Assembly (NCBI GenBank): GCA_963792585.1
Contig: CAWBWI010000001.1
Coordinates: 128,001 to 192,000, forward strand
Direction: 5' to 3'
Source: Candidatus Eiseniibacteriota bacterium
GTDB taxonomy: Bacteria; Eisenbacteria; RBG-16-71-46; CAIMUX01; VGJL01
Length of the DNA stretch: 64,000 bases
In this document: one piece after another, positions 1-64,000 of the stretch
How positions within the stretch are numbered: the stretch's first letter is position 1
Layout of the letters: each line of letters opens with the position of its first letter
Notes under the pieces: model-generated
The model's database searches: none
The model's input: only the letters and a program-made list of their open reading frames with translations
What the model was told of the DNA's origin: nothing
Translations under genes and position numbers: made by a program

Positions 1-1
1 G

Positions 2-586
2 TTCAAGGTGCTCCAGCCGGAGGTCCCGGTGGTCATCACCCGGCTCGAGCCGAGGCGGACCACGGTCAGCGACATCATCACGATCTACGGGACCGGCTTC
101 CGCATGGAAACGGTCGACCCGCTCGTGACCTTCCAGGGCGCACAGGGACGGATTCCGACCACGATCACCGTCTGGGACGAGGAGAGCATCCGCGCCTGGG
201 TTCCCCAGGGAGCCGTGGACGGACCGGTCATCATCCAGTTCGACGACGCCGTGAGCGAGGGAGTGTTCTTCTCGATCGCGCCCCGGCGAATCACCTATAC
301 GGGGGACATCCATCCCCTCTTCCAGGCGAAAGGATGCCTCGGCTGTCACACCGGCGCGACGCCTCCCGCGAACCTGAACCTCGAGACGAAGGCACTCGCG
401 CTTCATGGCGATAGCGACCACGGTCCTGTCGTTGTGATCCGCGATGGACCGGGCAGCATCCTGGTCCACAAGCTTGGCCCGAATCCGCCCTTCGGCGCCC
501 GGATGCCATTCGGGTGTACGACTTGCTTGAGTGATGAGGAGATCCTGATCGTCTCGGACTGGATCGACGAAGGGGTCGACAATTAG
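2..586 (+). CDS. 5'-truncated IPT/TIG-domain protein with C-terminal c-type cytochrome domain
   Basis: Frame is open from the window edge. IPT/TIG-like segment (ITIYGTGF...W...IRAWVPQGAVDGPV), then YTGDIHPLF..CLGCH heme motif and ARMP...ILIVSDWIDEG, typical of planctomycete-type cytochrome c domains. Confidence 0.7.
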   Translation, partial: FKVLQPEVPVVITRLEPRRTTVSDIITIYGTGFRMETVDPLVTFQGAQGRIPTTITVWDEESIRAWVPQGAVDGPVIIQFDDAVSEGVFFSIAPRRITYTGDIHPLFQAKGCLGCHTGATPPANLNLETKALALHGDSDHGPVVVIRDGPGSILVHKLGPNPPFGARMPFGCTTCLSDEEILIVSDWIDEGVDN

Positions 587-771
587 AGATGGCGTCGCCA
601 CCGGGCCGCAGCCGGGGCATAGCAGGACCGCCGTCCGGCCGCGATTGGGCCGCAACCGGGTCGCAGGCGACTGCGGCCCGGTTGTAGACTCGAGAAGGGC
701 GTCGCGGAGGTGAACGGAGGTCAGGGCCGCACAAACCCGCCAATCAGCAATCGACATACAGGAGACTGCCA

Positions 772-1212
772 ATGGCACGGACAAGCACCTATCTAAACTT
801 CATGGGCAAGACCGAAGAGGCCTTCCTCTTCTACAAGTCGGTCTTCAAGACGGAATTCGTGGACCGGATCCACCGAATGAGCGACGCGCCCCCGGGCCCA
901 GGCATGCCGCAACTCAGCGATGCCGAGAAGAACATGGTCATGCACGTCGAACTCCCCATCGTCGGCGGACACGTCCTGATGGGCACCGATGCGCTGGAAT
1001 CGATGGGGCACAAGCTGACGGTCGGCGATAACGTTCACATCAACCTGGAGCCGGACACGCGCGCAGAGACCGAACGGCTCTTCGCGGCGCTCGGCGCGGG
1101 AGGCAAGGTCGGGATGCCGCTCGCGGACATGTTCTGGGGCGCGTACTTCGGAAGCCTGACGGATAAGTTCGGCGTCCAGTGGATGTTCAACTGCTCGGAG
1201 GCGAAGAAGTAG
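772..1212 (+). CDS. VOC/PhnB-family glyoxalase-like protein
   Basis: YLNF.G.TEEA..FY..VF, VMHVEL, MFWGAYFGSLTDKFGVQWM motifs; AGGAG RBS upstream. Confidence 0.9.
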   Translation: MARTSTYLNFMGKTEEAFLFYKSVFKTEFVDRIHRMSDAPPGPGMPQLSDAEKNMVMHVELPIVGGHVLMGTDALESMGHKLTVGDNVHINLEPDTRAETERLFAALGAGGKVGMPLADMFWGAYFGSLTDKFGVQWMFNCSEAKK

Positions 1213-1248
1213 CGACGCGCTCACCCGCATCAGGCAGCATGAGACGAA

Positions 1249-1286
1249 AGGGCGATCCTCTCTCCGTCCGGAGAGATGATCGCCCT
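1249..1286 (-). terminator. Long hairpin, probable intrinsic terminator between convergent genes
   Basis: AGGGCGATC-C-TCTCTCCG / CGGAGAGA-T-GATCGCCCT inverted repeat; short T run on the minus strand. Confidence 0.55.
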
Positions 1287-1499
1287 ACGAACATCGGGGC
1301 CCGCCTCGTGGTCACCCTTGCGCATCGGCCACCATGACCCGGTTTCCACCGAATCATCGCGCCGCCGTGGCTCTGTTCCCCCCCGGACTTTCCGCTTGGG
1401 AAGGGCAAACTCCGTGCAGGTGAAACGCGCCGCTCTGCGGGGCATGTCCGCCCGTGAGCGGGTGTCACTTCGCGCGGGGGAGATGAAGGACTTCTCCGG

Positions 1500-2153
1500 C
1501 TACAGCGACCGCGCTGTGATCGCCTCCGTCGCATCGGGCGCATCGACCTCACGCGCCACGACAATGAATCGCTTCGGGGCGGGGCCGAGCCAGTGAAAGG
1601 GGTAGCAGGTGACCAGCGTCAGCCGGGAATCTCCGTGCCCGTCCAAGATGCCGATGTCGGATGGCTCGACGATCGATGTCGACTCGACTCGATAGAAGTG
1701 CGTTCGATCGGGCGTCACGATCCGTATGAGATCGTCCGTCCGCACGCCGCCGAGGCTCCGGAAATGGGTGTCGCGGTGGGCCGCGAGGACGACATTCCCA
1801 GCGTCGCCAGGAAGCGCGGAGCCTACCAGGTGCCCCGCGCCGCTAAGGAGAGAGAGAGACCCGGTGCCTTCGACAATCACAGTGGAGAGTCTGATCCGGG
1901 GAATCTCGATCCTCCCGATGCATGCCGTCCCCGTAGCCGCGCCGCGAACATCAGTCGGCCGGGATTGACCCCGCGCCGCGTCTCGCGACGCTGCGGTCAT
2001 CGCCCGGGCCAACGACCGCTCCGCGATGAACTGAATCACCTCTCCTCCGACGACGCCGGCCCACCAGCACGATAGGCTGAGCCCGGCAACCGAGAAGAGA
2101 ACCAATTCCGCTCTTCGCAACAGCGGCCGCCGTTGGCTGACCATTGGGCGCAT
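1500..2153 (-). CDS. Class D sortase (LPXTG-site transpeptidase)
   Basis: N-terminal TM anchor, GRIEIPRI, GHLVGSALPG..GNVVLAAHRDTHF (catalytic His), LTLVTCYPF (catalytic Cys), KRFIV (Arg). Start uncertain (2201 GTG, 2153 or 2144 ATG). Confidence 0.9.
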   Translation of the reverse strand: MRPMVSQRRPLLRRAELVLFSVAGLSLSCWWAGVVGGEVIQFIAERSLARAMTAASRDAARGQSRPTDVRGAATGTACIGRIEIPRIRLSTVIVEGTGSLSLLSGAGHLVGSALPGDAGNVVLAAHRDTHFRSLGGVRTDDLIRIVTPDRTHFYRVESTSIVEPSDIGILDGHGDSRLTLVTCYPFHWLGPAPKRFIVVAREVDAPDATEAITARSL

Positions 2154-2270
2154 GACCGCAGCGAACCTCCATCCCCCAAGTCGTCCGAGAAGGTTTCGCA
2201 CCCGGCGCCCGAAGGGGGCAGGTCGAACGCCGGGTGCGAGCTAGCTGGGTCCAAAGGAGGGGCGACCCGG

Positions 2271-2765
2271 CTAGTGGCGAATCAGGGCGCGGATCGTCAC
2301 GCCCCCGGCAAACATGAGCAACCCGACGAATGCCAACACAGGAAAGGGACTCGCAGTCTTCGGCATCGTGTCCGATCCGTTTCCAGTCTGGGTGCCATAG
2401 GGATCGGTGGACTGGGATGACGGAGACGACTCCTTCAGTCCGGTTGCGCTCGCATCGACCATCACGTTGGAGACATGGAACGTGCCCGGCGCGGGCGTAT
2501 GATACTCCACCCGCACCGCGGAGCCGGCGCCGACCGTGGCCGGGATGGTGCTCGCCGAATCCCGCGCGAAGATCATCTGATCGCCGCCCTCCGTCCTGAT
2601 CACGAGGGAAGTTGCCGAGACGGAAACGACCGTGCCCATGACGGTGTTTATCATCTCCGTAGATGGAGTGGCCTGGGAAGTTTGCGTGTCGTACTGGGCC
2701 GCGACGGGCGCCGCGAACGCCAGGACGAGGGCGCCGGCCATGAGGATTGCGGTGTATCGGTTCAT
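2271..2765 (-). CDS. Secreted small OB-fold-like (DUF5666-like) protein with sortase sorting signal MPKTAS-TM-basic tail
   Basis: Signal peptide ending APVAA; GTVVSVSATSLVIRT...VRVEY beta domain; Ser/Thr linker; MPKTAS + hydrophobic helix + RALIRH. AAGGAGG RBS; directly upstream of the sortase. Confidence 0.8.
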   Translation of the reverse strand: MNRYTAILMAGALVLAFAAPVAAQYDTQTSQATPSTEMINTVMGTVVSVSATSLVIRTEGGDQMIFARDSASTIPATVGAGSAVRVEYHTPAPGTFHVSNVMVDASATGLKESSPSSQSTDPYGTQTGNGSDTMPKTASPFPVLAFVGLLMFAGGVTIRALIRH

Positions 2766-2869
2766 CTGTGGCCTCCTTAGCCTCTTCAGCTCAAAGCCTC
2801 TACCGCTTGAATCCTTTGGAGCCTCCCTGTGGAGGTTCTCGTTACATCGCCCCATGCGATTCGAGTCAA

Positions 2870-2884
2870 GCAAGTCCGGTGCCA
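2870..2884 (-). promoter_or_regulatory. Sigma-54 -24/-12 promoter for substrate-sortase operon
   Basis: Minus strand reads TGGCAC-CGGAC-TTGC, an exact match to TGGCAC-N5-TTGC, about 105 bp before the ATG. Confidence 0.8.
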
Positions 2885-3094
2885 CAACGCCGAATCAGAC
2901 GCAGGATGGTCCTTACTGAATACGCGATGGGCAGTTGACCGCATCGTCATCGCGACCGCCGAAATCAGTCGGACAGGAATCGGTTTGTAGCCTTTTCCAA
3001 ACGCCGCGAAAACTACCCACATCGACTTCACCCGAGGTCGGGCCCCACGTTCGCAGGCGCGCGCCGCATATGCCTTTACGATGGAACCTCCCGG

Positions 3095-3110
3095 TGGCTC
3101 ATATGTTGCA
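3095..3110 (+). promoter_or_regulatory. Sigma-54 -24/-12 promoter for trehalose operon
   Basis: TGGCTC-ATATG-TTGCA with correct GG/GC spacing, 28 bp before ATG 3138. Confidence 0.75.
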
Positions 3111-3137
3111 TACAGGTTCGGCCGGGAGGGTGCCTCT

Positions 3138-4604
3138 ATGTCATCGCCAGAGTCCCTTCGTGATCTGGTCGCTCAAAAGATCGGCAAGGCGCTATTCGTC
3201 GTCGTGTCGAATCGGGAGCCTTATACGCACTCGTTCAAGGCGGGTAAGATCGAGTGCCGCAGACCCGCGTCTGGGATGGCGACCGGACTCGAACCCGTCG
3301 TACGTGCGACGAAGGGTCTCTGGGTCGCCCACGGCTCCGGCAACGCCGACCGCGCGGTGGTGGACGCGGGCAACAAGGTCCCCGTGCCGCCATCCTCTCC
3401 CGAGTTCACCCTGAAGCGCGTCTGGCTCACCAAATCCGAAGAGGACCACTATTACCACGGATTCTCGAATCGAACGATGTGGCCGCTTTGTCACGTCGTC
3501 TTCGTACGACCATCGTTCGAACAGGCCGACTGGGAAGCCTACCGGGCGGTCAACGAGAAGTTCGCCGCCGCGGTTCTGGAGGAAGTCGGCCAGGAGCGCG
3601 CCTTCGTCTGGATCCAGGACTTCCACCTTTCCCTCCTGCCGAAGCTCCTGAAGGACGCGCGCCCCGATCTGATGGTCGCCCAGTTCTGGCACGTGCCATG
3701 GCCCACGCCCGAGATCTTCCGTCTCTGTCCCTGGAAGACGGACATCCTCAAGGGCCTGCTGGCGAACGACCTGGTCGGCTTCCATCTCCGCTACCACTGC
3801 GACAATTTCCTCGAGACGATCGATCGTGAGCTCGAGGCGCGCGTCGATCGCGAGCGTTCCTCGGTCTTCTCCTCGGGGCACGAGACGCAGGTGCGGCGGA
3901 TGCCGATCAGCATCGACTTCGAGCGGACGGTGGAGATCGCCGACAGCGCCGCGGTTCTCAAGCAGATCGACGCGTTTCGCGAGAACCTGGGCATCCACGC
4001 CGAGTTCCTGATCCTCGGGGTCGACCGATTCGACTACACGAAGGGGATTCCGGAACGGATCCGGGCGCTCGACCGTTTCCTCGAGAAGTACCCGGAATAT
4101 CTTGGGCGGGTCACCCTCCTCCAGACGGGACCGGTCTCCCGGGTCCACGTGCGGGAATACAAGGAACTCAACGATCGGGTGACCGCGCTGGTCGAGGAGG
4201 TGAACTGGAGGCACGGAGTCAACTCATGGCAGCCGATCGTCCTCACCCGTGGTCACCTCAATGAAGTGGAGATGATCGCCCTCTACCGGATGGCGGACGT
4301 CGCATTGGTCAGTTCCCTCCACGACGGGATGAACCTGATCGCCAAGGAGTTCGTCGCCGCGCGGACCGACGGTGGAGGGGTCCTGATCCTGTCGAAGTTC
4401 ACCGGTGCGGCGCGCGAACTCGAGCAGGCGACGCTGATCAATCCGTACGACACGGAGGATTTCGCGGACGCCCTGAAGCGGGCTCTCGAGATGCCCGAGT
4501 CCGAGCGAAGGGAATCGCTCACCAAAATGCAGGATCTCCTCCGGGAACAGAATGTCTATTACTGGGCCGAGCAGTTCGTCTCGCAGCTCTCGAGGTTGGC
4601 CTGA
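3138..4604 (+). CDS. otsA: Trehalose-6-phosphate synthase (GT20)
   Basis: VVSNREP, SGMATGL, YYHGFSNRTMWPLCH, WIQDFHL, FWHVPWP, GVDRFDYTKGIPER, DGMNLIAKEFVA, LSKFTGAA; GGAGG RBS before 3138. Confidence 0.93.
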   Translation: MSSPESLRDLVAQKIGKALFVVVSNREPYTHSFKAGKIECRRPASGMATGLEPVVRATKGLWVAHGSGNADRAVVDAGNKVPVPPSSPEFTLKRVWLTKSEEDHYYHGFSNRTMWPLCHVVFVRPSFEQADWEAYRAVNEKFAAAVLEEVGQERAFVWIQDFHLSLLPKLLKDARPDLMVAQFWHVPWPTPEIFRLCPWKTDILKGLLANDLVGFHLRYHCDNFLETIDRELEARVDRERSSVFSSGHETQVRRMPISIDFERTVEIADSAAVLKQIDAFRENLGIHAEFLILGVDRFDYTKGIPERIRALDRFLEKYPEYLGRVTLLQTGPVSRVHVREYKELNDRVTALVEEVNWRHGVNSWQPIVLTRGHLNEVEMIALYRMADVALVSSLHDGMNLIAKEFVAARTDGGGVLILSKFTGAARELEQATLINPYDTEDFADALKRALEMPESERRESLTKMQDLLREQNVYYWAEQFVSQLSRLA

Positions 4605-5374
4605 TGGCGGCGCACCATCCGTTCCGCTTCGAGACCGCGGCGGTCCTCACACGCCTCACCAACCGCCGCGCCCGGTCCCTGCGCGAGCTGCGGGAGGGTC
4701 TGCAGGTCGCGACCGGATCGATGATCTTCCACCACACCTACAACGCGCTCCTGGACCGGCACTTCGTCGCGGGCGCGCCGCAGAACGACTTCGTCCACTG
4801 GGTGGATCGGACGCTGCGGCTCCGCGCTCTTGCGGAGCGCTTCGACGCGATCGACGCCTATGACTTCACGGATCTTCAGGAACTGCGCAAAGAGCTTGTC
4901 CGGATCCTCGACGATCACCTCGCCCATGGGGGAGAGAACCCGTCGGCTGCGCCTGAAGAGGAGTTCCACTTTCTCGAATCGGTGAGCGTCGCGACGCCGA
5001 CCCCGTTTCTGGCCGAAGATCTCGCGGGTTTCCGGGAAGCTCTCTCCAGGGTGGGAATCCGCTCGATCTACCACCATTTTCTGACCGCGCGGCTGAGAAT
5101 GAGCCGAAAGTCGAATGATTTCTCCACCTGGCTCGAGGAAAGCCTCGACGAGCGGGTGCTTGCGCAGGCGTTCGAGCGGATCGATCCCGGGGTGGGCACG
5201 CTCGAGGATGCGCGGGCCCTGATGGTGCAGCTGGTCGACGGAACGCTGGGAACGCGGAAGCGAGCGAAGGTCCTCAGGCTCGGACTCCTGAGCGCTTCCG
5301 TCCTCGGCGCGCTCGCCGCCGGCGCCCGCGTGCGCGGAAAGGGGAAAGAGGATCATGACCGTCACTCTCGATGA
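4604..5374 (+). CDS. DUF5752-family protein
   Basis: Two internal repeats (SMIFHH...NDFVHW / SIYHHF...NDFSTW); coupled to otsA and treT; hydrophobic C-terminal tail. Confidence 0.75.
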   Translation: MAAHHPFRFETAAVLTRLTNRRARSLRELREGLQVATGSMIFHHTYNALLDRHFVAGAPQNDFVHWVDRTLRLRALAERFDAIDAYDFTDLQELRKELVRILDDHLAHGGENPSAAPEEEFHFLESVSVATPTPFLAEDLAGFREALSRVGIRSIYHHFLTARLRMSRKSNDFSTWLEESLDERVLAQAFERIDPGVGTLEDARALMVQLVDGTLGTRKRAKVLRLGLLSASVLGALAAGARVRGKGKEDHDRHSR

Positions 5375-6584
5375 GTATGCTCCCATCGTGGGCGAGTCCG
5401 AAGTGGCCGAGATCCGCGCCCTCGCGCGGGCCGTCCACGCCAAGCGGGTCCTGCACGTGAACTCGACCGCGGTCGGCGGGGGAGTGGCCGAGATCCTCCA
5501 CCGCCTGGTGCCGCTCCTGAACGAGGTTGGCGTTCCCGCCCGGTGGGAGGTGATCAAAGGCGGAGGAGACTTCTTCGCCGTCACCAAGGCGTTCCACAAT
5601 GCTCTTCACGGCAAGGCGGAGACGATCCGGCCCGACCATCTCGAGACCTTCCGGGAGTACAGCGCAATGAACGCCGCCGCCATGGAGTTCGACGCCGAAG
5701 GGATCGTCATCCACGACCCGCAGCCCGTCGCCATGGTCGAGAAGCGTGGGCGTAATGGGCAGTGGTGGGTCTGGCGCTGCCACATCGACGTTTCCCGGCC
5801 CGATCCGCAGGTGTGGGAATTCCTGCGCCCGTGGATCGAAGCCTACGACGCGGCGATCTTCTCCGCGCCGAGCTTCTCGCAGGCTCTGCCGATCCCTCAG
5901 TTCCTGATCCCGCCCTCCATCGATCCGCTCGCAACCAAGAACCGGGAGCTGGAACCGGAGCAGGTTACGGGAGTCTACGAACGATTCTCGATCGACCGCA
6001 AACGACCGGTCATCGTGCAGATCTCGCGCTTCGATCGCCTGAAGGACCCCTTCGGTCTGGTCGACGCCTACCGGATGGTCCGCAAGCGTGCCGATTGCCA
6101 GCTCGTCCTTGCGGGCGGCGGGGCGACGGACGATCCCGAGGGGGCAGAGGTCCTCCTTGAGCTGCAGGCGATGCGCGGGGAGGATCCCGACCTGCACATC
6201 CTCCACCTTCCCCCGGGGAGCGATTTGGAGATCAACGCGCTCGTGCGCGGCGCGACGGTCGTCGTGCAGAACTCGATCAAGGAAGGCTTCGGCTTGACCG
6301 TCTCGGAGGCGCTCTGGAAGGCAAAGCCGGTCATCTCGCGACCCGTCGGCGGGATCTCATCGCAAGTTCTCCACGGCATCACCGGCTTGATGGCGCATTC
6401 CACCGAGGGCGTGGCCTCCAACATCCGTTACTTACTGTCGCATCCCGATATTGCGACCCGGCTCGGCAGGCTTGGGCGGGAACACGTCCGGCACAATTTT
6501 CTGATCACCCGCCATCTCCGGCAGGAATTGCTCCTCATGATCGCCCTGGACCATCCCGGGGAGCGCGACGTGCGGGTGGCCTGA
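5355..6584 (+). CDS. treT: Trehalose synthase TreT-like glycosyltransferase (GT4)
   Basis: HVNSTAVGGGVAEIL, FFAVTKAFHNALHG, IHDPQP, WRCHID, QISRFDRLKDP, EGFGLTVSEALWK. Confidence 0.88.
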   Translation: MTVTLDEYAPIVGESEVAEIRALARAVHAKRVLHVNSTAVGGGVAEILHRLVPLLNEVGVPARWEVIKGGGDFFAVTKAFHNALHGKAETIRPDHLETFREYSAMNAAAMEFDAEGIVIHDPQPVAMVEKRGRNGQWWVWRCHIDVSRPDPQVWEFLRPWIEAYDAAIFSAPSFSQALPIPQFLIPPSIDPLATKNRELEPEQVTGVYERFSIDRKRPVIVQISRFDRLKDPFGLVDAYRMVRKRADCQLVLAGGGATDDPEGAEVLLELQAMRGEDPDLHILHLPPGSDLEINALVRGATVVVQNSIKEGFGLTVSEALWKAKPVISRPVGGISSQVLHGITGLMAHSTEGVASNIRYLLSHPDIATRLGRLGREHVRHNFLITRHLRQELLLMIALDHPGERDVRVA

Positions 6585-6595
6585 TGGGATGCCGA

Positions 6596-7105
6596 TCAGT
6601 GCCCGGTGCGGAACGTCACACCACCCACGATCGACGTCGTGTCCAGCTCCGTAAGAGCCAGACGGCCCTCCAGGAAGAACGAAGCGGTGCGGCCGGGGAA
6701 GATCACTCCTCCGAGGAGATTCAGCCCCGCATTCGTTTCGTTTTCATCCCTGAACCTCGGCCGATCGATCCGGAGAAAGTGGAGGCCGAAGCCGGCGCCG
6801 AGATAGGGTGCGGCGCTGCCGGCCGGGCCGAAGTGGTAGTAGATGTCGAAGTTCGGGTTCACATCCGACACGCGCCCGCTGCTCCAGTAGCGCAAATTCG
6901 GCTGTAGGTGGAGGCGGCTTCCCCGCTCCTCGAACTCCAGGTGTCCACCGATCACGAGGGCTCCGTCGAGGTCTTCAGGATCCGCGAATCCTCCGCTGAA
7001 GCCGACCCCGGACAAACCGTACGCATGGGAAGGTATCGGGGTCGCGACTGTGAGGGCGACCGCGAGAGCGGCCGTGAACATGACGGCGAGGAATGTGCGC
7101 TGCAT
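6596..7105 (-). CDS. Outer-membrane beta-barrel protein
   Basis: Signal peptide ending PSHA; amphipathic strands, PYLGAGFG, FFLEGR, terminal GGVTF; GAGGAGG RBS. Confidence 0.75.
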   Translation of the reverse strand: MQRTFLAVMFTAALAVALTVATPIPSHAYGLSGVGFSGGFADPEDLDGALVIGGHLEFEERGSRLHLQPNLRYWSSGRVSDVNPNFDIYYHFGPAGSAAPYLGAGFGLHFLRIDRPRFRDENETNAGLNLLGGVIFPGRTASFFLEGRLALTELDTTSIVGGVTFRTGH

Positions 7106-7209
7106 GGAACCTCCTCTATGGCGCGGTTCATTGGTGAGGCCGCGAGACCGACGCGGCTGCGATGCCGGGCGGTCTCGGGTCCTCCAACGCATCCTATCGA
7201 GCGATCCTC

Positions 7210-7359
7210 CTAGATCACCTTTCGACCCTGGATCAGACGGATGAGCACCGAGATGATGGCGAGCACGAGCAGAATGTGAATGAAGCCATGCACGGTGTAG
7301 GCCGTGATCATCCCGAGCAGCCAGAGAAGCACGAGAACTATGGCGATCGTCCACAACAT
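7210..7359 (-). CDS. Lmo0937-family (DUF5670) small membrane protein
   Basis: MLWTIAIVLVLLWLLG...GFIHILLVLAII..LIRLIQGR matches the family pattern; AGGAGG RBS. Confidence 0.88.
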   Translation of the reverse strand: MLWTIAIVLVLLWLLGMITAYTVHGFIHILLVLAIISVLIRLIQGRKVI

Positions 7360-7441
7360 GACACACCTCCTATGAAGCGAATGGGTCCTGTGGTCGGCCT
7401 CGGTCGAGTAAGGATTCCGCGCGGCCTTGGGGTTGGCAGCG

Positions 7442-7687
7442 TCAGATTCGACCCCGCGCGTGCCCGGCCCCGCCCCTTCCCCTCCAAGCGAACAGCCCCG
7501 CGCCAAGCACGATCGCCCCGGCGCCGGCCCAGATGGGCACGTTCACCGTCTTCTTCTCGCGCAATTGGAGCTCGAGGTCTCCCAGCTTTGCTTCGTGCGT
7601 TTCCTTGGTATACGTGACCTTCCCGTAGACGGCGGCCAGGATTCCTCCCGCAACGAGCAGGATGGCGATGAGTCTGCATACGTTCAT
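7442..7687 (-). CDS. Small two-TM membrane protein (DUF3185-like)
   Basis: TM-YTKETHEAKLGDLEL...KKTVNVPIWAGAGAIVLG-TM; GGGAGG RBS. Confidence 0.7.
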   Translation of the reverse strand: MNVCRLIAILLVAGGILAAVYGKVTYTKETHEAKLGDLELQLREKKTVNVPIWAGAGAIVLGAGLFAWRGRGGAGHARGRI

Positions 7688-7777
7688 CGATCGAAACCTC
7701 CCTTCAGGTTCGTGCACGGGACGACTTCCCAACGCCTCCATTCGGAACATGTCGTTCTACACTCCTCGACCCAAACC

Positions 7778-7792
7778 GCAAGGCCCATGCCA
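7778..7792 (-). promoter_or_regulatory. Sigma-54 -24/-12 promoter
   Basis: Minus strand TGGCAT-GGGCC-TTGC, about 90 bp upstream of ATG 7687; divergent from the NtrC-like gene. Confidence 0.75.
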
Positions 7793-7984
7793 CGGGCGCG
7801 GCGGGTCCATAGATTCTATCAACCCATTACCGCGCCTCGAGATAAGAGGGGTCTGTCCATCTGCGTCTGATTTCACGAATAGATTGGGGGGCCTCATCGC
7901 TACTCATGATTGTAGAATCTTCCGTTGGCCGCCAATCTGGCAGGACGGGAGGTGCTGTTGACCGCAAGCAGTGGGGGGAGTCTC

Positions 7985-9415
<1,431 letters not shown>

Positions 9416-9511
9416 ACTCCGCCGGGACACGCACCACCTCCGCTTCATTCCGATACCCACGGTCGACCTGGGGAGCGGGCCGAAAGTCTCCAGCCCGGAG
9501 CCACCGGAGTC

Positions 9512-10153
9512 CTACCGCGAAGTCAGGGCGTCCCGCCTCGCCGAGGGCGGGATCTTCTCGACCATGACGAGCAGCACCTGGCGCTGGTGGGCGTGGTCGT
9601 CGCCCCAGGCCGCGCGCTCCAGTTCGGGCGGCGTCTCTCCGAAGCTGATGGCGTTGTAGCGGACCATCTGCGTCGGCGCGCGCGAGGCCAGGTAACGGAG
9701 CACCGCGTTCGCTCTCAGCTGGGCCAGTTGCAGGTTATAGGAGTCGGTTCCCCGCGGATCGGCGAACCCGTAGAGTTCGGCGAGGTACTGCGGGCTCCTG
9801 TCCATCTCCTGCGCGGCCTGCTCGAGACTCGCCTTGGCCGCATCGTCCAACTCCGCGCTGTCGAATGCGAAGTAGACCTGGTAACGGGCCGCTTCCCGGT
9901 AGTCGACGTTCCCCAGGGCAAGGGAGCGCGAGGAGTCGGCGCGCATGGCGGCGGCCCCGGCTGCGGTCAGAGCGCGGGCTCCATCGCCACGAACCTGGTC
10001 GAGATCCGCGCGCAGGGCCGTGTTCTTGTCCGCCGTGTCCTTTCGAAGATCGGCGACCTGGTTGCGGACGTATCCCTTGGTCGCGCAGCCCGACGAGGTT
10101 GCGAGCACGACCAGCGCGGCGCCGATCCATACGGGAACCTGATTTCCTCTCAT
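9512..10153 (-). CDS. OmpA-family lipoprotein
   Basis: Lipobox SSGC, GCATKGYVR coiled coil, VYFAFDSAEL, GFADPRG...YNLQLAQLRANAV peptidoglycan-binding motif. Confidence 0.85.
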   Translation of the reverse strand: MRGNQVPVWIGAALVVLATSSGCATKGYVRNQVADLRKDTADKNTALRADLDQVRGDGARALTAAGAAAMRADSSRSLALGNVDYREAARYQVYFAFDSAELDDAAKASLEQAAQEMDRSPQYLAELYGFADPRGTDSYNLQLAQLRANAVLRYLASRAPTQMVRYNAISFGETPPELERAAWGDDHAHQRQVLLVMVEKIPPSARRDALTSR

Positions 10154-10197
10154 GACAGCCTCCTCACGCGCTCAACACTCGGCATGGGCCTTCGTGG

Positions 10198-10878
10198 TCA
10201 GAAGCCGACGCTCAAGCCCACGCCGAAGGTGACCGTGTTGTAATCGATGTTGCGGATCTGGTCGCGAACTTCCGAATCGAGCTTTCGTTCAGGGTCGACG
10301 AATACGTACTGGGCCTCTCCCGAGAGGGAGACCTTCTCGGACAAGCTGAGTCTCAGCCCGCCGCCCGCATGCCAGCCAAACGTCGTGACCGACTGATCGC
10401 GGAGTCCGGTCATGCGCTCGACGACGCCGGAGTAGTCGTAGATCACGCGGTACCAGCCGGCCCCGGCCTGCAGGAACGGGGAGGCCCCGGGCGCGAGGGG
10501 CAGATAGAGTCGTCCGGAGACGGTCACCGGCACGCTCTTCACGCGCACGTTCGCGCCATCAATCGTGCCGACCTGAAAGCGCTCGCTCGAACGGTAGTCG
10601 ACGGCGCCTCGCACCCCGAGAAACGGGACGAGTCGAAGCTCCATGTGCCCGCCTACGAGGTAGTTTCCGTTGTCGGAATCGGCGGCCTTGGTATATGCGA
10701 TGTGCGGTCCGTACTCGAATCCTTGGGCATACGCGCCCCCGTTCAGAAGGGAAGCGCAAAAGAGCAAGAGCGCAGGGCCGGACAGATGACGGATTCGACG
10801 CCGTACCGACGGGGTCGACAAACGCGGCACATCCTCTTGCTTCGCGGTCTGCGGCATCATCTGCTGGAATCGAGTCAT
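10198..10878 (-). CDS. Outer-membrane beta-barrel protein
   Basis: Signal ending AYA; PFLQAGAGWY, FGWHAGGG, C-terminal GLSVGF with aromatic end; GAGGAGG RBS. Confidence 0.8.
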   Translation of the reverse strand: MTRFQQMMPQTAKQEDVPRLSTPSVRRRIRHLSGPALLLFCASLLNGGAYAQGFEYGPHIAYTKAADSDNGNYLVGGHMELRLVPFLGVRGAVDYRSSERFQVGTIDGANVRVKSVPVTVSGRLYLPLAPGASPFLQAGAGWYRVIYDYSGVVERMTGLRDQSVTTFGWHAGGGLRLSLSEKVSLSGEAQYVFVDPERKLDSEVRDQIRNIDYNTVTFGVGLSVGF

Positions 10879-10966
10879 GACATATCCTCCTCTTCTCCGG
10901 CAGGCCCACACATCAGCCTGCCGGCGCACGGTCGGTCGATCCGACCGGAACCGCGGATCCATAAGA

Positions 10967-10981
10967 ACAGGATTCGTGCCG
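10967..10981 (-). promoter_or_regulatory. Possible degenerate sigma-54 promoter
   Basis: CGGCAC-GAATC-CTGT: good -24 box but imperfect -12 (GT instead of GC). Confidence 0.35.
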
Positions 10982-11217
10982 CGGCGATGCCGGGAGGGAT
11001 TCGATCGTCCTACGCGCGATGGGCCCGCGAGTTGGCGGTCAGGGGTTCCCGGATATCCGACCGCGAGGCGACGTCTGGAGCCGTGTGAGAACTACAAGCT
11101 CCACCCAGTTTCTACCGACAACGCAGCCCACAACTCGGTCCACCCGAAGTCTCGGCGCTCCCGCCTCGAACCGTCATCGCCTTGGAGGGGTAGAGGTTCC
11201 CACGGTCCGAATCCGCG

Positions 11218-11232
11218 TGGCACGTCCCTTGC
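11218..11232 (+). promoter_or_regulatory. Sigma-54 -24/-12 promoter
   Basis: TGGCAC-GTCCC-TTGC exact consensus, 58 bp before ATG 11291. Confidence 0.8.
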
Positions 11233-11290
11233 GGATCGCGTGCCGGAGCAGATTGAACGAACCGCGCAACCCCGCGGAAGGAGGTAGGAC

Positions 11291-11773
11291 ATGAGGACCA
11301 TTCTCGTAACGATCGCCGTGCTGGCCGTCCTTACGCTACCCGCATTGGCGGGCCCCCAGGATCACGTCGGCTATCGCGGTTGGGGACCGCGGGTCGGTCT
11401 CAGCTCCGGCCCCGACCAGATGCACTTCGGCGCCCACCTGGATTTCGGTTACTTCGCGGAGCACTTTCGGCTCCAGCCGAATCTCGAGGTCGGCGTCGGC
11501 AGCGGTCGAACCATCAGCGCATTCAACGTGGAGACCTCGTATCGATTCCTCACCACGTGGGGGAACTGGTCGCCGTACGCCGGCGGCGGGCTCGGCCTGA
11601 ACATGGTGAGCGGAAACGAGCGCCCGGGCCGCTCGAACGAGGATCTGGGAGCGAACGCCCTGGGAGGAATCGAGAAGGGGCTTTCGAACGGGGATCGTTT
11701 CTTCCTGGAGACAAAGCTCGGGCTGGGCCATGCTCCGGACATTAAATTCACAGCGGGCTGGACGTTCTACTAG
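11291..11773 (+). CDS. Outer-membrane beta-barrel protein (paralog of 6596-7105)
   Basis: Signal peptide; GAHLDF, RLQPNL, SPYAGGGLG, FFLE, terminal GWTFY; shared motifs with 6596-7105; AGGAGG RBS. Confidence 0.8.
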   Translation: MRTILVTIAVLAVLTLPALAGPQDHVGYRGWGPRVGLSSGPDQMHFGAHLDFGYFAEHFRLQPNLEVGVGSGRTISAFNVETSYRFLTTWGNWSPYAGGGLGLNMVSGNERPGRSNEDLGANALGGIEKGLSNGDRFFLETKLGLGHAPDIKFTAGWTFY

Positions 11774-12141
11774 AGGCTCGGACTCCCATCTCGAACGATC
11801 GAAGACCGAAGCGGGAAGGCCGGGACTGCAGGGGGCCAAAGGCATCCTGCGATCCCGGCCGACCCGCGCCGCGTGCCCGCCACCTCGCGATGAGGAACGC
11901 CCGGCTTCGGTGTCCGCGCGGGCGGGGTAGGAAGCACTCTCCCCAATGGCGTCCCGTGAGTCATGAGAATCGTGGCACAGCGCGAATTGCGAAGCGACTC
12001 CTCGTCCCAAGATGTGATTTGGTCCCTCGCGGGTATCACTGGCAGTATTCCTACGACTGCCTAGTATGCAGTGTGCAATCACCCGGCCGCATCCGGCGAT
12101 CGGGTGCCCACCGTTCCGATGACCTCTTGGAGGTCACACGC

Positions 12142-14759
12142 ATGCGCTGTAATCTGGCAACGCAACTCCGGCCGCCGCTCTTGTCCCTGTCCCTTCTCAT
12201 GGTCTCCATCCTCGCGCAGGCGGATCCGCCGCCCCTGACCCCGATTCAGTTTCTTCCCGGGGACCTGAGGAGCAGCGTTGCCCCCGGCAATCAGACAGCA
12301 CCGTCCATCGCCATGGGGACCAACCAGATGCTGGCCGTTTGGACCGACGCGAGCAGCAGCCACTCTCTCGCAGGAGTGGAGAGCGAAGCCGACATATTCG
12401 CCGCCAGGCTCGATTCGAGCGGCAACCTCATCGATGCGACTCCGATCGTCGTGAGGCAGGATGGGGGATACCAGCGCAATCCCATAGTTTCGTGGAACGG
12501 CGAAAACTGGCTCGTCCTATGGGAGAACCAGACGTTCACCGGTTCCTACTACGAAACCCGGGTCTTCGGGGCAAGGGTCTCGCCGCAGGGCATCGTCCTC
12601 GACACAACTCCTCTCCAACCCTTCGGGACGAATCTCAGCGAAGAAGTACACGTCACGGCGAATGGCTCGGAATGGTTGGTCGTGACGCAAGGACACAGCG
12701 CGGGGCAGGCCGGCATCCAGGCGCGGCGCATCGCGTCGGACGGGACCTACCCGGATCCAGCGCCGGTCGTGCTCGTGGCGGAGACCTACTACGTCTACTT
12801 CAGCGTGCAGATCAACTCCGCCGCGAGCGAATACCTCCTGACGTATACGGACCCGGATGTCTACCGCGCGCGCAGGTACACGTCCTCGCTGCAGCCGATC
12901 GGGAACCCCTTCACGATTCCGAACGGGAAGATCGCCTCGAACGGACCTCAATACTACCTCCTCTTCTCGGGCGGGCAGTTCGGCAATGAAATGAGGGGCT
13001 CACCCATGAGTCCGAGCGGCGTGTTGACGATTCCCGGCGGCGCCTTCTTCGACGATCTGTCGGATGGCACCTGGTGGGAAAGCGATGTCGCCTGGGATGG
13101 CACCTACTGGTGGATCTCCTACGTCCACGCTTGGACGGGGATCACATATCAGCGGGCGACGGTAGCGGGCACAGTCGTCGATCCGACCGGCTTCGCCATT
13201 GATCCTCCGAATCGCAACTACCACGCCGCCCACCATACCGCGAGCCGCCCGGGTGGAGGCGTGGTCACCGTGTGGCAGGACTGGCGCATCTCCACCGCGG
13301 ACTACAACGTGTTCGCGACGCGCGTGAGCGGCCCGGTGCCGCCGCTGGATCCCGGAGCCCCGATCTGTCTGTCTGGCGCCCACCAGCTCTATGCGGACGT
13401 GGCCGCGGGCCCAGGCTTCTACATGCTCGCCTGCGCGAGCGCGATCTCAGGGGATACGCGCATCCAAGTGCAGCGGATCGACGAGGTCGGAAACGTGCTC
13501 GATGCCCAGCCGATCGTGGTCGCGTCGGGTCCGAACGAGGCGGTCCCTGCCGTCGCGTGGAACGGTTCGGTCTTCCTCGTCGTCTGGAACTCCGCCGGAA
13601 ACATCGTCGGCCGGCGCGTGAACCCCGACGGCTCGTTCGTGGATGGCAGCCCGGTGACCATCATGCCCGGCGGCTCGCCTGATGTCGCCGCGCTCGGGAC
13701 CGACTTCCTCGCCGTCGCAACCCACGCACCGGGGAATCCCCAGTATCGCTTCGCGTACGCCCGGCGTGTGAGCGGCGCAACAGGACAACCGATCGACCCC
13801 GCGCCGATCCTGATCGGCGGCTCGTTCGCGCAGTTCTGCCGTGTGACGACCTTCGGCGGAAGGTGGCTGGCGACGTGGCAGCAGAACTTCACCCACGATG
13901 ATCCGCAGGCGGCGATCTCGGCTGCTTTCGTTGCGGCCGACGGTTCGACGCCGGGACCGTTCACCGTCCTCCCCGCTTCGGGAGGAACTCCCGACATTGC
14001 GGTCTCCGGCAACACGGCGCTCTTCATCTGGAGGAACAACTCGCTCGCGAACGCGAACAACTACATCGCCGCGCGTCGGATGCGTCCGGACGGATCGTTC
14101 GTCGACCCGGGCGCGTTCTTGGTCGACGAGGCGGCCGGCCGCCAGCTCGATCCGGTGGGCGCCTGGAACGGGCACGAGTTCGTGACGGCTTGGGAGGATC
14201 AGCGCAACCAGCAGTGGTTCTTCGACGCCCAGACCGACATCTACGGCGCGCGCGTGCCGGCGGACGGCGCGGTGACCGACCCGAGCGGCTACGCCCTCTT
14301 CGACGAACCGTCTCCCGTGGTCAACCCCGCGATCGCGAGCCTTGGCAATGGAAGGTGGATCGTCGCGGGGTCGATCTTCCGTACCGGCGCTCCGTTCGAC
14401 TGCTATCGGATCGGATTCCGCATAGGCCTGGGCGACGTGGCGGACGTTGTCGGGAACGATGCGCCCGGAGGGTTCCGCGGCCTTCCCGCCCAGCCGAACC
14501 CGACCTCGTCGACGACCATGATCCGCTTCGATCTGCCTACTGCCGCGGAGATCCGGTTGCTTCTCTATGATGCGGGCGGTCGTCTGGTCCGAACGATCGC
14601 GGGGGGACGATGCCCCCGGGATCCCACTCCGCGAACTGGGATGGTCGAGACGATACGGGCCGGACCGTGGCGGACGGGGTATACCTGCTGCGGCTCGAGG
14701 CCGGTCGCTTCGCCGATACCCAGAAGGTCATCAAGATCCAGGGCGCCTCCTCGTACTAG
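12142..14759 (+). CDS. Large secreted repeat (beta-propeller-like) protein with FlgD-Ig/T9SS-like C-terminal domain; one frameshift at 14601-14606
   Basis: Signal peptide; recurring W.D.R...DI(F/Y).AR and P.V.WNG..(W/F)LV.W motifs. The tail PNP...IRFDLP...LYDAGGRLVRTI continues in another frame as TMPPGSHSANWDGRDDTGRTVADGVYLLRL...KVIKI to TAG at 14757-14759. Confidence 0.75.
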
Positions 14760-14832
14760 CAGGGGTTCCTCCGGAGCCGGTCCCGGTTCGCGGCGGATCG
14801 GGGCCGGTTCTCCGGATCCGGCGCCGCGTTCC

Positions 14833-14861
14833 TTGACTCCCGCACCGCATCCCGACAGAAT
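14833..14861 (+). promoter_or_regulatory. Sigma-70-type promoter for the TPR gene
   Basis: TTGACT-N17-CAGAAT upstream of GGAGG RBS and ATG 14922. Confidence 0.55.
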
Positions 14862-14921
14862 CACCTCCACGGTCCATGCCGACTGCCGGGGGATGGCGCG
14901 CATCGCCATTGGAGGTAGTCC

Positions 14922-16424
14922 ATGATCCCGTGCCGGCGTCTTCGATTCCTGTCGTCCTTCGTTCGTCTCGCGCTGGCCGCCCCGACAATCTTGGCGGCCG
15001 CGGCGTTCCTGTCGGTCCCGGAGGCCCGCGCGGCAGATCGCGTTCCGATCACCACCGCCTCCGAACCTGCGCGGAATCTCTTCCTCGAAGCCCGCGGCCT
15101 GAACGAAGGCCTGAAGTTCACCGACGCGCACGGGCGGTGCGTCCGGGCGATCGGGTTGGATCCGAACTTCGCGCTCGCGCATCTTCTCGCCTGCCAGACG
15201 TCGGCGACCGCGAACGAGTTCTTCGAGGGTCTCCAGCGTGCGGTGGATCTCGCGCCCAAGGTCTCCGACGCAGAACGCCTGATGATCCTCGGTTTCGACG
15301 CCGGCACGAAAGGGCGGCCGCAGGAGCAGGAGAAGGCTTACGCCGATCTCGTCAACCTCTTTCCGGATGACGAGCGGGTCCTCAACCTCCTCGGGGGGTA
15401 CTACTTCGGCGCGCAGGATTACGACCGGACCATCGCGACCTACGAGCGGGCGGTCGCCGTCAACCCCGCGTTCGCCCCGCAGTACAACCAGCTGGGATAC
15501 GCCTACCGCTTCACGCAGCAGTTCCCGAAGGCCGATCAGGCGTTTCAGAAGTACATCGAGCTCGTGCCCGACGATCCGAATCCGTACGACTCGTACGGTG
15601 AGTTCCTCATGAAGACCGGCCGCTTCGAGGAGTCGATCGCGAGCTACCGGAAGGCCCTGACCTTCGATCGCAACTTCGTTCCCTCCTACATCGGGATCTG
15701 CAATGACAACATCTTCCTCGATCGAGGCGAGGAGGCGCGCAAGGCGTGCGACGAACTCACCGCGATCTCGAGGACGGTGGGGGAGAAGCGTCAGGCCATG
15801 TTCTGGACGGCGGTTTCCTTCCTGCACGAGGGCCGACCGAAGGACGCGATCGACACGGTCCATCGGATGCATGCGCTGGCGGAGGCGGACAAGGATCTGC
15901 CGACCATGGCGGCCGATCACGTCATGATCGGGAATATCCTGCTCGAAACGGGCACGCCCGATCCCGCGCTCGCGGAATTCCGCAAAGGCGTTGAGGTCAA
16001 TGAGACCGCCGACGTGCCGGCCGAAGTGAAGGCGACGGCGCGCCGAGCGCTCGTCTATCAGGAAGCGAGGATCGCGCTCGCGAAGGGGGACCCGGCGGCC
16101 GCCTCGGCCAAGGCGGAGGAATTCCGAAGGGCGGTCGAGGCGCACCGGATTCCCGGCGAGGTCCGTCAGGTCCATGAACTGGCCGGCCGGATCGCGATCG
16201 CGAGGAAGGACTTCGACCTGGCCCTCCAGGAGCTTTCCGCCGCCAATCCTCAGGATCCGCGGATCGACTACCTGATGGCCCAAGCATACGAGGGCAAGGC
16301 AGACGGGGAGAACGCGCGGCTGTTGGCCAAGCGGGCGGCGGACTTCAACGCGCTGAACATCAACGGCGCGTATGTCCGCAAGCCGGCGCAGGCGATGGTG
16401 GCGAGGTTGGGAGGGGCGCGGTAG
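14922..16424 (+). CDS. Secreted tetratricopeptide-repeat protein
   Basis: Signal peptide ending ARA; multiple TPRs (YNQLGYAY, YDSYGEFLMKTGRFEESIASYRKAL). Confidence 0.85.
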   Translation: MIPCRRLRFLSSFVRLALAAPTILAAAAFLSVPEARAADRVPITTASEPARNLFLEARGLNEGLKFTDAHGRCVRAIGLDPNFALAHLLACQTSATANEFFEGLQRAVDLAPKVSDAERLMILGFDAGTKGRPQEQEKAYADLVNLFPDDERVLNLLGGYYFGAQDYDRTIATYERAVAVNPAFAPQYNQLGYAYRFTQQFPKADQAFQKYIELVPDDPNPYDSYGEFLMKTGRFEESIASYRKALTFDRNFVPSYIGICNDNIFLDRGEEARKACDELTAISRTVGEKRQAMFWTAVSFLHEGRPKDAIDTVHRMHALAEADKDLPTMAADHVMIGNILLETGTPDPALAEFRKGVEVNETADVPAEVKATARRALVYQEARIALAKGDPAAASAKAEEFRRAVEAHRIPGEVRQVHELAGRIAIARKDFDLALQELSAANPQDPRIDYLMAQAYEGKADGENARLLAKRAADFNALNINGAYVRKPAQAMVARLGGAR

Positions 16425-16452
16425 GATCCGACCGCAACCTGGGAGGGATGCG

Positions 16453-17664
16453 ATGGATCGGATCCTCTGGTACCCCGGACACGAGCACCTCATGGCCGAC
16501 ATCGTGCGCGCCGAGAACTGCTACCTCTACGACTCGGCCGGCAGGCGCTACGTCGATCTAGAATCGGGTGTCTGGTGCGCCTCGCTCGGACAGGGGAATA
16601 CCCGGATCCTGCATGTGCTGGCCGAGCAGGCCGCGCAGATCGCGCACAACGGCTTCTGCTACTCGACGCCGATCGTGGACGAGGCGGCGCGGGAAGTTCT
16701 CGCGCTGCTCGGCTTCGACGGCGGCAAGTGCGTCTTCCTCTGCTCGGGGAGCGAGGCGATCGAGTACGGCGTGCGGGTCGCCCGGATGCTGGCCGGGCGA
16801 ACTCTGTTCCTCACGATGACCGACTCCTATTTCGGCGCCTATGGTTCGGCGAACCTACGGCGTGAGGACGAGTGGTTCGGCTTCGACTGGTTCCCGTGCG
16901 CGGAGTGCGGACACGCGGGCGGCTGCGATGAGGGCGGCTCCGGCGGCTGCGAGCGCTGGAATTCGATTCCCTTCGACACGATCGGCGGCTTCCTCTTCGA
17001 GCCGGGGAGCTCCTCGGGTCTGGTCCGCTTTCCGCCGGAGAAGCTGATCCAGGCGATCGCCGCGCGAATCCGGGAAGATGACGGATTCTTCCTGGTGAAC
17101 GAGGTGACCACGGGGGCGGGTCGGACCGGGCGATGGTTCGGCTTTCAGCACTATGACGTCGCGCCCGACGTCGTCGCGATGGGCAAGGGGATCGGCAACG
17201 GATATCCGGTGAGCGTCACCGCCTTCTCCCGGAGGATCGTCGAGCGGCTGGGCGATCAGCCCGTGAAGTACGCGCAGTCGCACGAGAACGATCCACTGGG
17301 CGCGGCGGTTCTGCGCGAGGTGATCCGCGTGATCGAGGAGGAGGGATTGATCGCCCGCGCGGCGGAGCTCGGGGCGCTCCTGCGCGACGGACTCGATGGG
17401 ATCCAATCCCGCTGCTCGCGGATCCGCGCAGTGCGCTCCCGCGGCCTCATGGCGGCGATCGATCTGGAAGACGATCCGGACAACGCGTTCACCCTCCGCG
17501 TCCACCGCGGGCTGGTCGCGCGCGGCTTCATCGTCGGGCGCCGCCCGGGAGTCAACGTCCTGCGGATCGATCCCAGCCTCACGATCGAGCGCGAGGAGAT
17601 CGCGAACTTCCTCGCGTCGTTGGAGGAAACACTCTCCGCGGAGTCCCGACCTGGAGCAGTCTGA
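16453..17664 (+). CDS. Class III PLP-dependent aminotransferase
   Basis: YLYDSAGRRYVDL, CSGSEAIE, NEVTTGAGRTG, PDVVAMGKGIGNGYPV (PLP Lys), VRSRGLM. Confidence 0.9.
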   Translation: MDRILWYPGHEHLMADIVRAENCYLYDSAGRRYVDLESGVWCASLGQGNTRILHVLAEQAAQIAHNGFCYSTPIVDEAAREVLALLGFDGGKCVFLCSGSEAIEYGVRVARMLAGRTLFLTMTDSYFGAYGSANLRREDEWFGFDWFPCAECGHAGGCDEGGSGGCERWNSIPFDTIGGFLFEPGSSSGLVRFPPEKLIQAIAARIREDDGFFLVNEVTTGAGRTGRWFGFQHYDVAPDVVAMGKGIGNGYPVSVTAFSRRIVERLGDQPVKYAQSHENDPLGAAVLREVIRVIEEEGLIARAAELGALLRDGLDGIQSRCSRIRAVRSRGLMAAIDLEDDPDNAFTLRVHRGLVARGFIVGRRPGVNVLRIDPSLTIEREEIANFLASLEETLSAESRPGAV

Positions 17665-18376
17665 AATCGTTCTGGGGGACGGGCGGATCTCCTACGAGAT
17701 TCGCCGGAGTGCGCGCAGGCGCACGGTCTCGATCGCCGTCCACCCGGGCGGTCTCGTCGTGGTCCACTCTCCCGCGCGCATCTCGGCCGAGCGCCTCGAC
17801 GCGATTGTGCTCCGGAAGCGGGACTGGGTCCTCGAGAAACTGCGCCTGGCATCCGACCCCGAAGCGACCCGCGCGCCCCGCAGGGTTGTCGACGGCGAGA
17901 CGTTTCTCTACTTGGGGCGTCGGTATCGGTTGCGCATCCGGCCCGGGAAGGGCCGCGCGAGTTCGGTGCGCCTCTCCGACGGGCACCTGGAAGTCGCGCT
18001 CATACCCCGCTCCGTCTCCTCGCCGGGCGCCGCCCGCAAGGCGCTGGTCGCCTGGTACGCGAAGCGCGCTGCGGCGCATGCGGGCTCCCACGTGGTCCAC
18101 TGGGCGCGCCGTCTCGAGGTCCCGGCGCCCGAGATTCTGATCCGCAGCCAGCGCGCGCGTTGGGGGAGTTGCGACCGGCGCGGGATCATCCGGATCAACT
18201 GGAGAATCGTGCAAGCCCCGATGCGCTTGGTCGACTATCTGATCGCGCACGAACTCACCCACCTCCGCGAACCGGGACACACGGCGGCCTTCTGGCGGGT
18301 GCTCACCGGGGTGATGCCCGACGCGAAGATGCGCCGGGGCGAGTTGAGGAAGATGGCCGGATTGATGGATTGGTAG
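17651..18376 (+). CDS. M48/YgjP-like (DUF45) zinc metallo-hydrolase
   Basis: YEIRRSARRRTVSI, GETFLYLGR, RWGSC, INWRI, DYLIAHELTH (HExxH), HTAAFW. No ATG/GTG near the homologous start; CTG at 17651 is the best candidate. Confidence 0.85.
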   Translation: MEQSEIVLGDGRISYEIRRSARRRTVSIAVHPGGLVVVHSPARISAERLDAIVLRKRDWVLEKLRLASDPEATRAPRRVVDGETFLYLGRRYRLRIRPGKGRASSVRLSDGHLEVALIPRSVSSPGAARKALVAWYAKRAAAHAGSHVVHWARRLEVPAPEILIRSQRARWGSCDRRGIIRINWRIVQAPMRLVDYLIAHELTHLREPGHTAAFWRVLTGVMPDAKMRRGELRKMAGLMDW

Positions 18377-18593
18377 GGACCCGGCTGAGGCCCCCTGTCC
18401 GAGGTCCTCGGGAGCGTAGGTACTGGGCCCAGCTCGATCCACGACCCCCCCCAGACATATACAGGACAGTATTTGTAGCAATACGAGGGAGGGGGTCGGG
18501 CACCCTCCCGAGGTGGGGAAACAACGTGAAGGTACGGCGATAACGATCTGTGACACACTCAATTATGGGCATCGTCGCGTCGTCTCGGGCTCA

Positions 18594-18609
18594 TGGCACG
18601 AGCCGTGCA
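18594..18609 (+). promoter_or_regulatory. Probable sigma-54 -24/-12 promoter
   Basis: TGGCAC-GAGCC-GTGCA with correct GG/GC spacing, about 78 bp before ATG 18687. Confidence 0.6.
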
Positions 18610-18686
18610 TTCCAGCGGGAGGAATCGGACCGGTCGCCGCCCGGCGGCCGGGTCCCTCGACCGCCACCGCAAGGGAGGTACCCAAG

Positions 18687-19046
18687 ATGTCGCGACTCGG
18701 CAGCCGACTGATCTACTGGACCCCGCGGGTCCTCTGCATCCTCTTTGCCCTCTTCATCAGCATGTTCGCCCTGGACGTCTTCGGCGAAGGGCGCGGCTTC
18801 TGGGAAACGTTGGCGGCGCTCGGCATGCACATGATCCCCACGGCGGTCATCGTTCTCGTAACCATTCTCGCGTGGCGCTGGGAGTGGATCGGCACGCTCG
18901 CCTTCTTCACGACCGGGGTCCTCTACTCCGTGAGAACCGCGCAGCACCCCGACTGGATCCTCCTCATCGCCGGCCCGCAATTCCTGATCGGCGGTCTCTT
19001 CCTGCTCAGCTGGTTCCAGCGTCGGAGAGTTCGTCCGGCCGTCTGA
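18687..19046 (+). CDS. Four-TM hypothetical membrane protein
   Basis: WTPRVLCILFALFISMFALDVF...LGMHMIP...AWRWEWIG; GGGAGG RBS. Confidence 0.8.
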   Translation: MSRLGSRLIYWTPRVLCILFALFISMFALDVFGEGRGFWETLAALGMHMIPTAVIVLVTILAWRWEWIGTLAFFTTGVLYSVRTAQHPDWILLIAGPQFLIGGLFLLSWFQRRRVRPAV

Positions 19047-19228
19047 GCGCGCTCATCGATCCACGTGACGAGCGCTCCGCCCACGGCGTCGGAGGCCATG
19101 CCGACGACGGTCTGGTTGCCGGGCGCTCCACACACAGAGATCACCTCGTCGAGCCGCCCGGACCATGCGGGGTCTGAATGCAGGCAGAGAAGGAAGGTGG
19201 GGGCCAACAGGAACAGGATCCGTTTCAT
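19047..19228 (-). pseudogene. Truncated 5' remnant of a secreted repeat protein
   Basis: AGGAGG RBS, signal peptide MKRILFLL...AWS, then CGAPGNQT..MASDAVGGALVTWIDER, resembling the first repeat of the 12142 protein. The frame then runs into the convergent gene. Confidence 0.5.
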
Positions 19229-19304
19229 CGCGCGCCTCCTATGACCGAGGAGATTCGACGCCGGAATTCGGGTCACGCAGGAGGCTTCGGCGGCATCGCC
19301 GCCG

Positions 19305-20528
19305 TCAGGCCCGTGCCGGGACGGGTCGCTTCACCAGCAAGACGAACAGCATCACGGCCAGCAATGCCATCCCGCCGCCGTAGAGGAACGTCGCCTGGAA
19401 GCCGAACCGCTGCCAGAGCAATCCGGCGGCAACGCTCGCGAGCAGATTCGCCAACCCATTCGCCATGCTGTAGACGCCGAGCCCGGTCGCGCGGAACTCT
19501 TCCTGCACCAGCTGCGAGGCATACGCCTTTCCCACCCCGTCGGTGAATGCGGTGTAGAACCCGTAGATCGCGAAGAGGACCCAAACCGCACGGGGGGCGT
19601 GGTTGAGGGCGAAGCCGGCGTAGACCAAAGCGAACAGGACGAGCCCAAAGGCGAAGACCCTGCGCGGGCCAATGCGATCCGCGAGCATCCCGGCCGGGTA
19701 CGACCCCACCGAGTACGCGATGTTGTAGACGACATAGGCCAGGATCACGGTGACCGTTGCGTTCCCCGCGGTCGAGAAGACCTCCCGCGCCCGCAGGATG
19801 AGGAAGGTGTCGGAGGAGTTGCCGATCGCGAACACCAGGTTCACCAGGATAAAGACGCGGAAGTCCCGATTGAAGATGCTCCACGCGAACGACGGGCGCT
19901 TGTACCGGGGAGCGGAGGGCTTCTCGCGTACCAGGAAGAGAAGGAGGACGCCCGCGATTGCCGGCAGGAACGCCCACTTGAAGATCGCGCGGTAGCTCTC
20001 CGCGTTCTCACCCATACGGCTCATGAAGTAGATGGCGATCAAGGGGCCAACGACGGCGCCCAGACTGTCCATCGCGCGGTGGAGTCCGAACGCCCGCCCC
20101 CGTTGCGCGGGTGTGGTCGCGTCGGCGATCAGTGCGTCCCGCGCCGAGCTGCGCAAGCCCTTTCCCGTCCGGTCCGCCACGCGGAGCCCCAGAACGAACA
20201 TCCATCCGGTCGCGAGCGCGAGCATCGGCTTCGAGAAGGCCGAGAGGCCATAGCCGCCGATCACGAACGGCCGGCGCTTGCCGACGCGGTCCGACCACCA
20301 TCCCGAGAAGCTCTTCAGGATGTTCGCCGTGGCCTCGGCAAGTCCCTCGATCAAGCCGAGCGCCGCCATCGGGGCGGCGAGCACGGTGGTGAGGAACACC
20401 GGAACGAGGGGATAGAGCATCTCCGACGAGATGTCGGTGAAGAAGCTCACCCAGCCCAGGAGGACCACATTGCGCGGGAGCTTGCCCGCGGTCTCGTTCG
20501 CGGACGGTGCCTTCGTCTCGGTGACCAT
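19305..20528 (-). CDS. MFS transporter
   Basis: VSFFTDISSEM, SGWWSDRVGKRRP, DRTGKGLRSSARDALIAD, GRAFGLHRAMD; about 12 hydrophobic segments. Confidence 0.92.
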   Translation of the reverse strand: MVTETKAPSANETAGKLPRNVVLLGWVSFFTDISSEMLYPLVPVFLTTVLAAPMAALGLIEGLAEATANILKSFSGWWSDRVGKRRPFVIGGYGLSAFSKPMLALATGWMFVLGLRVADRTGKGLRSSARDALIADATTPAQRGRAFGLHRAMDSLGAVVGPLIAIYFMSRMGENAESYRAIFKWAFLPAIAGVLLLFLVREKPSAPRYKRPSFAWSIFNRDFRVFILVNLVFAIGNSSDTFLILRAREVFSTAGNATVTVILAYVVYNIAYSVGSYPAGMLADRIGPRRVFAFGLVLFALVYAGFALNHAPRAVWVLFAIYGFYTAFTDGVGKAYASQLVQEEFRATGLGVYSMANGLANLLASVAAGLLWQRFGFQATFLYGGGMALLAVMLFVLLVKRPVPARA

Positions 20529-20603
20529 ACGCGGGAGAGTGTACGGCCACGCTGCGTCCGTTGTCGGGCAAAGGTTCCGTTGTCGGCCAAAGCGATGCCG
20601 AAC

Positions 20604-20631
20604 TTGCGACGGGACGACCCGCTGGTATACT
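20604..20631 (+). promoter_or_regulatory. Sigma-70 promoter with extended -10; probable leaderless start of the OPT gene
   Basis: TTGCGA-N16-TATACT with TG extension; ATG 7 nt after the -10 box and no clear SD. Confidence 0.5.
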
Positions 20632-20638
20632 GCGGGGC

Positions 20639-22426
20639 ATGTCAACCCTGCGACGCTACCTACCGCCCATGAATTCCCCCGCCTATTACGTCCTCCTCGG
20701 TGCGATCGCCATCCTGATCCTCGGGCCCCTGGCGAGGCATCACCGCCGCGTACATGAACTTCTCCCTCGGCTTCTTCGTCGGCGGACAGGTTCTGGCCGG
20801 CATCCTCGGGCAGCGTGGTCACCTACGCCTACGGCGCGGAAGGCAAGCACGGCGCCAACTACATGCAGACGATGGCCGCCTCGGTGGCGAGCCTCTCCGG
20901 CATGGCGGTCCTGATCCAGGCGATGACCTGGCTCGGGTTCCCCGAGCCGCCCGTCTGGCAGCTCGTCCTCTACTTCCTCTGCATCGGGATGTTCGGCGTC
21001 GGCGTCGGGATGCTCTACACGCCGATCCTCGTCGACAGGATGCGGCTCTCGTTCCCGTCCGGCTTCGCCGTCGCCAACATCCTGCGGGCGCTGACCGACA
21101 TCCGCATCCTGAAGACCTCGATCACCAAGCTCGGCGGCGGCACCCTCGCGGGATTCGCGGGCGGCATCGCGGCCACCTACGTCCCCAGGATCGCGCGCGA
21201 CCGGGTTCTCCTCCTCGACCCTGGGGGCGGGCATGATCGTCGGGGTGCGGATCGGCGTCCCGGCGCTCTTCGTCGGCGCGATCGGTCTTGGCCTCACCCC
21301 CTGGCTGCGCGCGATCGGCATGGCTCGGCCCCCACGATCCGTTCCGCAAGATCGGCTTCATCGTGGCGCTCGGGATGATCCTGGGCGCGGCGATCGTCGA
21401 CATGTCGCTCCTGGCCATCTCCGCCTCGCACGCCTACAAGGAATCCCGCGGCAAGACGGCGCCGCCCGCGGAGGATTGGAAGCAGACCGATTCGCGGATG
21501 CTGACGATCTGGGTCGTCTTCTGGGCGCTCGCGGTCATCTTCACGGCCACCTTCTTCCTGAAGCTTCCGCTCATCTTCGTCTTGCGTGGCGGTCGCGCTG
21601 GTCTTCGTCTTCCTGATGGTCAACGGGATCTCGCTCGGCATCTCGGACAGCAATCCGATCTCGAGCGCCTTCGTCGATCACGGTCTTCATCCTGGCCGGG
21701 TTGGGGCTGAAGAATCCCGTCATCGGTCTCATGTGCGCGTCGATCCTGCTGGTTTCGACATCGGTCGGATGCGACATGCAGCAGGACCGCTCCACCGGCT
21801 GGCGGCTCGGGACGAACCGGTCGATCCAGTTCCGCTTCCAGGTGATCGGGGTGACGATGGGCGCGGTGATGTCCGTCGTCCTCGCCCGGCTCTTCATGAA
21901 GGCATACCCGATCCTGTCGATCAACCAGTACGCGCACCCCGACACCCCCGGCATCGAGAAATGGCAGTCGGCGATGACCTTCAAGTTCGTCGGCGCCTTG
22001 GAAGGGATCGCCCACCCGAACCCGCGCGTGATGATGGCCCTCGCCCTCGGGGTCGGTCTCGGCATCGCGATCGAGGCGATCCGCAAGTTCATGAAGAGCC
22101 GCGCATCCTACAAGGCGTGGGTAACGGGATCGCGCCGCGGCCGTCTCACCGATCTCGTGCTGGACTGCACGATCCTCGCGAGTCCCTATGCATCCTCGTT
22201 CGGAGGGTTCGTCGACTTCCCGGTCGTCGCGTGGTTCGCAGGGGGAAGTCTGATGAGCTCCGGGGTGCAGGCCGCGACGGCCCATCGCGCGTCGCGCCGG
22301 CCGAAGACCGAGGAACTGCCGGAGGACATGAGCACGAGCTCGCTCGTGGGAGGCGGCCTCATCGCCGGCGATTCCCTCGCCGCGCTCGGCATCGGTATCT
22401 GGGGACTCCTGCATACGGTGATGTAG
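20639..22426 (+). pseudogene. OPT-family oligopeptide transporter broken by six +1 frameshifts (possibly sequencing artefacts)
   Basis: Seven overlapping ORF pieces stitch into one membrane protein: YMNFSLGF, GANYMQTMAAS, LSFPSGFAVANIL, GISDSNPISS, DMQQDRSTGWRLG, GGGLIAGDSL. Confidence 0.8.
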
Positions 22427-22435
22427 GAGCGACGC

Positions 22436-22972
22436 GTGAGACTCCTATTCGTTTCATGGTTCCTGGCTTCGTTCGCGCTTGGGTGCCCGGCCCGCGCGGA
22501 GTCTCCTCCTGTGACGCCGGCGCCCAAGGCGTCGCGAACCGTCCTCGTCATTCGCCACGCGGAGCGCGAGAAGGAACCCGCCGACGATCCGGTCCTGGCG
22601 GAGGCGGGGAAGGAGCGCGCGCGGGAACTCGTCCGGGTCCTCGGTGGATCCGGCGTCGACGGCCTTTACGCGAGCGAGACCACGCGAGCGCGAGAGACGC
22701 TTCAACCGCTGGCCGACAGCCTCTCGCTCGTGATCGAGACCGGGAACATCGACGATCCGGTGGGACTCGCGCGCAAGGCGATCGCGCGTGGCGGATCCGT
22801 CAGCGTGATCGCCGGCCACAGCGACACCGTTCTGCCGATCATCGAGGCCCTGGGGGTTCTTCACCACCCCGAGTTCGGCGCAATCACCTACGACGACCTT
22901 TTCGTCGTGACGATCCCCTCTTCCGGTCCCGCCACGGTGTTGAGGCTGAAGTACGGCGCTCGAGTGCCCTAG
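22436..22972 (+). CDS. Secreted histidine phosphatase-family (SixA-like) protein
   Basis: Signal peptide; VLVIRHAE, SETTRARET, IAGHSDT. Confidence 0.85.
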   Translation: MRLLFVSWFLASFALGCPARAESPPVTPAPKASRTVLVIRHAEREKEPADDPVLAEAGKERARELVRVLGGSGVDGLYASETTRARETLQPLADSLSLVIETGNIDDPVGLARKAIARGGSVSVIAGHSDTVLPIIEALGVLHHPEFGAITYDDLFVVTIPSSGPATVLRLKYGARVP

Positions 22973-22982
22973 ACATGCCGCT

Positions 22983-23738
22983 ATGAACGACTGCTGCCAG
23001 CACGCTGCGAACGCGGGGATCGGCTCCCTCAGTCTGGCTCTGCTCTTCACGACCGGTCTGTTGATGAGCCTTGGCCACTGCATCGGGATGTGCGGCCCGA
23101 TCGTCGGCGCCTTCAGCGTCGGACAGAAGGCGCGGGGCGCCACCCCCCGGGCGCTCGTTCTCGCAACGGGTCTTTATCAGGGCGGACGAGTGATGAGCTA
23201 CGTCCTGATCGGCGGCTTCTTCGGCCTGCTCGGCTCCGGGGCCGCGCGCCTCGGTGACACCGGGCTGCTCAAGGGTCTGGTTTCGATCCTGGCCGCCGGG
23301 CTGATGCTCATCCTCGGCATCGGGCTGCTCGGGATCCTGCCGTCGCAACATTGGCTGGACCGTCTTCCCTTCGCGCGACGGGCCTCCCAGGCGGTTGCGC
23401 GATTCTTGAGGACACCCAAGCCGATCGGGCAAATCGGCCTCGGCCTCGCCAACGGCTTCTTGCCCTGCGGGCCGGTTGCGGCCTCCGCGCTCACGGCGGC
23501 CGCCGCAGCGAGCGTGCCGCGCGGCATGCTTGCCATGCTCGTTTACGGTTTGGGGACCGTGCCGGTCCTGTTCGCTCTAAGCCTCGGGATGGGAGCCCTC
23601 GGACGGGCGGTGCGGCTGCGCTTCTACAGGATGGGTGCAGTCCTCGTCCTCCTGATCGGCGTCCAGCTCGGCCTCCGCGGCTTCCATGGGCTCGGCTGGA
23701 TCGAAGGCGTGCGGATCGGCGAGATGGTTCTCTGGTAG
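22983..23738 (+). CDS. DsbD_2/TauE-SafE-like membrane protein (cbb3 biogenesis accessory)
   Basis: SLGHCIGMCGPI, GRVMSY, NGFLPCGPV, YGLGTVP; upstream of ccoI. Confidence 0.85.
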   Translation: MNDCCQHAANAGIGSLSLALLFTTGLLMSLGHCIGMCGPIVGAFSVGQKARGATPRALVLATGLYQGGRVMSYVLIGGFFGLLGSGAARLGDTGLLKGLVSILAAGLMLILGIGLLGILPSQHWLDRLPFARRASQAVARFLRTPKPIGQIGLGLANGFLPCGPVAASALTAAAAASVPRGMLAMLVYGLGTVPVLFALSLGMGALGRAVRLRFYRMGAVLVLLIGVQLGLRGFHGLGWIEGVRIGEMVLW

Positions 23739-23871
23739 CGAGGCTTGGAGTTGGGCCCGCGTCTTCCTCACATGTCGTCGCGCAGCCCGAGCAACCTCCA
23801 GCCCTCCTTATACGAGACCTCAGGATTAATTGGGACCGTCGGGCGCCTTCATCCCTTTTAATGCTCTGAGG

Positions 23872-26391
23872 ATGAACAAGGCCAGGACCGTCGAAGCCGC
23901 GACCCAAGATCCGGACTCCGAGCCCGCCCGCCCGTCGGCGGGGGGCGTGGTCGATTGCCTCCATTGTGCCTTGCCGATTCCCTCTTCGCTGCGCGCCAAG
24001 GGAGCGAGGTTCTGCTGCTCGGGATGCGCGCGCGTTTTTGCCCTGCTGAACACGGCCGGCTTGACCCGCTACTATGACCTGCGCCCGGATCGTGGCGTCC
24101 CGGTCGCGACCCTGCGTCCGGACAGCTATGCCTGGCTCGACGCGCAGCGCGGGAACGCGGGACCGTCCGGTGATCGACCGGCATCGCTCTCGCTCGACGT
24201 TCAGGGGGTTCACTGCGCTGCCTGCATCTGGCTCCTGCGAGAACTCCTCCAACGGAAGGCGGGTGGGATCGACCTGCGGTTGAATCCATCCCTGGGTCAG
24301 GCGGAGCTGACGTTCGAGCCCCATCGCTTCGACCTGCGTGCATACCTCCGCGAAGCCGAGACCTTCGGGTACCGGTTCGGCCCGCGTCGCAAGGGGGGTG
24401 CTTCGATCTCGCACGGCATGCTCCTTCGCCTCGGCGTCTCCGCGGCCGCCGCGATGAACGTCATGATCTTCAGTGTCTGTTTCTATGCCGGGCTGGGACC
24501 TTCGGAGGGATCGCTCTACCACCTGTTCGGGAAGCTGAACCTCGCGCTCACCACCCTGGCGGTGCTCGTGGGAGGCTGGGTCTTCGCCCGCGCCGCCGTG
24601 CAGGGACTTCGTCGCGGCGTCGTCCACCTTGACTTGCCGATCGCACTTGGGATCGTTCTCGCATATGCGGGTTCCGTATATGCCTATCGGCACGCAGGCC
24701 CCGAAGCGACTTACTTCGACACCGTGGCGGCGTTCATCACCCTCATGCTGGTCGGGCGCCTCCTCCAGGAGAGAGTCCTGGAGCGAAACCGGAACAGCCT
24801 GCTGGCCGGAGAAGGAATCGAAAATCTCCACACGCGCCGTTTCGAGAGTGGTGCGGTTGTGTCGATTCCGGCCTCTTCGATCCAGGAAGGCGACGAACTG
24901 TGGATTGTCCCGGGAGACATCCTGCCGGTCGAGGCGACGCTGGAGAGCGCATCGGGAGCGGTGTCCCTGGACTGGATCACCGGGGAGTCCGAGGTGCAAT
25001 CCGTGCTCCAGGCGGATCGCATCCAGGCGGGTGCTTTCAACGCGGGCGGAACAACCCTTCGGGTGCGCGCGGCGCAAGGGTTCGATTCCGCCCGCCTGCA
25101 CGAACTGCTACGCGCCCCGATCCTCGCCGAGCAGAACGATGGCGGCGGCGCGGGCGCCCGGTGGTGGCGACGCCTGGGGACCGTGTATGTCCTCGGCGTC
25201 CTCCTGCTCGCGATCGCCGGTTTCGTGAGCTGGATCCCGCAAGGGTTCGAGGCGGCCGCGCGGGTGACCGTTGCGATCCTCGCGATCACCTGCCCATGCG
25301 CGATCGGTCTCGGGATCCCGCTCGCCCACGAGATGGTCCACCTCGCGTTGCGACGGCAGGGGATCTTCCTTCGACGCCGGGGATTCCTGGATCGCGCCCT
25401 CGAAATCCGCAAGGTTCTCTTCGACAAGACCGGCACGCTCACGCTCGGCGAACTGACCCTGACCGAAGGAGCGGCGGCCTCGCTGCGGGCGCTGTCGCCC
25501 GCCGACCGCCGGCTGCTCTATCGGATGGCGATCCGGAGCAACCATCCGACGAGCCGGAGTCTGGCCCGCGCAATCTCACCGGCGATCGGACGTGAACCGG
25601 CGATTCCGGCAAGGGAAATCGAGGCCGACGATGCAATCCTCGAAACGCCCGGACAAGGCCTGGCCTGGAGTCGGATCGACGGCCACTACAGACTCGGCCG
25701 ACCGGGCTTCGCGCTCGCGGCGGTGGCCCCCGAGCCCGTGGGTGAGGGACGCGGCCCCGCGGCGCCGCATACCGGATCCGCAGACGAAGGCGCGACCATC
25801 TTCTCCAAGGACGATCGCCCTCTCGCCCGCTTCTTCTTCGACGAGGAGATGCGCAGCGACGCCCGCGTCGAGATCGAGCGCTTGCTAGAAAGCGGGTACC
25901 AGGTCCACCTGCTCAGCGGTGACACGTCGGCGAAGACCTCACGGCTCGCCGAGCGGGTCGGAATCGCCCCGGAGAATGCGCTGGGAGAGCTTTCGCCGGA
26001 GGCGAAGGCGGAGCGGGTCCGTGCGATCACGCGCCACGACACGCTGATGGTGGGGGACGGGATCAACGACGCCATGAGCTTCGACGCGGCGACCTGTACG
26101 GCGACCCCCGCGGTCGATCGACCGGCATTGCCCGCGCGCGCCGACTTCTACTTTCTTGGGGAGGGGATCGCGGCCGTGCGCCGCGCGCTCGATGCGGCGC
26201 ACCACCTCCGTGCGGTGACGCGGGCGAACCTCCTCTTCGCGCTCGCATACAATGCGATCGCCCTATCCCTCTGTTTCGCCGGATGGATCTCCCCGTTGTT
26301 GGCGGCGATCCTGATGCCCGCGAGCTCGCTGACCGTGGTGGGACACACCACATGGCGCCTGACCGGACGGAGGCTCTCGTGGATGTCCTGA
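23872..26391 (+). CDS. ccoI: Copper P1B-type ATPase CcoI/FixI
   Basis: CLHC...FCCSGC, HCAAC, TGES, CPC, DKTGT, GDGIND; lies in the cco cluster. Confidence 0.9.
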   Translation: MNKARTVEAATQDPDSEPARPSAGGVVDCLHCALPIPSSLRAKGARFCCSGCARVFALLNTAGLTRYYDLRPDRGVPVATLRPDSYAWLDAQRGNAGPSGDRPASLSLDVQGVHCAACIWLLRELLQRKAGGIDLRLNPSLGQAELTFEPHRFDLRAYLREAETFGYRFGPRRKGGASISHGMLLRLGVSAAAAMNVMIFSVCFYAGLGPSEGSLYHLFGKLNLALTTLAVLVGGWVFARAAVQGLRRGVVHLDLPIALGIVLAYAGSVYAYRHAGPEATYFDTVAAFITLMLVGRLLQERVLERNRNSLLAGEGIENLHTRRFESGAVVSIPASSIQEGDELWIVPGDILPVEATLESASGAVSLDWITGESEVQSVLQADRIQAGAFNAGGTTLRVRAAQGFDSARLHELLRAPILAEQNDGGGAGARWWRRLGTVYVLGVLLLAIAGFVSWIPQGFEAAARVTVAILAITCPCAIGLGIPLAHEMVHLALRRQGIFLRRRGFLDRALEIRKVLFDKTGTLTLGELTLTEGAAASLRALSPADRRLLYRMAIRSNHPTSRSLARAISPAIGREPAIPAREIEADDAILETPGQGLAWSRIDGHYRLGRPGFALAAVAPEPVGEGRGPAAPHTGSADEGATIFSKDDRPLARFFFDEEMRSDARVEIERLLESGYQVHLLSGDTSAKTSRLAERVGIAPENALGELSPEAKAERVRAITRHDTLMVGDGINDAMSFDAATCTATPAVDRPALPARADFYFLGEGIAAVRRALDAAHHLRAVTRANLLFALAYNAIALSLCFAGWISPLLAAILMPASSLTVVGHTTWRLTGRRLSWMS

Positions 26392-26561
26392 TCATCCTCG
26401 TGTTCGTGAGCTTGGTCCTCGTTGCGGCCGCGATCCTCTTTCTGTTCTCACGGGTCCACGGTGGAGACCTGGACCATGGGGACAGATTGTCCCTCATGCC
26501 GTTGGATGACGATGCGAACCCGAGCCACAAGCAGAAGGAAGGAGAAACGGTTCCTCGATGA
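26379..26561 (+). CDS. ccoS: cbb3-type oxidase assembly protein CcoS
   Basis: GTG start with GGAGG RBS; single TM then GDLDHGDRLSLMPLDDD; sits between ccoI and ccoN. Confidence 0.85.
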   Translation: MDVLIILVFVSLVLVAAAILFLFSRVHGGDLDHGDRLSLMPLDDDANPSHKQKEGETVPR

Positions 26562-29029
26562 GAGAAGCAACCGTCAAACAAGTCGTCTATGACGACGCCG
26601 TCGTTCGGCTCTTCACTCTCGCCTCCGTGCTTTGGGGCGTCGTGGCGCTCCTGCTCGGAGTTCTCATCGCCACCCAACTTCCGTTCTGGCAAGCGAACTT
26701 CGGAATCCCCTGGCTGACGTTCGGACGTCTGCGACCCTTGCATACCAACGCGGCGATCTTCGCATTCGTCGGTAACATGATGTTCGCCGGCATCTACTAT
26801 TCGACGCAGAGGTTGCTGAAGACCCGCATGGCGTCCGACGTTCTGAGTCGGGTGAACTTCTGGGGCTGGCAGTTGATCATCGTCTGCGCGGCGGCGAGCA
26901 TCCCCTTCGGGCTGACGCAGAGCAAGGAATACGCGGAGCTGATCTGGCCGATCGACATCCTCGTGGCGTTGACCTGGGTTGTCTTCGCGGTCAACTTCTT
27001 CTGGACGCTGGCGATTCGCAATGAGCCGAACCTCTACGTCTCGCTCTGGTTCTACATCGCCACGATCGTCACGATTCCGGTCCTCTACATCGTCAACAAC
27101 CTCCAGATTCCGACCAGCTTCCTGCACAGCTACTCCGTATATGCCGGTGTGCAGGATGCCCTGGTCCAGTGGTGGTACGGGCACAACGCGGTCGGCTTCT
27201 TCCTGACGACGCCGATACTGGGGATCATGTACTACTTCGTCCCGAAGGCCGCGGGGCGCCCCGTCTACTCCTACCGGCTCTCGGTCGTCCACTTCTGGGC
27301 CCTTGTGTTCGTCTATATCTGGGCGGGGCCGCACCATCTGCTGAACACCTCGCTCCCGAACTGGGCCCAGACGCTCGGGACGGTCTTCAGCGTCATGCTC
27401 CTCGCCCCCTCGTGGGGCGGAATGGTCAATGGTCTCATGACGCTGCGGGGCGCATGGGATCGGCTGCGGACCGACCCGGTCCTCAAGTTCTTCGCGGTGG
27501 GGATCACCTTCTACGGCATGTCGACCTTCGAGGGGCCGCTTCTTTCCCTGAGGGAAGTCAACGGCCTGGCCCACTACACGGACTGGATCATCGCGCACGT
27601 CCACGGCGGAGCGCTCGGGTGGAACGGCTTCATGGCGGCCGGAATGTTCTACTGGCTGGTCCCGAAGCTCTGGAACACGAAGCTGCGGTCGGTGAGAATG
27701 GCCGAGAGCCATTTCTGGCTCGGCACCTTCGGAATGCTCCTCTACGTGGTGGCGATGTGGATCGCCGGCGTGAATCAAGGCCTCTACTGGCGGGCTCTCG
27801 GCGCCGACACGTTCCTCAAGTACCCGGACTTCATCCAGGCGCTGATCTCGTCCCACTTCCTGTGGGTCATGCGGATGATCGGCGGAGCGATCTACCTAGG
27901 CGGGTTCGTCCTGATGGTCGTCAATCTGTTCGCGACGATCCGCTCCGGGGCGGCGATCACCGTCACCCAGCAGGTCGTCGTCCCCGAAGCGTTGCCTGCG
28001 CCTTCCGTATGGAGGCTCATCCGTGGCGCACCGGTCGTTCTCTCTGCGGGCGCAATCTTCTTCGGGATCCTCCTCGGCCGCGCGGACGCCGTTGCAAGCC
28101 CGCTCGTGTTGACCGGCATGGCGGCGGTCACGGTCGCGGCGATCCTGGTCGCGGGGATGGAGCGCCGAGAGGCCGGAAGCTGGCATCGCCTCGTCGAGCG
28201 CCGGCCGCTCGCGTTCACGCTCCTGATCCTCGTCGCGATCCTGGTCGGCGGGCTGGTAGAACTGGTCCCCAGTATCGCGATCCGCAAGCGGGTTCCCATG
28301 GTGCCGTCGGTGGAAACCGTCGTCCCTGCGGCGCCCGGCTCAACGGCGGACCCGGCCCCGCCCGGTGCAGTGGCGCCCGCGGTCACGGCCCCCGCGCCGC
28401 TGCCGGTGGACAAGTTCCTTCAGCAGCCGTACAGCGCCCTCGAACTGGCGGGACGGGACATCTACGTTTCCGAGGGTTGCTACAACTGCCACAGCCAGAT
28501 GGTGCGTCCCTTCCGACACGAGACGCTGCGATACGGCGAGTACTCGCGGATGGAGGAGTTCATCTACGATCACCCGTTCCAGTTCGGTTCCAAGAGGACC
28601 GGCCTGGACCTGCACCGGGTCGGCGGGAAATACCCGAATCTCTGGCACTACCAGCACCTGATGGACCCGAGGTCCACGTCCCCGGGGTCCAACATGCCGT
28701 CCTACAAACAGATGAAGACGGCCCGCATCGACCCGGCGCAGCTCGAGCGCAAGTTCAGGGTGATGCGTCAGCTCGGCGTTCCCTACACCGACTCCGATAT
28801 CACATCCGCCCCCGCGTCCGCGCGCCAGCAGGCTCGGTTGATCCACGCCGATCTCCAGGCGCAGGGGGTTCGAATCGAGCCGGAGACGAAGTTGATCGCG
28901 CTGATCGCCTACTTGCAGCGGCTCGGGCGGGGACCGCAGTTCAAGCCGGATGTCCGTGCGATGGGGGATCTGCCGCCCACGGAGTCTCGGATGGCGGCGG
29001 GAGATCGACCCGCGGCGGGAGGGCGCTAG
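26558..29029 (+). CDS. ccoNO: Fused cbb3-type cytochrome c oxidase subunits I/II
   Basis: FGRLRPLHTNA, KEYAEL, WWYGHNAVGF, GPHH, HVH; then EGCYNCHSQMVRP, GSKRTG, SNMP (CcoO). Confidence 0.95.
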   Translation: MREATVKQVVYDDAVVRLFTLASVLWGVVALLLGVLIATQLPFWQANFGIPWLTFGRLRPLHTNAAIFAFVGNMMFAGIYYSTQRLLKTRMASDVLSRVNFWGWQLIIVCAAASIPFGLTQSKEYAELIWPIDILVALTWVVFAVNFFWTLAIRNEPNLYVSLWFYIATIVTIPVLYIVNNLQIPTSFLHSYSVYAGVQDALVQWWYGHNAVGFFLTTPILGIMYYFVPKAAGRPVYSYRLSVVHFWALVFVYIWAGPHHLLNTSLPNWAQTLGTVFSVMLLAPSWGGMVNGLMTLRGAWDRLRTDPVLKFFAVGITFYGMSTFEGPLLSLREVNGLAHYTDWIIAHVHGGALGWNGFMAAGMFYWLVPKLWNTKLRSVRMAESHFWLGTFGMLLYVVAMWIAGVNQGLYWRALGADTFLKYPDFIQALISSHFLWVMRMIGGAIYLGGFVLMVVNLFATIRSGAAITVTQQVVVPEALPAPSVWRLIRGAPVVLSAGAIFFGILLGRADAVASPLVLTGMAAVTVAAILVAGMERREAGSWHRLVERRPLAFTLLILVAILVGGLVELVPSIAIRKRVPMVPSVETVVPAAPGSTADPAPPGAVAPAVTAPAPLPVDKFLQQPYSALELAGRDIYVSEGCYNCHSQMVRPFRHETLRYGEYSRMEEFIYDHPFQFGSKRTGLDLHRVGGKYPNLWHYQHLMDPRSTSPGSNMPSYKQMKTARIDPAQLERKFRVMRQLGVPYTDSDITSAPASARQQARLIHADLQAQGVRIEPETKLIALIAYLQRLGRGPQFKPDVRAMGDLPPTESRMAAGDRPAAGGR

Positions 29030-29032
29030 GCC

Positions 29033-29239
29033 ATGTTCCAGGACTTTCTTGCTTCGCAAGAGCTGGGGATCTTCCCGACCATCGCCCTGCTGATCTTCCT
29101 GTTCTGTTTCACGGCGGTCCTGGCGCACCTGTTGCTGAGCCGCAAGGAGCCGCTCGATCGGATCGCGCATCTGCCCCTCGACGATGACGAGCTGCACGGA
29201 GGCGGGCCGGGTCTGCAGGGGAGGAGGACGGGACAATGA
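29033..29239 (+). CDS. ccoQ: cbb3 oxidase subunit CcoQ
   Basis: Single TM followed by IAHLPLDDD; positioned between ccoO and ccoP. Confidence 0.8.
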   Translation: MFQDFLASQELGIFPTIALLIFLFCFTAVLAHLLLSRKEPLDRIAHLPLDDDELHGGGPGLQGRRTGQ

Positions 29240-29940
29240 GCAAGCGCCGCGACGAGATGCTCGATCACGAGTTCGATGGAATCCGTGAGTACGACAATCC
29301 GCCTCCGCCGTGGATCATGTGGATCCTCTATGCGAGCGTGGTCTTCGCCGTGTTCTACTGGATGAGCTATCACACCTTCGCGGTCGGGAAGCTCCCGGAC
29401 GCGAAGTACGATGCCGAGATGGCGAAGGCGGCGGAACACCAGCTCGCGCAGATGGCGAAGCAGGAACTGAGCGACAAGACCCTGCTCCTGATGGCGGCGG
29501 TGCCGGCCCGCGTGCAGGATGGACGCAAGATCTTCGAGCAATACTGTGTCGTCTGCCACATGCAGAACGGGGAGGGGAGTGTCGGCCCGAACCTCACCGA
29601 TGCGTATTGGATCCACGGCAGTCAACCGATGCAGATCTTCAACACCGTCACCAAGGGCGTGCCCGAGAAGGGGATGGTCGCTTGGGGAGGGCAACTGGGG
29701 CCGAATCGCGTGCAGGCGGTCGTCGCCTATCTCCTGACCATCAAGGGACGCAATCTCCCTGGGAAGGCGCCCCAGGGGAATCCGGAGGTGGATGCGCCGC
29801 CGGCACCCGCCGGCAGTCCCGCGACCCCCGCCGGCGCGATCCCGGCCGGAGCGACTCCTGCCGGCGCGAATCCGGCCGGAGCGACGCCGAGTTCGCCGGT
29901 CGCCGCTCCGGCGTCCGAGCCGAGTTCGCATGCGAGCTAG
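29236..29940 (+). CDS. ccoP: cbb3 oxidase subunit CcoP (monoheme)
   Basis: DHEFDGIREYDNPPPPW, one CVVCH, GPNLTDAYWIHG, KGMVAW; Pro/Ala tail. Confidence 0.9.
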   Translation: MSKRRDEMLDHEFDGIREYDNPPPPWIMWILYASVVFAVFYWMSYHTFAVGKLPDAKYDAEMAKAAEHQLAQMAKQELSDKTLLLMAAVPARVQDGRKIFEQYCVVCHMQNGEGSVGPNLTDAYWIHGSQPMQIFNTVTKGVPEKGMVAWGGQLGPNRVQAVVAYLLTIKGRNLPGKAPQGNPEVDAPPAPAGSPATPAGAIPAGATPAGANPAGATPSSPVAAPASEPSSHAS

Positions 29941-29991
29941 CGAACCGGATTCGGGCGGCAGACCCGCGCGATCGGGAATCAGAGGTTCCGC

Positions 29992-31404
29992 GTGAGTGAG
30001 AACGAAAGCTCCACGGGTCCGCGGACCGAGCGTCTGCGCCTGCCGGATCTCGAGACCGTCTACACGATCAACACCGACGGCTCCCGGAACTTCCTCCACC
30101 CGGCGGACGTGAAGGGACGCTGGCAGCGGCGCAAGAATGCGGTCTTTGCCCTTCTGATCGCCATCTACGCCGTTCTGCCCTGGATCGTGATCCGCGGCCG
30201 ACCGGCCGTCCTGATCGACATCCCGGGGCGCGAGGCATTCCTGTTCGGCAAGACCTTCACGAACCAGGACTTCTACCTACTCTTCTTCCTCCTGTCGGGC
30301 ATCGGGTTCTGTCTCTTCGTGCTCACGGCGCTATGGGGGAGGATATGGTGCGGATTCGCCTGTCCGCAGACCGTCTACCTGGAGGGCGTCTTTCGCAGGA
30401 TCGAGAGGTGGATCGAGGGACCCCGCGACACGAGGATCCGGAGGAATCGAGGACCGATCTCACGGGACAAGGCCGCGCGCAAGCTCGTCAAACATCTGAT
30501 CTTCCTGGGTCTCTCCCTGCTCGTGGCGCACATCTTCATCGCCTACTTCATTCCCGCACGGGATCTATGGGGCGTCGTCCGGTCGGCCCCGTCCCAACAC
30601 TGGACCGCATTCCTGTGGGTCGTCGGGATGACGGGAATCCTCTACTTCGACTTCTCTTGGTTCCGAGAGCAGACGTGTCTTGTCGTCTGCCCCTACGGCC
30701 GACTCCAATCGGCCATGATCGACAGCGACACCATCGTGATCGGCTATGACGGGAAACGCGGTGAGCCGCGATCGAGGACCGTGGAGGCTGCGGGAGACTG
30801 CGTCGACTGCCGGCGGTGCGTCGTCGTCTGCCCTACGGGGATCGACATCCGAAACGGCCTGCAACTGGAGTGCGTCGGGTGCGCCAACTGCGTCGATGCC
30901 TGCGACGAGATCATGGAACGGCTCGGCAGGCCGCGCGGCCTCGTGCGATACGACTCGCGGCGCGGGTTCGAATCGGGAACGCGACGCAGGCTCCTGAGAC
31001 CTCGGGTGGCCCTCTACGCGGCCCTTGGGATCGTGGGCCTCACCGTTGCCTCGATAGCCGTTACCCGTCGCAGCAACTTCGAGGTCCACGCCCTCCGCAC
31101 CCGCGGCATGCCCTACACCCTCGAGGGGGGGACGATCCGGAACCTCCTTCAGGTCAATATCCAGAACAAGGGTACGGAGCGTCACGTGTTCTTCATAAGC
31201 ATGAGTGCGGAAGGCCACGGCGACGTCGAGACCGTGATTGCGCAACCCCGACTCGTCCTGGACGGTCTCGCGGATGCGACCGTGCCGATCTTCGCGACGA
31301 TCCGCCAGGACGCGTACACGGAGGGATTCCCCTTGATGATCGCGGTGCGGGACTCCGCATCGGGAGAGGAACGTCAGGTCGAGGCCCACTTCCTCGGTCC
31401 GTAG
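29992..31404 (+). CDS. ccoG: Cytochrome c oxidase accessory protein CcoG/FixG
   Basis: GRIWCGFACPQTV, CLVVCPYGRLQS, CVDCRRCVVVCP, CVGCANCVDAC. Confidence 0.93.
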   Translation: MSENESSTGPRTERLRLPDLETVYTINTDGSRNFLHPADVKGRWQRRKNAVFALLIAIYAVLPWIVIRGRPAVLIDIPGREAFLFGKTFTNQDFYLLFFLLSGIGFCLFVLTALWGRIWCGFACPQTVYLEGVFRRIERWIEGPRDTRIRRNRGPISRDKAARKLVKHLIFLGLSLLVAHIFIAYFIPARDLWGVVRSAPSQHWTAFLWVVGMTGILYFDFSWFREQTCLVVCPYGRLQSAMIDSDTIVIGYDGKRGEPRSRTVEAAGDCVDCRRCVVVCPTGIDIRNGLQLECVGCANCVDACDEIMERLGRPRGLVRYDSRRGFESGTRRRLLRPRVALYAALGIVGLTVASIAVTRRSNFEVHALRTRGMPYTLEGGTIRNLLQVNIQNKGTERHVFFISMSAEGHGDVETVIAQPRLVLDGLADATVPIFATIRQDAYTEGFPLMIAVRDSASGEERQVEAHFLGP

Positions 31405-31452
31405 GTCGACGTCGGGCGCCGGGACGACCAGGGCCGGTCGGATGTCCCGAGA

Positions 31453-34400
31453 CTAGGCCGCTCGCCCAACTCGGAGCGAGGCGAATTCCGCCTGATATCG
31501 TTCCACCTCGGGAGCGACGCGCGCGAGCAGCTCCGGCAGCTGCGTCATGTCTCCCGATTCGGAGCGGCTTTCGATCTCCTCGAAGAGGCGGCCAAGCGCG
31601 GCTGCGCCGATCGTCCGGCTCGTGCCCTTCAGCGTGTGGGCGTGGAATCGCAGGCGGGGACGATTATCAGACTCGAGCGCGATCTTCATCTCATCCACGC
31701 GTGCGGTGACCGTTCGGACATACTCGTCGATCAGATGCTGCAAGAAGTCGGGATCGCCGCCTCCGATGTCCTGCAGGCATTCCTTGTCGAGTACGGGCGC
31801 GAAAGGACGCCGGACCTCGATGGTCGCATCCGGCGCCCGGCGGAAGCGCAGGAGCGCGTCGCGGAGCTCATCGGGCTTGACCGGCTTGGCGACATAATCA
31901 TCCATCCCCGATGCGATGCACTTCTCGCGATCACCCTGCATGGCGCTGGCGGTCATCGCGATGATGGGGATACGGCGCCCGGTTCCCTCCTCGCTCGCAC
32001 GGATGGCGATCGTCGCCTCGTAGCCGTCCATCTCGGGCATGTGGCAGTCCATCAGGATGGCGTGGTAGGGGATCCGCTTCGCCGCAGCAAGGGCCTCCGC
32101 GCCGTTCGCGACCGCCTCGGCCCGGCATCCGAGCCGGGCGAGCAGGTGCAGGGCGACCTTCTGGTTGACCGTGTTGTCCTCGGCCACGAGGACGCGCATC
32201 CCCTCGAGCGGCGCCAGTCGATGGCTGGCCTGAGCGCTTTCAGCCGCGGCGCGTCTGTCCTCCGCCGCCGGCCAGCCGAACACGGTCACGAGCGCATTGA
32301 GGAGTTGCGACTGGCGGACGGGCTTCGTCGCCCACGCGGCGTAGCCGCGAGCGCGCATCTCGTCGGCCGATCCGGTCCCGCCGGAAGAGGAAAGCAGGAT
32401 GAGAGCGGTCGGGGCAAGCGCCGGGTCGTTCTTGATCTCGTGCGCGGTCTGGTCGCCGTCCATCCCCGGCATCTGCATGTCCATCAGGACGACCCGGAAG
32501 CGATCCTCCGGCGGCGCCTCACGCAGGACTCGGAGCGCTTCGAAGCCATTGGGGGCCTCTTCGGGTCGCATGCCCCAGGCGGTGAGCTGGGCGCGCAGGA
32601 TCCGCCGGTTGGTCACGTGGTCGTCGACGACCAGCGCCCGAACGCCGTCGAGACTCGAGGGATAGCGTCGTTCGGCCCGTAGGCGGGATGCCCGTCGAAG
32701 CGGCAGTTCAATCCAGAACTCGCTGCCTTCGCCCGGCGCGCTCTGCAGTCCGATCTTTCCGCCCATCATCTCGCAGAGCTGCTTCGAGATCGTGAGCCCC
32801 AAACCGGTCCCGCCGTACTTCCGCGTCGTTCCGTTTTCGGCCTGGGAGAAGCTATCGAAGATGCCGGCCTGCTTGTCCTGCGGGATGCCGATTCCCGTAT
32901 CGCGAACCGAGAGATGCACGTCGGCCCCCTCGAGATTCACCCTCACGACGGACGCCTCGAGGATCACCGATCCCTGCTCCGTGAACTTCAGGGCGTTTCC
33001 GAGCAGGTTCGTGAGCACCTGGCGGATCCTTCCCGGATCGCCGCAGTAGAGCAACTGGCCGTCGGCCGGGATGACGCAAATCAGCTCGAGCCCCTTCTCG
33101 CGCGCCACGGGGGAGAGGAGTTCCGTCGTCTCCTCGAGGATCGTCCGCAGGTCGAAGTCGATGTACTCGAGCTTCAGCTTGCCCGCCTCGATCTTCGAGA
33201 AATCGAGGATGTCGTTGATGATGGTCAGGAGCGCCTCGCCGCTGCTGCGGACGCTCTCGACAAAGTCGCGCTGCTCGACGGTCAAGTTCGTGTCGAGGAG
33301 CAACCCCGTCATCCCGATGACTCCGTTCATCGGGGTGCGGATCTCGTGGCTCATGTTCGCCACGAAGTCGGCTTTCGTTCGCGCAGCCGCGGCCGCGGCG
33401 GCGGCCAGATCGTTCGCCCGCACCACCGCCTGCTCCAGTCGCGCATTCGCCTCGGCCAGTGCGCGCATCGAGTGCTCTCGGTCCGTGACGTCGCGGGCGA
33501 TTCCGCAGATTCCGAGGATCTCGCCGTTCTCGTCGCGCAGGGGCGCCTTGACGATGTTGAGCGTCCGAGGTCCGCCCGGCAGGTTCCGGGAGACCTCCTC
33601 CTCGATAACCTCGCCAAGGAGGACCTTTGGATCGACGCTTTCGATGTGCCGGGACAGTTCTTCGTCGAAGATCTCACGGTCGAGGTGGCCAAGGATCTCC
33701 TCGGGACTGCGTCCAATGAGTTTGCACATTGCCGGGTTCACCAGCGTGTACCGCTGGTCCCGGTCCTTGGTGAAGATGGTGTCGGTCGCATTGTTGAGCA
33801 CGGCGCCCAGCTTCGCACCCGAGACGCGAAGCTCCTCCTCGGCCTCACGACGCTCGGTGATGTCGTGAACGATCGAGTAGAGCAGGGATCTGCCGCGAAC
33901 GACGATGGGAACGGTGTGGGTCTCGACGTCCCGGATCGTGCCATCGGCGAGTCGATGCCGGCAATGGGGGCGAGTTTGGGTCATCTCTCCGCCTGCGAGG
34001 ATCTGCTGCTGCACCTCCTCGGGCGACATCACGACAATGTCCTTGATGTTCTTGCTCTGGAGCGCCTCGTGAGGCAATCGATAGAATTCCGACGCGGCCG
34101 CATTCGCCTCCGCGATCGAACCATCCACGGGATCGATCAGCAACATGACCGCGTCGCTGTCCTCGAACATCCCCCTGTACTGGGCTTCCGACTCGGCGAT
34201 CCTCTCCATGACCTCGCGGCGCCGCCGGGCGGCGACGTAGAAGATGGTGAGAAGGGTCCCGAGGAGAATCGTCACCAGGTTCGCTCCGAGTCGGGCCGCC
34301 GCGATCTTGGATGCCCACTCCTGCGCCGACAAGTCCATCCCGAGCACCGCGTCGGCGGCCTCGCCGTCGCCCCCGATCGGCGCCAGCGCGCTGACCCATG

Positions 34401-35538
34401 TGCCCCAATCGTCCTGCAGGGGGCCCTCGGTGAATGCCTCGCCGGATGTGAACATCCCGAGAAGGCGCTCGCTGGCGTCCTCATAGGGATCCCCCGGAAG
34501 GGAGAGGTCCGGTGAATCGGGCGGCTCGGAGTCGACGAGAAAGACGACCCGACCGTCGTTCATTCCGAAGATGTAGGTGAAACGGCAATCTGGACTGGCG
34601 TGCGTCACTCGGGTCAACTCGGCTTTGATCCGCTGATACTCGGGCTTCTCGATGACCTCGGATCCGCCGGCAAGCGCTCTCACGCTCGAGCCGTCGAGCG
34701 AAGCGGCCGCTATCCTGGCGCGGAGGAGAAGGCCGGCCCGGAGTTCTCGATCCTTCATCGACTCGGCCGCGAGGGATGCCGCCCAACCTCCCATCAATAC
34801 GATGGCCAATGCGACAACGACCCACCGCTCTCGGTCCGGCCCAGCTTCCGGCGACGAACGCCTGCCCCGCGCGCAGTAGTGGTGCCAGACGCTTGCCGCG
34901 ATCATGACGGCGGCGAGGGCCGCCAACCCCCGGACGCCGGGCCGCATGTAGTCGATCGCGACCGCACCCCCGGTCAGGGTTCCGGCCGGGGGACGTCCTA
35001 TCATCGAGATCCATAGGTGCGAGACGACGAATAGCCCGATCCCCGAGGCCGCGACAACCAGTGATCGGGGTGGCGGTGCCTGCGACTGCCGCAAACGCAG
35101 GAGCACCCGCGCGGTCCAGAAAGCTCCAGCCAGGCCCAGGCAGATCTCACCCGCGATCTCGAGGACTGCGGGGCCCCGGAGCCATCCCGTGAGACTCAAT
35201 CCAACGAGGGCGTAGAGCGCCCAACGGCCGGGCGCCCGTCCGCCGGCACGGAGGATCCCGATGCGGCCGAATTCGAAGAGGCACGCCATGGATCCGAGGC
35301 AAAGGAGGACGCGAAGCACCATCATGGGCGTGCTGTCGCCCGTGGAAAGTACGACCATCTCGAGCCATTGGGCAATGCCCTGGAGGAAGGCGAAATTCCC
35401 CAGGTGATTCCATGGGACGTGGTCGGCACCCGATCGGGATTGCGCACGGGCCGCGGCAGCCGCGAACAAGAAGGCAAAGCCGCACACAAGAAGGATGAAG
35501 TCGACTTGACCCGTCAGGAAAGCGGCCATCCGCTGCAT
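31453..35538 (-). CDS. Membrane hybrid sensor histidine kinase (multi-TM, periplasmic sensor, 2 PAS, HisKA, HATPase, 2 REC, HPt)
   Basis: FVANMSHEIRTPMNG, GGTGLGL, ALVVDD and VLVAEDN receivers, HAHTLKG HPt. Start is 35529 or 35538. Confidence 0.93.
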   Translation of the reverse strand: MQRMAAFLTGQVDFILLVCGFAFLFAAAAARAQSRSGADHVPWNHLGNFAFLQGIAQWLEMVVLSTGDSTPMMVLRVLLCLGSMACLFEFGRIGILRAGGRAPGRWALYALVGLSLTGWLRGPAVLEIAGEICLGLAGAFWTARVLLRLRQSQAPPPRSLVVAASGIGLFVVSHLWISMIGRPPAGTLTGGAVAIDYMRPGVRGLAALAAVMIAASVWHHYCARGRRSSPEAGPDRERWVVVALAIVLMGGWAASLAAESMKDRELRAGLLLRARIAAASLDGSSVRALAGGSEVIEKPEYQRIKAELTRVTHASPDCRFTYIFGMNDGRVVFLVDSEPPDSPDLSLPGDPYEDASERLLGMFTSGEAFTEGPLQDDWGTWVSALAPIGGDGEAADAVLGMDLSAQEWASKIAAARLGANLVTILLGTLLTIFYVAARRRREVMERIAESEAQYRGMFEDSDAVMLLIDPVDGSIAEANAAASEFYRLPHEALQSKNIKDIVVMSPEEVQQQILAGGEMTQTRPHCRHRLADGTIRDVETHTVPIVVRGRSLLYSIVHDITERREAEEELRVSGAKLGAVLNNATDTIFTKDRDQRYTLVNPAMCKLIGRSPEEILGHLDREIFDEELSRHIESVDPKVLLGEVIEEEVSRNLPGGPRTLNIVKAPLRDENGEILGICGIARDVTDREHSMRALAEANARLEQAVVRANDLAAAAAAAARTKADFVANMSHEIRTPMNGVIGMTGLLLDTNLTVEQRDFVESVRSSGEALLTIINDILDFSKIEAGKLKLEYIDFDLRTILEETTELLSPVAREKGLELICVIPADGQLLYCGDPGRIRQVLTNLLGNALKFTEQGSVILEASVVRVNLEGADVHLSVRDTGIGIPQDKQAGIFDSFSQAENGTTRKYGGTGLGLTISKQLCEMMGGKIGLQSAPGEGSEFWIELPLRRASRLRAERRYPSSLDGVRALVVDDHVTNRRILRAQLTAWGMRPEEAPNGFEALRVLREAPPEDRFRVVLMDMQMPGMDGDQTAHEIKNDPALAPTALILLSSSGGTGSADEMRARGYAAWATKPVRQSQLLNALVTVFGWPAAEDRRAAAESAQASHRLAPLEGMRVLVAEDNTVNQKVALHLLARLGCRAEAVANGAEALAAAKRIPYHAILMDCHMPEMDGYEATIAIRASEEGTGRRIPIIAMTASAMQGDREKCIASGMDDYVAKPVKPDELRDALLRFRRAPDATIEVRRPFAPVLDKECLQDIGGGDPDFLQHLIDEYVRTVTARVDEMKIALESDNRPRLRFHAHTLKGTSRTIGAAALGRLFEEIESRSESGDMTQLPELLARVAPEVERYQAEFASLRVGRAA

Positions 35539-35677
35539 TTCCTCCCAGTAACCATGGAATTCCGATCCGCTTATGTCTGGCATATCGGAAAGTCCCGTGG
35601 AAACCCTTAGGAGAAAACAGCCCCAGGCGAGGTCGGGGCTGGCACGTATCCCGAGGTCGTGTAACCGGATAGACGGG

Positions 35678-36832
35678 CTACGGACGACGGGGGCAGGGCG
35701 GGAGGTTCAGTTCGCCCGTCGGGTCGGTCGCCTGCGCTTCTGCGCAGTCGAGCGGATCGCAGCAGGTGTGGCAAACACGCTTGAGGGCGCGGAAACCCAT
35801 GAGGCGGATTCTCGCCGTCAGGGAATCTTCACGAGGGTTCTGCTCCCGCAGGAGATCGGTGCTCAAGTACTTCTTGTTGTCGTCCGGGAAGACGGTGGCG
35901 ACAACGGAGTCGTCTCCGCGGTCGTTCTGGATCATCACCGCCCCCAGGAAGTTGGCTCCCGAGGAGATGCCGACGCCCAGGCCCAACTCGGCGGCCAGCC
36001 TTTGGGCCATCAGGATCGCGTCGCCGTCATCGACGCTGACGATTCGATCGAGGCTGGAGAGTTCGACGATCGGGGGGATGAACTCGTCCGAGATCCCTTG
36101 GATTCGGTGCTTGCCGACCTTGCAGCCGGTCGATAGCGTCGGTGAGTTTGCCGGCTCGAGCGGGTGCAGGGCTGCGTCGGCGTGGACCTGTTTCAAGAAC
36201 CTGCCGACCCCCATGATCGTGCCGCCCGTTCCCACCCCCGCTATGAACGCGTCGGGCTTCAAGCCCCGGAAGCGCAGCTGCCACCAGATCTCAGGTCCCG
36301 TCGTGCCCGCGTGCGCTTCGATGTTGTCCACGTTCGAGAACTGCCGGGGGAGGAAAGCCCGATCCACCTGTCCCGCGGTCTCTTCCGCGAGCCGGATGCT
36401 GCCGAGGAATCCTCCATCCTCCTTGGTGACGAGCGTGATGCCTGCGCCCAGGCAGCGGATCAGGTTGATCCGTTCCTGGCTCATCCAGTCGGGCATGAAG
36501 ATCCGCACGGGGTGTCCGAGGGCGCGCCCGATTGCGGCGAATGAAATCCCGGTGTTCCCGCTCGTCGCCTCGACGATCAGATCCCCCGGGCGAAGGGTGC
36601 CGCGCTCGTAGCCCATCCGCATGATGTGCAGGGCCATGCGGTCCTTGATGCTCCCGGTCATGTTGAGATTCTCGGCCTTGGCGTAGATGACGCGGGGCCG
36701 GCCGTCGTACTCGAAGTCGATGGCCAGCAGGGGGGTATTCCCGACCAGGCGGGATAGTCCCTGGAGCCGGGCGTCGAGCGCTTCGTCGATGTTCGGAAGC
36801 GAGGTCGATTCGCGCACGGTTTTGGTCGACAA
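35678..36832 (-). CDS. PLP-dependent cysteine synthase-family protein
   Basis: VGNTPL, TGSIKDR (PLP Lys), [29 protein letters not shown] start with GGGAGG RBS; Cys-rich tail. Confidence 0.9.
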
Positions 36833-36939
36833 GGAGGAACCTCCCGCGGCCCGCGAAAAGGGTGAGTACCGACGCAACGTCCCGGCCGGTCGGATTCTAT
36901 CCTGCGGATCCGTCCGGGGCCATCCCTTTGCGTGGCAGG

Positions 36940-37965
36940 CTAGGGGGAGGATGCCTCCGGGAGTTCTTCTGTCGAACCCTCGCGATCGGCGCCGAAGTGG
37001 GCATTCACCAGGGGCAGCAGCCGAAGCCATTTGGGGTTGTTCCCCGCGTAGTTCAGCAGGCCGATCTCGATGCCGTGCAGCAGGGGCGCGGTGTTCAAGA
37101 GCGCGATCGATACCCCTCGCAGCTCTTCCCGGTACCGGCAGTAGCCGCCGGCCCCGAATCCGGTGAGGCTCCCGGCGCGGTTGTAGCCGCCGGCGATCAG
37201 CGCGCCCGCCGCCCGGTCCGCTCCAACGCCCAGGCCCCCCACGGCCAAGCCGGTCAGCTCTTCGGCGCCCGCCCCGATGCCGCCGATCGCGACGCCGCGA
37301 ACCGACTTGCCACCGACGCCGATCCCTCCGACTGCGAGTCCGGCGACCGACTCGCCGCCGACGCCGACGCCGCCGAGGAAGATCCCATCGAGCGTTGTCC
37401 CACCCACACCGATGCCACCGATTCCGATGCCCTTCATATCGTCACCGCCGCAGCCGATCCCCCCGACGGCGATCCCGCGGACGATGTCCGAGCCGACGCC
37501 GATGCCGCCGATCGCGACGCCGTGCACGCGGTCGCCTCCGACACCGATGCCGCCGATCGCAACGCCGTCGACGCGGTCGCTTCCGACGCCGATGCCGCCG
37601 ATCGCAACCCCCGCCATCCGGTCGGCGCCGATCCCGACCCCGGCGACGGCGATTCCCCGGATCGAGGCGCCCGCGGCGCCGACGCCCCCCAAGGCAAGCC
37701 CGTCGATGCTCTTTCCGGCGGCTCCGACGATCCCGAGGGAGACGCCGCGCAGGACCCCTTCCGCGTCCTTGTGGGGCGGGCCGAACGTGAGATTCACCCC
37801 TTGGACGATCTCCACGTCGCGGTCCCGGAAGTTGATGCGCACGCCGTTCCACCTGGGTGCGTTGCCGATCGACACGCCCGTGTGCGCGACGCCCAGGTCG
37901 AGCGATCCGTGTGCGGGCGGGGCGCTAAGGCCGAGCGCGATGAGTGCGAGCGCCAGGGATTTCAT
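36940..37965 (-). CDS. Secreted Gly-rich 15-aa repeat protein (LA_2272-like surface repeat)
   Basis: Signal peptide; about 11 copies of G(I/V/L)A(I/V)GGIGVG...; C-terminal [23 protein letters not shown]. Confidence 0.75.
37230..37710. repeat. 45-bp coding tandem repeat
   Basis: CCGATGCCGCCGATCGC-like units recur every 45 bp inside the Gly-rich gene; boundaries approximate. Confidence 0.8.
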
Positions 37966-38068
37966 CTTGGAACCTCCTCGCAGAAATAGATGCGGCCGAT
38001 CCGGACGCGATTCGTCCCGCCGGGAGGGGCTCGCAGACGGCGTGGGGAACGTCTACCATCCAACGGTT

Positions 38069-41000
38069 ATGCAAGAGGACGATCGCCGCAATCACGATTT
38101 CGATCCCAACCGGACCCTACTTCCGGGAGATCCGACGCAGCAGTTTGCGCAGGAGGACCCGGACGCAACGATGGCTCCTTCTCGAGCTTCATCCCCGGCG
38201 CCCGCGATCCCGGAAAGGCCCACGGACGTCCCCGAGTCGATCGGATCCTATCGGATCCTGGGAGAGCTCGGCCGAGGGGGTATGGGCGTCGTCTATCTGG
38301 CCATCGATCCGAAGCTGGATCGGCGCATCGCCCTGAAGGTTCTTCCGGAACGTTTCGCCGGCGACCCCGTGATCTTCTCCCACTTCCAGCGGGAGGCGAG
38401 GATCCTCGCATCGATGAACCACGCGAACATCGCGACCATCCACTCGCTCGAATCGATGGAGTCGATCCACTTCCTCACGATGGAGATGATCGCGGGGCGG
38501 AGTCTCGCGAGCGCGCTGGCCGGGGGAACGCTGACGGTGGACGAAAGCCTCGCGGTCTGTCGCCAGATCGCGGTCGCGCTGGAGGCGGCGCACCGCAACG
38601 GCGTCATCCACCTCGATCTCAAGCCTCAGAATGTCATGGTGACGCCCGACGGGCTCGTCAAGGTGCTCGACTTCGGGCTGGCGATGGCGCTCGGAATCGA
38701 GACGACCGAGGCCGGGGAGAACCGGATTCGGGCGCGCGCGCAGGATGCCATCAGCGGGACCCCCGGCTACATGAGCCCCGAGCAGATACGCGGCGAGCAG
38801 GTCGACGGCCGGACGGACCTCTTCGCGTTCGGTTGCATCCTCTACGAGTGTCTTGCGGGCCGACCTGCCTTCCCCGGCGCGGATCTCGGCGAGCGATTCC
38901 GGGTCACCCTGGAGGAGGAACCCGACTTCGCAGCGCTCGACACGTCGGTTCCGCCGCGGGTGAAGGATCTCATCGGTCGTTGCCTCTCCAAGACCGTGGC
39001 GGACCGACCCGAGTCCTTGACGGTCGTTCGCCGGACGCTCGAAGAAGAGGTCGCCTTGCGCGCGCTGCCGTCCCTGAGTGCGCGCGCGGAAGCCGTGCCC
39101 AACAACCTCCCCGCGCAACTCACCGGGTTCATCGGGCGCGAGAAGCAGAAGGCAGAACTCGCGACCCTGCTTCGGGAGCACAGGCTGGTCACGCTGACCG
39201 GAGTCGGGGGCGGTGGGAAGACGCGACTGTCGATCGAGGTCGCACGGACCTCGCTGACCGACGGTTCGGACGGTGTCTGGTTCATCGAGCTCGCGTCGCT
39301 TGCATCGGGAGACCTCGTGCCGGGGGCCGTGGCGGCGGTTCTCAAACTCCGCGACGAGGCGGGCGTGAAGCCCGAGACTGCGATCGCGCGCGCGATCGGT
39401 GCGCGGAAGGTAAGCCTGATCCTCGACAACTGCGAGCACCTGCTCGACGAAGTCGCGAGGCTCGCCTCGACGCTGCTCTCCGCCTGTTCGGATCTCCGGA
39501 TCCTCGCCACGAGTCGTGAAGCCCTCGGGGTGGCGGGCGAAGCCGCCTACCATGTCCCGTCGCTCGCCGTGCCACCGACCGAGGCCGGCGTGTCGCTGGA
39601 GGCGCTATCGGCCAATGAGTCGGTACAGCTCTTCGTGGCGCGCGCGTCGGCGGTGAATCCATCGTTCATCGTGGACGAACGCAATGCCGCGTCCGTGGCG
39701 TTGATTTGCAGACGGCTCGACGGCATCCCGCTCGCCCTGGAACTCGCGGCCGCCCGCGTGCGGGTCCTCCCACCCGAAGAGATCGCGAAACGGCTGACCG
39801 ATCGCTTTCGCCTGCTCACCACATCGAGCCGCACGGCCCTTCCGCGCCACCAAACGCTGCGAGCGCTGATCGATTGGAGCTACGACCACCTTACGGAAGC
39901 GGAGCAGGGATTGCTCCGCAGGCTCTCGCTGTTCGCGGGCGGTTGGACCCTGGACGCGGCGGAATCGATCTGTGCCGGGGACGGGATCGAGGACTGGGAG
40001 ATCCTCGATAGCCTCACCTCGCTTGTCGAGAAGTCGCTCGTGGAGAACGACGTGGAGGGCGGCCAGGGAATCGGAAAGCCTCGGTACCGGATGCTGGAGA
40101 CAATCCGCGAATACGCGCAGGCCCGGCTCCTCGAACTCAAGGAGGGGGCGGAGGTCCTCGGCCGCCACCGCGCCTACTTCGTCGAACTGGCCGAAGAACT
40201 CGCCGCCAGGTTGACGGGACCGGAGCAGGCGATATCTCTGCGGCGCCTGGCGGCGGAGCACGAGAACCTGCGCCTGGCCCTCGATATGTGCACAGCGCCG
40301 GGCGTCGATCCGGACCTAGGCTGGAGGCTCGCCGGGGCCCTGGGCCGCTACTGGTACCTCCGGGGTCACTGGAACGAGGGGCGCAGGGAATACGGGCGGC
40401 TGATGGAACTGCCCGACGCGTCGCGTGCGACCCCGGCCGCCGCCAACGGCATCAACTGGGCCGGCAACCTCGCGAAATTGCAGGGCGATCTCGGCCAGGC
40501 ACGGGCATTGCTCGAGGATAGCCTGGCCATCCGGCGGGGGCTCAACGATCCGTCCGGCATCGCGTCCTCTCTGAACAACCTTGGCAATGTCGTGAAGGAC
40601 CAAGGAGATCTCAAGGGGGCGCTCGCCCTTTACGAAGAGAGCCTCGCCTTGCAGCGATCGATCGGGAATCGCCCCGGGGTCGCCGTCGCCTTGAGCAGTC
40701 TGGGCGTTCTCTCCCACATGCGGGGAGATCTCCAGGCCGCACGCTCGTATCACGAAGAGAGCCTGCGCCTGAGACGAGAACTCGGAGATCGATCCAATGT
40801 GGCGGCGTCCTTGAACAACCTCGGCGTGATCGCGGAGGCGCTCGGCGACCCCGAGGCCGCGATCTCGCACCTGGAAGAGAGCGTGGGGATCCTGCGTGAT
40901 ATGGGGGATCGATGGAGCATGGCTGCCGCCTCGAGCAATCTGGGTCGGCTCGCCGAAGCCAAGGGGGACGGCGCGCGCGCCCGCACGTTCTACGAGCGGG

Positions 41001-41434
41001 CCCTGGTCGTTCTCCGCGAACTGGGCGATCGGCGCGGGAGCGCGTTGACGATGAACAATCTCGCCCTCCTCCTCGAGGCAGAGGGGGAGTGGGATGAGGC
41101 CCGGCGGTTCCTGAGAGAGAGCCTCGCGATCTTCCACGAACTCGGGGAATGCAAGCTGACCGTCTCGCTTCTGAACGCCCTCGGCGGCCTCGAGGCCGCG
41201 CAGGACCCGCTCCTCGGCGCCCGGCTCCTATCAGCCGCCGAAGCCTTGCGCGAAGAGCTGGGGGGCGCTCTCCCAGCCGCGGACTTGACCCGCTTTGAAT
41301 TGAGCGTTGCCCGCCTCCGGGAAGAACTGGGAGACGAGCGCCTCGGCTCCGTCTGGAAAGAGGGGCGCGCTCTGGGCCTCGACGGGGCGATAGTCTTGGC
41401 ACTCGAATCCTCCAAGCAAGGGCCGCGTCGATAA
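38069..41434 (+). CDS. Ser/Thr protein kinase - STAND (NB-ARC-like) ATPase - TPR protein
   Basis: LGRGGMGVVY, HLDLKPQN, DFG, GTPGYMSPEQ; NNLPAQLTGFIGR, GVGGGGKT, LDNCEHL, TSRE, LDGIPLALELAA; SLNNLG TPRs. Confidence 0.92.
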   Translation: MQEDDRRNHDFDPNRTLLPGDPTQQFAQEDPDATMAPSRASSPAPAIPERPTDVPESIGSYRILGELGRGGMGVVYLAIDPKLDRRIALKVLPERFAGDPVIFSHFQREARILASMNHANIATIHSLESMESIHFLTMEMIAGRSLASALAGGTLTVDESLAVCRQIAVALEAAHRNGVIHLDLKPQNVMVTPDGLVKVLDFGLAMALGIETTEAGENRIRARAQDAISGTPGYMSPEQIRGEQVDGRTDLFAFGCILYECLAGRPAFPGADLGERFRVTLEEEPDFAALDTSVPPRVKDLIGRCLSKTVADRPESLTVVRRTLEEEVALRALPSLSARAEAVPNNLPAQLTGFIGREKQKAELATLLREHRLVTLTGVGGGGKTRLSIEVARTSLTDGSDGVWFIELASLASGDLVPGAVAAVLKLRDEAGVKPETAIARAIGARKVSLILDNCEHLLDEVARLASTLLSACSDLRILATSREALGVAGEAAYHVPSLAVPPTEAGVSLEALSANESVQLFVARASAVNPSFIVDERNAASVALICRRLDGIPLALELAAARVRVLPPEEIAKRLTDRFRLLTTSSRTALPRHQTLRALIDWSYDHLTEAEQGLLRRLSLFAGGWTLDAAESICAGDGIEDWEILDSLTSLVEKSLVENDVEGGQGIGKPRYRMLETIREYAQARLLELKEGAEVLGRHRAYFVELAEELAARLTGPEQAISLRRLAAEHENLRLALDMCTAPGVDPDLGWRLAGALGRYWYLRGHWNEGRREYGRLMELPDASRATPAAANGINWAGNLAKLQGDLGQARALLEDSLAIRRGLNDPSGIASSLNNLGNVVKDQGDLKGALALYEESLALQRSIGNRPGVAVALSSLGVLSHMRGDLQAARSYHEESLRLRRELGDRSNVAASLNNLGVIAEALGDPEAAISHLEESVGILRDMGDRWSMAAASSNLGRLAEAKGDGARARTFYERALVVLRELGDRRGSALTMNNLALLLEAEGEWDEARRFLRESLAIFHELGECKLTVSLLNALGGLEAAQDPLLGARLLSAAEALREELGGALPAADLTRFELSVARLREELGDERLGSVWKEGRALGLDGAIVLALESSKQGPRR

Positions 41435-41607
41435 CCTGCAATATAACAATGAGATAAGTGTCGTTTTGACCGGACCGCTGCGCCGCGTGTGACTCCTCAG
41501 ATTAGATTGTGTGCATCATAGGATCAGTTTATGATCATCCGTCCCCGTGGCAACGTCGGCTCCCTTCGCGCGCACGCGCAAACACCGGACTCCGGAGGTC
41601 TGTGCCC

Positions 41608-44600
41608 ATGAAACTTCGAACGTGGATATTCGTGATCGGTGTCCTGCTTGCAACCGCTCTTGCGCCGCAGCCAGCGGATGCGGGAACGGGCCGAATCGCT
41701 GACGGGAAAGTCGATCTCACCGTCATGTTCGCCTACCGGGAATCCGCACCCGATTCCTGGCGGCCCTTGTTCGAAGAAGCCTCGCGCCTGCTCTTCAACG
41801 CGACCGACGGCCAGCTCCAGCTCGGGCGGATTCGTGTCGTCGACAGCGGTCTCGACAAGTGGGACGCCGACGTCTGGATCCTCGACAACCGCTCGGGCGC
41901 GTTCGCGAACGTGCTCGGCCTGGGCGGTCCCGGGCATATCTACATCTCTCAAACCCACAAGAGCGTGACGGAGCCGGCAGTGGGACCGTTCGGGCTCGTC
42001 CACGAGTTCGGGCACTACGGATTCGGGGCCTATGACGAGTACAAGGGCGCGGAGCCGCCCCCCGCCGCCAGGATCGCCGAGCAGACGTTGCTCAACCAGC
42101 CGCACCAGTTCTGCACGCTGGAAGGGGACACCGTCGCCTGCATCATGGATGGGGGTACGACGATCCAGCCGAACAACCGGCGTACGGAGTTCTGCACCTC
42201 GATCCTGGATGGTCTGATGACGCGGCACAACGCGGGGACGGAGGTCGACGGCCAGCTCTTCGTCAACGCGCAGCAGGCCCTCAACGGCGAGAGCTGCTGG
42301 GAGACGATCCGCAGGACCATCGGTCTCATCGAGCCCGAGGGCATCCACACCGAGGATCCTCCCGGACTCGTGCCGATCGACTGGCAAGTCGTTCCGACGG
42401 TCGACCGATTGGTGGTCTGCGTGGATCGTTCCGAGAGCATGTTCCTACGTCCGGAGAGGATCGATCTCGCGAAGCGGGCGGCGAAATCGGTGGTCGGATT
42501 GCTCCACGAGCACAAGACGATCGAGATCGACGGCGCGCCGGTCACGTTCGCGGGCGAGAACCTCTCGATCGTCTCCTTCGGATACGATGATTCGGTGCTC
42601 TTCGGCTTCCGCGAGATCCTCTCGCCCGCGACGAAGGACTCGGCGGACGTGGTGATCGACGCCATCGGTCGAAGCCCCGAGCCCAGTCCCCTCGCGACCG
42701 ACATCGGCGCCGGGCTGCGCACGTCGCTCGAGCAGATCGAGATGCAGGGGGCGGTGCCTGCCGTGAGCGAGGCGATCCTCCTGCTGAGCGACGGATCCCA
42801 GAATACGGGCACCGACCCGCGGGACGTCGTGGACGCTCTCAAGGCGCGGGGCGTTCGGGTATACGCGGTCGGGATCGGCGCGGATGCGGACGAGGGCCTC
42901 TTGCGGGAGGTCGCGGAGGCGACCGGCGGCAAGTACTACGACGCGCGGTCGCAGGAGGACATCGCCACGGTCAGCGAGGCCGTGGCCGCCGAGTTGCGGG
43001 CGGTGGGCACCGTGCAGTCACTCGAAGGACTGCTCAACGGGCAGGACGAGCATTTCCCGATGACGATCGACGCATTCGCCGAAGAGGTCAGTTTCGTCCT
43101 CCAGTGGGATTCGGGTACCTGCGACATGACGCTCACGTCGCCGTCCGGGGACGTGATCGACGTGAACTCGGCCGAATACCGCGAAGATGTGGAGGCCTCG
43201 CTCAACGGGAACCTCCTCTCGCTGCGCGTCACCCATCCCGAGGCGGGGCTGTGGGACGCCACCATCTCCCCGCAGACCCCGGATCCGATCCGGTTCGATC
43301 TCGACGTCTTCGACGACAGCCGCTCGGTCACCGTCAACGTCAGGGCGGAGCAGTCCGACGTCGCCTATCCGTTCCCGACGATCCTGCGGGTGGACGTGGT
43401 GGCGGGGGTGCCGGTCGCCGGGGCGGAGGTCAGCGCGATCGTCGACCGGCCCGGCGGTAGCCCGGTCTCCATCGGCCTGTACGACGACGGGCTTCCGAAT
43501 CATGCCGACACCTTCGCGAACGACGGCGTCTACGGCACCCTCTTCTCCGATTACACGATCGAGGGGGTCTACACATTCCACGTGAAGGCGACGAACGTGA
43601 ATGGGTCCGGCCCGGATCCGGACCTTCCGTTCGTGGAGGATGGACCCGGACCGCCCCCGTCGGTGCCGCCGTTCGAGCGGTTGGCGTCGATCGATGTCAT
43701 AGTTTCCGAGCTCGCCCCGGCGGTCTCCGGGACGCTCGACCTCCACCCGAAGACCCTGAATGGGCGGAACACGAACGGCCGCGCGACGGCCATCATCGAG
43801 CTGTCCGCGCCGCACTCCGTCGAGGAAATCGACCGCTCGACCATCCGGCTCCAGGAGACCGTGGCGCCTCTCTCGAGCCCCATCACCGTCGGGGACCACG
43901 ATTCGAACGGAGTTGCCGACCTGATGGTCAAGTTCAACCGGAGTGACCTGATCCCCGTGTTGCCGGACGGCATGCGCGCGGCCCTTCACCTCACGGGACG
44001 GCTTCTCTCGGGACAGCAGTTCGCAGTCTGGGACACAATCGACGTGGTCCACACCGGCGATTCGGATGACGTGCGCCTGCCGGCGACTCTCGTCGCGACC
44101 GGCGATTCGCAGCGGATCGAGTGGGCACCCGTGCAGGGCGCGCCGATCACGTACAGCGTGTTTCTCTCCCGCGATGGAGGGGCGAATTGGGAGCCCGTCG
44201 CCTCGCACCTCGAGGCGACCTCGATCGATTGGATGGTGTCCGGACCACCAACGACGAACGCGATGCTACTCGTGGAGGCGGGGAGCCCCGAGGGGGTCCT
44301 GGTACAGGAGAAGAGCGCGGTCTTCACGATCGAGTTCGGGGCCGCCTCCGCCGGGGATGTCAAGACCCCGACGGCTTTCCTCGGCGCGAGCCCGAACCCC
44401 CTGACTATGGGCGCCCGGCTCCGCTACTCGCTCGCACATCCATCCGACGTCGATCTCAGCCTCTACGATGTGCAGGGCCGTCTCGTGCGTCGCTTCGTCT
44501 CGGCGAGAGCCGCGGCGGGTGAGCATGCGGTCATCTGGGATGGCGCGGGAGCGGACGGACGCGCGGTCGCGTCCGGAGTCTACCTCTACGTCTTCCGCGC

Positions 44601-44643
44601 CGCGGGCGTCGAGGCGAAGGGGAGGATGATGGTCCTGAGGTAA
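41608..44643 (+). CDS. Secreted CLCA-like zinc metalloprotease with VWA, choice-of-anchor X-like and FlgD-Ig/T9SS-like domains
   Basis: Signal peptide; HEFGHYGFGAYDEY; DRSES MIDAS and LLSDG; LYDDG...DTFANDGVY; PNP...LYDVQGRLVR...WDG...SGVY tail; GGAGG RBS. Confidence 0.8.
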   Translation: MKLRTWIFVIGVLLATALAPQPADAGTGRIADGKVDLTVMFAYRESAPDSWRPLFEEASRLLFNATDGQLQLGRIRVVDSGLDKWDADVWILDNRSGAFANVLGLGGPGHIYISQTHKSVTEPAVGPFGLVHEFGHYGFGAYDEYKGAEPPPAARIAEQTLLNQPHQFCTLEGDTVACIMDGGTTIQPNNRRTEFCTSILDGLMTRHNAGTEVDGQLFVNAQQALNGESCWETIRRTIGLIEPEGIHTEDPPGLVPIDWQVVPTVDRLVVCVDRSESMFLRPERIDLAKRAAKSVVGLLHEHKTIEIDGAPVTFAGENLSIVSFGYDDSVLFGFREILSPATKDSADVVIDAIGRSPEPSPLATDIGAGLRTSLEQIEMQGAVPAVSEAILLLSDGSQNTGTDPRDVVDALKARGVRVYAVGIGADADEGLLREVAEATGGKYYDARSQEDIATVSEAVAAELRAVGTVQSLEGLLNGQDEHFPMTIDAFAEEVSFVLQWDSGTCDMTLTSPSGDVIDVNSAEYREDVEASLNGNLLSLRVTHPEAGLWDATISPQTPDPIRFDLDVFDDSRSVTVNVRAEQSDVAYPFPTILRVDVVAGVPVAGAEVSAIVDRPGGSPVSIGLYDDGLPNHADTFANDGVYGTLFSDYTIEGVYTFHVKATNVNGSGPDPDLPFVEDGPGPPPSVPPFERLASIDVIVSELAPAVSGTLDLHPKTLNGRNTNGRATAIIELSAPHSVEEIDRSTIRLQETVAPLSSPITVGDHDSNGVADLMVKFNRSDLIPVLPDGMRAALHLTGRLLSGQQFAVWDTIDVVHTGDSDDVRLPATLVATGDSQRIEWAPVQGAPITYSVFLSRDGGANWEPVASHLEATSIDWMVSGPPTTNAMLLVEAGSPEGVLVQEKSAVFTIEFGAASAGDVKTPTAFLGASPNPLTMGARLRYSLAHPSDVDLSLYDVQGRLVRRFVSARAAAGEHAVIWDGAGADGRAVASGVYLYVFRAAGVEAKGRMMVLR

Positions 44644-44697
44644 AGCGCCCCTGCGGCCGGGCCTTGACAGGATCCGACCCGCTTGGCCATCATCCGG

Positions 44698-44811
44698 CTT
44701 GTTATCGAGAGAGGCGCGAGGGTTCTGGCCCGTGGACCGCCCGGCAACCTGGCAAGCCGCCAAGGTGCCAATGCCAGCCCGGGAGCGGGGACGATACGGC
44801 TCGATGAGCAA
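44698..44811 (+). ncRNA. SAM-I (S-box) riboswitch
   Basis: TTATC-GAGAG-GC..GAGGG..CTGGCCC...GGCAACC...GGTGCCAA..CC...GATGAG matches the S-box core; directly upstream of metK; TTGACA at 44664. Confidence 0.85.
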
Positions 44812-44851
44812 CCAAAGGCTCGCGAACCCTCAGTCCCATGGGGGTTCGTTC

Positions 44852-45967
44852 ATGTCGATCAAATCCTATCTGTTCACCTCTGAATCCGTCTGCGAAGGCC
44901 ACCCGGACAAGGTCTGCGATCTCATCGCCGACTCGATCCTGGATGCCTACCTCGAGCAGGATCCCCGATCGCGCGTGGCGTGCGAGGTCCTGGTCAAAGG
45001 TGATCTCGTCGTGCTTGCCGGGGAGATCTCCTCGCGCGCGACCGTGGATCGCGCCGCCGTCGCGCGCCGCGCGATCCGTGATGTCGGTTACGTCGATCCC
45101 GCGGAACCGTTCCATGCGGCGGGCGTGCGCATCCTGGAGCATGTCGGAACGCAAGCATCCGAGATCTCGGACGGAGTGGGCGGTCTCGCGGATCCGGGCC
45201 ACGAGCAGGGCGCCGGCGACCAGGGGCTGATGTTCGGTTACGCGACCGATGAGACTCCCGAGCTGATGCCGCTGCCCGTCTCCCTCGCCCACCGTCTCGC
45301 GCGCCGTCTCGCGGACGACCGCAAGAAGGGCCGGCCCGGCTGGCTCCGTCCCGACGGGAAGACGCAGGTCACCGTCCGCTACGAGGATGGGACGCCGAAG
45401 GAGGTCACCAGCATCCTTGTCTCCGCGCAGCATGCCCCCGAGGTTCGCCAGGACGAGATTCGCAAATACGTCGAAAGGCGCCTCGTGCCCGAAGTGATCG
45501 GCCGTTGGAAGGCGAAGCGCGCGACGATCATCGTCAACCCGGCCGGGAGCTTCGAGGAGGGAGGCCCCTCGGCCGACGCGGGCGTGACCGGGCGCAAGAT
45601 CATCGTCGACACCTACGGAGGCATGGCCCGTCACGGCGGCGGCGCCTTCAGCGGGAAGGACCCTTCGAAGGTGGACCGGAGCGCCGCCTACTTCTGTCGC
45701 TTCGCCGCCCGCGAGGTCGTCAAGAAGGGACTCGCGCATCGGGCCGAGATCCAGGTCGCATACGCGATCGGGATGGCCAAGCCGATGTCGATCAAGGTCG
45801 ACACCTTCGGTACGGGGGACGACTCCGCCGCCGAGGATTTCGTGATGCGGAAATTCGACTTCCGGCCGGCGAAGATCATCGACCGCCTCGGCCTGCTGCG
45901 GCCGATCTATCGACAGACCACGAATTACGGGCACTTCGGCCGGCCCGGGCTGCCGTGGGAGGAGTGA
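44852..45967 (+). CDS. metK: S-adenosylmethionine synthetase
   Basis: FTSESVCEGHPDK, GAGDQGLMFGYA, DGKTQV, GRKIIVDTYGG, GGGAFSGKDPSKVDRS. Confidence 0.97.
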   Translation: MSIKSYLFTSESVCEGHPDKVCDLIADSILDAYLEQDPRSRVACEVLVKGDLVVLAGEISSRATVDRAAVARRAIRDVGYVDPAEPFHAAGVRILEHVGTQASEISDGVGGLADPGHEQGAGDQGLMFGYATDETPELMPLPVSLAHRLARRLADDRKKGRPGWLRPDGKTQVTVRYEDGTPKEVTSILVSAQHAPEVRQDEIRKYVERRLVPEVIGRWKAKRATIIVNPAGSFEEGGPSADAGVTGRKIIVDTYGGMARHGGGAFSGKDPSKVDRSAAYFCRFAAREVVKKGLAHRAEIQVAYAIGMAKPMSIKVDTFGTGDDSAAEDFVMRKFDFRPAKIIDRLGLLRPIYRQTTNYGHFGRPGLPWEE

Positions 45968-47027
45968 GCGCCGGCGTCACGACGATCGGAATCGGCAGCG
46001 AGGTCAGGTGGACGTGCCCTTCGTGCCACGCGTTGAGCGTGATCGTCGTCGATCCCGCCTTCAAACCGTGGATGTGAAACGACCATTTCGTCCCGGTCTC
46101 CAGGTTCGCTTCGGCCACCGTAGGATCAGCGACCTCCCATGTGAGGTGATTGACGGGACAGGTGTCCGCCACCGCGAACGCCGTGCTGTCCTCGCGCAGG
46201 AAAAGGAGATGGATCGGGTCCGTCTCCCCGCCGGCGCGCAATTCGATTCCACCCCGCACGGTGCCGTCCCACTCCGTGGCGATCGCCGTTGCATTCTCTT
46301 CCAGGAATAGCCCGGCGGCATCGATGTGACCGCAGTTGCCCGGACTCGGCTCCTCGTCCGTCGACCAGAAGATCAGGCCGACCTGGTCCTGCCCATCGAC
46401 GTGCACGATCGCCCAGTATGCGCCGGTCTCGGCGGCGTGCCCGTCCTGATCGGTTCCGGGCCAGTGGATGTGGTAGTAGATCGGGGGGAGCTCCTGCGAG
46501 TAGGTCCAGATGAGATCCCCGTCCGTGTGATAGATCTCCACCGTCACCGTCTGCTGCGCGTGGGCGGTGAACTCGAGGCCGATGCCCTCAGCCGGCGCCG
46601 GGTTGGGATACGCGGCCAGGTCTCCGGAGGGCCCGAGCACCAAGGTGTCCGCGAGGACGACGTCCCGGTCGTCGAGGGTCGTCTCGGGGAGGGAGACTTC
46701 ACGCGAAGCGCCGATCGGCGAACTCACCCGGTAGGTTCCGGGCGCCAGATCGGTGAAGGCGAAGGCACCTTCGTGGGTGTGGGTCGAGTCCCGCATGTCG
46801 CCGGGTCCGGTCAAGACGACCGGAATCTCATCGGCGTCGTCGATCTTCTCGATCCCGAGGAGGTTGTTCGTCGCGTCCGTGAGGCGACCTTCCAGCCGCA
46901 CCCTGCCCGAAAGCGTGAGGCGGTCCGGTTCAGGATTCGGTTTCGTGCCCTCGTCGGCGCAGCCGGCCGCGACGGCGACAAAGATGGCCAGACCGATATA
47001 TGCACTTATCGAGAGACGTTTTCTCAC
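45876..47027 (-). CDS. Lipoprotein with prealbumin-like, FlgD-Ig-like and Ig-like domains
   Basis: GTG start with GGAGG RBS; lipobox AAGC; FAFTDLAPGTYRV; AYPNP...W.GTDQDG....GAY; WEVADPTVA. The 3' end overlaps metK by 92 bp. Confidence 0.65.
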   Translation of the reverse strand: MRKRLSISAYIGLAIFVAVAAGCADEGTKPNPEPDRLTLSGRVRLEGRLTDATNNLLGIEKIDDADEIPVVLTGPGDMRDSTHTHEGAFAFTDLAPGTYRVSSPIGASREVSLPETTLDDRDVVLADTLVLGPSGDLAAYPNPAPAEGIGLEFTAHAQQTVTVEIYHTDGDLIWTYSQELPPIYYHIHWPGTDQDGHAAETGAYWAIVHVDGQDQVGLIFWSTDEEPSPGNCGHIDAAGLFLEENATAIATEWDGTVRGGIELRAGGETDPIHLLFLREDSTAFAVADTCPVNHLTWEVADPTVAEANLETGTKWSFHIHGLKAGSTTITLNAWHEGHVHLTSLPIPIVVTPALTPPTAARAGRSARNSWSVDRSAAAGRGGR

Positions 47028-47079
47028 GAGATTCTTCCTCCATCCGTATGACGTCGCCGGCAGCCTTCTCCTGATACGT

Positions 47080-47107
47080 CGAAGGCCCCCGAGAACGGGG
47101 GCCTTCG
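47080..47107 (-). terminator. Perfect 12-bp hairpin downstream of the S9 peptidase
   Basis: CGAAGGCCCCCG-AGAA-CGGGGGCCTTCG; no clear poly-U. Confidence 0.55.
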
Positions 47108-47133
47108 CGAACGCCATCCGGACTCGGCTCGCG

Positions 47134-49039
47134 CTACTTCGCGGCCGTCTCGACGCGCCCGCCGAGGTGCTTGCCGAGGAACGCCTCCATCGCCCGATAG
47201 AAGTCGAAACGATTCTCCTCGAGCATGAAACCGTGCCCTTCGTTGTCTTTCACGATGTACGGAACGTCGATCCCGCGCGCCTTCAAGGCGTCCACGATCT
47301 GGTCCGATTCGGCCTTGTTGACCCGTGGATCGTTCGCTCCCTGCGCCACCAGCAGCGGCGCCTTGATCTTGTCGGCATGGAAGAAGGGTGAGGCGGCGGT
47401 CATCAGATCCTTGTCCTTCTCCGGATCACCGACCATCTCGTACATCATCTTGCGTCCCAGCTCCCAGTAGGGGGGGAAGGTGTTCATGAAGGTGAAGAGG
47501 TTCGAGACACCGACGTAGTCGACGCCGCAGGCGTACAGATCCGGCGTGAACGTCAGGCCCGCCAGGGTCGCATAGCCGCCGTAGGAGCCGCCGTAGATCG
47601 CGACCCGCTTCGGGTCGGCGATCCCTTCCTTGATCAACCACTGCACGCCGTCGGTGATGTCGTCCTGCATCGTCTTGCCCCACTGCTTGAACGAAGCCTC
47701 CCAGAACGCCTTTCCGTAGCCCGTCGAGCCGCGGAAGTTCATCTGCAGGACCGCGTATCCGCGGTTGGCGAGGAACTGGACTTCGGGATTGAAGCCCCAG
47801 CGGTCGCGGTACCACGGTCCGCCGTGGGGATTGACGACGACGGGGAGGTTCTTCGGCTCCACGCCGATGGGCAGCGTCAGGTAGCCGTGGATCGTCAGAC
47901 CGTCGCGCGACGTGTACTGGACCGGCTTCATGGGGGCCATGTTGGCCTCCTCGATCCACGGACTGATATCGACCAGCTTGGTCAGCTTGTCGGTCGCGCG
48001 GTCATAGAAATAGTACGTTCCCTGGCTCCGGTCGGTATAGGTCACCACCAGGGTCTTCGTCTCGTCCTTGCTCATCCCCGCGACGGCGACCTCGACGCCC
48101 GGGAGCAACTGCTCGAGCCTTTCCTGAAGGCCCCGTCGCTGATCGTCGAAGAACTGGTAGTGCATCTTGTCGGTCAGGTACGCGACGCCGGTCACGACCT
48201 TGCGTAGCTTCGAACGGAGGACTCGGTCGACGTCGACCTCGGGGTGCTCGTAGATCAGGTCGAGGAACTTGCCGTTCTCGACGTCGTACCGGAAGATCGC
48301 CGACTTGTCGCGGTCGATGTTCGATGAAGACGTAGAGCTGCGTGTCGTCGAACGTGAAGTAGAGCGGGGCGATCTGCTCCTTGAAGCTCGTCGTCACGAT
48401 CGTCCGGAAGCTGTCGGCCTCGGTCTTTCGATAGAGGAGGCTCGTGTTGACGCCGTCCGACGTCGTCGCGACGCGCAGGAGGCCCGCATTGTCGGTCGTC
48501 CATCCGGCGATGTTGCCCGGATTCTCCGCAATCTGGATCATCTCCCCCGTGTTGACGTTGATTCGGTAGACGTCGAAGAGCTGCGGGTTTCGCTTGTTCA
48601 TCGAGATCAACATCTCGGTCGGGTTGTCCTCGAGAATGTCGACGATCTCGACGCGCACCTTCTCGAACGGGGTCAGGTCCTTTGGGTTCGTGCCATCGAT
48701 ATTGACCGCGTAGAGGCGATAGTTCTCGTCTCCACCCTTATCCAGGATGTAGATGATCCGCTCGTTTCCCTTCCAGGCGTAGCCGGCGACGTCCCGGGCC
48801 GTCGCCTCGGTGACACGGGTTGCGGTCTCCTCGCCGATCTTCTGGACGTGCACGTTCAGCCGGCTTTGCCAGGGCTGGAGGAACGCCAGGTAAGCGCCGT
48901 TGGGGGAGAGCTGGAAGTAGACCTTCTCCGGGTTGCGGAAGAAGTCCTTCATCGGGATGAGCGGAGCTTCCTTCGCCCAGGCGAACGAGGCCGCGCAGAG
49001 GGCGGCCAGGACGATCAACGGAGTCATCTTGTGCGGCAT
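47134..49039 (-). CDS. S9-family (acylaminoacyl/dipeptidyl) peptidase; one +1 frameshift near 48327
   Basis: Signal peptide and propeller (48002-49129 ORF) join the catalytic ORF (HGGPW, GGSYGG, GANDPRV, EGHGF). Removing one T restores QLYVSSNIDRDKSAIF. Confidence 0.88.
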
Positions 49040-49076
49040 GGAACAGGACCTCCTGATGGGTGATGTCCGGAAGCGC

Positions 49077-49646
49077 TCAAGCGCGCTCCATGTACTTTCC
49101 GGTAGCCGTGTCGATCCGGATCTTCTCACCCTGCTTGATGAAGGGGGGGACGAGAAGCTCGTAACCGGTTTCCAATTTGGCGGGCTTCATGACCGGACCG
49201 GCGGAATCCCCCCGCGCCGCATCGTAGGCCTCGACGACCTCCAGAACGACCGTTGGGGGGAAGGCGATGTCGACGATCGAGTCGTCGTCTTCACGAACCA
49301 GCGACTCCATCGTCATGTTCTCGACGAGGTAGGGGATGTAATCCGAGATCAACTCGCGGGCGACGGTGAACTGGTCGTAGTTCTCATTGTCCATGAAATG
49401 GAACTCGTCACCGGCCGCGTATAGGTACTGGATCGACTTGCGGGTCATGCGGACCATCTCGATGCTCTCGCCCGAGTTCCAGGTCTCGTCGATCACACGA
49501 CCTGTCTTCAGGTTCTTCAGCTTGGTGCGGACGAACGCCCCACCCTTGCCAGGCTTGACATGCTGGAATTCGACGACCTTGTACAGGTCGCCCTTGTGCT
49601 CGATCACGAGCCCGTTGCGGATATCGGCCGTCGTCGCCACCGTCAT
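49077..49646 (-). CDS. efp: Elongation factor P
   Basis: FQHVKPGKGGAFVRTKLKN, KPAKLETG, VPPFI..GEKIRIDT..G.YMERA. Confidence 0.97.
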   Translation of the reverse strand: MTVATTADIRNGLVIEHKGDLYKVVEFQHVKPGKGGAFVRTKLKNLKTGRVIDETWNSGESIEMVRMTRKSIQYLYAAGDEFHFMDNENYDQFTVARELISDYIPYLVENMTMESLVREDDDSIVDIAFPPTVVLEVVEAYDAARGDSAGPVMKPAKLETGYELLVPPFIKQGEKIRIDTATGKYMERA

Positions 49647-49658
49647 CCTCCATTCGAT

Positions 49659-49721
49659 GTATTGGGTCGATCCATTTGGTCGATCCGCATTGGTCGATCC
49701 GTGTTGGTCGAACCGTATTGG
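49659..49721. repeat. 13-15-bp tandem direct repeat (TTGGTCGATCC core, about 4.5 copies) in the efp leader
   Basis: GTATTGGGTCGATCC / ATTTGGTCGATCC / GCATTGGTCGATCC / GTGTTGGTCGAACC / GTATTGG. Confidence 0.75.
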
Positions 49722-49830
49722 GGAGTCGCTCCCATCGGGGTGTCAGGATCCATACTTCCAGGCGGGGCCGGATGTGTCAACGTCCCCCCCGGGCCTGATA
49801 CAGTGCCCTCGCCGAAGGGAGGACGCCGAC

Positions 49831-51483
49831 ATGGACGAGCGGGACGAAGCGGGCGGGATCAGTCGGAGGGGCTTTCTGCATAGGGGGGCCCTGGCCGCGG
49901 CCGGGTCGGCGATCCTCGGATCGACACGCTCGGGCGCCTCGGCCGCGCCCCATGCGGATCTGGAGGAGGCCTCGATCACCGATCTGCAGAAGGCGATGGA
50001 AGATGGCCGTTTCAGCGCGGAGGAACTCGTCGGCCGGTACCTTGAGAGGATCGAGGCGCTCAACGAAGCCGGCCCGCGCCTGCGCGCTGTCATCGAATCG
50101 AACCCTGACGCGCCGGCGATCGCCCGGAGCCTCGATGCGGAGCGCAAGGCAAAAGGGCCGCGCGGACCGCTTCACGGGATCCCGATTCTCCTGAAGGACA
50201 ACATCGACACGAAGGATCGGATGCGGACCGCCGCCGGATCCCTGGCGCTGCTCGGGACCCGCGCCGCGCAGGATGCCACCGTGGCGAGAAGGCTGCGGGA
50301 GGCGGGGGCGGTCCTCCTGGGCAAGGCGAACCTGAGCGAATGGGCGAACATTCGATCCAGCCGCTCGATCAGCGGCTGGTCCGGCCGGGGCGGGCAATGC
50401 CGCAACCCGTACGTGATCACATACAACCCGTGTGGATCGAGTTCCGGTTCGGCCGTCGCGGTCTCCGCGAACCTATGCGCGGCGGCCCTCGGCACCGAGA
50501 CGGACGGCTCGATCGTCTGTCCGTCGCACATCAACGGAGTCGTCGGGATCAAGCCGACTCTGGGGCTCACGAGCCGCGCCGGCGTCATCCCGCTGTCCCA
50601 CAGCCAGGATACGGTCGGACCGCATGGACGCACCGTTCGCGACGCGGCGATCCTCCTGGGGGCGATCGCGGGAGTCGATGGACGAGATCCCGCCACCTCC
50701 GCAGGGGAGGGGAAGTTTCTTGCCGACTACACCCGTTTCCTGAATCCGGAAGGGCTGAACGGTGCGCGGATCGGGGTTTTGCGCAAGGGACTCACCGGCT
50801 ACTCCAACCATGCGGACCGGGTCTTCGCGATCGCGATCGCGACAATTCGGCATGCGGGCGCGACGATCATCGATCCCGCGGACATCCCGACCATCGACGA
50901 GATCAACGCGGGCACCTCGGAGATGACGGTCCTTCTCTACGATTTCAAGGAGGACCTGAACGCTTACCTGGCGACTCGCGTTCCCGATCCATCGGGCGGC
51001 GTCACACCCGTGGTGCGAACCCTGGAGGAGGTGATCGCCTTCAACCAAGCGCATGAGGCGCAAGAGATGCCCTACTTCGGTCAAGAGCTGTTCCTGGAAG
51101 CCCAGTCGAAGGGGCCGCTCACCGATGCGGTCTACCTCGAGTCGCTCGAGAAGAACCGGCGCATCTCGCGTCAGGAGGGGATCGACAAGGTGATCGACAC
51201 CCTCGAACTGGACGCCCTCATCGCACCCACCGGGAATCCGGCCTGGCCGATCGATATCGTCAACGGGGATCATTTCCTCGGGGCGAGTTCCACGCCGGCC
51301 GCGCTGGCCGGGTATCCGCTCATCACCGTTCCGGCAGGCGTAGCGTTCGGGCTCCCGGTGGGGCTCACGTTCATGGGCAAGGCGTTCTCCGAGCCGACCC
51401 TCGTGCGGCTCGCGTACGCTTTCGAGCAGATCACCCATGCCAGGCGTGTCCCGAGGTTTCTCGAGTCGGTCGGCGTCGAGTAG
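49831..51483 (+). CDS. Tat-exported amidase (amidase signature family)
   Basis: SRRGFL Tat motif; GPLHGIPILLKDNI, GSSSGS, GTETDGSIVCP; GGGAGG RBS. Confidence 0.92.
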   Translation: MDERDEAGGISRRGFLHRGALAAAGSAILGSTRSGASAAPHADLEEASITDLQKAMEDGRFSAEELVGRYLERIEALNEAGPRLRAVIESNPDAPAIARSLDAERKAKGPRGPLHGIPILLKDNIDTKDRMRTAAGSLALLGTRAAQDATVARRLREAGAVLLGKANLSEWANIRSSRSISGWSGRGGQCRNPYVITYNPCGSSSGSAVAVSANLCAAALGTETDGSIVCPSHINGVVGIKPTLGLTSRAGVIPLSHSQDTVGPHGRTVRDAAILLGAIAGVDGRDPATSAGEGKFLADYTRFLNPEGLNGARIGVLRKGLTGYSNHADRVFAIAIATIRHAGATIIDPADIPTIDEINAGTSEMTVLLYDFKEDLNAYLATRVPDPSGGVTPVVRTLEEVIAFNQAHEAQEMPYFGQELFLEAQSKGPLTDAVYLESLEKNRRISRQEGIDKVIDTLELDALIAPTGNPAWPIDIVNGDHFLGASSTPAALAGYPLITVPAGVAFGLPVGLTFMGKAFSEPTLVRLAYAFEQITHARRVPRFLESVGVE

Positions 51484-51572
51484 GCGGGCGTTGGTCGGGA
51501 CGGTCCATGCTATGCTGCCATGTCGGACCGGATGTGTGGTGGGGGACCTGACCACGGAGAAAGGTGCGCGCC

Positions 51573-52169
51573 ATGGAGACCGAGATCAAGATCACCGGAA
51601 TGCCGTCTGCGGGAGAGCCCGAGCGCTGCGCTTTCGTCGTGAGCCAGCCGCTCTTCGCGGATAGATCCTTCTACTTCTCGAACGTGGAACAGGCGAAGGG
51701 CTCCCCGCTGGTCGAGCGCCTCTTCGCCATCAACGGAGTCGCATCGGTTCTCGTGGCGCACGACACGGTGACGGTCGTCAAGTCGACCCCGGACCCGTGG
51801 CCGGCGATCGGGAAACAGATCGGCGCCGCGATTCGGGAGACGATCGCTTCGGGCGCTCCTCCGGTGGCCCCCGAAATCCTGCGCGACGTCCCACCGGAAT
51901 CGGTCCTTCGCGAGATCGTCCAGCAGTTGCTCGACACGGAGATCAATCCCGCGCTCGGGGGCCATGGAGGCTTCGTCGAGCTGATCGACGTCAAAGAGAA
52001 CAACCTCTTCATGAGGATGGGCGGCGGTTGCCAGGGGTGCGGGATGGCGAAGGCGACCCTCCGCGGGGGGATCGAGAAGCTCATCCGCGAGGTCGTTCCG
52101 GCGGTGGGAGAGATCCTCGATGTCACCGACCATGCATCGGGCCGGAATCCCTACTACGAACGCGCCTGA
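51573..52169 (+). CDS. Nfu/NifU-family Fe-S carrier (Nfu_N + NifU_C)
   Basis: SPLVERLFAINGVASV..., INPALGGHGGFVEL, GGCQGC, VTDHASGRNPYY. Confidence 0.9.
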   Translation: METEIKITGMPSAGEPERCAFVVSQPLFADRSFYFSNVEQAKGSPLVERLFAINGVASVLVAHDTVTVVKSTPDPWPAIGKQIGAAIRETIASGAPPVAPEILRDVPPESVLREIVQQLLDTEINPALGGHGGFVELIDVKENNLFMRMGGGCQGCGMAKATLRGGIEKLIREVVPAVGEILDVTDHASGRNPYYERA

Positions 52170-52230
52170 TCCAACAGGCGACCCCTCGAGAAGCGCCCCG
52201 AGGGCAGGCTCCTCGGCGGCAGACGCCCCG

Positions 52231-52992
52231 GTGGCGCGCGGTCGTCGCGATCCCGCCGACTGGGAGGAGATGCTCCCGACGGCCTCCTGGCCCCGCCGTC
52301 GAGAGGCCCTGCGAGATCTCTTCGAGGCGATCGCGCCGACCTACGACCGCCTGAATCGCTGGATGAGCTTTGGGATCGACCAGCTCTGGCGCGCCCGGGC
52401 CGCCCGCGAGGCAGTCGCGGCGAACGGCGCTTCCACCATCCTCGACCTGGCCTCGGGCACCGGGGACCAGGCCGCGGCGCTCCAGAAGCGCGCGCCCGAT
52501 GCCCGCGTGGTGCGGCTCGACCTTTCCGATCCGCTCCTCCGGCGGGCGGAGGGGAAGCTGCGTTCCGGGGCGATCGCCCCTCCGCTGGTCGCCGAAATGG
52601 AGGCGCTTCCCCTGCGTCCGGCGACATTCGACGCGGTCACGATGGCCTATGCCCTGCGTCACGTAGAGAGCCTCGATCGCCTCATGGAGTCGTGCGCTCG
52701 GGTCCTGCGCCCGGGCGGGATCGTCTCCTTCGTCGACATGTCTCTCCCGGAACGCGGTCTCTGGGGGGGCCTCTATCGCTTCTACTTCCGCCGCATCCTG
52801 CCCCGCTTCGCCGCCCTCCTTGGCGGGCCGCGCCCGGCCTACGAACTGATGGTGCGTTCCGTCGAGTCGTTTCCCGGCTGGCAACGGCTCGAGGCGGCCG
52901 CCCGATCGGCCGGATTCACGGAGGTTCGCGTCATCCGTCTAACTGGAGGCGCGGCCAGCATTTTCACCGCCCGCAAGCCCAGCCAGACCTAA
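52231..52992 (+). CDS. ubiE: UbiE/MenG-family quinone biosynthesis methyltransferase
   Basis: FEAIAPTYDRLNRWMSFGIDQLWR, LDLASGTGD, RVLRPGG. Start uncertain (52231 GTG or 52270 ATG). Confidence 0.82.
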   Translation: MARGRRDPADWEEMLPTASWPRRREALRDLFEAIAPTYDRLNRWMSFGIDQLWRARAAREAVAANGASTILDLASGTGDQAAALQKRAPDARVVRLDLSDPLLRRAEGKLRSGAIAPPLVAEMEALPLRPATFDAVTMAYALRHVESLDRLMESCARVLRPGGIVSFVDMSLPERGLWGGLYRFYFRRILPRFAALLGGPRPAYELMVRSVESFPGWQRLEAAARSAGFTEVRVIRLTGGAASIFTARKPSQT

Positions 52993-53020
52993 GAAATCGG
53001 CCGGTTCCCCGAGAAGAATC

Positions 53021-53049
53021 TTGACTTTCGCCGGCAATATTTATATATT
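53021..53049 (+). promoter_or_regulatory. Sigma-70 promoter for the multiheme cytochrome gene
   Basis: TTGACT-N17-TATATT in an AT-rich patch. Confidence 0.7.
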
Positions 53050-53223
53050 TTCCAGCAAATACGAGAATAGATGTATCAACGGCTGGGCTCGAGCCACAGC
53101 CAGGGCAGCGGGGATCACGGATATCCCATCGGGCGTCGCCCGATATCCAAATAGATGCGACGAACACGATCACCAGGGATGGGGGAACGGATCCCCCGAG
53201 GACTCCGAGCGCAGGAGGCTCCC

Positions 53224-54729
53224 ATGTCCGCGAGAAATCACCCGATCGCACACGCGGTCTTGATCGCCGTCACATTGGCGGTCGTTTGGATTCCCCTCCA
53301 TGCAACACCCGCCGCCGCGGCAACCGATGAGACGATGGAAAATCTGGCCCTCGGGCCGTACATCGTAATTGGCTGGAACGATCTCGGCATGCATTGCATG
53401 AACAGGACCTTCGCCGACCTGGCCGTGCTGCCGCCATTCAATACCTTCTGGGCGACGGTCATCAAGCGCGGCGACGCGACCCATCTCCCGCAGGTGATGG
53501 GGGCGCCGTACAGCGTCGAGTACCGAATCGAAGACAATACGTACTCCGTCGGCAAGACGGACTTCTGGAGCTACGAGAACCAGCTCTTCGGGATCAACTT
53601 GCCCGACAACGTGGGATTGGCCGGATTCGGCCTCACCGGCTCCATGGCCTGGACGACCGACCACTTCCAGGCGACCGGAGTTCCGGTCACGCCGTGGACC
53701 GACACCAATCTCATCACCGAGCAGCCCTTCCAGCTGGGTTGGCTGGACGCGAAGGACGGATCGAACAACGTGATCGCCTCGACGGAGATCGTCGTTCCGG
53801 TCAGTACCGAGATGACCTGCAACGCCTGCCACCACCCGAACGTGGGGGAGACGGTGGAGCACGCCATCCTCCGCCGCCACGACGCCGAGGAAGGGACGAA
53901 TCTGGTCAACAGCCGCCCGGTCCTCTGCGCGAACTGCCACGGATCGAACGCCCTCGGCATGCCCGGCAATCCGGAACTGCCGAGCCTGTCCGAAGCGATG
54001 CACGAGCAGCACGCCGAAGAAACCAACGACTGCTACACGTGCCACCCCGGCCCGAACACGCAGTGCCTTCGCGACGTCATGTCCACGCAGCACGGCATGA
54101 CCTGCCAGGATTGCCACGGCAGCGTTCTCGACGTGGCGACCTCCATCGAGAACGGGCGCGAGCCATGGCTCGAGGAGCCGCGTTGCGGAGACTGCCACGG
54201 CGCCGGCCACGCGGAGCAGCCGAATACCCTCTTCCGCAATTCGAGGGGTCACGGCGGGCTCTACTGCGAGACGTGTCACAGCAGCCCCCACGCGATCCTT
54301 CCCTCGCGCGAGGAGCGGGACAACCGTCAGAATGTCAACCTGCAGGGCTTCGCCGGAACCCTCCGGGATTGCAAGGTCTGCCACGGGATCACGCCTCCCT
54401 CCGGCGGGCCGCACGGATATTGGCCGACCGACGCGGCGGACGCCGGGACCGGTGGCGCCTCGTTGGTCGCCAGCCCCAACCCGCTCCGCTCGACGACCGA
54501 GATCCGCTATCGGGTGGTCGATGGCAATCCGATCCTCTTGACGGTCTACGACGCAACCGGTCGCGCGGTCCGCACCCTCACCCGCAGCGCCCAGACCCCG
54601 GGAGAGCACACGCTCGTGTGGAACGGAAAGGATGACGAGGGACGCGCCGCCGCGGCGGGCGTCTACTACTGCAAGCTCGAGACCGGCGGGAGGAGCGCCT
54701 CGACCAAGATCGTGAAGCTCGACCGCTAG
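53224..54729 (+). CDS. Secreted heptaheme cytochrome c with FlgD-Ig/T9SS-like C-terminal domain
   Basis: Signal peptide; WNDLGMHC; CNACH, CANCH, CYTCH, CQDCH, CGDCH, CETCH, CKVCH; tail PNP...VYDATGRAVRTL...WNGKDDEG....GVYYCKL...KIVKL. Confidence 0.88.
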   Translation: MSARNHPIAHAVLIAVTLAVVWIPLHATPAAAATDETMENLALGPYIVIGWNDLGMHCMNRTFADLAVLPPFNTFWATVIKRGDATHLPQVMGAPYSVEYRIEDNTYSVGKTDFWSYENQLFGINLPDNVGLAGFGLTGSMAWTTDHFQATGVPVTPWTDTNLITEQPFQLGWLDAKDGSNNVIASTEIVVPVSTEMTCNACHHPNVGETVEHAILRRHDAEEGTNLVNSRPVLCANCHGSNALGMPGNPELPSLSEAMHEQHAEETNDCYTCHPGPNTQCLRDVMSTQHGMTCQDCHGSVLDVATSIENGREPWLEEPRCGDCHGAGHAEQPNTLFRNSRGHGGLYCETCHSSPHAILPSREERDNRQNVNLQGFAGTLRDCKVCHGITPPSGGPHGYWPTDAADAGTGGASLVASPNPLRSTTEIRYRVVDGNPILLTVYDATGRAVRTLTRSAQTPGEHTLVWNGKDDEGRAAAAGVYYCKLETGGRSASTKIVKLDR

Positions 54730-54807
54730 AATCCCGCGAAATCGACCGCAACATTCCACCCGCCCGGCGCCGTGCATCGGGCGGGTGGTCGCGTAAGGGC
54801 GAAAGCC

Positions 54808-55842
54808 TCAGGCGGCGAAGCCCCGGAGCACGACCTTTCCGAAAGCGCTTCGACTCTCGAGATAGGCGTGAGCCGCCGGCGCCTCCTCCATCGGGAAGAT
54901 CCGATCGACCACCGGCCGGATCGCGCCGGAGGCGATGAAGCGCATCGCCTCGGTCAGTTCGCCCCGCCCTCCCATGGTCGAGCCCAGGAGCGAGAGGCCC
55001 TTGAAGAGGAGGCGCAGGTCGAGCGAAACCTGCGGCCCCGAGGTCGCCCCGCAGGTCACCAGGCGCCCCCCCTTGGCCAGCGACCGCACGCTCCGCTCCC
55101 ACGTGTCCGCGCCGACGTGCTCGATGACGACGTCGACGCCCCGTTTTCCCGTCATCCGGCGCACCTCATCCAGAAAGTCCACCTCGCGATGCTGGATCGC
55201 CGTCTCCGCTCCCAGCGTGAGGGCGCGCGCCGCCTTTTCCGGGCTTCCCGCCGTCGCGATGACTCGCGCTCCGATCAGCCGCGCGATCTGGATCGCCATG
55301 ACACCGACGCCGCTGCCCGCTGCGTGAACGAGGATCGTCTCGCCCGCGCGCAATTGGGCCCGCGCGACGATCATGTGCCATGCGGTGAGGAGGGTCAGCG
55401 GAACGCTCGCCGCCTCCTCGATCGTCAGGTTCTCCGGGCGCGGCAGCAGGTGGGTGGCGGGGATGACGAGGCGCTCCGCGCAAGAGCCGTCGCGCGTCTC
55501 GCCGAGGATCCCGTAGAAGCGGCAGAGATGGTCGCGCCCGCTCTGGCACTCGAAGCAGGCGCCGCACCCGATCCCCGGCGCGGCGACGACCTCGGCGCCG
55601 ATCTCGATCCCGCGCACGCCCGGGCCGATGGCCGTGACCGTTCCGGCCGCGTCGCATCCCGGCGTCATCGGCAGGGGGTAGCGGTGACCGGGGACTCCGC
55701 GGCGAACCCATAGGTCGAGGTGGTTCATCCCCGCGGCCGCCACCCGGATCACGGCCTCGCCGGGACCGGGAGCGGGATCGGGGAGTTCCTCGAGCCGCAG
55801 GATCGACGGGGGACCATGTTCGGGAATCCTCCAGGCGCGCAT
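54808..55842 (-). CDS. Zinc-binding dehydrogenase / quinone oxidoreductase (MDR family)
   Basis: AAGMNHLD, CGACFEC...C structural Zn motif, AAGSGVG, GRLVTCGATSG, FGKVVL. Confidence 0.9.
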   Translation of the reverse strand: MRAWRIPEHGPPSILRLEELPDPAPGPGEAVIRVAAAGMNHLDLWVRRGVPGHRYPLPMTPGCDAAGTVTAIGPGVRGIEIGAEVVAAPGIGCGACFECQSGRDHLCRFYGILGETRDGSCAERLVIPATHLLPRPENLTIEEAASVPLTLLTAWHMIVARAQLRAGETILVHAAGSGVGVMAIQIARLIGARVIATAGSPEKAARALTLGAETAIQHREVDFLDEVRRMTGKRGVDVVIEHVGADTWERSVRSLAKGGRLVTCGATSGPQVSLDLRLLFKGLSLLGSTMGGRGELTEAMRFIASGAIRPVVDRIFPMEEAPAAHAYLESRSAFGKVVLRGFAA

Positions 55843-55977
55843 CGTTCCATCCTTTCGACGGCGGGCCGAGCTTCCGCATGCGGGGCGGATCGAATGATCG
55901 AACCTAACAACCGCTCCCTGGCCGCACAAGGCCCGGTTGCGGCGGCAGGGGCTATGCCGTAGATTCCGGAATCGCAT

Positions 55978-56841
55978 ATGGATGAAGCCCGCGAGCCGAT
56001 TGCCAGCGTCGTGATACCCGCCTTCAACGAGGAGGATGGGATCGAGGGCGTGGTGCGCCAGATCCAGGCCCTCCCCGGCGCGATCGAGCTGATCGTCGTT
56101 GACGATGGCTCGACGGATCGAACCGCGGAGCGGGCGGCCGCCGCCGGCGCGCGCGTTCTTCGCCATCCTCGCAACCGGGGCTACGGAGCCTCTTTGAAGA
56201 CCGGAATCCACGCCTCGCGGGCGCCGCGGATCGTCATCACCGATGCCGACGGCACCTATCCGAACGAGAGGATTCCGGAGCTGATCGCATTGCTGGATGT
56301 CAACGACATGGTCGTGGCGGCGCGCACGGGCGCCAAGGTCGCCATCCCCCTCGCGCGGCGACCCGCGAAATGGGCGCTCAACAAGCTCGCGAACTATCTC
56401 AGCGAGTCGAGGATTCCCGACCTGAACTCGGGGCTGCGCGCGTTCCGGCGGGAAAGCCTCCTGCCGTACCTCGGCATCCTCCCGTCGGGATTCTCCTTCA
56501 CGACGACGATCACGCTCGCGATGCACGTCAACGACCACTCCGTCAGCTATGTGCCGATCGACTACCACCAGCGGCAGGGCAAGTCGAAGATCCGGCCGTT
56601 GCAGGACACGGCGAACTTCGCGGCGTTGATCGTCCGGACGATTCTCTATTTCCGGCCGCTCAAGATCTTCCTGCCGCTCGCCGGCTTCTTCCTGCTCCTT
56701 GCGGCCGCGATCTTCGTCTACAGCTGGAAGTTCACGCCGAAGATCATGGACGCGTCGGTCACGATCACCCTGATGACCGCATTCCAGACGGCCATGATCG
56801 GGCTTCTGGCCGACCTGATCGACAAGCGGTCGCAAAGGTAG
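55978..56841 (+). CDS. GT2 glycosyltransferase (polyprenol-phosphate hexose synthase-like)
   Basis: SVVIPAFNEE, VVDDGSTD, NRGYGA, DADG, DLNSGLR; two C-terminal TMs. Confidence 0.9.
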   Translation: MDEAREPIASVVIPAFNEEDGIEGVVRQIQALPGAIELIVVDDGSTDRTAERAAAAGARVLRHPRNRGYGASLKTGIHASRAPRIVITDADGTYPNERIPELIALLDVNDMVVAARTGAKVAIPLARRPAKWALNKLANYLSESRIPDLNSGLRAFRRESLLPYLGILPSGFSFTTTITLAMHVNDHSVSYVPIDYHQRQGKSKIRPLQDTANFAALIVRTILYFRPLKIFLPLAGFFLLLAAAIFVYSWKFTPKIMDASVTITLMTAFQTAMIGLLADLIDKRSQR

Positions 56842-56844
56842 GCG

Positions 56845-57249
56845 ATGGTCGTCGGGCTGGGGATCGACCTCGTCGAGGTGGAGCGGGTCGCCCGTTCGGC
56901 CGAACGCTACGGGGACCGGTTCCTGCGCCGGATCTACCATCCCCGGGAACTGGAACAAACCCGTGGGGACCGGGTTCAGTACCTCGCCGCCCGTTTCGCC
57001 GTGAAGGAAGCCCTCTTCAAGGCTCTGGGGACGGGGTGGGCCCGCGGTATCCGGTGGGTGGATGTCGAGGTGCAGAACCTCGCATCGGGCCAGCCGATCC
57101 TGCTCCTGCATGGGGTGGCGGCCGAGCACGCCCGCTCCTTGGGGGCGGATCGATCTCACGTCACGATCACGCATACCGCCGGCCATGCTGCGGCGGTCGT
57201 GGTGCTCGAATCGACAGCCGGCGCTCCGGCGAGGGAAGGGAAGGAATGA
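56845..57249 (+). CDS. acpS: Holo-ACP synthase
   Basis: GLGIDLVE, LAARFAVKEALFKALGTG, HVTITH. Confidence 0.95.
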   Translation: MVVGLGIDLVEVERVARSAERYGDRFLRRIYHPRELEQTRGDRVQYLAARFAVKEALFKALGTGWARGIRWVDVEVQNLASGQPILLLHGVAAEHARSLGADRSHVTITHTAGHAAAVVVLESTAGAPAREGKE

Positions 57250-58232
57250 AGGCTCGAGCGATCCTCCTCACGATCCTGTTGCTTGCGGCGGGTTCGGCCT
57301 GGGCCCAGCAGGTGGTCCGGGAGAGGCCCCAGAGCCCCTACGCGAACTTCCCGCCGATTCCGCCCCTGGTCATGTACCAGGAGGTCCTGGGTTTCCGCTC
57401 CGAGATCGAGGGGATGATCGCGACGGCGAAGCCGACGATCACCCGCCCCGACAGCCTTGTGGCGTTGATCGATCGGCTCGTGACGGCGTGGGACCGATAT
57501 GGTGACTTCATGGATCGCGAGCACGGCGACTTTCCCAACATGTCCCGGAACCGACCCTACTGGCTGATCGCCACCGACGACGCGGCCGATACCCTCACCA
57601 CCCGCATGGGGTCCGTCCTCGCCTCGTACGTCAAAGCCAACCCCCAGGAGACGCTCGGAGCGGTGCGTGTCGAGTGGGAGGTCGGCGTGGAACAACTCGG
57701 CGTGCCCCGCAGCAAGCTCTTCGGGTTCCAGTTCGTCGAGCTGTCGCGTCGTGGGGCGGTCCTGCGCAAGGTCCTCGAGGAGAAGCACCCCGCAGACAAG
57801 GCCGAAGCTCGCGACGCCTACCTGCGATTCCTCTGGGACACGTACCAATTCTACGCACAGTTGCACTCGACCTGGTTCGATCGCAACACGCTGCGGATCG
57901 CTCAGGAGGATTGGATCGTCTATCGCTCGAAGGGGGCCTGCAAGGAAACGAAGTGGAAGATGATCACGGCATTGACCGCGGTCGGCGTCGACACTTCCAA
58001 CTTCGACCCGATGTCTGACAAGTTCATGCACCGCCTCCTGCTGTTCGATCCGGATTGCGGGGACACGCTCGACTTCGTGATGCCGCTGCCGCACTACAGG
58101 CTCATGGAGAAGGAACTGCAGAGGTTGACCCCGGCCCAGCAGGACAGCCTGATGAAGGGGATCTCCAAGGAGATGATCGAGCGGGGCAAGAGCCGGCCCG
58201 GCGCACCGTCGCCAGGAGTCAACACACGCTGA
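57246..58232 (+). CDS. Secreted hypothetical protein
   Basis: ATGA overlap with acpS; signal peptide ending AWA; protein-like composition; no recognised domain. Confidence 0.7.
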   Translation: MKARAILLTILLLAAGSAWAQQVVRERPQSPYANFPPIPPLVMYQEVLGFRSEIEGMIATAKPTITRPDSLVALIDRLVTAWDRYGDFMDREHGDFPNMSRNRPYWLIATDDAADTLTTRMGSVLASYVKANPQETLGAVRVEWEVGVEQLGVPRSKLFGFQFVELSRRGAVLRKVLEEKHPADKAEARDAYLRFLWDTYQFYAQLHSTWFDRNTLRIAQEDWIVYRSKGACKETKWKMITALTAVGVDTSNFDPMSDKFMHRLLLFDPDCGDTLDFVMPLPHYRLMEKELQRLTPAQQDSLMKGISKEMIERGKSRPGAPSPGVNTR

Positions 58233-59428
58233 GGCCTCGCGTCCTGGCGGTCCTGCCCGACCACCCTCATCCCGTCACGATGGGGGGCAGGGTACGAAAC
58301 CTGGCGATCCTGGAGGCGCTCGCCCCCCATTTCGACCTCGAGATCGTGACGCTGGTCCGCGATCCGCGACGGCTCGAGGATCCCGGCGCCGTCGCCCGGC
58401 TGGGGCGCTGGACGCCCGTACTGGCGGCCAACCGCCGCAGCATCTTCCACCGAATCCATGGCCAGCTCCGGTATCGGATCCGGGGGCGGGGCTGGGAGCG
58501 CGAGGCCTGGTTCCTTGGTTCTCCCGAACTCGCCCGGGTGGTCGCCACCGCAATGCGCGAGCGTCCTCCGCAGATCGTCCACAGCGCCTACTGGTTCACC
58601 TTGCGGCACCTTGGGGATCGCCCGCGGCCGCCCATCTGGGTCCTCGACACCCACGACGTCCAGTTCGAGCGCTGGGAACGCCTGCGCGGGAGGACGAATC
58701 CGATCGAGCGCGCGGCGGAAATCGCAGAACTCGCCCGGAACGATGTCGTGGTGGCGATCACCCCGCACGACGCGGAGGTCTTCCGGAGCGTGACCCCGCC
58801 GGGAGTCCGGATCGAGACGATCGGCATGGGCGTCGATCTCGCTCATTGGAGCCGCGAGGCGATCGGATCGCCCGCGCGCGGCTCGGCAGTCGCCTACTAC
58901 GGCTACATGGCGAACGAAGTGAACCGCCGCGCTGCGATCCATCTCTGCACCGAGATCCTGCCCGAGCTTCGCAAGAGGCGGCCCGACGCGACCGTGGTCG
59001 TGATCGGCGCCGACCCCGCGCCCGACGTGATGCGGCTCTCGCGGTTGCCCGGGGTGCGCGTGACCGGCGCGGTCGAGGATCCCCGTCCGCACCTGGCAGC
59101 CTGCGGTGTCTTCGCTCTCTCCCTTCGCGCGGCCAGCGGCCTTCGGAGCCGCGCATGCGAGGTGATGGCGCTCGACGTGCCGATCGTCGCCTACCCGGAG
59201 GCGCTTGAAGGGATGGGCTTCGAGCCGGACCGTGACTACGTGGAAGCGCGCGACCCGGCGGAGTTCGCGCAGCGCCTCGACGATCTCCTCGCGGATGCCA
59301 CCAAAGCCGCTGGAATCGCGGCTTCCGCGAAAGTGCAGGTCGCCGCGCGCTATGGCCGGGAATCGACCTACGGCCGCTTCGTCGGACTCTATCGCGAACT
59401 TTGCCGGTCGTCGGGGGTAATACGATGA
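58229..59428 (+). CDS. GT4 glycosyltransferase
   Basis: PHPVTMGGRVR, LDTHDV, YGYM...N, VTGAVEDPRP, EVMA..VPIVA. Likely CTG start with AGGAG RBS, overlapping the upstream TGA. Confidence 0.82.
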   Translation: MRPRVLAVLPDHPHPVTMGGRVRNLAILEALAPHFDLEIVTLVRDPRRLEDPGAVARLGRWTPVLAANRRSIFHRIHGQLRYRIRGRGWEREAWFLGSPELARVVATAMRERPPQIVHSAYWFTLRHLGDRPRPPIWVLDTHDVQFERWERLRGRTNPIERAAEIAELARNDVVVAITPHDAEVFRSVTPPGVRIETIGMGVDLAHWSREAIGSPARGSAVAYYGYMANEVNRRAAIHLCTEILPELRKRRPDATVVVIGADPAPDVMRLSRLPGVRVTGAVEDPRPHLAACGVFALSLRAASGLRSRACEVMALDVPIVAYPEALEGMGFEPDRDYVEARDPAEFAQRLDDLLADATKAAGIAASAKVQVAARYGRESTYGRFVGLYRELCRSSGVIR

Positions 59429-59457
59429 GACCCCGAGGGAAGCCCGCGGGGTCTCAT
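59425..59457. terminator. Hairpin between convergent GT4 and HU genes
   Basis: ATGAGACCCCG...CGGGGTCTCAT, 11-bp perfect arms plus an inner stem. Confidence 0.6.
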
Positions 59458-59476
59458 GTACTGACGAAGCGGGGTC

Positions 59477-59761
59477 CTACTTGGTCTTCTTCAGGACGGT
59501 TTCCTTGAGGTTCTTCGCGACGGTGAACTTGACGACCTTCTTGGCCGCGATCTTGATCTGCTCGCCGGTCTGCGGATTGCGACCGATGCGGGCCTTGCGA
59601 TTCAAGACCTTGAACTTGCCGAGACCCGTAAGGGGAACATCGCCCCCCTTCTTCAGGGTCTTCTCCACAACCATCGTGAGGCCATCGAGGAACAACTTCG
59701 CCTGCTTCTTCTCCAAGCCGCTTTCCTTGATAAGCGCCTCGACGAGCTGGGATTTGGTCAT
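59477..59761 (-). CDS. hup: HU-family DNA-binding protein
   Basis: MTKSQLV, GLGKF, RKARIGRNPQTGEQIKIAA..VVKF; AAGGAGG RBS. Confidence 0.95.
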   Translation of the reverse strand: MTKSQLVEALIKESGLEKKQAKLFLDGLTMVVEKTLKKGGDVPLTGLGKFKVLNRKARIGRNPQTGEQIKIAAKKVVKFTVAKNLKETVLKKTK

Positions 59762-59923
59762 GATTTCGATCCCTCCTTGGGTTCCCATGGATACTGTCTC
59801 GCAGGTTCGAGACCGCGTTCTGTTTAACACCGCCCACGCGCCGTGGCAACAGGATTCTTCGAAAAAGCCGCGAAAAATGCACCTCGGAGCGCTCCGGACG
59901 TGCGCGACACCAGGCGGGCCGCG

Positions 59924-59952
59924 TTGACTCCCCCCCGGTCGCAGGTTAGACT
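59924..59952 (+). promoter_or_regulatory. Sigma-70 promoter for the C25 peptidase gene
   Basis: TTGACT-N17-TAGACT. Confidence 0.6.
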
Positions 59953-60094
59953 TCGCTCCAGGATCTCCGGGCGGACACTTGGGTCCGCGGCGGGGATCGG
60001 CGGCCGATACGTCTCGTCATTCCGACCCCGGCGGCATGGACATGCGGCCGGGATTGCGCCGCGACCTCCGCGGCGCCGGTACCGAGGAGGTCCG

Positions 60095-63000
60095 ATGCGC
60101 GCACGACCCTTATGCCGGTTCTTCTGGCTGATCACCCTGTTCCTGGCGGTTTCCCCGGCTTGGGCAGTCGGCGCGACCGCGGTGAACCTCGGCTGGAACT
60201 GGGACCAGGTCACGGTCCGGCAGTCTCAGGACGGATCCGCGGAATACGCGGTTTCAGGCTCCTTTCTCCATCTGAGCGCGCCGGGAGAGCCCAACCTCCC
60301 CGCCTACCTCGTCCGGGCTGAAGCGCCGGAGGGCGCTCGCGTGGCCGGATTCCACCTGATCGGGGAGTCGACCTCCGAGCGCGACGTTCAGGGGACGCTG
60401 GCAGCGGCAGCCCTCGATCGGCCCAGCGAGGACGGCGGGCCGCTGATCGTCGATCCGAAGCGCGAGGCCTACCAGGCCGCTCAGTATCCGGAGCAGAGGG
60501 TGCGGTTCCTTGGGATGACCTTGGGGGATGGCAAGGTGTGGGCCCACTTCGCCGTCTATCCTCTGGTGTCTCGCCTCGGGACACGCCTCTCCCTGCTGGA
60601 AAGGGGCGTGCTGGAGATCTCGTATGCCGACGACCCGTCGGCCCAGCTTCCGGTGAAGAACCTCCGACCGCAGGTCGCGGAATCCGGCAAGCGCAGCGGC
60701 GGATATGCGCACCCTCTCGATGCGGGGGATAGCGCGGCGGACGAAAAGCCGTCCCTCAGCGGCGAGCCGGTAGAGTATCTGGTCATCGCGCCCGAAGCGT
60801 TCAAGACGACGATCCTGACGCTCGTGAACTGGAAGAACCTCACGGGGACCCCCGCCACGGTCCGCACCGTCGAGTGGATTCTTCAGAACTACCCGAACGG
60901 GGTGGACGAGCCCCAGAGAATCCGGTCCTTCATTCGCGATGCGTACCGCTACTGGGGAACGAAATACGTCCTGATGGCCGGAGGACCGGCACAGGTCCCG
61001 GTCCGATATTGCCGTTACTGGTCCTGGTCGGTCCCCCTCGATATCCTGACGGACAACTACTTCGCTTGCCTCGACGGCGAGTGGAACGCAGACGGGGACC
61101 AGTACTTCGGCGAGGGCCGCCACATCTCGGAGCCGGCGAACCCCATCGGGGACCAGGTCGATTTCGATCCGGAGCTGATGATCGGTCGGGTCCCGGCGCA
61201 GAGCGCGGAACAGCTGAACATCTGGGTGACGAAGTACCTCACTTACGTTCGATCACCGGACCTGGGTGGCTACCTCGACCGGATGCTCTTGCTCGGAGAG
61301 GTGCTGTTCAACAACCAGTGGACACGCCAGGAACTGCAGCAGACGCCGGGCCACAACTATGTTTGCGGCCGCAGCCCTTGCCCGTCCGCCTGTAGGTTGT
61401 GCATCAGCCTCGATGGAGCGGATGACTGCGTCTCCGTGGTGGGGACCCTCACGATCGCAAGCCAGAACGACCCCACCGTGGTCACCATGACGCCGGTTGA
61501 ATTGTACGAATACTACGAGTACTGGCAGACGCACGGACGTCCGCAGGCGCTTCTGGAGAAGAGGCTGGACGTTCTCGCACAGATCAACCAGGGCGCAGGC
61601 TTCATCCACCACGTCGGGCACGGGGACAAGGATCGGATGTCGATCGGCACCGGAACAGGCCTGGACGGGGCCGGCCGACTCGTGGTCGAGGACGCCCGGG
61701 CTCTGACGAACGGCCCGAGACAGGGGATCATCTATGCGATCAACTGCACCTCCGCCGCGATCGACTACGACTGCGTGGCCGAGGGCTTCCTCTTCAACCC
61801 CAATGGAGGAGCGGTCTGCTACGTCGGCTCCACGAACCTCGACTTCCCGGCCGCCGCGTCCGGGTTCCAGAGCCTCTGGTACTCCAAGCTGTTGATCGAC
61901 AAGTACGACAGCATCGGGCTCGCATTCAAGGAGACACTCTCCCAGATGGCGTCCCACATCGGCTCGAGTGGGAATGACGAGAACTCCTACCGGTTCCTCA
62001 GCTTCAGCCTCATCACGCTCGGCGATCCCCAGATGCGTACGTGGCTCGGAACTCCGAAGCCGATAACGGTCAACGCCCTCACCGGCATCGACCTCGGCGA
62101 CTCGACCTTCACGGTCACCGTGCGTCGCGAGGGGCAACCACTTCCGGGCGCGCGCGTCTGCGCCTACAAGGCGAGCGACACATTCGCGGTGGGCACAACC
62201 GGCGTCGACGGCGTCACCGTGCTGCCTTTCCGGCCCTCGAAGACCGGGACGTTCCGGCTCGGAATCACCCATGCCACTTCTGTGCCCTACTACGACACGG
62301 GGACGCGCAATGTGATCGGACCTCCGGCGCAACCCGGTCTTGCGATCAGCGCATTGTCCATCGTCGACGACAACCTCCAGGGAGCCGCGGGCAATGGGAA
62401 TGGGCTCTTCGAGGAGGGCGAGACGGTCGATCTGGACGTGAGCCTCACCAACGGCGGCTCGGGCGCCGCGCAGGGGGCCACTCTCACGCTGGCGATCTCG
62501 CCGCCGGCCCTTGAGGAGTGGATCGACGTGCTCAAGGACTCGCAAACGGTGTCGACGACGATCTCCCCGAATGCGACCGCTGTGATCACCCGGGCCTTCC
62601 GCCTGAAGATTCGACCGGGAGCCGGTGCGGGGCTCTACCAGAACGGGGATCGCCTGCCGTTCATCGCCGACATCCGGGTTACGACCGGCACCGGGACGGA
62701 GAGAACGAACGTCTTCGAGTATCTCGTGCCTGCATACCGGCCGCTCTTCGACTTCGAAACCGGGACCATCAACGAGATCGTCGGCAACGACAACGGGCGG
62801 CCGGATGACGGCGAGACGCTCGAGTGGATCCCGAGGCTCCGGAACGTGAGCACGGGGGCGGCCGCGAACCTCTCCGGCTTCCTGTCGAACATCGCCGGCG
62901 GCACCGTGGTCAACGGTTCCTCCCCGCTCGAGAATGCCGAGTCGGGGCAGTTGCTCTCCGCGACCGCGCCCTTCCGATTCACGGTCGAGAATTCCGGGAC

Positions 63001-64000
63001 GTTGAAGATGAACTTCACCGTTCGATCGACTCTGGATCCGAACTTCCTGTTCCTCCAGCGGCCGGTCGAGTTCAATGCACCCCAATCTCCCGAGTTCTCG
63101 GACAGCACGACGCTGCAAGCGGGACCCGACGCGATAAAGGTCGTCTGGAACTCGGCGCCCGCGACCGACGTGGGTGGCTATGTCGTGGAGCGTGGCCTGG
63201 CTCCGGAAGGACCGTTCACCCGTCTCCAATCCCGCCTGATCCTCGGGCGCTACATCAATGACGACGGGCTCCAAGGACTCCACAAGTACTACTACCGCGT
63301 TGCGGCGATCGACTCGTCGGGCAACGCCAGCGCCTATTCCCAGGTCAAGGAAGCGACCACCGGGCCCGCCATTCTGGCCGGATGGCCGTATGCGATCGCA
63401 GCGGGCCCGAACCAGGGTTGTCCGACGGTCGAGAACATCGACCAGCAAGGCGACAACGAGGTCCTCATCTCCGCGAAGAACATCCTGGGACTTCGCAGCG
63501 ACGGGGTCGAGATCACCGATGGGGACGGCATTCCGTCGACCCCCGGCGTCTGGTCGGGATTCGGTGCGGAGTACTGGAGCAAGCCGGCCGTCGCGGATAT
63601 CGACGGCGACGGCAAGCCCGAGATCGTGGCGACGTCTCGCAGGGACACGGGCACCACGGGGGCGGCCCAGGTTCTGGCCTGGAGTAACGACGGGACCCTG
63701 CTCTGGCAGAAGTCCGCCGGGAGCAGCACCTACCTGCTCGCCTCACCCGTGCTGGCCGACATCGCGGGCGACTCCATGCTCGAGGTCATTGCCGAGAATC
63801 GCGGCGTGCTCTACGCCTGGAACGCGGACGGTTCGCCCGTGATCTCCTCGAACGCGGACGGGATGCTCGTCTATGCGGCGGGGGTCGTGCAGTCCGACCC
63901 GGCGGCGATTCCCTATACGGCGGGTTCGCCGGCCGCGGCGGACCTCGACGACGACGGCAAGGACAAGATCATCTTTGGCGTCGAGACGATCGTCGAAGGG
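60095..64000 (+). CDS. C25 (gingipain-like) cysteine peptidase with propeptide, Ig/FN3 and FG-GAP repeats; runs off the window
   Basis: Hand-translated, absent from the ORF track. GAGGAGG RBS, signal peptide, PGEPNLP propeptide, EYLVIAP, KYVLMAG, IGRVP, GHG (His), INCTS (Cys), YYYRVAAID (FN3), ADIDGDGKPEIV and ADLDDDGKDKII. Confidence 0.88.
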   Translation, partial: MRARPLCRFFWLITLFLAVSPAWAVGATAVNLGWNWDQVTVRQSQDGSAEYAVSGSFLHLSAPGEPNLPAYLVRAEAPEGARVAGFHLIGESTSERDVQGTLAAAALDRPSEDGGPLIVDPKREAYQAAQYPEQRVRFLGMTLGDGKVWAHFAVYPLVSRLGTRLSLLERGVLEISYADDPSAQLPVKNLRPQVAESGKRSGGYAHPLDAGDSAADEKPSLSGEPVEYLVIAPEAFKTTILTLVNWKNLTGTPATVRTVEWILQNYPNGVDEPQRIRSFIRDAYRYWGTKYVLMAGGPAQVPVRYCRYWSWSVPLDILTDNYFACLDGEWNADGDQYFGEGRHISEPANPIGDQVDFDPELMIGRVPAQSAEQLNIWVTKYLTYVRSPDLGGYLDRMLLLGEVLFNNQWTRQELQQTPGHNYVCGRSPCPSACRLCISLDGADDCVSVVGTLTIASQNDPTVVTMTPVELYEYYEYWQTHGRPQALLEKRLDVLAQINQGAGFIHHVGHGDKDRMSIGTGTGLDGAGRLVVEDARALTNGPRQGIIYAINCTSAAIDYDCVAEGFLFNPNGGAVCYVGSTNLDFPAAASGFQSLWYSKLLIDKYDSIGLAFKETLSQMASHIGSSGNDENSYRFLSFSLITLGDPQMRTWLGTPKPITVNALTGIDLGDSTFTVTVRREGQPLPGARVCAYKASDTFAVGTTGVDGVTVLPFRPSKTGTFRLGITHATSVPYYDTGTRNVIGPPAQPGLAISALSIVDDNLQGAAGNGNGLFEEGETVDLDVSLTNGGSGAAQGATLTLAISPPALEEWIDVLKDSQTVSTTISPNATAVITRAFRLKIRPGAGAGLYQNGDRLPFIADIRVTTGTGTERTNVFEYLVPAYRPLFDFETGTINEIVGNDNGRPDDGETLEWIPRLRNVSTGAAANLSGFLSNIAGGTVVNGSSPLENAESGQLLSATAPFRFTVENSGTLKMNFTVRSTLDPNFLFLQRPVEFNAPQSPEFSDSTTLQAGPDAIKVVWNSAPATDVGGYVVERGLAPEGPFTRLQSRLILGRYINDDGLQGLHKYYYRVAAIDSSGNASAYSQVKEATTGPAILAGWPYAIAAGPNQGCPTVENIDQQGDNEVLISAKNILGLRSDGVEITDGDGIPSTPGVWSGFGAEYWSKPAVADIDGDGKPEIVATSRRDTGTTGAAQVLAWSNDGTLLWQKSAGSSTYLLASPVLADIAGDSMLEVIAENRGVLYAWNADGSPVISSNADGMLVYAAGVVQSDPAAIPYTAGSPAAADLDDDGKDKIIFGVETIVEG

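Follow-up and report, generated by a model that had tools for sequence, protein, structure and literature searches.

General-stress programmes are known under alternative sigma-70 factors, and the otsA, BON, YtxH, DUF1328 and lmo0937 families belong to the general-stress regulons of RpoS and SigB. Could genes of this kind be run through sigma-54 by a single activator? The question is raised by a locus of Candidatus Eiseniibacteriota bacterium (GCA_963792585.1, contig CAWBWI010000001.1, positions 128,001-192,000, forward strand; this stretch of 64,000 nt is the window). Namely, its positions 1500..11773, a region of 10.3 kb in a 5.4-Mb assembly that is 84% complete, hold twelve genes arranged with five sigma-54-type promoter sequences and three enhancer copies. 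Taking together the observed motifs, geometry, conservation and gene content, we give a probability of roughly 0.65 to the reading that the NtrC-like activator encoded at 7985 binds the three enhancers and, once phosphorylated, opens the five promoters, with a probable envelope or general stress response as the outcome.

Gene content of the cluster

The twelve genes are as follows.

1500..2201, minus strand: sortase with class D-like scores; likely start ATG at 2153; PF04203 and TIGR01076 over cut-off
2271..2765, minus strand: predicted sortase substrate, 164 aa; signal peptide, small conserved domain, MPKTAS motif, transmembrane helix, basic tail
3138..4604, plus strand: OtsA-family trehalose-6-phosphate synthase; PF00982; TIGR02400 453.6 bits, below cut-off 564.85
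4604..5374, plus strand: DUF5752 protein; PF19027
5355..6584, plus strand: TreT-family trehalose synthase; PF21269; E 1.8e-124 to a solved trehalose synthase
6596..7105, minus strand: predicted small outer-membrane beta-barrel 1; weak PF13505 match, E 0.008
7210..7359, minus strand: lmo0937-family small membrane protein; NF033488 over cut-off
7442..7687, minus strand: 81-aa two-helix membrane protein; no family over cut-off; homologues recur in relatives' module loci
7985..9415, plus strand: NtrC-like response regulator (REC-AAA-HTH), type A paralogue; no adjoining kinase
9512..10153, minus strand: OmpA-domain lipoprotein of a distinct family (PF00691; alignment; 210 related loci in several phyla, Acidobacteriota and Gemmatimonadota included)
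10198..10878, minus strand: outer-membrane beta-barrel 2; PF13505 over cut-off
11291..11773, plus strand: predicted small outer-membrane beta-barrel 3; no match of its own, a 59% identical paralogue matches PF13505

A preliminary description of this DNA had named the sortase, the OtsA-family, TreT-family and lmo0937-family proteins, the activator and the OmpA lipoprotein, and profile searches bear out all of these along with the DUF5752 protein. Of its three beta-barrels, the second stands firmly, the first on a weak match and the third through its paralogue, with 55% identical orthologues in relatives' module loci.

The sortase triad His142/Cys199/Arg211 is intact and invariant in the alignment of homologues and, together with the motif, helix and basic tail of the substrate, points to a sortase transpeptidase, with its neighbor as the predicted substrate. 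The class D (NF033746, 121.5 versus 165 bits) and class GN models both stay below cut-off, and this diderm sortase-substrate pair fits no curated class; true GN-type sortase loci are separate in relatives and lack the enhancer described below. Substrate homologues occur in 35 of 201 genomes of the phylum, often adjoining a sortase, and phylum-wide 3 of 21 have a promoter and enhancer directly upstream, versus 1 of 98 control genes.

As for trehalose, the solved homologues of the OtsA-family protein are nearly all named T6P synthases; otsB (PF02358) was not found in the 84%-complete genome, and the TreT-family route is present. In relatives the trehalose genes are unlinked to the module, and promoter plus enhancer precede 0 of 34 units from 20 relative loci. 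Judging from these comparisons, the cluster is not an ancient unit, its conserved core being regulator, kinase, lipoprotein, OmpA and barrels, and the trehalose operon is in all appearance a lineage-specific recruit. That said, loci of Rokubacteria type, in a second phylum, link the same system and enhancer to otsB-otsA; promoter and enhancer stand ahead of ompA in 7 of 8, and in 4 of 5 they stand ahead of the unit that precedes otsB-otsA, counts that come from one lineage (OtsA 93-97% identical).

Stress-type content (BON, YtxH, DUF1328, CBS, lmo0937) recurs in the module loci of relatives in several genera. CsbD, BON and DUF1328 were not found in the 84%-complete genome studied here, whose YtxH lacks the enhancer. 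Proteins of the lmo0937 type are linked to stress; the Listeria literature that we searched for this link did not yield lmo0937. The accessible text of one paper places csbD under SigB control (PMC8066629). Judged from gene content, the signal may be osmostress, desiccation or dormancy, as proposed earlier.

Sigma-54-type promoter sequences

The five promoter sequences are as follows.

2870..2884, minus strand: P1, perfect consensus, 0 mismatches; upstream of substrate and sortase
3095..3109, plus strand: P2, TGGCTC variant, 1 mismatch; upstream of the trehalose operon
7778..7792, minus strand: P3, 1 mismatch; 13.6 bits with a held-out matrix
10967..10981, minus strand: P4, GT instead of GC at -12; 10.3 bits, weak
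11218..11232, plus strand: P5, perfect consensus, 0 mismatches; orthologous sites in genomes G004 and G023

Four TGGCAC-N5-TTGC sites had been claimed, and a motif scan finds them in place, one end being corrected from 3110 to 3109. In the window the motif has 9 matches versus 2.43 expected, a count reached by 0 of 100 shuffles, and 2 of the 11 exact occurrences in the whole assembly lie in the cluster. Genome-wide, 45 sites with at most one mismatch are intergenic and correctly oriented, and 4 of them, facing their operons as had been described, fall within these 10.3 kb, while other stretches of this size hold at most 2 each (Poisson P about 2e-6 per stretch, for about 524 stretches). The cluster is, in other words, the densest of its kind in the assembly.

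Several of the sites are also conserved, as the preliminary description led one to look for. P1 has near-identical counterparts at the orthologous position in G004 and G015 and, like P2, is unchanged in contig X1 of an independent strain (about 9-10% divergent); in X7, too, P2 shows no change. A first matrix, trained on sites of the genome itself, gave P2 only 6.9 because its seeds lacked the TGGCT variant, which is also present at ompA promoters of Rokubacteria-type loci; it was replaced by a matrix from relatives. In all 8 relative loci that were checked, a site similar to the weak fifth one, P4, faces the same transcription unit; it likewise lacks GC in 6 of the 8, and the regions compared also trained the scoring matrix. 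As to the sigma factor itself, rpoN is present, although split by frameshifts in the assembly, as are rpoD and other genes, and all 35 genomes searched in the order yielded it. Scans for sigma-70 promoters and terminators came out at or below chance, and the five spacers examined held one loose IHF-like match.

A shared enhancer motif

The three enhancer copies, for which no strand is given, are as follows.

2984..3000: enhancer 1, TGTA-N5-TACA type; 110 nt from P1, 105 nt from P2; 12.6 bits with a held-out model
7909..7925: enhancer 2, weak, one good half-site; 127 nt from P3, 60 nt before the activator start
11082..11098: enhancer 3; 111 nt from P4, 130 nt from P5; 15.1 bits

The enhancer TGTA-N5-TACA is newly found here. 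A QseF site, TGTC-N10-GACA, is longer. The motif emerged de novo when sigma-54 sites were masked in 25 promoter regions from relatives, the genome itself being excluded (log-likelihood 88 versus 27-34 in 5 shuffles). When one genome at a time was left out, all 15 type-A regions still showed it, and for no region did more than 2 of 100 shuffles do as well. Even-width palindrome models fitted poorly, the motif having odd length.

Two of the three copies are strong and the third is weak, all within the range of about 80-150 nt upstream expected of a shared enhancer. In particular, the score of enhancer 3 is reached by 0 of 300 shuffles and that of enhancer 1 by 1 of 300, each with a faint second copy (at 11102 and 3003, respectively), while enhancer 2 reaches 10.4 bits in a mixed model and falls short of significance with the strict type-A model, where 79 of 300 shuffles equal it. 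The geometry is that of two divergent promoter pairs, each with one central enhancer at 105-130 nt. Enhancer 1 lies within a block, 2980-3025, that is invariant in X1, where 0 of 32 listed substitutions fall inside P1, enhancer 1 or P2.

A genome scan with held-out matrices gave 322 candidate sigma-54 promoters, of which 7 had an enhancer at 85-149 nt, versus about 2 expected, and 5 of the 7 are P1-P5, which rest on three enhancers only and hence are not five independent matches. At the other two, the enhancer stands in tandem, the copies being 19 nt apart; the genes behind them encode a second sortase substrate (LPATAS) and a 68-aa Cys protein similar to one from an island of genome G021, so the predicted regulon extends past the window. 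At a second sigma-54 island (C1:1270750-1281411) the enhancer is marginal (46 of 300 shuffles), and we do not count it as a member.

Which activator would use these sites? The window regions score 14.0, 8.1 and 15.2 with the type-A model versus 6.1, 2.9 and 6.6 with the type-B model, and the region next to the type-B activator gives 4.8 and 19.5, respectively. Since the paralogous activator goes with a different motif, the local NtrC-like protein is indicated as the regulator. The co-regulation proposed earlier, through sigma-54 and a central activator, is backed by the shared enhancer and by promoter conservation in relatives.

The activator and its missing kinase

The GAFTGA-containing response regulator noted in the middle of the cluster is indeed a REC-AAA-HTH protein, its frame and catalytic motifs intact, with phospho-acceptor Asp (D55), Walker motifs (K105), GAFTGA and HTH. 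It carries the type-A helix ISLKTLYTRL and is sister to the G015 copy (support 99/93). By blastp, the genome has 26 activator-like ORFs. A metagenome scan with it returned distant paralogues only (best segments 36-54% identity).

In the order, a kinase lies directly downstream of the activator in 28 of 30 copies, and a lipoprotein is conserved beside the kinase in relatives, also in Rokubacteria-type loci. Here, as had been remarked, no kinase adjoins. Instead there is the following feature.

9416..9511, no strand: gap of 96 nt without the kinase and lipoprotein genes that relatives have

An HMM search of 9300-9700 found no remnants of either gene, and X1, colinear over 8883-11945, has the same deletion. 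In the 84%-complete genome the type-A kinase was not found, the only kinase found being the type-B paralogue on another contig, and the type-A partner lipoprotein was found neither at the locus nor elsewhere; the type-A kinase could sit in the 16% that the assembly lacks. In the activator, the receiver helix retains its type-A residues and has not converged on type B, which gives no support for cross-phosphorylation.

For the kinase sensor and lipoprotein of G004, complex prediction weakly suggests an interaction (score 0.48 versus 0.00 for the best control, with at least 92% of contacts shared between runs and partner pLDDT of at least 82). The mark used is reached by 116 of 157 solved pairs versus 2 of 215 mismatched pairs, and at scores of 0.60 or under by 18 solved pairs and both mismatched ones. 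Prediction of the kinase fold from a single sequence was unusable (pLDDT 46). The partner lipoproteins share no Pfam family common to members and have no fold match at E 0.001 or better, the matches obtained being generic three-helix bundles only.

Alternative explanations

Would the same observations arise without a working stress regulon? The regulon may be real and serve surface remodelling, such as aggregation or biofilm, with trehalose as an incidental passenger. Every part of the conserved core belongs to the envelope (OmpA lipoprotein, barrels, sortase substrate), the trehalose genes of relatives stand apart from it, and a known sorting system under sigma-54 and an enhancer is tied to floc formation in the accessible portions of two papers (PMC1569441, PMC9850573). 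However, several genera have BON, YtxH, DUF1328 and lmo0937 inside the module, the same system is followed by otsB-otsA in a second phylum, and the module loci examined showed no recognisable exopolysaccharide genes; we regard this reading as unlikely. The activator may also be a relic, kinase loss having left a silent or barely expressed regulon whose signals persist as the loss is recent. The absence of kinase and lipoprotein would fit, as would the enhancers, which score below most of those in relatives. That said, we find it quite improbable, given an intact activator, tandem enhancers retained at two distant promoters, and a divergent strain in which, with the same deletion, P1, P2 and enhancer 1 are unchanged while flanking bases differ.

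It is very improbable, finally, that the sites are independent promoters of different activators, or chance matches, with the activator incidentally placed. Many activators and at least 35 other consensus sigma-54 promoters exist in this genome, yet the clustering, a shared enhancer missing from most other strong promoters, paralogue-specific motifs and the linkage conserved in relatives all speak for one regulator, and the genome scan, paralogue models and shuffles largely refute this possibility.

Proposed mechanism

In the favored reading, the protein encoded at 7985 would bind the TGTA-N5-TACA enhancers and, in its phosphorylated form, open P1-P5, its predicted targets being sortase and substrate, trehalose synthesis, the OmpA lipoprotein, three barrels and small membrane proteins; the output would probably be an envelope or general stress response. 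In relatives, a periplasmic-sensor HAMP kinase, the lipoprotein and the activator would form a three-part system acting like E. coli QseE-QseG-QseF, in which the lipoprotein reports envelope state to the kinase. In the lineage studied here, the type-A kinase and lipoprotein were presumably deleted, and for this reason the most likely source of the activator's phosphate is the type-B kinase of another contig; in driving both activators, this kinase would merge the inputs of two regulons. The trehalose operon would have been recruited late, by landing behind a pre-existing enhancer.

Control by sigma-54 rather than RpoS/SigB, as first proposed, agrees with the organism's own clade, where neither an RpoS-like nor a SigB sigma was found in its genome or in any of 13 near-complete genomes from the two closest families. 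RpoS-like sigma is found in most of the phylum, and other clades hold both it and this system; mutual exclusion, clean within the order, fails phylum-wide, and we claim a probable loss for two families only. We offer tentatively, as a possibility, that a new family of kinase, lipoprotein and activator, carried at least by Eisenbacteria and Rokubacteria, directs a general-stress programme via sigma-54, that it took over the role of RpoS where the RpoS-like sigma was lost and repeatedly captured trehalose synthesis, and that deletion of one kinase left one sensor driving two activators with different enhancers.

Comparison with known systems

A general link of sigma-54 with the cell exterior has been described, with sigma-54 control of lipoproteins and envelope functions (PMC3162934, in part); the main text of that paper has 0 occurrences of trehalose, OmpA or Acidobacteria, and the present system did not turn up in the portion consulted. 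The PEP-CTERM/exosortase regulon with PrsK-PrsR-PrsT likewise places sorting substrates under a sigma-54 site and an enhancer, which is 17 nt long, ends in TTTACA and was predicted from genomes, as far as the accessible text goes (PMC1569441). Here, in contrast, there is a true sortase and a 13-nt palindromic core about 105-130 nt upstream, the activator and kinase score 398.2 versus 502.6 and 77.6 versus 300 on the Prs models, and profile searches gave no PEP-CTERM or exosortase match among the cluster's proteins. The proteobacterial pdsS-pdsR-pdsO-target-sortase system is similar in that a two-component system jointly raises the expression of a diderm sortase, its substrate and an OmpA-like protein (PMC11580497, accessible portion). 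It differs in that the sortase here scores 93.9 versus the class GN cut-off of 158.25 and the OmpA protein 44.9 versus 152.2 for PdsO, the 164-aa substrate having no TIGR03788 match.

With the RpoS/SigB regulons the cluster shares overlapping gene families (otsA, BON, YtxH, DUF1328, lmo0937), but its predicted control is by sigma-54 with an ATP-driven activator in place of an alternative sigma-70 factor. Stress control through sigma-54 would differ in design, being gated by ATP and kept tightly off until a signal comes. For uncultured phyla, the analysis supplies a testable set made up of a defined activator family, promoter positions, a sortase-substrate pair and enhancer motifs specific to each of two paralogues; the enhancer also makes it possible to predict regulon members in further genomes, as was done here with the second sortase substrate.

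A literature search that took in few subscription papers, without supplements, found no description of the kinase-lipoprotein-activator system. A close likeness is to QseE-QseG-QseF (GlrK-YfhG-GlrR) of Enterobacteriaceae, which, in the accessible portion of PMC6075780, combines a kinase, a lipoprotein and a sigma-54 activator in one operon, with activation via upstream sequences and an envelope-related output. That said, the activator here is not a GlrR orthologue (342.9 versus a cut-off of 763 bits), the partner lipoprotein has no QseG-family Pfam or fold match, and the targets differ. In this sense, the system is an undescribed, QseEGF-like sigma-54 system.

Sigma-54 promoter sites and a shared enhancer motif

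The four sigma-54 sites that the preliminary description had listed in the cluster at 1500..11773 are present in the sequence, all of them intergenic and facing the next start codon; a fifth, P4, lacks the -12 GC. The elements discussed are the following.

2870-2884 (-), promoter site P1
3095-3109 (+), promoter site P2
7778-7792 (-), promoter site P3
10967-10981 (-), promoter site P4
11218-11232 (+), promoter site P5
2984-3000, enhancer 1, motif match
7909-7925, enhancer 2, motif match
11082-11098, enhancer 3, motif match
7985..9415 (+), NtrC-like activator with D55, K105, both Walker motifs, GAFTGA and HTH

These sites form two divergent pairs plus one single promoter, and five units lie behind them: substrate-sortase; otsA-DUF5752-treT; an 81-aa protein, an lmo0937 protein and barrel 1; barrel 2 and ompA; and barrel 3. 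The sortase retains its His, Cys and Arg, and the C-terminus of its neighbouring substrate consists of MPKTAS followed by a hydrophobic helix and basic residues, an arrangement kept in relatives. A long G+C hairpin at 2200-2240, scored without a shuffle control, lies between these two genes and could lower the sortase level relative to that of the substrate.

At up to one mismatch the window holds 9 matches against 2.43 expected, and of the 11 exact copies in the 5.4-Mb source genome (G000) 2 lie within it. By our own gene calls and at the same threshold, 45 sites genome-wide are intergenic and oriented, 4 of them inside the cluster's 10.3 kb and at most 2 in every other stretch. Sigma-54 sites also occupy matching positions in the relatives' module loci. 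P4 in particular has a counterpart in 8/8 type-A loci checked (6 without the GC), though the scoring matrix had been trained on these loci. A further sigma-54-like site precedes a DUF7670 membrane protein at 18594-18608 (+), where a clear enhancer is absent, and a SAM riboswitch (RF00162) at 44699-44799 (+) precedes a metK-like gene.

The motif TGTA-N5-TACA emerged from an unseeded search that excluded G000 and covered 25 module promoter regions of relatives, their sigma-54 sites being masked; leaving out one genome at a time recovered it in 15/15 type-A regions. It lies 105-130 nt from P1-P5. Genome-wide, it sits 85-149 nt from 7 of 322 candidate promoters, where about 2 would be expected; five are P1-P5, and the other two bear tandem copies, one preceding a second sortase substrate that ends in LPATAS and is homologous to the first. 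Enhancer 2 is weak: under a strict model, shuffles reached its score in 79/300 cases and those of the other two in 1/300 and 0/300. Promoters of the paralogous type-B system carry another motif; by score the window belongs to type A and the region next to G000's own type-B activator to type B. What is more, all 32 substitutions away from the ends of the related-strain contig X1 fall outside 2847-2886, 2980-3025 and 3092-3110, for which we estimate by hand a chance of about 0.005; X7 agrees for P2, and for X9 and X18 the comparison covers some of the rows. In X1 the spacer from treT to barrel 1 is also 208 bases longer (at 6588-6591). Phylum-wide, promoter plus enhancer precede 3/21 substrate genes versus 1/98 controls, a weak result; of 26 loci, 3 had already been used and 2 lacked a gene call, and these 5 were excluded.

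Of the two tandem-enhancer promoters elsewhere in G000, the one at C1:87956-89227 is strong and lies before three small proteins (68, 53 and 167 aa) that belong to no known family. A second sigma-54 island (C1:1270750-1281411) has divergent strong promoters but a marginal enhancer. It encodes DUF4398-OmpA lipoproteins and PA2779-like and C39 peptidase-like proteins; barrel 3, lmo0937 and the small membrane protein also have paralogues there.

The conserved core and the missing kinase

In relatives the ompA orthologue is accompanied by a HAMP kinase, a small lipoprotein and the activator (59-67% identity), often together with the barrels, lmo0937 and the 81-aa protein. Two paralogous systems exist, with kinases of about 490-500 aa (type A) and mostly about 600 aa (type B). 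The window activator is the sister of a type-A copy with support of 99/93; the type-A group itself is supported at only 84/69. Order-wide, a kinase lies immediately 3' of the activator in 28/30 matches, the exceptions being the window activator and an extra copy in one relative (G001). The earlier remark that no cognate kinase is adjacent holds at the locus. The independent contig X1 is colinear across the gap at 9416..9511 (269 differences over 8883-11945), so the local loss of kinase and lipoprotein is real. Profile searches of G000 found no type-A kinase or lipoprotein, and only the type-B pair on contig 3; a type-A kinase may lie elsewhere in this genome, the assembly being 84% complete. 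A separate enhancer motif goes with the type-B activator, kinase and lipoprotein (C3:1024109-1028163). A divergent sigma-54 site lies there at 1028147, and where relatives carry ompA beside it, gene calling gave nothing in G000 over about 1 kb.

The trehalose operon

DUF5752 was matched in 35/61 genomes. In the 20 trehalose loci examined, from 19 of 34 relatives, none of 34 units has promoter plus enhancer, and 4/34 have a weak promoter-like site alone. No otsB was found in G000. In a FastTree phylogeny the window OtsA groups with Rokubacteria-type copies and those of two other families, not with its family mates; the tree does not resolve this set, and we claim no donor. Rokubacteria-type loci, which represent one lineage, hold the same kinase-lipoprotein-activator family; a 177-aa gene, otsB and otsA lie downstream of it, and ompA runs convergently. 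Mis-binning probably accounts for two of these loci that are filed under other taxon titles. Across the Rokubacteria-type set, the enhancer learned from Eisenbacteria occurs at the ompA promoter in 7/8 loci and at the promoter before the 177-aa gene in 4/5, from where read-through would reach otsB. Outside Eisenbacteria, the sigma-54 motif emerged from an unseeded search of 42 dereplicated regions upstream of ompA (97 versus about 59 in 3 shuffles), many single sites being weak. One Rokubacteria-type OtsA (L140:10646-12901) is extended at its N-terminus by 270 aa that include two hydrophobic segments and have no Pfam match; this part would resemble a membrane sensor region.

Sigma factors

The rpoN gene is present in 35/35 genomes of the order, in G000 as two frameshifted pieces; as rpoD and several activators are likewise split, the breaks probably stem from assembly error. 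Two full-length rpoN paralogues occur in most genomes of families f2 and f3, and one in those of f1. In G000 we saw RpoD and two FliA-type factors, and no SigB/F/G scored above cut-off among 35 genomes. A second group-2 sigma factor, with RpoS as best match yet under the RpoS cut-off, occurs in 103/112 near-complete genomes beyond the two closest families and in 0/13 inside them; this absence counts as a single evolutionary event rather than 13. Since f10, f16 and Rokubacteria genomes have both this factor and the kinase family, the earlier proposal of sigma-54 rather than RpoS/SigB is valid for this clade only.

Discussion

NtrC-type proteins bind enhancers and open sigma-54 promoters. From motifs, geometry, conservation and gene content, all directly observed, we infer that the phosphorylated activator binds the enhancers and opens the promoters on either side. 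The lipoprotein would modulate the kinase much as QseG acts on QseE (PMC6075780); a complex prediction of 0.48 versus 0.00 for the best control lends this weak support, that range being reached by only 18/157 solved pairs and also by the 2 mismatched pairs, out of 215, that passed. In G000 the likeliest phosphodonor is the type-B kinase, though the activator's receiver has no shift toward type B.

We regard the finding as real, and the case for sigma-54 regulation is better than when a co-regulated stress module was first proposed. The osmostress part is weaker. The inducing signal is a guess from gene content: relatives' module loci hold BON, YtxH, DUF1328, CBS and lmo0937 genes, and trehalose genes are linked to the system in two phyla. 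CsbD, BON and DUF1328 were not found in G000.

No description of this system was found in the literature searched. In relatives, loci L033-L037 pair a class GN-type sortase and VIT-domain target with sigma-54-like sites, without this enhancer, and two have an NtrC-like regulator and a kinase-sized gene adjacent. The system would work like QseEGF, like the pds sortase system (PMC11580497) and like the PEP-CTERM regulon (PMC1569441), yet it misses the cut-offs for membership in all three.
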